64,000 nucleotides of DNA from Octopus sinensis. Taxonomy: Eukaryota. The translations under genes and the position numbers were made by a program. The stretch spans positions 16,058,001 through 16,122,000 of the forward strand of contig NC_043023.1 of assembly GCF_006345805.1 (NCBI RefSeq), read 5' to 3'. The notes beneath the pieces were generated by a model. It made no database searches. It was not told the DNA's origin and saw nothing but the letters and a program-made list of their open reading frames with translations. Positions 1 to 64,000 of the stretch are shown one piece after another (the stretch's first letter is position 1; each line of letters begins with the position of its first letter).

Positions 1-3000
1 TTTCTCCTGAAACAGAGAGCGAAGAAATATCAAGACCGCCAACAGGAAACTAGATATGCTAGAAATAACAGCTAAATGGTTTTCAAATTGGATAGGTTCG
101 TTTGTGCATTTGTTAATTTCTCCTGAAACAGAGAGCGAAGAAATATCAAGACCGCCAACAGGAAACTAGATATGCTAGAAATAACAGCTAAATGGTTTTC
201 AAATTGGATAGGTTCGTTTGTGCATTTGTTAATTTCTCCTGAAACAGAGAGCGAAGAAATATCAAGACCGCCAACAGGAAACTAGATATGCTAGAAATAA
301 CAGCTAAATGGTTTTCAAATTGGATAGGTTCGTTTGTGCATTTGTTAATTTCTCCTGAAACAGAGAGCGAAGAAATATCAAGACCGCCAACAGGAAACTA
401 GATATGCTAGAAATAACAGCTAAATGGTTTTCAAATTGGATAGGTTCGTTTGTGCATTTGTTAATTTCTCCTGAAACAGAGAGCGAAGAAATATCAAGAC
501 CGCCAACAGGAAACTAGATATGCTAGAAATAACAGCTAAATGGTTTTCAAATTGGATAGGTTCGTTTGTGCATTTGTTAATTTCTCCTGAAACAGAGAGC
601 GAAGAAATATCAAGACCGCCAACAGGAAACTAGATATGCTAGAAATAACAGCTAAATGGTTTTCAAATTGGATAGGTTCGTTTGTGCATTTGTTAATTTC
701 TCCTGAAACAGAGAGCGAAGAAATATCAAGACCGCCAACAGGAAACTAGATATGCTAGAAATAACAGCTAAATGGTTTTCAAATTGGATAGGTTCGTTTG
801 TGCATTTGTTTAATTTCTCCTGAAACAGAGAGCGAAGAAATATCAAGACCCCAACAGGATACTAGATATGCTAGAAATAACAGCTAAATGGTTTTCAAAT
901 TGGATAGGTTCGTTTGTGCATTTGTTTATTTCTCCTGAAACAGAGAGCGAAGAAATATCAAGACCGCCAACAGGAAACTAGATATGCTAGAAATAACAGC
1001 TAAATGGTTTTCAAATTGGATAGGTTCGTTTGTGCATTTGTTTATTTCTCCTGAAACAGAGAGCGAAGAAATATCAAGACCGCCAACAGGAAACTAGATA
1101 TGCTAGAAATAACAGCTAAATGGTTTTCAAATTGGATAGGTTCGTTTGTGCATTTGTTTATTTCTCCTGAAACAGAGAGCGAAGAAATATCAAGACCGCC
1201 AACAGGAAACTAGATTTGCTAGAAATAACAGCTAAATGGTTTTCAAATTGGATAGGTTCGTTTATGCATTTGTTTATTTCTCCTGAAACAGAGAGCGAAG
1301 AAATATCAAGACCGCCAACAGGAAACTAGATATGCTAGAAATAACAGCAAATGGTTTTCAAATTGGATAGGTTCGTTTATGCATTTGTTAATTTCTCCTG
1401 AAACAGAGAGCGAAGAAATATCAAGACCGCCAACAGGAAACTAGATATGCTAGAAATAACAGCTAAATGGTTTTCAAATTGGATAGGTTCGTTTATGCAT
1501 TTGTTTATTTCTCCTGAAACAGAGAGCGAAGAAATATCAAGACCGCCAACAGGAAACTAGATATGCTAGAAATAACAGCTAAATGGTTTTCAAATTGGAT
1601 AGGTTCGTTTATGCATTTGTTTATTTCTCCTGAAACAGAGAGCGAAGAAATATCAAGACCCCCAACAGGAAACTAGATATGCTAGAAATAACAGCTAAAT
1701 GGTTTTCAAATTGGATAGGTTCGTTTATGCATTTGTTTATTTCTCCTGAAACAGAGAGCGAAGAAATATCAAGACCGCCAACAGGAAACTAGATATGCTA
1801 GAAATAACAGCTAAATGGTTTTCAAATTGGATAGGTTCGTTTATGCATTTGTTTATTTCTCCTGAAACAGAGAGCGAAGAAATATCAAGACCGCCAACAG
1901 GAAACTAGATATGCTAGAAATAACAGCTAAATGGTTTTCAAATTGGATAGGTTCGTTATGCATTTGTTTATTTCTCCTGAAACAGAGAGCGAAGAAATAT
2001 CAAGACCGCCAACAGGAAACTAGATATGCTAGAAATAACAGCAAAATGGTTTTCAAATTGGATAGGTTCGTTTATGCATTTGTTTATTTCTCCTGAAACA
2101 GAGAGCGAAGAAATATCAAGACCGCCGACAGGAAACTAGATATGCTAGAAATAACAGCTAAATGGTTTTCAAATTGGATAGGTTCGTTTGTGCATTTGTT
2201 TATTTCTCCTGAAACAGAGAGCGAAGAAATATCAAGACCGCCAACAGGAAACTAGATATGCTAGAAATAACAGCTAAATGGTTTTCAAATTGGATAGGTT
2301 CGTTTGTGCATTTGTTAATTTCTCCTGAAACAGAGAGCGAAGAAATATCAAGACCGCCAACAGGAAACTAGATATGCTAGAAATAACAGCTAAATGGTTT
2401 TCAAATTGGATAGGTTCGTTTATGCATTTGTTATTTCTCCTGAAACAGAGAGCGAAGAAATATCAAGACCGCCAACAGGAAACTAGATATGCTAGAAATA
2501 ACAGCTAAATGGTTTTCAAATTGGATAGGTTCGTTTATGCATTTGTTTATTTCTCCTGAAACAGAGAGCGAAGAAATATCAAGACCGCCAACAGGAAACT
2601 AGATATGCTAGAAATAACAGCTAAATGGTTTTCAAATTGGATAGGTTCGTTTATGCATTTGTTTATTTCTCCTGAAACAGAGAGCGAAGAAATATCAAGA
2701 CCGCCAACAGGAAACTAGATATGCTAGAAATAACAGCTAAATGGTTTTCAAATTGGATAGGTTCGTTTGTGCATTTGTTAATTTCTCCTGAAACAGAGAG
2801 CGAAGAAATATCAAGACCGCCAACAGGAAACTAGATATGCTAGAAATAACAGCTAAATGGTTTTCAAATTGGATAGGTTCGTTTATGCATTTGTTTATTT
2901 CTCCTGAAACAGAGAGCGAAGAAATATCAAGACCGCCAACAGGAAACTAGATATGCTAGAAATAACAGCTAAATGGTTTTCAAATTGGATAGGTTCGTTT

Positions 3001-6000
3001 ATGCATTTGTTTATTTCTCCTGAAACAGAGAGCGAAGAAATATCAAGACCGCCAACAGGAAACTAGATATGCTAGAAATAACAGCTAAATGGTTTTCAAA
3101 TTGGATAGGTTCGTTTGTGCATTTGTTTATTTCTCCTGAAACAGAGAGCGAAGAAATATCAAGACCGCCAACAGGATACTAGATTTGCTAGAAATAACAG
3201 CTAAATGGTTTTCAAATTGGATAGGTTCGTTTATGCATTTGTTAATTTCTCCTGAAACAGAGAGCGAAGAAATATCAAGACCGCCAACAGGAAACTAGAT
3301 ATGCTAGAAATAACAGCTAAATGGTTTTCAAATTGGATAGGTTCGTTTATGCATTTGTTTATTTCTCCTGAAACAGAGAGCGAAGAAATATCAAGACCGC
3401 CAACAGGAAACTAGATATGCTAGAAATAACAGCAAAATGGTTTTCAAATTGGATAGGTTCGTTTATGCATTTGTTTATTTCTCCTGAAACAGAGAGCGAA
3501 GAAATATCAAGACCGCCAACAGGAAACTAGATATGCTAGAAATAACAGCAAAATGGTTTTCAAATTGGATAGGTTCGTTTATGCATTTGTTTATTTCTCC
3601 TGAAACAGAGAGCGAAGAAATATCAAGACCGCCAACAGGAAACTAGATATGCTAGAAATAACAGCTAAATGGTTTTCAAATTGGATAGGTTCGTTTATGC
3701 ATTTGTTTATTTCTCCTGAAACAGAGAGCGAAGAAATATCAAGACCGCCAACAGGAAACTAGATATGCTAGAAATAACAGCAAAATGGTTTTCAAATTGG
3801 ATAGGTTCGTTTATGCATTTGTTTATTTCTCCTGAAACAGAGAGCGAAGAAATATCAAGACCGCCGACAGGAAACTAGATATGCTAGAAATAACAGCAAA
3901 TGGTTTTCAAATTGGATAGGTTCGTTTATGCATTTGTTTATTTCTCCTGAAACAGAGAGCGAAGAAATATCAAGACCGCCAACAGGAAACTAGATATGCT
4001 AGAAATAACAGCAAAATGGTTTTCAAATTGGATAGGTTCGTTTATGCATTTGTTTATTTCTCCTGAAACAGAGAGCGAAGAAATATCAAGACCGCCAACA
4101 GGAAACTAGATATGCTAGAAATAACAGCAAAATGGTTTTCAAATTGGATAGGTTCGTTTGTGCATTTGTTTATTTCTCCTGAAACAGAGAGCGAAGAAAT
4201 ATCAAGACCGCCAACAGGAAACTAGATATGCTAGAAATAACAGCAAAATGGTTTTCAAATTGGATAGGTTCGTTTGTGCATTTGTTTATTTCTCCTGAAA
4301 CAGAGAGCGAAGAAATATCAAGACCGCCAACAGGAAACTAGATATGCTAGAAATAACAGCTAAATGGTTTTCAAATTGGATAGGTTCGTTTATGCATTTG
4401 TTAATTTCTCCTGAAACAGAGAGCGAAGAAATATCAAGACCGCCAACAGGAAACTAGATATGCTAGAAATAACAGCAAAATGGTTTTCAAATTGGATAGG
4501 TTCGTTTATGCATTTGTTTATTTCTCCTGAAACAGAGAGCGAAGAAATATCAAGACCGCCAACAGGAAACTAGATATGCTAGAAATAACAGCTAAATGGT
4601 TTTCAAATTGGATAGGTTCGTTTATGCATTTGTTTATTTCTCCTGAAACAGAGAGCGAAGAAATATCAAGACCCCCAACAGGAAACTAGATATGCTAGAA
4701 ATAACAGCTAAATGGTTTTCAAATTGGATAGGTTCGTTTATGCATTTGTTAATTTCTCCTGAAACAGAGAGCGAAGAAATATCAAGACCCCCAACAGGAA
4801 ACTAGATATGCTAGAAATAACAGCAAAATGGTTTTCAAATTGGATAGGTTCGTTTATGCATTTGTTTATTTCTCCTGAAACAGAGAGCGAAGAAATATCA
4901 AGACCGCCAACAGGAAACTAGATATGCTAGAAATAACAGCTAAATGGTTTTCAAATTGGATAGGTTCGTTTATGCATTTGTTAATTTCTCCTGAAACAGA
5001 GAGCGAAGAAATATCAAGACCGCCAACAGGAAACTAGATATGCTAGAAATAACAGCTAAATGGTTTTCAAATTGGATAGGTTCGTTTATGCATTTGTTAA
5101 TTTCTCCTGAAACAGAGAGCGAAGAAATATCAAGACCGCCAACAGGAAACTAGATATGCTAGAAATAACAGCTAAATGGTTTTCAAATTGGATAGGTTTG
5201 TGTATGCATTTGTTTATTTCTCCTGAAACAGAGAGCGAAGAAATATCAAGACCGCCAACAGGAAACTAGATATGCTAGAAATAACAGCTAAATGGTTTTC
5301 AAATTGGATAGGTTCGTTATGCATTTGTTTATTTCTCCTGAAACAGAGAGCGAAGAAATATCAAGACCGCCAACAGGAAACTAGATATGCTAGAAATAAC
5401 AGCTAAATGGTTTTCAAATTGGATAGGTTCGTTTATGCATTTGTTTATTTCTCCTGAAACAGAGAGCGAAGAAATATCAAGACCGCCAACAGGAAACTAG
5501 ATATGCTAGAAATAACAGCTAAATGGTTTTCAAATTGGATAGGTTCGTTTATGCATTTGTTTATTTCTCCTGAAACAGAGAGCGAAGAAATATCAAGACC
5601 GCCAACAGGAAACTAGATATGCTAGAAATAACAGCAAAATGGTTTTCAAATTGGATAGGTTTGTGTATGCATTTGTTTATTTCTCCTGAAACAGAGAGCG
5701 AAGAAATATCAAGACCGCCAACAGGAAACTAGATATGCTAGAAATAACAGCTAAATGGTTTTCAAATTGGATAGGTTCGTTTATGCATTTGTTTATTTCT
5801 CCTGAAACAGAGAGCGAAGAAATATCAAGACCGCCAACAGGAAACTAGATATGCTAGAAATAACAGCTAAATGGTTTTCAAATTGGATAGGTTCGTTTGT
5901 GCATTTGTTTATTTCTCCTGAAACAGAGAGCGAAGAAATATCAAGACCGCCAACAGGAAACTAGATATGCTAGAAATAACAGCAAATGGTTTTCAAATTG

Positions 6001-9000
6001 GATAGGTTCGTTTATGCATTTGTTTATTTCTCCTGAAACAGAGAGCGAAGAAATATCAAGACCGCCAACAGGAAACTAGATATGCTAGAAATAACAGCTA
6101 AATGGTTTTCAAATTGGATAGGTTCGTTTATGCATTTGTTTATTTCTCCTGAAACAGAGAGCGAAGAAATATCAAGACCGCCAACAGGATACTAGATATG
6201 CTAGAAATAACAGCTAAATGGTTTTCAAATTGGATAGGTTCGTTTATGCATTTGTTTATTTCTCCTGAAACAGAGAGCGAAGAAATATCAAGACCGCCAA
6301 CAGGATACTAGATTGCTAGAAATAACAGCTAAATGGTTTTCAAATTGGATAGGTTCGTTTATGCATTTGTTTATTTCTCCTGAAACAGAGAGCGAAGAAA
6401 TATCAAGACCGCCAACAGGATACTAGATTTGCTAGAAATAACAGCTAAATGGTTTTCAAATTGGATAGGTTCGTTTATGCATTTGTTTATTTCTCCTGAA
6501 ACAGAGAGCGAAGAAATATCAAGACCGCCAACAGGAAACTAGATATGCTAGAAATAACAGCAAATGGTTTTCAAATTGGATAGGTTCGTTTGTGCATTTG
6601 TTAATTTCTCCTGAAACAGAGAGCGAAGAAATATCAAGACCGCCAACAGGAAACTAGATATGCTAGAAATAACAGCAAAATGGTTTTCAAATTGGATAGG
6701 TTCGTTTATGCATTTGTTTATTTCTCCTGAAACAGAGAGCGAAGAAATATCAAGACCGCCAACAGGAAACTAGATATGCTAGAAATAACAGCAAAATGGT
6801 TTTCAAATTGGATAGGTTCGTTTGTGCATTTGTTTATTTCTCCTGAAACAGAGAGCGAAGAAATATCAAGACCGCCAACAGGAAACTAGATATGCTAGAA
6901 ATAACAGCAAAATGGTTTTCAAATTGGATAGGTTCGTTTATGCATTTGTTTATTTCTCCTGAAACAGAGAGCGAAGAAATATCAAGACCGCCAACAGGAA
7001 ACTAGATATGCTAGAAATAACAGCTAAATGGTTTTCAAATTGGATAGGTTCGTTTATGCATTTGTTTATTTCTCCTGAAACAGAGAGCGAAGAAATATCA
7101 AGACCGCCAACAGGAAACTAGATATGCTAGAAATAACAGCTAAATGGTTTTCAAATTGGATAGGTTCGTTTATTTCTCCTGAAACAGAGAGCGAAGAAAT
7201 ATCAAGACCGCCAACAGGAAACTAGATATGCTAGAAATAACAGCAAAATGGTTTTCAAATTGGATAGGTTCGTTTATGCATTTGTTTATTTCTCCTGAAA
7301 CAGAGAGCGAAGAAATATCAAGACCGCCAACAGGAAACTAGATATGCTAGAAATAACAGCAAAATGGTTTTCAAATTGGATAGGTTCGTTTATTTCTCCT
7401 GAAACAGAGAGCGAAGAAATATCAAGACCGCCAACAGGAAACTAGATATGCTAGAAATAACAGCTAAATGGTTTTCAAATTGGATAGGTTCGTTTATGCA
7501 TTTGTTTATTTCTCCTGAAACAGAGAGCGAAGAAATATCAAGACCGCCAACAGGAAACTAGATATGCTAGAAATAACAGCTAAATGGTTTTCAAATTGGA
7601 TAGGTTCTTTATTTCTCCTGAAACAGAGAGCGAAGAAATATCAAGACCGCCAACAGGAAACTAGATATGCTAGAAATAACAGCTAAATGGTTTTCAAATT
7701 GGATAGGTTCGTTTATGCATTTGTTTATTTCTCCTGAAACAGAGAGCGAAGAAATATCAAGACCGCCAACAGGAAACTAGATATGCTAGAAATAACAGCA
7801 AAATGGTTTTCAAATTGGATAGGTTCGTTTATTTCTCCTGAAACAGAGAGCGAAGAAATATCAAGACCGCCAACAGGAAACTAGATATGCTAGAAATAAC
7901 AGCTAAATGGTTTTCAAATTGGATAGGTTCGTTTATGCATTTGTTTATTTCTCCTGAAACAGAGAGCGAAGAAATATCAAGACCGCCAACAGGAAACTAG
8001 ATATGCTAGAAATAACAGCTAAATGGTTTTCAAATTGGATAGGTTCGTTTATTTCTCCTGAAACAGAGAGCGAAGAAATATCAAGACCGCCAACAGGAAA
8101 CTAGATATGCTAGAAATAACAGCTAAATGGTTTTCAAATTGGATAGGTTCGTTTATGCATTTGTTTATTTCTCCTGAAACAGAGAGCGAAGAAATATCAA
8201 GACCGCCAACAGGAAACTAGATATGCTAGAAATAACAGCTAAATGGTTTTCAAATTGGATAGGTTCGTTTGTGCATTTGTTAATTTCTCCTGAAACAGAG
8301 AGCGAAGAAATATCAAGACCGCCAACAGGAAACTAGATATGCTAGAAATAACAGCTAAATGGTTTTCAAATTGGATAGGTTCGTTTATGCATTTGTTTAT
8401 TTCTCCTGAAACAGAGAGCGAAGAAATATCAAGACCGCCAACAGGAAACTAGATATGCTAGAAATAACAGCTAAATGGTTTTCAAATTGGATAGGTTCGT
8501 TTGTGCATTTGTTAATTTCTCCTGAAACAGAGAGCGAAGAAATATCAAGACCGCCAACAGGAAACTAGATATGCTAGAAATAACAGCTAAATGGTTTTCA
8601 AATTGGATAGGTTCGTTTATGCATTTGTTTATTTCTCCTGAAACAGAGAGCGAAGAAATATCAAGACCGCCAACAGGAAACTAGATATGCTAGAAATAAC
8701 AGCTAAATGGTTTTCAAATTGGATAGGTTCGTTTGTGCATTTGTTAATTTCTCCTGAAACAGAGAGCGAAGAAATATCAAGACCGCCAACAGGAAACTAG
8801 ATATGCTAGAAATAACAGCTAAATGGTTTTCAAATTGGATAGGTTCGTTTATGCATTTGTTTATTTCTCCTGAAACAGAGAGCGAAGAAATATCAAGACC
8901 GCCAACAGGAAACTAGATATGCTAGAAATAACAGCTAAATGGTTTTCAAATTGGATAGGTTCGTTTGTGCATTTGTTAATTTCTCCTGAAACAGAGAGCG

Positions 9001-12000
9001 AAGAAATATCAAGACCGCCAACAGGAAACTAGATATGCTAGAAATAACAGCTAAATGGTTTTCAAATTGGATAGGTTCGTTTATGCATTTGTTTATTTCT
9101 CCTGAAACAGAGAGCGAAGAAATATCAAGACCGCCAACAGGAAACTAGATATGCTAGAAATAACAGCTAAATGGTTTTCAAATTGGATAGGTTCGTTTGT
9201 GCATTTGTTAATTTCTCCTGAAACAGAGAGCGAAGAAATATCAAGACCGCCAACAGGAAACTAGATATGCTAGAAATAACAGCTAAATGGTTTTCAAATT
9301 GGATAGGTTCGTTTGTGCATTTGTTAATTTCTCCTGAAACAGAGAGCGAAGAAATATCAAGACCGCCAACAGGAAACTAGATATGCTAGAAATAACAGCT
9401 AAATGGTTTTCAAATTGGATAGGTTCGTTTGTGCATTTGTTAATTTCTCCTGAAACAGAGAGCGAAGAAATATCAAGACCGCCAACAGGAAACTAGATAT
9501 GCTAGAAATAACAGCTAAATGGTTTTCAAATTGGATAGGTTCGTTTGTGCATTTGTTAATTTCTCCTGAAACAGAGAGCGAAGAAATATCAAGACCGCCA
9601 ACAGGAAACTAGATATGCTAGAAATAACAGCTAAATGGTTTTCAAATTGGATAGGTTCGTTTGTGCATTTGTTAATTTCTCCTGAAACAGAGAGCGAAGA
9701 AATATCAAGACCGCCAACAGGAAACTAGATATGCTAGAAATAACAGCTAAATGGTTTTCAAATTGGATAGGTTCGTTTGTGCATTTGTTAATTTCTCCTG
9801 AAACAGAGAGCGAAGAAATATCAAGACCGCCAACAGGAAACTAGATATGCTAGAAATAACAGCTAAATGGTTTTCAAATTGGATAGGTTCGTTTATTTCT
9901 CCTGAAACAGAGAGCGAAGAAATATCAAGACCGCCAACAGGAAACTAGATATGCTAGAAATAACAGCAAAATGGTTTTCAAATTGGATAGGTTCGTTTAT
10001 GCATTTGTTTATTTCTCCTGAAACAGAGAGCGAAGAAATATCAAGACCGCCAACAGGAAACTAGATATGCTAGAAATAACAGCTAAATGGTTTTCAAATT
10101 GGATAGGTTCGTTTGTGCATTTGTTAATTTCTCCTGAAACAGAGAGCGAAGAAATATCAAGACCGCCAACAGGAAACTAGATATGCTAGAAATAACAGCT
10201 AAATGGTTTTCAAATTGGATAGGTTCGTTTGTGCATTTGTTAATTTCTCCTGAAACAGAGAGCGAAGAAATATCAAGACCGCCAACAGGAAACTAGATAT
10301 GCTAGAAATAACAGCTAAATGGTTTTCAAATTGGATAGGTTCGTTTGTGCATTTGTTAATTTCTCCTGAAACAGAGAGCGAAGAAATATCAAGACCGCCA
10401 ACAGGAAACTAGATATGCTAGAAATAACAGCTAAATGGTTTTCAAATTGGATAGGTTCGTTTGTGCATTTGTTATTTCTCCTGAAACAGAGAGCGAAGAA
10501 ATATCAAGACCGCCAACAGGAAACTAGATATGCTAGAAATAACAGCTAAATGGTTTTCAAATTGGATAGGTTCGTTTGTGCATTTGTTAATTTCTCCTGA
10601 AACAGAGAGCGAAGAAATATCAAGACCGCCAACAGGAAACTAGATATGCTAGAAATAACAGCTAAATGGTTTTCAAATTGGATAGGTTCGTTTGTGCATT
10701 TGTTAATTTCTCCTGAAACAGAGAGCGAAGAAATATCAAGACCGCCAACAGGAAACTAGATATGCTAGAAATAACAGCTAAATGGTTTTCAAATTGGATA
10801 GGTTCGTTTGTGCATTTGTTAATTTCTCCTGAAACAGAGAGCGAAGAAATATCAAGACCGCCAACAGGAAACTAGATATGCTAGAAATAACAGCTAAATG
10901 GTTTTCAAATTGGATAGGTTCGTTTGTGCATTTGTTAATTTCTCCTGAAACAGAGAGCGAAGAAATATCAAGACCGCCAACAGGATACTAGATATGCTAG
11001 AAATAACAGCTAAATGGTTTTCAAATTGGATAGGTTCGTTTGTGCATTTGTTAATTTCTCCTGAAACAGAGAGCGAAGAAATATCAAGACCGCCAACAGG
11101 ATACTAGATATGCTAGAAATAACAGCTAAATGGTTTTCAAATTGGATAGGTTCGTTTGTGCATTTGTTTATTTCTCCTGAAACAGAGAGCGAAGAAATAT
11201 CAAGACCCCCAACAGGAAACTAGATATGCTAGAAATAACAGCTAAATGGTTTTCAAATTGGATAGGTTGTGTATGCATTGTTTATTTCTCCTGAAACAGA
11301 GAGCGAAGAAATATCAAGACCCCCAACAGGATACTAGATATGCTAGAAATAACAGCTAAATGGTTTTCAAATTGGATAGGTTCGTTTATGCATTTGTTTA
11401 TTTCTCCTGAAACAGAGAGCGAAGAAATATCAAGACCCCCAACAGGAAACTAGATATGCTAGAAATAACAGCTAAATGGTTTTCAAATTGGATAGGTTCG
11501 TTTGTGCATTTGTTAATTTCTCCTGAAACAGAGAGCGAAGAAATATCAAGACCGCCAACAGGAAACTAGATATGCTAGAAATAACAGCAAAATGGTTTTC
11601 AAATTGGATAGGTTTGTGTATGCATTTGTTTATTTCTCCTGAAACAGAGAGCGAAGAAATATCAAGACCGCCAACAGGAAACTAGATATGCTAGAAATAA
11701 CAGCTAAATGGTTTTCAAATTGGATAGGTTCGTTTATGCATTTGTTTATTTCTCCTGAAACAGAGAGCGAAGAAATATCAAGACCGCCAACAGGAAACTA
11801 GATATGCTAGAAATAACAGCTAAATGGTTTTCAAATTGGATAGGTTCGTTTGTGCATTTGTTTATTTCTCCTGAAACAGAGAGCGAAGAAATATCAAGAC
11901 CGCCAACAGGAAACTAGATATGCTAGAAATAACAGCTAAATGGTTTTCAAATTGGATAGGTTCGTTTATGCATTTGTTTATTTCTCCTGAAACAGAGAGC

Positions 12001-13921
12001 GAAGAAATATCAAGACCGCCAACAGGAAACTAGATATGCTAGAAATAACAGCTAAATGGTTTTCAAATTGGATAGGTTCGTTTGTGCATTTGTTAATTTC
12101 TCCTGAAACAGAGAGCGAAGAAATATCAAGACCGCCAACAGGATACTAGATATGCTAGAAATAACAGCTAAATGGTTTTCAAATTGGATAGGTTCGTTTA
12201 TGCATTTGTTTATTTCTCCTGAAACAGAGAGCGAAGAAATATCAAGACCGCCAACAGGAAACTAGATATGCTAGAAATAACAGCTAAATGGTTTTCAAAT
12301 TGGATAGGTTCGTTTATGCATGTGTTATTTCTCCTGAAACAGAGAGCGAAGAAATATCAAGACCCCCAACAGGATACTAGATTTGCTAGAAATAACAGCT
12401 AAATGGTTTTCAAATTGGATAGGTTTGTGTATGCATTTGTTTATTTCTCCTGAAACAGAGAGCGAAGAAATATCAAGACCCCCAACAGGATACTAGATTG
12501 CTAGAAATAACAGCTAAATGGTTTTCAAATTGGATAGGTTTGTGTATGCATTTGTTTATTTCTCCTGAAACAGAGAGCGAAGAAATATCAAGACCCCCAA
12601 CAGGAAACTAGATATGCTAGAAATAACAGCTAAATGGTTTTCAAATTGGATAGGTTCGTTTGTGCATTTGTTAATTTCTCCTGAAACAGAGAGCGAAGAA
12701 ATATCAAGACCGCCAACAGGAAACTAGATATGCTAGAAATAACAGCTAAATGGTTTTCAAATTGGATAGGTTCGTTTGTGCATTTGTTAATTTCTCCTGA
12801 AACAGAGAGCGAAGAAATATCAAGACCGCCGACAGGAAACTAGATATGCTAGAAATAACAGCTAAATGGTTTTCAAATTGGATAGGTTCGTTTGTGCATT
12901 TGTTAATTTCTCCTGAAACAGAGAGCGAAGAAATATCAAGACCGCCGACAGGAAACTAGATATGCTAGAAATAACAGCTAAATGGTTTTCAAATTGGATA
13001 GGTTCGTTTGTGCATTTGTTAATTTCTCCTGAAACAGAGAGCGAAGAAATATCAAGACCGCCAACAGGAAACTAGATATGCTAGAAATAACAGCTAAATG
13101 GTTTTCAAATTGGATAGGTTTGTTTATGCATGTGTTTATTTCTCCTGAAACAGAGAGCGAAGAAATATCAAGACCGCCAACAGGAAACTAGATATGCTAG
13201 AAATAACAGCTAAATGGTTTTCAAATTGGATAGGTTTGTGTATGCATTTGTTTATTTCTCCTGAAACAGAGAGCGAAGAAATATCAAGACCGCCAACAGG
13301 AAACTAGATATGCTAGAAATAACAGCTAAATGGTTTTCAAATTGGATAGGTTTGTGTATGCATGTGTTTATTTCTCCTGAAACAGAGAGCGAAGAAATAT
13401 CAAGACCGCCAACAGGAAACTAGATATGCTAGAAATAACAGCTAAATGGTTTTCAAATTGGATAGGTTTGTGTATGCATGTGTTTATTTCTCCTGAAACA
13501 GAGAGCGAAGAAATATCAAGACCGCCAACAGGAAACTAGATATGCTAGAAATAACAGCTAAATGGTTTTCAAATTGGATAGGTTCGTTTGTGCATTTGTT
13601 AATTTCTCCTGAAACAGAGAGCGAAGAAATATCAAGACCCCCAACAGGAAACTAGATATGCTAGAAATAACAGCTAAATGGTTTTCAAATTGGATAGGTT
13701 CGTTTATGCATTTGTTTATTTCTCCTGAAACAGAGAGCGAAGAAATATCAAGACCGCCAACAGGAAACTAGATATGCTAGAAATAACAGCTAAATGGTTT
13801 TCAAATTGGATAGGTTCGTTTATGCATTTGTTTATTTCTCCTGAAACAGAGAGCGAAGAAATATCAAGACCGCCAACAGGATACTAGATTTGCTAGAAAT
13901 AACAGCTAAATGGTTTTCAAA
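1..13921. repeat. Tandem satellite, 116-bp monomer, about 120 copies; the array runs off the left edge of the window
   Basis: The monomer TTTCTCCTGAAACAGAGAGCG...GCATTTGTTAA restarts at 1, 117, 233 and onward. Copies differ by only a few recurrent SNPs and indels. The array ends mid-monomer at ...TGGTTTTCAAA (13921). Confidence 0.99.
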
Positions 13922-14033
13922 CAGAAAACTGTTCCGAGTTTGATTCCAAGCAGTGACCTGAACACTAACAATAATTATAATAACATCAAAAAATACCTTA
14001 GGAATGAGAACCTAGGTTCGAAATTTCCCCCAA

Positions 14034-14079
14034 GACACCTGAAGAAGGCTGGAGAATACATCAGCCGAAACGTTGTGTT
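14034..14079 (+). ncRNA. Minimal type I hammerhead ribozyme motif (Penelope-like element type)
   Basis: Stem I GACAC/GTGTT; core CTGAAGA plus an extra A; stem II GGCTG/CAGCC; GAAA; loopless palindromic stem III AC/GT; putative GUU cleavage site at 14074. Confidence 0.7.
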
Positions 14080-14198
14080 AACAACGAACAAGATGAGGAC
14101 AAATATCTGTCGAATAGAAATAATGTATATGAAAATAGGGTTTCCTCAGATAGGGCCAAACTGCATTTTATCTTTTACGGTTTGCATATGAGGAGGAG

Positions 14199-14710
14199 TA
14201 GACCCCTTCGGTCATGAATGACCATGAGATTGCACCTAGAAAGTTACCTTCCAAGGCACAAGGCAGGGGTAGGCAAAGGGGCCGATACAGCTTGGCACCA
14301 GTAACATCACCACCCATTTCTACAGCTGAGTGAACTGGAGCAACGTGAAAAAAAGTGTCTTGCTCAAGAACACAACACGCAGCCCAGTCCGGGATTCAAA
14401 CTCACAACCTTACGATCACAAGCTTGACGCTCTAACCACTGAGCCATGCGCCTTCACACACACATATATATATAAATATATACATATACATACATATATA
14501 TATATACACATATGTATATATATACATATATATATATATCTGAGACCCCCCTTTGGTCACAACACAGACCCTGGGATTGCACCTAGAAAGTTACCCTCTG
14601 AGGCACAAGTCAGGGCAGGGTTGTTTATGGAAAACCAGCAGTCGCTCATGCATACCGGCCTCTCCTCTCCATGCAACTGATGTTATCCAAGGGAAAGGTA
14701 AAGGCCGAAC
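14199..14710 (-). mobile_element. Two partial tRNA-derived SINE copies (family B) separated by (TA)n
   Basis: The reverse strand starts GTGAAGGCGCATGGCTCAGTGGTTAGAGCG, with A/B-box-like motifs. The same family occurs at 18013, 18654, 27862 and 28632. Confidence 0.85.
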
Positions 14711-14751
14711 AGCTTGGTACCAGTGATGTCATGGGAAAAGTTCTGTTAAAC

Positions 14752-15275
14752 TCATCATCATCATCGTTTAAACGTCCGTTTTCCGCGCTAGCATGGGTTG
14801 GACGATTCGACCGGGGATCTGGGAAGCCAGAAGGCCGCACCAGGCTCCAGTCTGATCTGGCAATGTTTCTACAGCTGGATGCCCTTCCTAACGCCAACCA
14901 CTCCACGAGTGTAGTGGGTGCTTTTCACGTGCCACTGGCACGGGTACCAGGGGAGGCAGGCAGCGGCCACGATTGGTTGGTGCTTTTTATGTGCCACCGG
15001 CACAGAAGCCAGACGAGGCGGCGCTGGCATTGGCCACGTTCGGATGGTGCTTTTTACATGTCACCGACACAGAAGCCAGTCGAGGCGGCACTGGCATCGG
15101 CCACGTTCGAATGGTGCTTTTAACATGCCACCGGCACAGAAGCCAATCTAGGCAGCGCTGGCATCGGCCACGTTCGGATGGTGCTTTTTATGTGCCACCG
15201 ACACAGAAGCCAGTCAAGGCGGCACTGGCATCGGCCACGTTCGGATGGTGCTTTTTACGTGCCACCGGCACAGGT
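14752..15275 (-). mobile_element. Retroposon with an RTE-like 3' tail and (GAT)n end (family C), containing diverged ~60-bp internal repeats
   Basis: The tail ...GGCGTTAGGAAGGGCATCCAGCTGTAGAAAC...GGACGTTTAAACGATGATGAT recurs at 32991, 36170, 38212, 39005 and 52745. Confidence 0.75.
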
Positions 15276-15470
15276 ATCACAACTGCTATTTCCATTGATA
15301 TTTATTTTGATGTTCATGTACTTGACTCAGTAGGTCTCCTCAAGCACAGCAGGTTGTTCTGAAATTTGGCTATGGTGGATCGAATCCCCTTCATGCCTGC
15401 AGTGAGGTTCTGGGAAAGGAAACGAACGATTGAAGGAGAGAAAGAAATGTATAATAATAATAATAATAAC

Positions 15471-15516
<46 letters not shown>

Positions 15517-15520
<4 letters not shown>

Positions 15521-16620
15521 AATTATTGTATAGAGTGCTCAGGTGCACCACAACTTGTCAGAAAGTGCATATAAAGTACATGCAGTAATGTACAAATGTC
15601 TGGAAAGTGAACAATGTATGAGTCACATACATGCTTGTGTGTGTATGGAGGGGAGAAAATCAGGTGTAGTGTTGGCGAATCTCAGAAAGCATGGAAGTTT
15701 TGAAGGATGCAGTGCTCCGACAACTAACAACTGATTCCAGCAGTTTGTTCCATGCTTCAGCAACTCTTAGCGTGAAAAGTGTATCCTAAAGTCATGGAAG
15801 GAGCTGTGCTGTTTTCTGATTTTGTAAATATGTCCACGAGTGTTAAACAGGTGGAGTTTTTAAATAATAATAATAATGAAATTATTGTATAAAGTGCTCA
15901 GGTGGACCACAACTTGTCAAAAGTGCGTATAAAGTACATGCAGTAATGTACGAATGTCTGGAAAGCGAACAGTGTACGAGTCAGATACATGCTTGTGTGT
16001 GTATGGAGGGGAGAAAGCTCAGGTGTAGTGTTGGCGAATCTCAGGAAGCATGGAAGTTTTGAAGGATGCAGTGCTCCGACAACTGACAACTGATACCGGC
16101 AGTTTGTTCCATGCTTCAGCAACTCTCAGCGTGAAAAAATGTATCCTAAAGTCATGGGAGCGGTGTTGTTTTCTGACTTTGTAAATATGTCCACAGGTGT
16201 TAGACAGATGGAGTTTGAGAAGGTGCTAAGAGTTATTGTTTTTAAGATGGTTAATAATTTTATGGGTGACTGCCAAGTCAGCTGCCAGACGTCGGAGTTT
16301 CAATGTATCCATGCCCGGAGAAGTAAGGCATTCAGAATATGGCAAATTCCTGATGGAGGGTATTGTATACAGTGCCCAGGTGCACCACAACTTGTCAAAA
16401 GTGCGTATAAAGCATATGCAGTAATGTACAAATGTCTGGGAAGCGAACAGTGTATGAGTCAGATACATGCTTGCGTGTGCATGGAGGGGAGAAAGCTCAG
16501 GTGTAGTGCTGGCGAATCTCAGGAAGCATGGAAGTTTTGAAGGATGCAGTGCTCTGACAACTAACAACTGATGCCGGCAGTTTGTTCCATGCTTCAGCAA
16601 CTCTCAGCGTGAAAAAATGT
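15517..16620 (-). mobile_element. Three tandem 3'-end fragments of a CR1/L2-group LINE with an (AAT)n tail
   Basis: Repeated blocks start at 15517, 15877 and ~16361. The minus-strand peptide PSIRNLPYSECLTSPGMDTLKLRRLAADLAVTHKII resembles the post-RT C-terminus of CR1/L2. An (AAT)n tract lies at 15452-15516. Confidence 0.7.
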
Positions 16621-16844
16621 TTCCTAAAATGGTAAATGCCTTGGAATGTTTTTCAGCAGTGAAATATGTCTGGTGCTGTTGTCATGGTTACTTACTGAGT
16701 TAGCAAGGACGATGGTATAGGATGCTGGTGTGATGCACGAGACAGATAATTTTGTCTGTTAATTACATGACCAACCAGGGGTCTAACGGGGAAATTGTGC
16801 CCAAACATGAGCGCAGAGCATGTGAATATTGAACGTGCACAGGA

Positions 16845-17373
16845 ATAGGCACAGGAGTGGCTGTGTGGTAAGTAGCTTGTTTACCAACCACATGGTTCCG
16901 GGTTCAGTCCCACTGCGTGGCACCTTGGGCAAGTGTCTTCTGCTATAGCCTCGGGCCGACCAAAGCCTTGTGAGTAGATTTGGTAGACGGAAACTGAAAA
17001 GAAGCCCGTCGTATATAGGTGCAGGAGTGGCTGTGTGGTAAATAGCTTGTTTACCAACCACATGGTTCCGGGTTCAGTCCCACTGCATGGCACCTTGGGC
17101 AAGTGTCTTCTGCTATAGCCTCGGGCCGACCAAAGCCTTGTGAGTGGATTTGGTAGATGGAAACTGAAAGAAGCCTGTCGTATATATGTATATATATATA
17201 TAGGCGTAGGAGTGGCTGTGTGGTAAGTAGCTTGCTTACGAACCACATGGTTCTGGGTTCAGTCCCACTGCATGGCACCTTGGGCAAGTATCTTCTACTA
17301 TTGCCTCGGACTGACCAAAGCCTTGTGAGTGAATTGGGTAGACGGAAACTGAAAGAAGCCCATCGTATATATG

Positions 17374-17406
<33 letters not shown>

Positions 17407-17878
17407 TTGTCCCCCTAGCATTGCTTGACAACCGATGCTGGTGTGTTTACGTCCCCGTCACTTAGCGGTTCGGTAAAAGACACTGATAGAATAAGTACTG
17501 GGCTTACAAAGAATAAGTCCCGGGGTCGAGTTGCTCGATAAAAGGCGGTGCTCCAGCATGGCCGCAGTCAAATGACTGAAACAAGTAAAAGAGTAAACTT
17601 AGCGGTTCGGCAAAAGAGAGACCGATAGAATAAGTACTGGGCTTACGAAAAGAATAAGTCCCGGGGTCGAGTTGCTCGATAAAAGGCGGTGCTCCAGCAT
17701 GGCCGCAGTCAAATGACTGAATCAAGTAAAAGAGTAAACTTAGCGGTTCGGCAAAAGAGAGACCGATAGAATAAGTACTGGGCTTACGAAAAGAATAAGT
17801 CCCGGGGTCGAGTTGCTCGATAAAAGGCGGTGCTCCAGCATGGCCGCAGTCAAATGACTGAAACAAGTAAAAGAGTAA
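16845..17878 (+). mobile_element. tRNA-derived SINE family A: three tandem heads and three tandem ~140-bp tails
   Basis: The head GGAGTGGCTGTGTGGTAAG...GGTTCAGTCCCAC occurs three times. The tail ACTTAGCGGTTCGG...GAAACAAGTAAAAGAGT starts at ~17460, 17597 and 17738. Confidence 0.9.
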
Positions 17879-18012
17879 AGAGTGCTTTTAGTCAGGAAAA
17901 GAATTGAGTTACATAGATGTGTTGCAAAAAAGCAGTAGATGTGCATGTGTGCAACAGGTTAAGGCAGTAACGCCAGTGCATTGATTACAAATACAGGGTA
18001 CAGTATTGAATC

Positions 18013-18376
18013 GGAGACCCCCTTCGGTCATGACTGACCATGAGATTGCACCTAGAAAGTTACCCTCCCAGACACAAGTCCGAGCAAGGTTGTTTTATGG
18101 AAGACCAGCAGTCGCTCATGCATACCGGCCTCTCCTCTCCACGCCACCAGTGTTATCCAAGGGAAAGGCAAAGGGGCCGATACAGCTTGGCACCTGTGAC
18201 GTCGCAACTCATTTCTACAGCTGAGTGAACTGGAGCAACGTGAAATAAAGTGCCTTGCCCGAGAACACAACACGCAGCCCGGTCCAGGATTTGAACTCAC
18301 AACCTCACGATCGTAAGCTCAACGCTCTAACTACTGAGCCATGAGCCTTCACACACATATATATATAAATATATAC

Positions 18377-18416
<40 letters not shown>

Positions 18417-18548
18417 GTATACATATACATATATATACACATATATATACACACATATATATACATATATACACACATATATATATATACACATATATAT
18501 ATATATATACATATATATACACATATATATATATATATATACGTATAT

Positions 18549-18609
<61 letters not shown>

Positions 18610-18993
18610 AATATATATATACATATATATACATATATATATATATATATATCTGAGACCCCCCTTCGGTCACGACACAGACCATGGGATTGCACCCAGA
18701 AAGTTACTCTCCCAGGCACAAGTCCAGGCAAGGTTGTTTATGGAAGACCAGTAGTGACCCCTTCATATCGGCCTTCCCTCTCCACGCCACCGATGTTATC
18801 CAAGGAAAAGGCAAAGGGTCCGATACAGCTTGGCACCTGTGACGTCGCAACTGATTTCTACAGCTGAGTGAACTGGAGCAACGTGAAATAAAGTCTCTTG
18901 CTCAAGAACACAACACAGCCCAGTCCGAGAATCGAACTCACAACCTCACGATCGTAAGCTCTACGCTGTAACTACTGAGCCATGCGCCTTCAC
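18013..18993 (-). mobile_element. Two full-length family B SINEs (18013-18351, 18654-18993) flanking a 300-bp (TA)n/(CA)n tract
   Basis: Two near-identical ~340-bp copies, each with a tRNA-like head on the minus strand. Confidence 0.9.
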
Positions 18994-19111
18994 GGTTTGC
19001 ATATATATTTCTAGCATAATAACCTATGAGGTAATTTTAACACTGAAACATGAATATTCATTTCCCATCTATCATCCACATAATGACAAACATGAATAGG
19101 ATTTTCTATTC

Positions 19112-19895
19112 ACTAGCAGTATCATCCGGCATTGCTCGGGTTTGCTTCGACCCTTTAGAATTGGAATTTTTGAAAAGTAAACATTTTGTATTATGCAGCT
19201 TGTTATTCTCTTTAAGTGAACATTTTTCTAGTTGAAATACACCGAAAAATGACGACACAGCAGTCAAAAGATCGTAAAAAATAGGGATTTTCATAGAGAA
19301 AAAAGCACCTTTTTGATGTAAATAATTTTTGGTGTTAACATGGTCCGATTTGAATATTTCTTCTATGGAAGGAAGAGCAATCCTTCTTCTATCATACTCT
19401 CAATTTTGGTCAACTTGTGCCGCAGGGTCTGGGAGGAGATAGTGTTAGTTGAAGGCTACCAAACCTGCCACACACACACAGACAACTTCAGCTTTATATA
19501 TATAGACTAGCAGTATCGCCCGGCGTTGCTCGGGTTTGTTTCGACCCTTTAGAATTGGAATTTTTGAAAAGTAAAAATCTCGTATTATGTAGCTTGTTAT
19601 TCTCTTTAAGTGAACATTTTTCTGGTTGAAATACACCGAAAAATGGTGACACAGCAGTCAAAATATCGTAAAAAATAGGGATTTTCATAGAAAAAAAAGC
19701 ACCTTTATGATGTGAATAATTTTTGGGGTTAACATGGTCCGATTTGAATATTTCTTCTACAGAAGGAAGAGCAATCCTTCTTCTATAATACTCTCAATTT
19801 TGGTCAACTTGCGCTGCAGGGTCTGGGAGGAGATAGAGTTAGTTGAAGGCTACCAAACCTGCCACACACAGACAACTTCAGCTTTATATAGAGAT
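19112..19895 (+). mobile_element. Head-to-tail dimer of a non-autonomous Helitron/Helentron-like element
   Basis: Each ~390-bp unit starts ACTAGCAGTATC(G/A)(C/T)CCGGC(G/A)TTGCTCGGG and ends (CA)n-CAGAC...GCTTTATATA. No TSD or TIR is visible. The class is inferred from resemblance to Lep1/HINE-type termini. Confidence 0.55.
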
Positions 19896-20099
19896 TCAGA
19901 AATTATCTTAGATGGAATATATATATGAAAGAACAGATTTTATTAAAAATATCAGAATGGTAGATATTGATAAGGATATATAAAAAATATAGGGTTAGCA
20001 AGTTGTTATAACATGCTGTTATATCTTTATTATCATGTGGATACATTTATTGTTATATAAGATATTCCTTTCAACAAATGACTTTTGATAATGATACAG

Positions 20100-20560
20100 T
20101 CACTCTTCTCTATGATGAGAAAGATATCTGTAGTTAATTGTCTTTTTTCAGAGAAGGATATACCACAGAATCAGTTACATGGTTTCTCTTCCATATCAAT
20201 GTGTGTCTGTGTTTATCTAAGTCAATGCTTTTCAACCTTTTTGCTGGAGCGGAACCCTAAGGAAACATTCCACTGGCTCGAGGAACCCCTGTCCAATAAT
20301 TTAATAGTCTTATGCACACATATCTGCACAGGAAAATTAAAAATTACTGTCGATTTTAGCAGTTTTGTAACTTCTTGCGGAACCCCTGGACTGTACTGGT
20401 GGAACCCTAAGGTTCTGCGGAACCCTGGTTGAAAACCACTGATCTAAGAGATATATTTGAGAGAACCATTCACCACAGATATCACAATGACATGGTTTCT
20501 CTCCTAATGAATTCGTCTGTGAGTGGTCAAGTGATCTATTTCAGAGAATGATTCACCACG
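20100..20560 (-). pseudogene. Decayed C2H2 zinc-finger remnants downstream of the ZNF stop codon
   Basis: Minus-strand relics include [38 protein letters not shown] and EEKPCN*FCGISFSEKRQL, with stops and indels. Confidence 0.8.
20223..20441. mobile_element. hAT (Charlie-like) MITE, 219 bp
   Basis: 15-bp TIRs CAATGCTTTTCAACC / GGTTGAAAACCACTG match at 13/15. The 8-bp TSD is ATCTAAGT / ATCTAAGA. Confidence 0.85.
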
Positions 20561-20564
20561 GGTG

Positions 20565-22126
20565 TCACAATGATGATTTCATTCCTGAAGGAATACATTT
20601 GTGTCTACTTAAATGTCCCTTTTGAGTGAATGATCTCCCGCAGATATCACAGTGATATGGCTTTTCACCTGTATGAATACGCTTGTGTTTAGTTAAGTTA
20701 ACTTTTACAGAGAATGATTTCCCACAGATATCACAGTGGTAAGGTTTCTCACCTGTATGGATAAATTTGTGAGTGGATAGGTCACCACTTCGAGAGAATG
20801 ATTTACTACAGATATCACAGTGATATGGTTTCTCACCTGTATGAGTACGTTTATGTACAGTTACAGCACTTCTGTGAGTGAATGATTTACCACAGATATC
20901 ACAGTGATGTGGTTTCTCACCTGTATGAGTAAGTTTGTGTTTCGTTAAATGTTCCTTTTGGGAAAATGATTTCTCACAAGTATCGCAATGATATGGTTTC
21001 TCTCCTGTATGAATACGTTTGTGTTTAGCTAAGTTAACTCTCACGGAGAATGATTTATCACAGATGTCACAATGAAAAGGTTTCTCTCCTGTATGAACGA
21101 GTTTATGAATCGCTAAGTCACCGTTTCGAGAGAATGATTTACCACAGATATCACAGTGATATGGTTTCTCTCCTGTATGGGTACGTTTGTGAACAGTTAT
21201 AGAACTTCTGTGAGCAAATGATTTACCACAGATATCACAGTGGTGTGGTTTCTCACCTGTATGGGTAAGTTTGTGATGAGTTAAATTAGTTTTGCAAGAG
21301 AAATATTTATCACAGTTGTCACACTGATAAGGTTTCTCACCTGTATGAATACGTTTATGGGTGTATAAGTTACTTTTGCAAGAGAAAGATTTACTGCATA
21401 TCTCACAGTGATACGGTTTCTCACCTGTATGAATGCGTTTGTGAAGAGTTACTTTAAAACTCTGAGAGAATGATTTACCACAGACATCACAGCGATATGG
21501 TTTCAATCCTGTATGAGTCTGTTTGTGCAGAGTTAGAGTATTTTTATGAGAGAATGATTTACCACAGGTATCACAGTGATATAATTTCTCACCTGTATGT
21601 GTGCGTCTGTGAATAGTTAAATTAGTTTTGTAAGAGAAAGATTTACCACAGTTATCACAGTGATATGGTTTCTCTCCTGTATGAGTACGTTTATGGTTGG
21701 TTAAATTTGTTTTGTAAGCAAACGATTTATTGCACAAATTACAGTGGTATGGCTTCTCACCTGTATGAATACGTTTGTGAAGATTAACTTTACTACTTTG
21801 AGAGAATGATTTACCACAGATATCACAGTGATATAGTTTCAATCCTGAATGAACATGTTTGTGTACAGCTATGGTACTTCTGTGAGAGAATGATTTACCA
21901 CAGATATCACAGCGATATGGTTGCTCTCCTGTATGAATATGTTTGTGAGCGGTTAAGTGGTGACTACGACTGAATGATTTACCACAGATATCACAGTGAT
22001 ATGGTCTCTCTCCTGTATGAATACGTTTGTGTACACTTAAGAGATCATTACGAGAGAATGATTTACCGCAAATATCACAATGGTATTTTCTCTCACCTGT
22101 ATGAGTAGGTTTGTGGTTAGATAAGG
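20565..22126 (-). CDS. C2H2 zinc-finger array protein, 3' part (rest of finger 9 and fingers 10-27; the last finger lacks its second His)
   Basis: Tandem C-x2-C-x12-H-x3-H repeats with TGEKPY linkers in ORF 20565..22202. Confidence 0.93.
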
Positions 22127-22866
22127 TTTTTGTGAGTAAAAGATTTACCACAGATATCACAATGATAAGGTTTCTCACCTGTGTGAATGCGTTTGTGTGC
22201 ACTTAGATGGGGCTTTTGAGAGAAAGATTTTCCACAGACATCACAGTGATATGGCTTCTCACCTGTATGGATATGCATGTGAATAGCCAAAATAGATTTT
22301 TGAGAGAATGATTTACCACAGATATTACAGTGGAATGGCTTCTCACCTGTATGAACACGTCTGTGTTCAGTTAAGGTATTCCTGTGAGGAAATGATTTTC
22401 CACAGGTATCACAATGATATGGTGTCTCACCTGTATGAATGCGTTTGTGAGCAGTTAAGGTATTATTTCTAGAGAATGATTCACCACATATGTCGCAATG
22501 GTATGGCTTCTCTCCTATATGAATATTTCTATGAACATTTAAGGTATTTACCAGAGAGAAAGATTTACCACAGACATCGCAATGATGTGGTTTCTCACCT
22601 GTATGAACATGCTTGTGATTTGTCAAGGTATTCCTTTGAGAGAAAGATTTACCACAGATACCACAGTGATAGGGCTTCTCACCTGTATGAATGCGTTTAT
22701 GAATAGCCAAGGTACTATTTGTAGAGAATGATTTACCACAGATATCACAATGATATGGTTTCTCTCCTGTGTGAATATTTCTGTGAATAGTTAGGTTACC
22801 TTTTTTAGAGAATGATTTTTTACAGATATCACAGTCGTATACAGATTTTCCTCTTTCTTTTGGCAT
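22127..22866 (-). CDS. C2H2 zinc-finger array protein, 5' part (ATG at 22866, MPKERGKS..., fingers 1-9); joined to the 3' part across a 2-nt frameshift
   Basis: Eight complete fingers plus the first half of finger 9. The first true ATG is at 22866, because the ORF-track start is a TTG. Acceptor-like TAG and CAG lie just upstream of the ATG. Confidence 0.9.
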
Positions 22867-23364
22867 CTCTGCAGGTAAATCTACCAAAAATTAAAGTTTC
22901 TCACACAATTTTTCTTTCTGTAATTTTTTTCTTCAACAAAATGGTCTGGAAATGTCCTATCTTCTTGTTTCTATATTTTATTCCTAACAAATGTTACAAC
23001 TGCCATATTTTTATCAAATATAAGCTTTGCTGATATCTTAAGATGTTGCAAATGTCTTTGTAAATTTATCCAAGTTTATTTAGAATTCAAATTTAGGTTT
23101 TACCCATTTCAGAGTGAATCCAAGAAATTTCACCAATAACGTCACCCAGAAGAAATATTTTACTGAAATTCACAGTTAATTTACATAAACAGGGTTCTTA
23201 TATCCTGTTCTGTGTAACATCATCTTCAAAATATGATAAATATTGATGACGCTTCTGCAGTAAAATTCCTCTGATGCCAATGTCCTCTGATATTCTGAAA
23301 TAAGAGAGAAACAACAGTTTAAGACAGAGTGTAGCTTTGGTTATGACAAAGGCTTGGTGTTCAT

Positions 23365-23593
23365 TTAACCTTTTCATTACTGTATTTATTTTGAGATGCT
23401 CTGTGTTTCTTTCAATTAATTTTAAATATAACAAAGAATTTAGTAAAATAACTTAGTTATCATTAAGCTAGTGTTAGGAACATAAATTGTGACTAAGGTT
23501 TGGTGGAAGATTTTAATTCAGAACTTATGAAAAGAAAACATTTGTACTCAGAGCCAGGGCCAGTTTCAGCCAGGTTGGTAACAAAAGGGTTAA
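23365..23593. mobile_element. piggyBac-type MITE (~220 bp)
   Basis: TTAA-CC...GGG-TTAA termini with a TIR ending TGGTAACAAAAGGG. The same family forms arrays at 41621, 56660 and 61220. Confidence 0.75.
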
Positions 23594-23724
23594 AACGAAG
23601 ACACAGTAATGGAGATGTAGTGTACCCTAGTGAGGTCCTCTCTGTCTGGCATGTGTGGGGCCAAAAGCTATCTGTCATCCGCCACTTCAACAGTTGTACC
23701 ACACAGATAGAGAGGACCTCACTA

Positions 23725-24180
23725 AGGTACTCTTTACTCTTTTACTTGTTTCAGTCATTTGACTGCGGCCATGCTGGAGCACCGCCTTTAATCGAGCAAC
23801 TCGACCCCGGGACTTATTCTTTTGTAAGCCCAGTACTTATTCTATCGGTCTCTTTTGCCGAACCGCTAAGTTTACTCTTTTTACTTGTTTCACTCATTTG
23901 ACTGCGGCTATGCTGGAGCACCGCCTTTAGTCGAGCAACTCGACCCCGGGACTTATTCTTTGGAAGCCCAGTACTTATTCTATCGGTCTCTTTTGCCGAA
24001 CTGCTAAGTGACGGGGACGTAAACACACCAGCATCGGTTGCCAAGCAATGCTAGGGGAACAAACAGACACACAAACACACACATATATACATATATACGA
24101 CGGGCTTTTTTTTCAGTTTCCGTCTACTAAATCCACTCACAAGGCTTTGGTCGGCCCAGGGCTATAGTAGAAGACACGCA
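23725..24180 (-). mobile_element. Family A SINE with a duplicated tail
   Basis: Reverse complement of the family A tail twice, then the central microsatellite and part of the head. Confidence 0.85.
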
Positions 24181-24552
24181 AACATTTCCTGAAAATTTAA
24201 AAGGTAAAGAAGTTATGAGGGGCTAATCCAGAATTTTGCTTCGACTGGAATTCTGATGTTGCTTAGATCAACCTCTTAGTTAACCCAATATTGACAATTC
24301 ACATTTACTTTACATTAGGTGAGACCCTTCCGTATATAGATTATAACAATAATTATTTTCGTTACATTTCTCTATTTCCTTCAGTTTCTTTCCGTTAACT
24401 TACTGAACACACAAAAAGAATCGTTGATGTGAACAATATTGATACATTAATAACAAATCTATTATAGAAACGGATGTCCAAATGAGAACTTCAGCTACGA
24501 CAGACAATGGCAGGATATATATATAATACTTACGTATTATTTATAGACCCAA

Positions 24553-24763
24553 TGTAGAGGAGGAAGGTGTCACAATCAATCCATCGTAGACAATAAGCAG
24601 ATAATATTTAGATCCGGTAGGGACGAGGTCGCAGTATGTTCAGGTAGTGAGAACTTAAGCCAAGGTAGACAACGACAGCTTCGTAAGAAATTCTAGGTTT
24701 TATTATAGACGTTATGTTTTTAAGATTAGCGTAATAAAGAATTCAGTAGATGATTTCTCTACA
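24553..24763 (+). mobile_element. Possible short solo LTR
   Basis: TGTAGAG...CTCTACA inverted termini with AATAAA at 24733. No TSD or PBS is seen. Confidence 0.25.
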
Positions 24764-25366
24764 TGCTTAATTAGCAATCACGTCTATCGAATTAAATCTC
24801 AGCTAATTATCTGTTGAACGGATGTGACCGGTAATATACACGAGGGTCAATCAACAGCAGGGAATGGGAAAATATTGCGGGAGAAAAAGTGCGGGAATTG
24901 CTAGGGGGAAATAACTCGACATTTAAAGAGCTCTTTATTCACACTTAAGGTTATTTAGAGTTCAGTCGGTGTACCAGTTATACACGGTGGTTTTACAGGA
25001 TGCAATTGGAGTTATTTTAGTTACTGGAAGAGAATAATATTTACAAGAATAAATAATTGATAGAGAAAATGGGCATACGTGACCTTCTCCCCAGATTTTG
25101 TTGTCTCATAACTTGCAGGAAATTGGATATTTTTTACTCTAAATCTTTTACATATTTCAGACATTTGACTGTGGCCATGCTGGAGCACCGCCTTTAGTCG
25201 AGCAAATCGACCCCAGCAATTATTCTTTGTAAGCCTAGTACTTATTCTATCGGCCTCTTTTGCTGAACTGCTAAGTTATGGGGACGTAAATACACCAGCA
25301 TCTGTTGTCAAGCAATGCTGGGAGGACAAACACAGACACACAAGTATATACACACACATACATACA

Positions 25367-25426
<60 letters not shown>

Positions 25427-25592
25427 AAAGAAAGATAGGGGTTATGGGTGCAACCCACTAAGGGATAGTATTTATCCAATATACTGTTGGTAAAGTACCC
25501 AGATTCTTAATACATAAATGCTTTTAATTGCAATGCAGTTAATTCATTTATTGTATTAAACAGGTGAAGGTAAAGAAATATTTTTTCCGTAA

Positions 25593-26106
25593 ATCTATAT
25601 ATATAAAACTGTAGTTGTGTGAGTGTCTGTCCCCTTCGATTTAGATTCCTAACTACTCCCACATTTTGCGGTGCAGTTTAACCAAATTCGGGTATCTTAT
25701 AGTCGTGATTCATATCGAGCCTGTCTGAGTATTAGCGCGCGTCTACGATGAGTCTACAATTTAAAAAATAATTTAACATCATTTTTTATTCCATTTTAAA
25801 GCATATTTTTTCGTGTGTCGATGGCGGCGGAGTTGGCGTCCATGGTCACACCTGCACCTGTTTGCTTCTCCCCCTTCTTCCCTCCCTCGTGAAGCTGTGG
25901 GGAAGGGAGTGTAAGGAAATCAACGTCGTAAAGCGTTGTCAAGGAGACCAGCGTTCTTTTAGAACAACGACTTCATGGCTTGAAGACACCAAAACAGAAA
26001 TGGCTAAGAAAGCCCGAATTGGCATCTATAAGGGAAGTAACTCTCTAAAAATGCTTATATAGTTATTTCCCCTACAAACCCGAGCAACGCCGGGCGATAC
26101 TGCTAG
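25593..26106 (-). mobile_element. Non-autonomous Helitron-like element, inverted copy of 40873-41328
   Basis: It ends ...CGCCGGGCGATACTGCTAGT on the plus strand. The internal sequence is near-identical to 40873-41328 in reverse complement, and both give the same ORF peptide. Confidence 0.6.
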
Positions 26107-26169
26107 TCTTTATATATAAAACTGTAGTTGTATATATATATATGTATATATATAAAACTGTAGTTATAT

Positions 26170-26341
26170 AGACGCAGGAGTGGCTGTGTGGTAAGTAGCT
26201 TGCTAACCAACCTCATGGTTCCGGGTTCAGTCCCACTGCGTGGCATCTTGGGCAAGTGTCTTCTGCTATAGCCCCGGGCCGACCGATGCCTTGTGAGTGG
26301 ATTTGGTAGACGGAAACTGAAAGAAGCCTGTCGTATATATG

Positions 26342-26374
<33 letters not shown>

Positions 26375-26585
26375 GTGCGTGTTTGTCCCCCAAGCATTGC
26401 TTGACAACCGATGCTGGTGTGTTTACATCCCCGTCACTTAGCGGTTCGGCAAAAGAGAAACCGATAGAATAAGTACTGGGCTTACAAAGAATAAGTTCCG
26501 GGGTCGATTTGCTCGATCGACTAAAGGTGGTGCTCCAGCATGGCCGCAGTCAAATGACTGAAACAAGTAAAAGAGTAAAAAGAGA
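26170..26585 (+). mobile_element. Full-length family A SINE
   Basis: tRNA-like head, core segment (CTTGGGCAAGTGTCTTC), (TA/TG)n centre, and a tail ending AAAAGAGTAAAAAGAG. Confidence 0.9.
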
Positions 26586-26904
26586 GATAGTTATTTCCCT
26601 TACAAACCCGAGCAACGCCGGGCGATACTGCTAGTTTAAAATACAAATAAGAAAATGGAGAAACAAATGTAGTTAGTTCATCAACTTTCGGATATTAAAA
26701 TGTTGGATTATTTATTCATTCAACAAAATGAGAATATCAATAGCATACATATATATCTTATAATTCAATACATATAAGATATAAGATAAGAATACAAATT
26801 ATTTTTAAAACAAGCCTTCTGTAGTTTTTCACTTTTTACTATTTTCTATATATTCAACCACGTGCTTTCACAAACCAACTTTCTCATCTATATATATATA
26901 TGTA

Positions 26905-27463
26905 CACTTAGTTATCATTAAGCTTGTGTTAGGAACATAAATTGTGACTAAGATTTGGTGGAAGATTTTAATTCAAGACTTATGGAAACAAAACATTTGT
27001 ACTACAGGGTCAGAGGTGCTTTCAGCCAGGTTGGTATCAAAAGGGTTAAGAATTGTTTCTCTATTATATATTTTAAAACCTTTTGTTACCATATTTCTGT
27101 TGAGATGCTCTGTGTTTCTTTCAATTAATTTTAAATATAACCAAGAACTTAGTAAAATAACTTAGTTATCATTAAGCTAGTGTTAAGAACATAAATTGTG
27201 ACTAAGATTTGGTGGAAGATTTTAATTCAAGACTTATGAAAAGACATTGTACTACAGATGCAGAGCTGGTTTTGGCCAGGTTGGTAACAAAAGGGTCAAA
27301 GATGATAGAAGAAAGCTTTTTATGAAAAAAGCAATTTTTGAAAATTTATTAAAAAAAAAATTGGTTGTCTCACATACTACATAGACAGCACATACATACC
27401 TCCACAAGATGAAACTTAGGATTTGTCGGTATTAATGTGTGTGTAATAACGAAATTGCTTCTA
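26905..27463 (+). repeat. Composite block: two piggyBac-type MITE units plus a ~160-bp unique tail, duplicated at 56660-57115 and 61270-61862
   Basis: The same junction ...AAGATGATA(G)...AAAGCTTTTTATG...TTGGTTGTCTCACATA occurs at all three loci. Confidence 0.8.
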
Positions 27464-54011: not shown

Positions 54012-55462
54012 CCCTTTTGGTCATTGAATACACTCTGTGGCTTGCGGGACCTCCTTTTCTGCCAATCGGTTGCAAAGTTACCCTTTGACGGCTGAGTGGA
54101 CTGGAGCAATGAAGTGAAAAGAAGTGTTTTGACATGTTTTCTCAAGCACAGCAAATCCCAAGAAGTCCCTTTTGATCATTGAATACACTATGTGGCTTGC
54201 GGGACCTCCGTTTGGGGGATTTTTCTGCCAATCGGTTGCAAAGTTACACTTTGACGGCTGAGTGGACTGGAGCAATGCAGAAGTGTTTTGACATGTTTTC
54301 TCAAGCACAGCAAATCCCAAGAAGTCCCTTTTGATCATTGAATACACTATGTGGCTTGCGGGACCTCCGTTTGGGGGATTTTTCTGAGACACCATTTCAC
54401 CCTTTTCTGCCAATCGGTTGCAAAGTTACCCTTTGACGGCTGAGTGGACTGGAGCAATGCAGTGAAAAGAAGTGTTTTGACATGTTTTCTCAAGCACAGC
54501 AAATCACAAGAAGTCTTTTTTGGTCATTGAATACAATATGTGGCTTGCGGGACCTCCGTTTGGAGGATTTTTCTGAGTCACCATTTCACCCTTTTCTGCC
54601 AATCGGTTGCAAAGTTACCCTTTGACGGCTGAGTGGACTGGAGCAATGCAGTGAAAAGAAGTGTTTTGACATGTTTTCTCAAGCACAGCAAATCACAAGA
54701 AGTCCCTTTTGATCATTGAATACACTATGTGGCTTGCGGGACCTCCGTTTGGGGGATTTTTCTGAGTCACCATTTCACCCTTTTCTGCCAATCGGTTGCA
54801 AAATTACACTTTGACGGCTGAGTGGACTGGAGCAATGAAGTGAAAAGAAGTGTTTTGACATGTTTTCTCAAGCACAGCAAATCCCAAGAAGTCCCTTTTG
54901 ATCATTGAATACACTATGTGGCTTGAGGGACCTCCGTTTGGGGGATTTTTCTGAGTCACCATTTCACCCTTTTCTGCCAATCGGTTGCAAAGTTACCCTT
55001 TGCCGGCTGAGTGGACTGGGACAATGAAATGAAATCAAGTGTTTTGACATGTTTTCTCAAGCACAGCAAATCCCAAGAAGTCCCTTTTGATCATTGAATA
55101 CACTATGTAGCTTGCGGGACCTCCGTTTGGGGGATTTTTCTGATTCACCATTTCACCCTTTTCTGCCAATCGGTTGCAAAGTTACCCTTTGACAGCTGAG
55201 TGGACTGGAGCAATGCAGTGAAAAGAAATGTTTTGACATGTTTTCTCAAGCACAGCAAATCACAAGAAGTCCCTTTTGATCATTGAATACACTATGTGGC
55301 TTGCGGGACCTCCGTTTGGGGGATTTTTCTGAGTCACCATTTCACCCTTTTCTGCCAATCGGTTGCAAAGTTACCCTTTGACGGCTGAGTGGACTGGAGC
55401 AATGAAGTGAAAAGAAGTGTTTTGACATGTTTTCTCAAGCACAGCAAATCCCAAGAAGTCCC
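54012..55462. repeat. 189-bp tandem repeat, about 8 copies
   Basis: CCTTTTCTGCCAATCGG starts at 54401, 54590, 54779, 54968, 55157 and 55346. The first copies are shorter. Confidence 0.97.
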
Positions 55463-55568
55463 AGTCACTTGTCATCACCTCTATGAGACTCAGCATCCAA
55501 AGATCATATTTCACAATCGAGTTGCCAGGTCATAGTCCTAGTTATATCTACAAGTGTTAAATATTATT

Positions 55569-56127
55569 GCGCAATGGCCCAGTGGTTAGGGCAGCGGACT
55601 CGTGGTCGTAGGATCGCGGTTTCGATTCCCAGACCGGGTGTTGTGAGTGTTTATTGAGCGAAAACACATAAAGCTCCACGAGGCTCCGGTAGGGGATGGT
55701 GGTGATCCCTGCTGTACTCTTTCACCACAACTTCCTCTCACTCTTACTTCCTGTTTCTGTTGTACCTGTATTTCAAAGGGCCAGCCTTGTCACTCTCTGT
55801 GTCACGCTGAATATCCCTCAGAACTACGTTAAGGGTACACGTGTCTGTGGAGTGCTCAGCCACTTACACATTAATTTCACGAGCAGGCTTTTCCGTTGAT
55901 TCGGATCAACCGGAACCATCGTCGTCGTAACCGACGGAGTGCTTCCATCTATTTCAAGGGGCTGGCCTTGTCACTCTCTGTGTCACGCTGAATATCCCCG
56001 AGAACTACGTTAAGGGTACACGTGTCTGTGGAGTGCTCAGCCACTTACACGTTAATTTCACGAGCAGGCTGTTCCGTTGATTCGGATCAACCGGAACCAT
56101 CGTCGTCGTAACTGACGGAGCGCTTCC
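55569..56127 (+). mobile_element. tRNA-derived SINE (family E) with a duplicated 3' part
   Basis: Head GCGCAATGGCCCAGTGGTTAGGGC...GGTTTCGATTCC. The block TTTCAAAGGG...GACGGAG(T/C)GCTTCC is present twice. Confidence 0.8.
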
Positions 56128-56219
56128 ATTATTTAATTATTATAACATAAATATTAAACAATCCTGTTGATCAAATGTTAAATCTGAAAATCAAAACTTT
56201 ATGTTTTTATCTCTTACAG

Positions 56220-56258
56220 GTTTGGCAAGCGCAGGAATTTATGATATTATCCAAAGTG
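56220..56258 (+). CDS. Coding exon 2 (39-nt micro-exon): (C)LASA-GIYDIIQS(E), the end of the signal peptide
   Basis: Acceptor TTTTTATCTCTTACAG| and donor G|GTAAAT. Phase 1-1 and open in frame. It completes an A-x-A signal peptidase motif. Confidence 0.8.
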
Positions 56259-56269
56259 GTAAATGGATT

Positions 56270-57885
56270 ATCAAACCCTTTTCTCCCCTTTTAAACTAGG
56301 CATTACCTTTTCAGTTCCGTCTTCTATTTCTTTCCCTCAACTCATAACTTTCAGCCAATCTTTTGCTTTTCAAAATATTTTCGCTTATCTCTTAATTGTT
56401 TTTTAACTTTCTTATTTCAAACTTGGACGGTGGGTCAAGGCTGATGTTAAGATCCAAATTTCTTGGCACAATCTTAGCTATTGTGTCTGGAGGTAGTCTA
56501 CTGAGCAAATCTTCAAAATGCTCCTTCCATCGAATTTTTGATCTAGGATTAATCTTAGCATCCGGCCACCCTTCCCTTTCACCATTTCACCCTTTTCTGC
56601 CAATCGGTTGCAAAGTTACACTTTGACGGCTGAGTGGACTGGAGCAATGCAGTGAAAAGAAGTTTGGTGGAAGATTTAATTCAAAACTCATGAAAACAAG
56701 ACATTTGTACTACAGGGTCAGAGGTGGTTTCAGCCAGGTTGGTATCAAAAGGGTTAAGAATTGTTTCTCTATTATATATTTTAACCCTTTTGTTACCATA
56801 TTTCTGTTGAGATGCTCTGTGTTCCTTTCAATTAATTTTAAATATAACAAAGAATTTAGTAAAATAACTTAGTTATCATTAAGCTAGTGTTAGGAACATA
56901 AATTGTGACTAAGGTTTGGTGGAAGATTTTAATTCAAGACTTATGAAAACAAGACATTTGTACTACAGGGTCAGAGGTGGTTTCAGCCAGGTTGGTATCA
57001 AAAGGGTTAAGAATTGTTTCTCTATTATATATTTTTAAAGATGATAGGAGAAAGCTTTTTATGAAAAAAAACAATTTTTGAAAATTTATTAAAAAAAAAA
57101 TTGGTTGTCTCACATAATTTTCTACTCTTACTCTCTTCTCGGATATTAATTTACTTGTGTCGTACAACTCTTTAATGTTCTGGCCCTGAGCTGCACTTTC
57201 TGCTGTCTTTGCTAAATTTTCAAAGTATTTTCTCTTGTCTCTTAATTGTTTTTTAACTTTCTTATTTCAAACTTGGACGGTGGGTCAAGGCTGATGTTAA
57301 GATCCAAATTTCTTGGCACAATCTTAGCTATTGTGTCTGGAGGTAGTCTACTTAGCAAATCTTCAAAATGCTCCTTCCATCGATTTTTTTTTGATCTAGG
57401 ATTAATCTTAGCATCCGGCCACTCTTCCCTTTTACTGCCTTTTCTACTCTTACTCTCTTCTCGGATATTAATTTACTTGTGTTGTACAACTCTTTCATGT
57501 TCTGGCCCTGAGCTGCACTTTCTGCTGTCTTTGCTAAATTTTCAAAATATTTTCGCTTGTCCCTTAATTGTTTTTTAACTTCCTTATTTTCTAATTTCCC
57601 TGACATTTATTTATCTCTACTTCTAAGCTTGACAATTGTAATTTTTCCTTTCGCTTCTTTCTTACTTCTAAGGCTATTAGTGTCTCTTGTGATCAAGTCT
57701 TATTCTTTCTCTTTACACACCCTACGCATTCTTCTAATAATGAAATGAAAGCACCCTTCATTTTCGACCAAGTATTTTCTATTGTATCGCCTTGCATCCG
57801 GTATTAACAAACCCTTTTCCCCCTTTTAAACTAGACATTATCTTTTCAGTTCTGTCTTCTATTTCTTTCCCTCAACTCAAAGCTT
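56270..57885 (-). mobile_element. Scrambled and duplicated RTE-clade LINE fragments interleaved with an orphan 189-bp unit and piggyBac MITEs (56660-57010)
   Basis: Minus-strand peptides KRKYFENLAKTAESAAQGQNMKELYN and WKEHFEDLLSRLPP...DPPSKFEIRK, present twice. Confidence 0.75.
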
Positions 57886-58540
57886 TTAGTCACTGCTTAT
57901 TCGACGACTGGCACCCATGCCAACCGTCCTTCATTAGACACTAAACTCTGCTTGCGAAGACCTGTCAGGGCAAGTGTAATCGAAATTGAACCAAATTCGT
58001 GGACTGGCACCTGTGCCAGTGGAGCGCTAACAGCTCCATCCAAGTAGGATTGGTATTTAATTAAGTATCTATTGTTTGCCATGGTAATGATGCAAACTGC
58101 CAATACAAAAAATATTGTCACACACAACATGGACAAAATTTCTTCTTAAGAAAAAATACATATTCGAATAAGTAAAACATAATATCATGAATAGTGATAG
58201 TGAAACCGGTCGATATATTAAAAATTATATTAAAACTATGTAAAGTGTGCGTATTTTCCTTTTTTAATTTCTTATATAAATTACAACTCACCATGTGTGG
58301 ATAATCGAAATTCCTCCTTTCTGTTACTACTATATATATATAAAATTTATCCCCTTTGCAAATATAAGGACAGAGGAAATGTGTCAAAGCCGACAGGAAG
58401 CGTCGATGTTTCCTAGAGTTAAATGGCACTGGGTAATTCCCTTACAGGACTGTCACATTAAGTTGACAGTATACGACCACTATATATACATATACAACTT
58501 ATAAATAAGGGCTAAAGAAAATTATTTCTATGCCAATAGT

Positions 58541-59062
<522 letters not shown>

Positions 59063-59243
59063 AATACATATACATAAAAACAAAGGGCTTCTTTCAGTTT
59101 CTGCCTACCAAATCCACTCACAAGGCTTTGGTGGGCCAGAGACTATACTAGAAGACACTTGCCCAAGGTGCCACACAGTGGGACTGAACCCAGAACCATA
59201 TGTGATTGGGAAGCAAATTTCTTATCTGATTTCTTTCTTTCAG

Positions 59244-59492
59244 AAAATATTAAACTGAACGGAAAAGCCAATCTCAGTATTACAGTACCGAATATGCGAA
59301 GACCAGTGGTTTGGCAGTGCCAGAATTATAAATATGAATGCGACAGGACATGCGCTAACGGCACTAATTACCAGGTTAGCCACAGTGGGAATACTTCTAT
59401 GCTCTTAATCAGAAAAGTAACAAAGGACTGTTTGACTTGGGCGTTTGCAGACGACAATATCAACCTTGGAAGAACCAAATTGACGATAAACA
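59244..59492 (+). CDS. Coding exon 3 (249 nt): atypical Ig-like domain
   Basis: Acceptor TTTCTTTCTTTCAG| and donor A|GTAAGG. Phase 1-1 with 83 open codons. It shows alternating beta-strand patterns (LSITV, VVWQC, SMLLIRKV, TKLTI) and three N-glycosylation sequons. Confidence 0.88.
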
Positions 59493-59514
59493 GTAAGGAA
59501 GCAATTCATAATAC

Positions 59515-60205
59515 TCTTTACTCTTTTACTTGTTTCAGTCATTTGACTGCGGCCATGCTGGAGCACCGCCTTTAGTCGAGCAACTCGACCCCAGGACTTG
59601 ATCTTTTGTAAGCCCAGTACTTATTCTATCGGTCTCTCTTTTGCCGAATCGCTAAGTTTACTCTTTTACTTGTTTCAGTCATTTGACTGCGGCCATGCTG
59701 GAGCACCGCCTTTAGTCGAGCAACTCGACCCCAGGACTTAATCTTTTGTAAGCCCAGTACTTATTCTATCGGTCTCTTTTGCCGAACCGCAAAGTAACGG
59801 GGACATAAACATGCCAGCATCAGTTGTCAAGCAATGCTAGGGGGACAAACACAGACACACAAACGCATATATATATATATATATACGACGGGCTTCTTTC
59901 AGTTTCTGTCTACCAAATCCACTCGCAAGGCTTTGGTCGGCCTGAGGCTATAGCAGAAGACACTTGCCCAAGATGCCACGCAGTGGGAATGAACCCGGAA
60001 CCATGTGGTTGGTAAACAAGCTACTTACCACACAGCCACTCCTGTGCCTATATACGATGGGCTTCTTTCAGTTTCCGTCTACCAAATCCACTCACAAGGC
60101 TTTGGTCGGCCCGGGGCTATAGTAGAAGACACTCGCCCAAAGTGCCATGCAGTGGGACTGAACCCGGAACCATGTGGTTGGTAAGCAAGCTACTTACCAC
60201 ACAGT
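59515..60205 (-). mobile_element. Family A SINE with a duplicated tail and a duplicated head
   Basis: Reverse complement of family A segments. Confidence 0.85.
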
Positions 60206-60419
60206 AATATTAATAATTCCTTTATAAGTCACAGAAGGCTAACACAAAGAAAAACATTGAAGATGGTACAGTGTGGGTTTTAGTCTCATATAACAAGTGG
60301 GGTAGTAATCTGAGGCTTATACATAAAGAAAACCCACAAAATCCATGATCACCCTGACCATCAAGGTGAGTAGTGGAGGCATATGGCCTAGTGGTTAGAG
60401 AAGTGGACTTGCGGTTATG

Positions 60420-61200
60420 GATAGAAAATTCACAAAAATGTCACTTCTATTGATTTTTTAATGGCTTTGCGGGGTGACTGGGGAAATGTAAAGATGTGCA
60501 CGACCACCCTTGGATAGTTTTGAATGACCATAGAAAGTGCAAGCCCGCTAACTGAAAAATTGTGGAATTTGTATAAAGGACACACACACACACAGACAGA
60601 CATTTGCCCTTTATATATAGAGAGACTAGCATTATGACCCGGCGACGCCGGGCCATAGTGCTAGTGCATGCATATACAGCTGCGTGCATGCGCACATACA
60701 CTTGAGTACTGTCCAAATCTCCGACCAATCACATACAGCTAGCTGTGGAGACACATGGCCTAGTGGTTAGAGCATCGGACTCGCAGTCGAGGGATCGCGG
60801 GTTCGAATCTCAGACCGGGTAATGTGTGTGTTTATGTTCAAAACACCTAAGCTCCACGTGGCTCGGCAGAAGGTAATGGCGAAACTTCTGCTGACTCTTT
60901 CGCCACAACTTTCTCTCACTCTTTCCTCCTGCATCTTGCAGCTCACCTGCGATGGACCGGCGTCCCATCCAGGTGGGAAACCTATATGCCAAGAAACCGG
61001 GAAACTGGCCCTTATGAGCTAGGCATGGCTCAAGAAGGAACAACCATACAGCTAGCTGGCATTAAATTGGCGTATCAAGTTTCGGGCATTTTGCTTGGGT
61101 TTTGGATAGAAAATTCACAAAAAGTCACTTCTATTGATTTTTTAATGGCTTTGAAATTTGAATGTGAAGTTTTAAATTAGTTCACTTCAAAGCTTTTGTT
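60420..61200 (+). mobile_element. Helitron-like fragments (60420-60735, 61040-61200) interrupted by a tRNA-derived SINE (60746-61045)
   Basis: ACAGACAGAC...TTTATATATAGAGAG|ACTAGCATTATGACCCGGCGACGCCGGG junction. The SINE head is GGAGACACATGGCCTAGTGGTTAGAGC...GGTTCGAATC. Confidence 0.6.
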
Positions 61201-61219
61201 AGTATATTTCTGTTAAAAT

Positions 61220-61862
61220 ATACAGCCTTTGTTATCGGTTATTTTGAAAACCTATGAAGAATTTAGTGAAATAATTTAATTATCATTCAGCTAGTGTTAG
61301 GAACATAAATTGTGACTAAGGTTTGGTGGAAGATTTTAATTCAAAACTTATGAAAACAAGATATTTGTACTCAGAGCCAGAGCCAGTTTCAGCCGGGTTG
61401 GTATCAAAAGGGTTAAGAATTGTTTCTCTATTATATATTTTAACCCTTTTGTTACCATATTTCTGTTGAGATGCTCTGTGTTTCTTTCAATTAATTTTAA
61501 ATATAACAAAGAATTTAGTAAAATAACTTAGTTATCATTAAGCTAGTGTTAGGAACATAAATTGTGACTAAGGTTTGGTGGAAGATTTTAATTAAAAACT
61601 TATGAAAACAAGACATTTGTACTACAGGGTCAGATGTGGTTTCAGCCAGGTTGGTATCAAAAGGGTTAAGAATTGTTTCTCTATTATATATTTTTAAAGA
61701 TGATAAGAGAAAGCTTTTTATGAAAAAAAACAATTTTTGAAAATTTATTTTTAAAAAAATTGGTTGTCTCACATACTACATAGACAGCACATACATACCT
61801 CCACAAGATGAAACTTAGGATTTGTCGGTATTAATGTGTGTGTAATAACTAAATTTTTTCTA
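61220..61862 (+). mobile_element. Two tandem piggyBac-type MITEs plus a unique tail (third copy of the composite block)
   Basis: Same units and spacer as 41621-42857, and the same tail as 27300-27463. Confidence 0.8.
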
Positions 61863-62061
61863 CATTGACCTTTGATGTAATAATATACACACACTAAAAT
61901 ATATACTTTGTTCTTATTAAGCTGCTGTTTGGAACAAAAGTTAACATGAAATTTTAAGGAAAGGTTTTAATTTGAATCACTTTAAAACAGGGGATTTACA
62001 CCATGGAAACAAGGGCAGTCTTGGGCAAGTTGGTATGAAGAGTGTATATAAATGATATACT

Positions 62062-62643
62062 CTCTTTACTCTTTTACTTGTTTCAGTCATTTGACTGCGG
62101 CCATGCTGGAGCACCGCCTTTAGTCGAGCAACTCGACCCCGGGACTTATTCTTTTTGTAAGCCCAGTACTTATTCTATCGGTCTCTTTTTACCGAACCGC
62201 TAAGTGACGGGGACGTAAACACACCAGCATCGGTTGTCAAGCAATGCTAGGGGGACAAACACAGACACAAACATATATACACACATACATACATATATAT
62301 ATATACATATATACGACAGGCTTCTTTCAGTTTCCGTCTACCAAATCCACTCACAAGGCTTTGGTCGGCCCGAGGCTATAGCAGAAGACACTTGCCCAAG
62401 ATGCCACGCAGTGGGACTGAACCCGGAACCATGTGGTTGGTAAACAAGCTACTTACTACACAGCCACTCCTGTGCCTATATACGATGGGCTTCTTTCAGT
62501 TTCCGTCTACCAAATCCACTCACAAGGCTTTGGTCGGCCCGAGGCTATAGCAGAAGACACTTGCCCAAGATGCCACGCAGTGGGACTGAACCCGGAACCA
62601 TGTGGTTGGTAAACAAGCTACTTACCACACAGCCACTCCTACG
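62062..62643 (-). mobile_element. Family A SINE with a duplicated head
   Basis: Reverse complement of family A. Confidence 0.85.
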
Positions 62644-62704
62644 CCTTGTAATATGTCTTATTTATTTTATTTTTTTAATTTTATTTTATCTAGTTTCAGC
62701 TCAT

Positions 62705-63190
62705 GGGCTGTGGCCATGCTGGGGCACCGCCATTTGGTGTTGCTACTTGGTTTTACTTCATGAATGCTTTTTAGCAATTGCCATTTGGTGCATGAGAGAG
62801 TTCGATGCAGCTGCCCTCATCTGCACCTCCTGCTGTGAAGTTGGTTCATCTGGGATACCTGACAGGAAGAGATCCAGTTTTATTTTAAAGACATCTGCAT
62901 CCACCCCATGCAGGTCTCTCAGGTTCTTCGAGAGGATATTGAAGAGCTGTGGGCCTCGGAAGCCCAGGCTATCACAGTTTCTTGTCCTACATCTTGATGG
63001 CAAATTTGGAGTCCTTGGCACCACGCAGTGGCGCCCAGTTCTAGCATTTGTGTAACTCTCGATGCCAAATTTGGGACAAGTCCTTCCAGGATCTTCCAGA
63101 TGTATATTATGGCATATCTTTCTCGCCTACGCTCTAAGGAACAGAGTCTTAATCTCTTGAGTCTTGAGTACCGTAATACTGAGAGTGGTT
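62705..63190 (-). mobile_element. CR1/L2-group LINE 3' fragment
   Basis: RLKRLRLCSLERRRERYAIIYIWKILEGLVPN ... FRGPQLFNIL...FKIKLDLFLSGIPDEP, a typical post-RT C-terminus, frameshifted. Confidence 0.8.
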
Positions 63191-63208
63191 TATTGTTTAT
63201 CTTTGTAG

Positions 63209-63342
63209 GTGATACACCTGAGGCATCCGATGATATCCAAATGAAATCGTTTGCAGGTGGTGCACAAGGAACCAGCAGCCTCAGAACCAAGTCCATCCTT
63301 GTCATTGGGATGATAACAGCCGTCATCATTTATACATTTTAA
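63209..63342 (+). CDS. Coding exon 4: linker plus a C-terminal hydrophobic GPI-anchor-like signal, then stop
   Basis: Acceptor TTGTTTATCTTTGTAG|, phase 1. It reads (S)DTPEASDDIQMKSFAGGAQGTSSLRTKSILVIGMITAVIIYTF*. Confidence 0.85.
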
Positions 63343-63458
63343 GAAATACCAGTAATAATCTCAAGTGCTGGAAGGACACTCCTTTGATATTTAATCCAGT
63401 GCTATGTGGGTAGGAAGCAAGCATTTTACCACATAACCATGCCTGCCACCTATAATTT

Positions 63459-63464
63459 AATAAA
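63459..63464 (+). promoter_or_regulatory. Candidate polyadenylation signal (alternative at 63870-63875)
   Basis: AATAAA 117 nt after the stop codon. Confidence 0.4.
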
Positions 63465-63931
63465 TAAGAAATTTTATAAATTTGATTTTGATGTACACCA
63501 GCCTTGTTATAAACTTTTACTGTTTAAATTACTGCCACTCGATTTATGCTGTCAGCGTCATCGTCGAATCAACATCCAGTTTTCTAAAACCCCTGCTCTG
63601 ACTTACATATGTCTAACTCAGAAAAGCAGGGGAAAATATTGGTCAGAATCTCTGTGGATGATGATGATGATGTTGATGATTTCTATTAAAATTCACTGTC
63701 AATTTCAAAAATAATGAAGAATTTAATTAAAAAGCCTTTCCCATAATTAAGTTCAGATTTGGAATATAAATTAAAAAGAACTTTGAAATGGAAGGTTATA
63801 ATTTTGATAACTTCTAACTCTCTTGTATGAAATTTCCGTTTTTCTCTTAAAATATATTACCTATATTTCAATAAAGATTACGAAAATAACTTTGTCATTA
63901 TTAATCTGGTGTTTGGATTATAGATTGCGCG

Positions 63932-63976
<45 letters not shown>

Positions 63977-64000
63977 ATATACATACATATATATATATAT

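What the first reader, a model, noticed from the sequence alone, without database searches (positions are those of the whole stretch)
59244..59492. Ig-like domain lacks the canonical B-F disulfide and has a C-x6-C-x3-C...C pattern; possible relative of squid Thy-1-like Sgp-1
The exon is symmetric phase 1-1, typical of Ig-domain exons, and has a C-strand Trp (VVWQC) and an E-strand S-x-L-x-I-x-x-V pattern. The usual B-strand Cys and the D-x-G-x-Y-x-C motif are replaced (LSITV; DCLTWAF). Four other cysteines (C52, C59, C63, C89) and three sequons (NLS, NGT, NTS) suggest an alternative disulfide scheme. From memory, a small GPI-linked Ig-related glycoprotein, Sgp-1, was purified from squid nervous tissue as a Thy-1-like molecule, and this protein has the same architecture. 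I have not aligned the two sequences.
Basis: partly seen in the sequence, partly recalled or inferred. Interest (0 to 1): 0.7.

Follow-up and report, generated by a model that had tools for sequence, protein, structure and literature searches.

The report
Octopus GPI-anchored Ig-like surface protein
This exon encodes the whole extracellular domain of a small, uncharacterised octopus surface glycoprotein with an immunoglobulin-like fold that lacks the usual core disulfide and belongs to a gene family expanded in octopuses; a link to squid Sgp-1 could not be tested.

Summary
Window 59244-59492 (+) is a phase 1-1, AG/GT-bounded exon. It is exon 3 of a 4-exon Octopus sinensis gene, LOC115225106, which encodes a 137-aa "uncharacterized protein". 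The protein has a signal peptide, one 92-aa domain and a GPI-type C-terminal signal.

Pfam does not recognise the domain. An AlphaFold2 model built on 33 family domains is very confident (pLDDT 95.7), and its 50 best Foldseek matches in the PDB listing are all Ig domains. Weak I-set hits in paralogues point the same way, and an abalone relative passes Pfam's I-set cut-off.

The canonical B and F cysteines are replaced by I39 and F94. C59 and C63 are (near-)invariant. C52 and C89 appear and disappear together across 33 domains. This suggests disulfides C59-C63 and C52-C89.

Every named cephalopod relative is an uncharacterised protein from Octopus or Argonauta. Many of them cluster on one scaffold. 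They carry one to four domains and either GPI-type or transmembrane anchors.

The orthologue comparison gives dN/dS of about 0.27.

No squid relative was found, and the Sgp-1 sequence could not be retrieved, so that part of the interpretation remains untested. Function (cell-surface recognition or adhesion, analogous to Thy-1) is inferred.

The parts
43034..43073 (+). Exon 1, coding part. ATG at 43034. Encodes MDILKFFCLYALC plus 1 base, the first half of the signal peptide. The donor is gtaagt.
   Evidence: the spliced model equals P0001
56220..56258 (+). Exon 2 (39 nt, phase 1-1). Encodes (C)LASAGIYDIIQS, the end of the signal peptide. The predicted cleavage is ASA|G, followed by the start of the mature protein.
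59244..59492 (+). Exon 3, the finding. It encodes the whole Ig-like domain: 82 full codons, residues 28-109, phase 1-1. It contains W50, C52, C59, C63, C89, W92, F94 and D96, plus three N-glycosylation sequons.
63257..63342 (+). Exon 4, coding part. Encodes (S)GAQGTSSLRTKSILVIGMITAVIIYTF and the stop codon. It has small residues for a possible omega site (S110-G111-A112), a polar spacer, and a 15-aa hydrophobic tail that ends the protein. This is a GPI-attachment-type signal.
   Evidence: tail mean Kyte-Doolittle value 2.54; no cytoplasmic residues
63209..63256 (+). Alternative upstream acceptor (ag at 63207-63208). It adds an in-frame 16-aa linker, (S)DTPEASDDIQMKSFAG, between the domain and the GPI signal. 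The same linker occurs in isoform X2 of the neighbouring gene LOC115225109.
52156..52359 (-). Decayed paralogous Ig-domain exon, antisense within intron 1. It is closest to the P0024 subfamily. It has lost 8 residues, including the invariant C59, and has no recognisable G strand. The syntenic copy in O. bimaculoides has an in-frame stop at the W92 position. This is an old pseudogene remnant and not part of the functional gene.

Best explanation
The exon encodes the single extracellular domain of a small cell-surface glycoprotein, O. sinensis LOC115225106.

Proposed maturation:
- The signal peptide is removed after A18.
- The roughly 92-aa mature chain folds as an I-set-like immunoglobulin beta-sandwich.
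- The usual B-F disulfide is replaced by hydrophobic packing of I39 and F94 around the invariant W50.
- The fold is pinned instead by a short C59-C63 loop disulfide at the end of strand C' and by a C52-C89 bridge between the neighbouring C and F strands.
- Up to three N-glycans are added.
- The C-terminal hydrophobic peptide is exchanged for a GPI anchor near S110-A112.

Proposed function:
- With no cytoplasmic part, the protein would act as a membrane-tethered recognition or adhesion ligand, or as a co-receptor. This is analogous to Thy-1 and other GPI-linked IgSF molecules.
- Binding would probably use the most conserved surface: the B-C loop and C strand (PNMRRPVVW) and the C' segment (NYKYECDRTCANG).

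Family:
- It is one member of a tandemly expanded family found in octopods.
- Paralogues carry one to four such domains, each presumably on a phase 1-1 exon.
- Paralogues have either GPI-type or transmembrane-plus-cytoplasmic anchors.

Shown: gene structure, family membership, Ig-like fold (predicted), absence of the canonical cysteines, cysteine covariation, purifying selection.
Inferred: the actual disulfide pairs, GPI anchoring, glycosylation, the binding face and the biological role.
For: - Gene model: it is exact to the NCBI protein.
- Fold: AF2 on alignment A2 gives pLDDT 95.7 and pTM 0.86, with eight beta strands. Foldseek against the PDB gives 115 hits at E<=1e-3, and the 50 listed are all Ig domains. 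They include antibody VL domains, a nanobody (TMq 0.74), obscurin Ig32 (TM 0.69/0.71, rmsd 2.9 over 90 columns) and sDscam Ig1.
- Sequence link to Ig: 7 of 33 domains hit I-set weakly (best E 0.0067). The 4-domain paralogue P0004 scores 23.6 bits against a cut-off of 23.7. The abalone relative P0029 was found at E 8.5e-8 and scores 56.8 bits on I-set, E 2.4e-15. hhalign of the octopus profile against the abalone repeats gives probability 81% and E 1.3e-5. Of the twelve weak PDB sequence hits, ten are Ig-domain proteins: titin, obscurin, CD2, CD79b and myotilin.
- Canonical cysteine positions: I39 and F94, from the obscurin alignment.
- Cysteines across the family: C59 is present in 33/33 domains and C63 in 31/33. 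C52 and C89 are both present in 14, both absent in 15 and discordant in 4 (Fisher p 1.6e-5).
- Selection: comparison with the syntenic O. bimaculoides orthologue gives dN 0.134, dS 0.49 and omega 0.27. Residues 42-50 and 54-69 are unchanged.
- C-terminus: a 15-residue hydrophobic stretch ends the protein, preceded by S-G-A and a polar spacer. Paralogues have either such tails or a transmembrane segment with a cytoplasmic tail.
Against: - Pfam gives no hit at all for this protein or exon, even at E<=10.
- The fold rests on a prediction, not on a solved structure.
The pairing is inferred from covariation among related, non-independent sequences and from strand adjacency.
- No GPI or signal-peptide predictor was available. 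A tail-less transmembrane anchor is not excluded.
- I obtained no expression, localisation or binding data, so the recognition or adhesion role is an argument by analogy.
- Third-codon-position divergence (27%) exceeds that of nearby alignable intron (10-16%), so the dS estimate on 82 codons is noisy.
Confidence: 0.72

Rival explanations
1. It is the octopus orthologue or a close homologue of squid Sgp-1, the Thy-1-like GPI glycoprotein purified from squid brain. On this view it is a major neuronal surface glycoprotein conserved across coleoid cephalopods.
For:
- The Sgp-1 paper exists: Williams, Tse, Gagnon 1988, Immunogenetics 27:265, cited in PMC2189447.
Against: - The Sgp-1 sequence could not be obtained, so no alignment was made.
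- The exhaustive profile search of 1.84 billion representatives returned 34 hits. None of the 30 looked up by name, nor the named hits, is called Sgp-1 or comes from a squid.
- I could not verify that squid proteomes or Sgp-1 are in that library.
Confidence: 0.15
2. It is an immune-type or pattern-recognition receptor component. On this view the family is a lineage-specific, rapidly diversifying IgSF family with paired GPI and transmembrane forms, used in innate defence rather than in neural or epithelial adhesion.
For: - The family is tandemly expanded on one scaffold and includes both GPI-type and TM-plus-tail paralogues.
- One paralogue, LOC115225115, has at least 12 isoforms.
- Orthologues share only 77% amino-acid identity, with replacements concentrated outside the conserved core.
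Against: - Omega is 0.27, so there is no overall positive selection.
- The putative binding region (residues 42-69) is the most conserved part, not the most variable.
- No signalling motifs were examined, and no expression data were obtained.
Confidence: 0.15
3. The domain is not truly immunoglobulin-related. It would be another beta-sandwich (for example FN3, PKD/Big-like or a novel fold) that converges on Ig-like sequence patterns.
For: - There is no Pfam hit for this protein.
- Weak profile hits to archaeal repeat proteins appeared at E 4e-7 to 2e-4.
- The best single PDB sequence hit to the 3-sequence profile was a metalloprotease domain at E 0.94.
Against: - All 50 listed Foldseek matches are Ig V-set or I-set domains, with probability 1.00.
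- The only Pfam families hit repeatedly by family members are I-set and Ig_3.
- The abalone relative passes the I-set gathering score.
- The C-strand Trp and the E-F motif align residue for residue with obscurin.
- A phase 1-1 exon is typical of IgSF domains (established knowledge).
Confidence: 0.05

Closest known systems
Thy-1 (CD90)
   Same: - A signal peptide, a single Ig-like domain of about 90-110 aa and a GPI-type C-terminal signal.
- Three N-glycosylation sequons.
- No cytoplasmic part.
- The Thy-1 properties are from established knowledge.
   Different: - Thy-1 keeps the canonical B-F disulfide and adds a second bridge near the two ends of the domain. This protein has I39 and F94 at the canonical positions and a C-x6-C-x3-C...C pattern.
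- No vertebrate Thy-1 was retrieved by the profile search, so homology beyond shared IgSF ancestry is not shown.
Squid Sgp-1 (Williams, Tse, Gagnon 1988)
   Same: That is the same overall architecture.
   Different: - No comparison was possible because the sequence was not obtainable.
- No squid homologue was found in the searches.
I-set Ig domains without a core disulfide (titin, obscurin, myotilin) and CD2/CD58 domain 1
   Same: - An Ig sandwich that is stable without the B-F disulfide (established knowledge).
- The best low-rmsd structural match is obscurin Ig32.
- Weak sequence hits to titin, obscurin, myotilin and CD2.
   Different: - Titin, obscurin and myotilin are intracellular muscle proteins, and CD2 and CD58 are vertebrate V-set adhesion domains.
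- None has the E-C-x3-C loop or the C-F strand cysteine pair.
- This domain has a 6-residue insertion (NYKYEC) relative to obscurin, between the C strand and the D strand.
Haliotis rufescens LOC124119024 (P0029), five tandem repeats
   Same: - The only non-cephalopod animal relative found (E 8.5e-8; hhalign E 1.3e-5).
- It shares the C-strand W, the C-x3-C motif, the STLTI E strand and D-x-G-x-W-x-[I/F]-x-D.
- It also lacks both canonical cysteines.
   Different: - It has five repeats and a transmembrane anchor.
- Each repeat has an extra cysteine at each end.
- It lacks equivalents of C52 and C89.
- It passes Pfam's I-set cut-off, whereas the octopus protein does not.

Membership tests
Immunoglobulin superfamily (I-set-like Ig domain) | Two-sheet Greek-key beta-sandwich with Ig strand order | tested here: met
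   The AF2 model has pLDDT 95.7 and eight strands. Foldseek gives 115 PDB matches at E<=1e-3, and the 50 listed are all Ig domains. This rests on a predicted structure, not a solved one.
Immunoglobulin superfamily (I-set-like Ig domain) | Invariant C-strand tryptophan | tested here: met
   W50 is present in 33/33 family domains. It aligns with the obscurin C-strand W.
Immunoglobulin superfamily (I-set-like Ig domain) | Conserved B-strand to F-strand disulfide (common but not obligatory) | tested here: not met
   I39 and F94 occupy the two positions. Across the family these columns hold I/T/V/A and F/V/I/Y, never Cys.
Immunoglobulin superfamily (I-set-like Ig domain) | E-F motif D-x-G-x-Y-x-C | tested here: inconclusive
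   The motif is present in altered form, D88-C-L-T-W92-A-F94. The abalone relative has D-A-G-T-W-x-I.
Immunoglobulin superfamily (I-set-like Ig domain) | Significant match to a curated Ig profile (Pfam gathering score) | tested here: not met
   This protein gives 0 Pfam hits. Paralogue P0004 scores 23.6 bits against a 23.7 cut-off. The abalone relative scores 56.8 bits. The link is therefore transitive only.
GPI-anchored protein | N-terminal signal peptide, plus a C-terminal signal made of small omega-site residues, a polar spacer and a hydrophobic tail that ends the protein | tested here: met
   Judged by sequence rules only. The signal peptide has K5, the h-region FFCLYALCCLA and the cleavage motif A-S-A|G. 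The C-terminus has S110-G-A, QGTSSLRTKS and the 15-aa tail ILVIGMITAVIIYTF. No dedicated predictor was available.
GPI-anchored protein | Release by PI-PLC, or chemical detection of the anchor | not testable with these tools
   This needs an experiment.
Thy-1 family | Detectable sequence homology to Thy-1 | tested here: not met
   No vertebrate protein appeared among the 34 profile hits. Only the architecture is shared.
Thy-1 family | The Thy-1 cysteine pattern: the canonical B-F pair plus a pair near the two ends of the domain | tested here: not met
   The cysteines lie at positions 52, 59, 63 and 89. None is at the B, F or terminal positions.
Sgp-1 (squid) | Sequence similarity to the published Sgp-1 protein | not testable with these tools
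No hit bearing that name was found.

The most novel reading that the evidence does not exclude
The family is an octopod-specific, tandemly expanded system of Ig-like surface labels. GPI-tethered and signalling-competent transmembrane paralogues, together with multi-domain genes that have many isoforms assembled from phase 1-1 cassette exons, would bind one another through the conserved C/C' face. This would provide cell-identity or wiring codes in the octopus nervous system or suckers. It would be an IgSF counterpart to the known octopus protocadherin expansion, built on a disulfide architecture not described before.
Probability: 0.15. Interest if true: 0.7.

Novelty: new variant of a known kind. 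Interest (0 to 1): 0.4.

Why it matters
Octopus genomes are known for lineage-specific expansions of cell-surface and regulatory gene families. This finding defines another such family, which current annotation leaves as "uncharacterized protein" with no domain.

The family is a set of Ig-like proteins that profile libraries miss. It has a distinctive signature: W...E-C-x3-C...W-x-F-x-D, no core disulfide, and an optional C-F strand bridge.

The work gives a testable disulfide map, a domain alignment that can be turned into a profile for annotating cephalopod genomes, and candidates for adhesion or recognition molecules. If the Sgp-1 link were confirmed, it would connect a 1988 protein-chemistry result to a gene family. 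As it stands, the result is a solid but modest annotation advance within the very large Ig superfamily.

Tried and rejected
- Pfam on the exon and on the full protein at E<=10 and E<=1 gave no hit.
- A PDB sequence search with the 3-sequence profile gave only an insignificant metalloprotease domain, E 0.94.
- Four of the seven literature searches, plus one look-up by PubMed id, were for Sgp-1. The 1988 paper appears only as a citation, so no sequence was obtained.
- A search for the LOC identifiers in papers gave nothing. A search for a described octopus IgSF or GPI family gave nothing relevant.
- The search for homologous proteins with the abalone repeats gave no hits. With the domain alignment A2 it gave only six close octopus proteins because of the word index.
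- The look-up of encoding contigs for P0001, P0003 and P0039 returned "not on record". As a result only one orthologue pair could be used for dN/dS, and no paralogue DNA was available.
- AF2 model coordinates are not exposed, so Cys-Cys distances could not be measured.
- I first considered the pairing C52-C59 plus C63-C89, suggested by the intronic antisense copy that keeps two cysteines. I rejected it for two reasons. That copy is a pseudogene, with a stop in the O. bimaculoides copy and a deletion of the invariant C59 here. Also, 15 intact domains keep only C59 and C63.
- The weak archaeal and metagenome hits (P0030, P0031, P0033, P0035, P0036) were set aside as repeat-summed chance or generic beta-sandwich similarity.

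Full report
**1. The observation**

The stretch 59244-59492 follows an acceptor (tttcag) and is followed by a donor (gtaagg). Read from 59246, it gives 82 sense codons with no stop. Two bases lie before the first full codon and one after the last, so the exon is phase 1-1.

A protein search found a 100% identical, 137-aa NCBI protein: [quoted passage not shown]. It also found two O. bimaculoides relatives at 77% and 68% identity. The window is therefore octopus nuclear DNA.

tblastn and direct reading place the other coding exons at 43034-43073, 56220-56258 and 63257-63342. Splicing the four pieces reproduces the NCBI protein exactly. All three introns are GT-AG and phase 1.

**2. What the protein looks like**

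Residues 1-18 form a signal peptide by the usual rules: K5, a hydrophobic core FFCLYALCCLA, and A-S-A before G19.

Residues about 20-110 are one domain, almost entirely encoded by the exon in question.

The C-terminus reads S110-G-A, then a polar spacer QGTSSLRTKS, then the 15 hydrophobic residues ILVIGMITAVIIYTF, which end the protein. This is the classical layout of a GPI-attachment signal. It is inferred by rule, because no predictor was available.

A second acceptor at 63209 would add a 16-residue linker in frame. The same linker is seen in an isoform of the neighbouring gene LOC115225109.

**3. Is it an Ig domain?**

Pfam finds nothing in the exon or in the whole protein. A 3-sequence profile finds nothing significant among PDB sequences.

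An exhaustive profile search of 1.84 billion representative proteins gave 34 hits at E<=1e-3, of which 24 were below 1e-10.

I cut 33 complete domains out of these hits and aligned them as A2. W50 and C59 are invariant. E58, C63, V71, W92, F94, D96 and L106 are nearly so.

AlphaFold2 on this alignment gave a very confident all-beta model: mean pLDDT 95.7, pTM 0.86, and strands at domain residues 4-6, 16-21, 29-33, 36-40, 50-55, 58-63, 72-76 and 82-86.

Foldseek against the PDB gave 115 matches at E<=1e-3. All 50 listed are Ig domains: antibody VL domains, a nanobody (TMq 0.74), obscurin Ig32 (TM 0.69/0.71, rmsd 2.9 Å over 90 columns) and sDscam Ig1.

At the sequence level:
- 7 of 33 domains give weak I-set hits and 4 give weak Ig_3 hits.
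- The four-domain paralogue P0004 scores 23.6 bits on I-set against a cut-off of 23.7.
- The one non-cephalopod animal relative is a five-repeat protein of the abalone Haliotis rufescens. It passes the I-set cut-off clearly, at 56.8 bits and E 2.4e-15.
- That abalone protein is linked to the octopus family at E 8.5e-8 and by hhalign at E 1.3e-5.
- With the 33-domain profile, ten of the twelve weak PDB sequence hits are Ig proteins: titin, obscurin, CD2, CD79b and myotilin.

I conclude that the domain is Ig-like, closest to the I-set, and too diverged for the curated profiles.

**4. The missing core disulfide and what replaces it**

The HMM alignment to obscurin gives these correspondences:
- The B-strand Cys aligns with I39.
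- The C-strand W aligns with W50.
- D-A-G-E-Y-T-C aligns with (D88)-C89-L-T-W92-A-F94.

Across the 33 domains, the two canonical positions are never Cys.

C59 is present in 33/33 domains and C63 in 31/33. In the other two domains the second Cys is shifted by one residue.

C52 and C89 are both present in 14 domains, both absent in 15, and discordant in 4 (Fisher p = 1.6e-5, not corrected for relatedness).

Fifteen intact extracellular domains keep only C59 and C63, so these two most likely pair with each other, closing a C-x3-C loop at the end of strand C'. C52 lies at the end of strand C and C89 just before strand F. These are neighbouring antiparallel strands in an Ig sandwich, so the two cysteines most likely form the second bridge.

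Five of the domains that lack C52 and C89 instead have a pair in the F-G hairpin (F-C-D-x3-C).

The pairings are inferences. I could not read distances from the model, because its coordinates are not exposed.

**5. The family**

Every named cephalopod hit is an "uncharacterized" or "hypothetical" protein of O. bimaculoides, O. sinensis, O. vulgaris or Argonauta hians. The one exception is a "zinc finger protein 239-like" model (P0026), which is noted as an apparent fusion in the side observations.

In O. sinensis, at least ten loci lie on the same 21.3-Mb scaffold as this gene:
- LOC115225106, 115225109, 115225115, 115225372 and 115225395
- LOC115225442, 115225463, 115225077, 118768220 and 118768178

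Members have one to four tandem domains. Their anchors are either GPI-type tails or a transmembrane segment with a cytoplasmic tail. Some carry a second, different Cys-rich domain. LOC115225115 has at least 12 predicted isoforms. No squid, cuttlefish or nautilus protein was returned.

**6. Orthology and selection**

The O. bimaculoides locus of P0002 (L001) has the same four exons within 4.1 kb. It also has, in intron 1 on the opposite strand, the same decayed paralogous Ig exon that the window carries at 52359-52156.

In O. bimaculoides that copy has a stop at the W92 position. Here it has lost eight residues, including the invariant C59. It is therefore an old pseudogene remnant, and it confirms that the two genes are orthologues.

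For exon 3, 42 of 246 coding bases differ, split 9/11/22 by codon position. Nei-Gojobori gives dN 0.134, dS 0.49 and omega 0.27. The 19 replacements avoid residues 42-50 and 54-69, all four cysteines, W92, F94 and D96.

The gene is thus under purifying selection, but it evolves fast for an orthologue pair whose alignable introns are 84-90% identical. The estimate rests on 82 codons and is noisy.

**7. Mechanism proposed**

A secreted-pathway, N-glycosylated single Ig domain held on the outer leaflet by a GPI anchor cannot signal on its own. By analogy with Thy-1 and other GPI-linked IgSF proteins (established knowledge), it most likely serves as a recognition or adhesion ligand, or as a co-receptor. 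It may pair with transmembrane paralogues.

The B-C loop with the C strand, and the C' segment, are the most conserved stretches both between paralogues and between orthologues. They are the best candidates for a binding or structural face. This part is inference. I have no expression or binding data.

**8. Sgp-1**

The paper exists: Williams, Tse, Gagnon 1988, cited in PMC2189447. It is not held in the library, and no paper in the library gives the sequence.

No hit carries that name, and no squid relative was found. I could not verify that squid proteomes are in the libraries searched. The proposed relationship therefore remains untested. The lack of decapodiform hits lowers it somewhat.

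**9. Verdict**

The finding is real and mostly well read. It is a previously undescribed Ig-like family, apparently restricted to octopods, with a non-canonical disulfide scheme and a Thy-1-like architecture. It is a new variant within a very well-known superfamily, and its function is unknown. It is moderately interesting, mainly as an annotation and evolutionary result and as a source of candidate cephalopod recognition molecules.

Noticed in passing
window 1-13921: A 116-bp satellite in about 121 tandem copies with 97% matches. It fills the first 14 kb of the window.
   Followed up: no
window 20459-22887 (- strand): An 84-bp-period array that encodes a C2H2 zinc-finger protein (ORF 20565-22202, 545 aa, zf-H2C2_2 E 3e-140). 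A similar array lies downstream, on the same strand as the orthologous gene, in O. bimaculoides (L001 20944-22134). The order and orientation therefore differ between the two species.
   Followed up: partly
window 44001-49447 (- strand), inside intron 1: Several ORFs with reverse-transcriptase domains (RVT_1 E 1e-22 to 1e-29, plus zf-RVT), which are retroelement remnants. Intron 1 is 13.1 kb here against about 2.6 kb in O. bimaculoides.
   Followed up: partly
window 52156-52359 (- strand); L001 11958-12212 (- strand): An antisense, decayed paralogous Ig exon sits in intron 1 and is shared by both octopus species. The O. bimaculoides copy has an in-frame stop, and the O. sinensis copy has an 8-residue deletion that removes the invariant C59.
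   Followed up: yes
window 63209-63256: An alternative 3' splice site gives an in-frame 16-aa acidic linker isoform. The same linker is annotated for the neighbouring paralogue LOC115225109 isoform X2.
   Followed up: partly
window 59517-59795, 59880-60204, 62308-62640 and many other sites: SINE-like units of about 140 and 170 bp are repeated throughout the window and in the O. bimaculoides locus, including directly next to exon 3. A long (TA)n tract lies at 58543-59046, an ATC microsatellite of 544 copies at 33799-35429, and a 63-bp array at 31697-32991.
   Followed up: no
proteins P0010 and P0026 (other O. sinensis loci): P0010 ends in GSARIINMNVTRHAL. This is the +1 frame of the conserved WxCxNYKYECDRTCANG segment, so that model contains a frameshift, from either a pseudogene or an assembly error. 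P0026 ("zinc finger protein 239-like") fuses C2H2 fingers to one of these Ig domains, which is probably a gene-model artefact.
   Followed up: no
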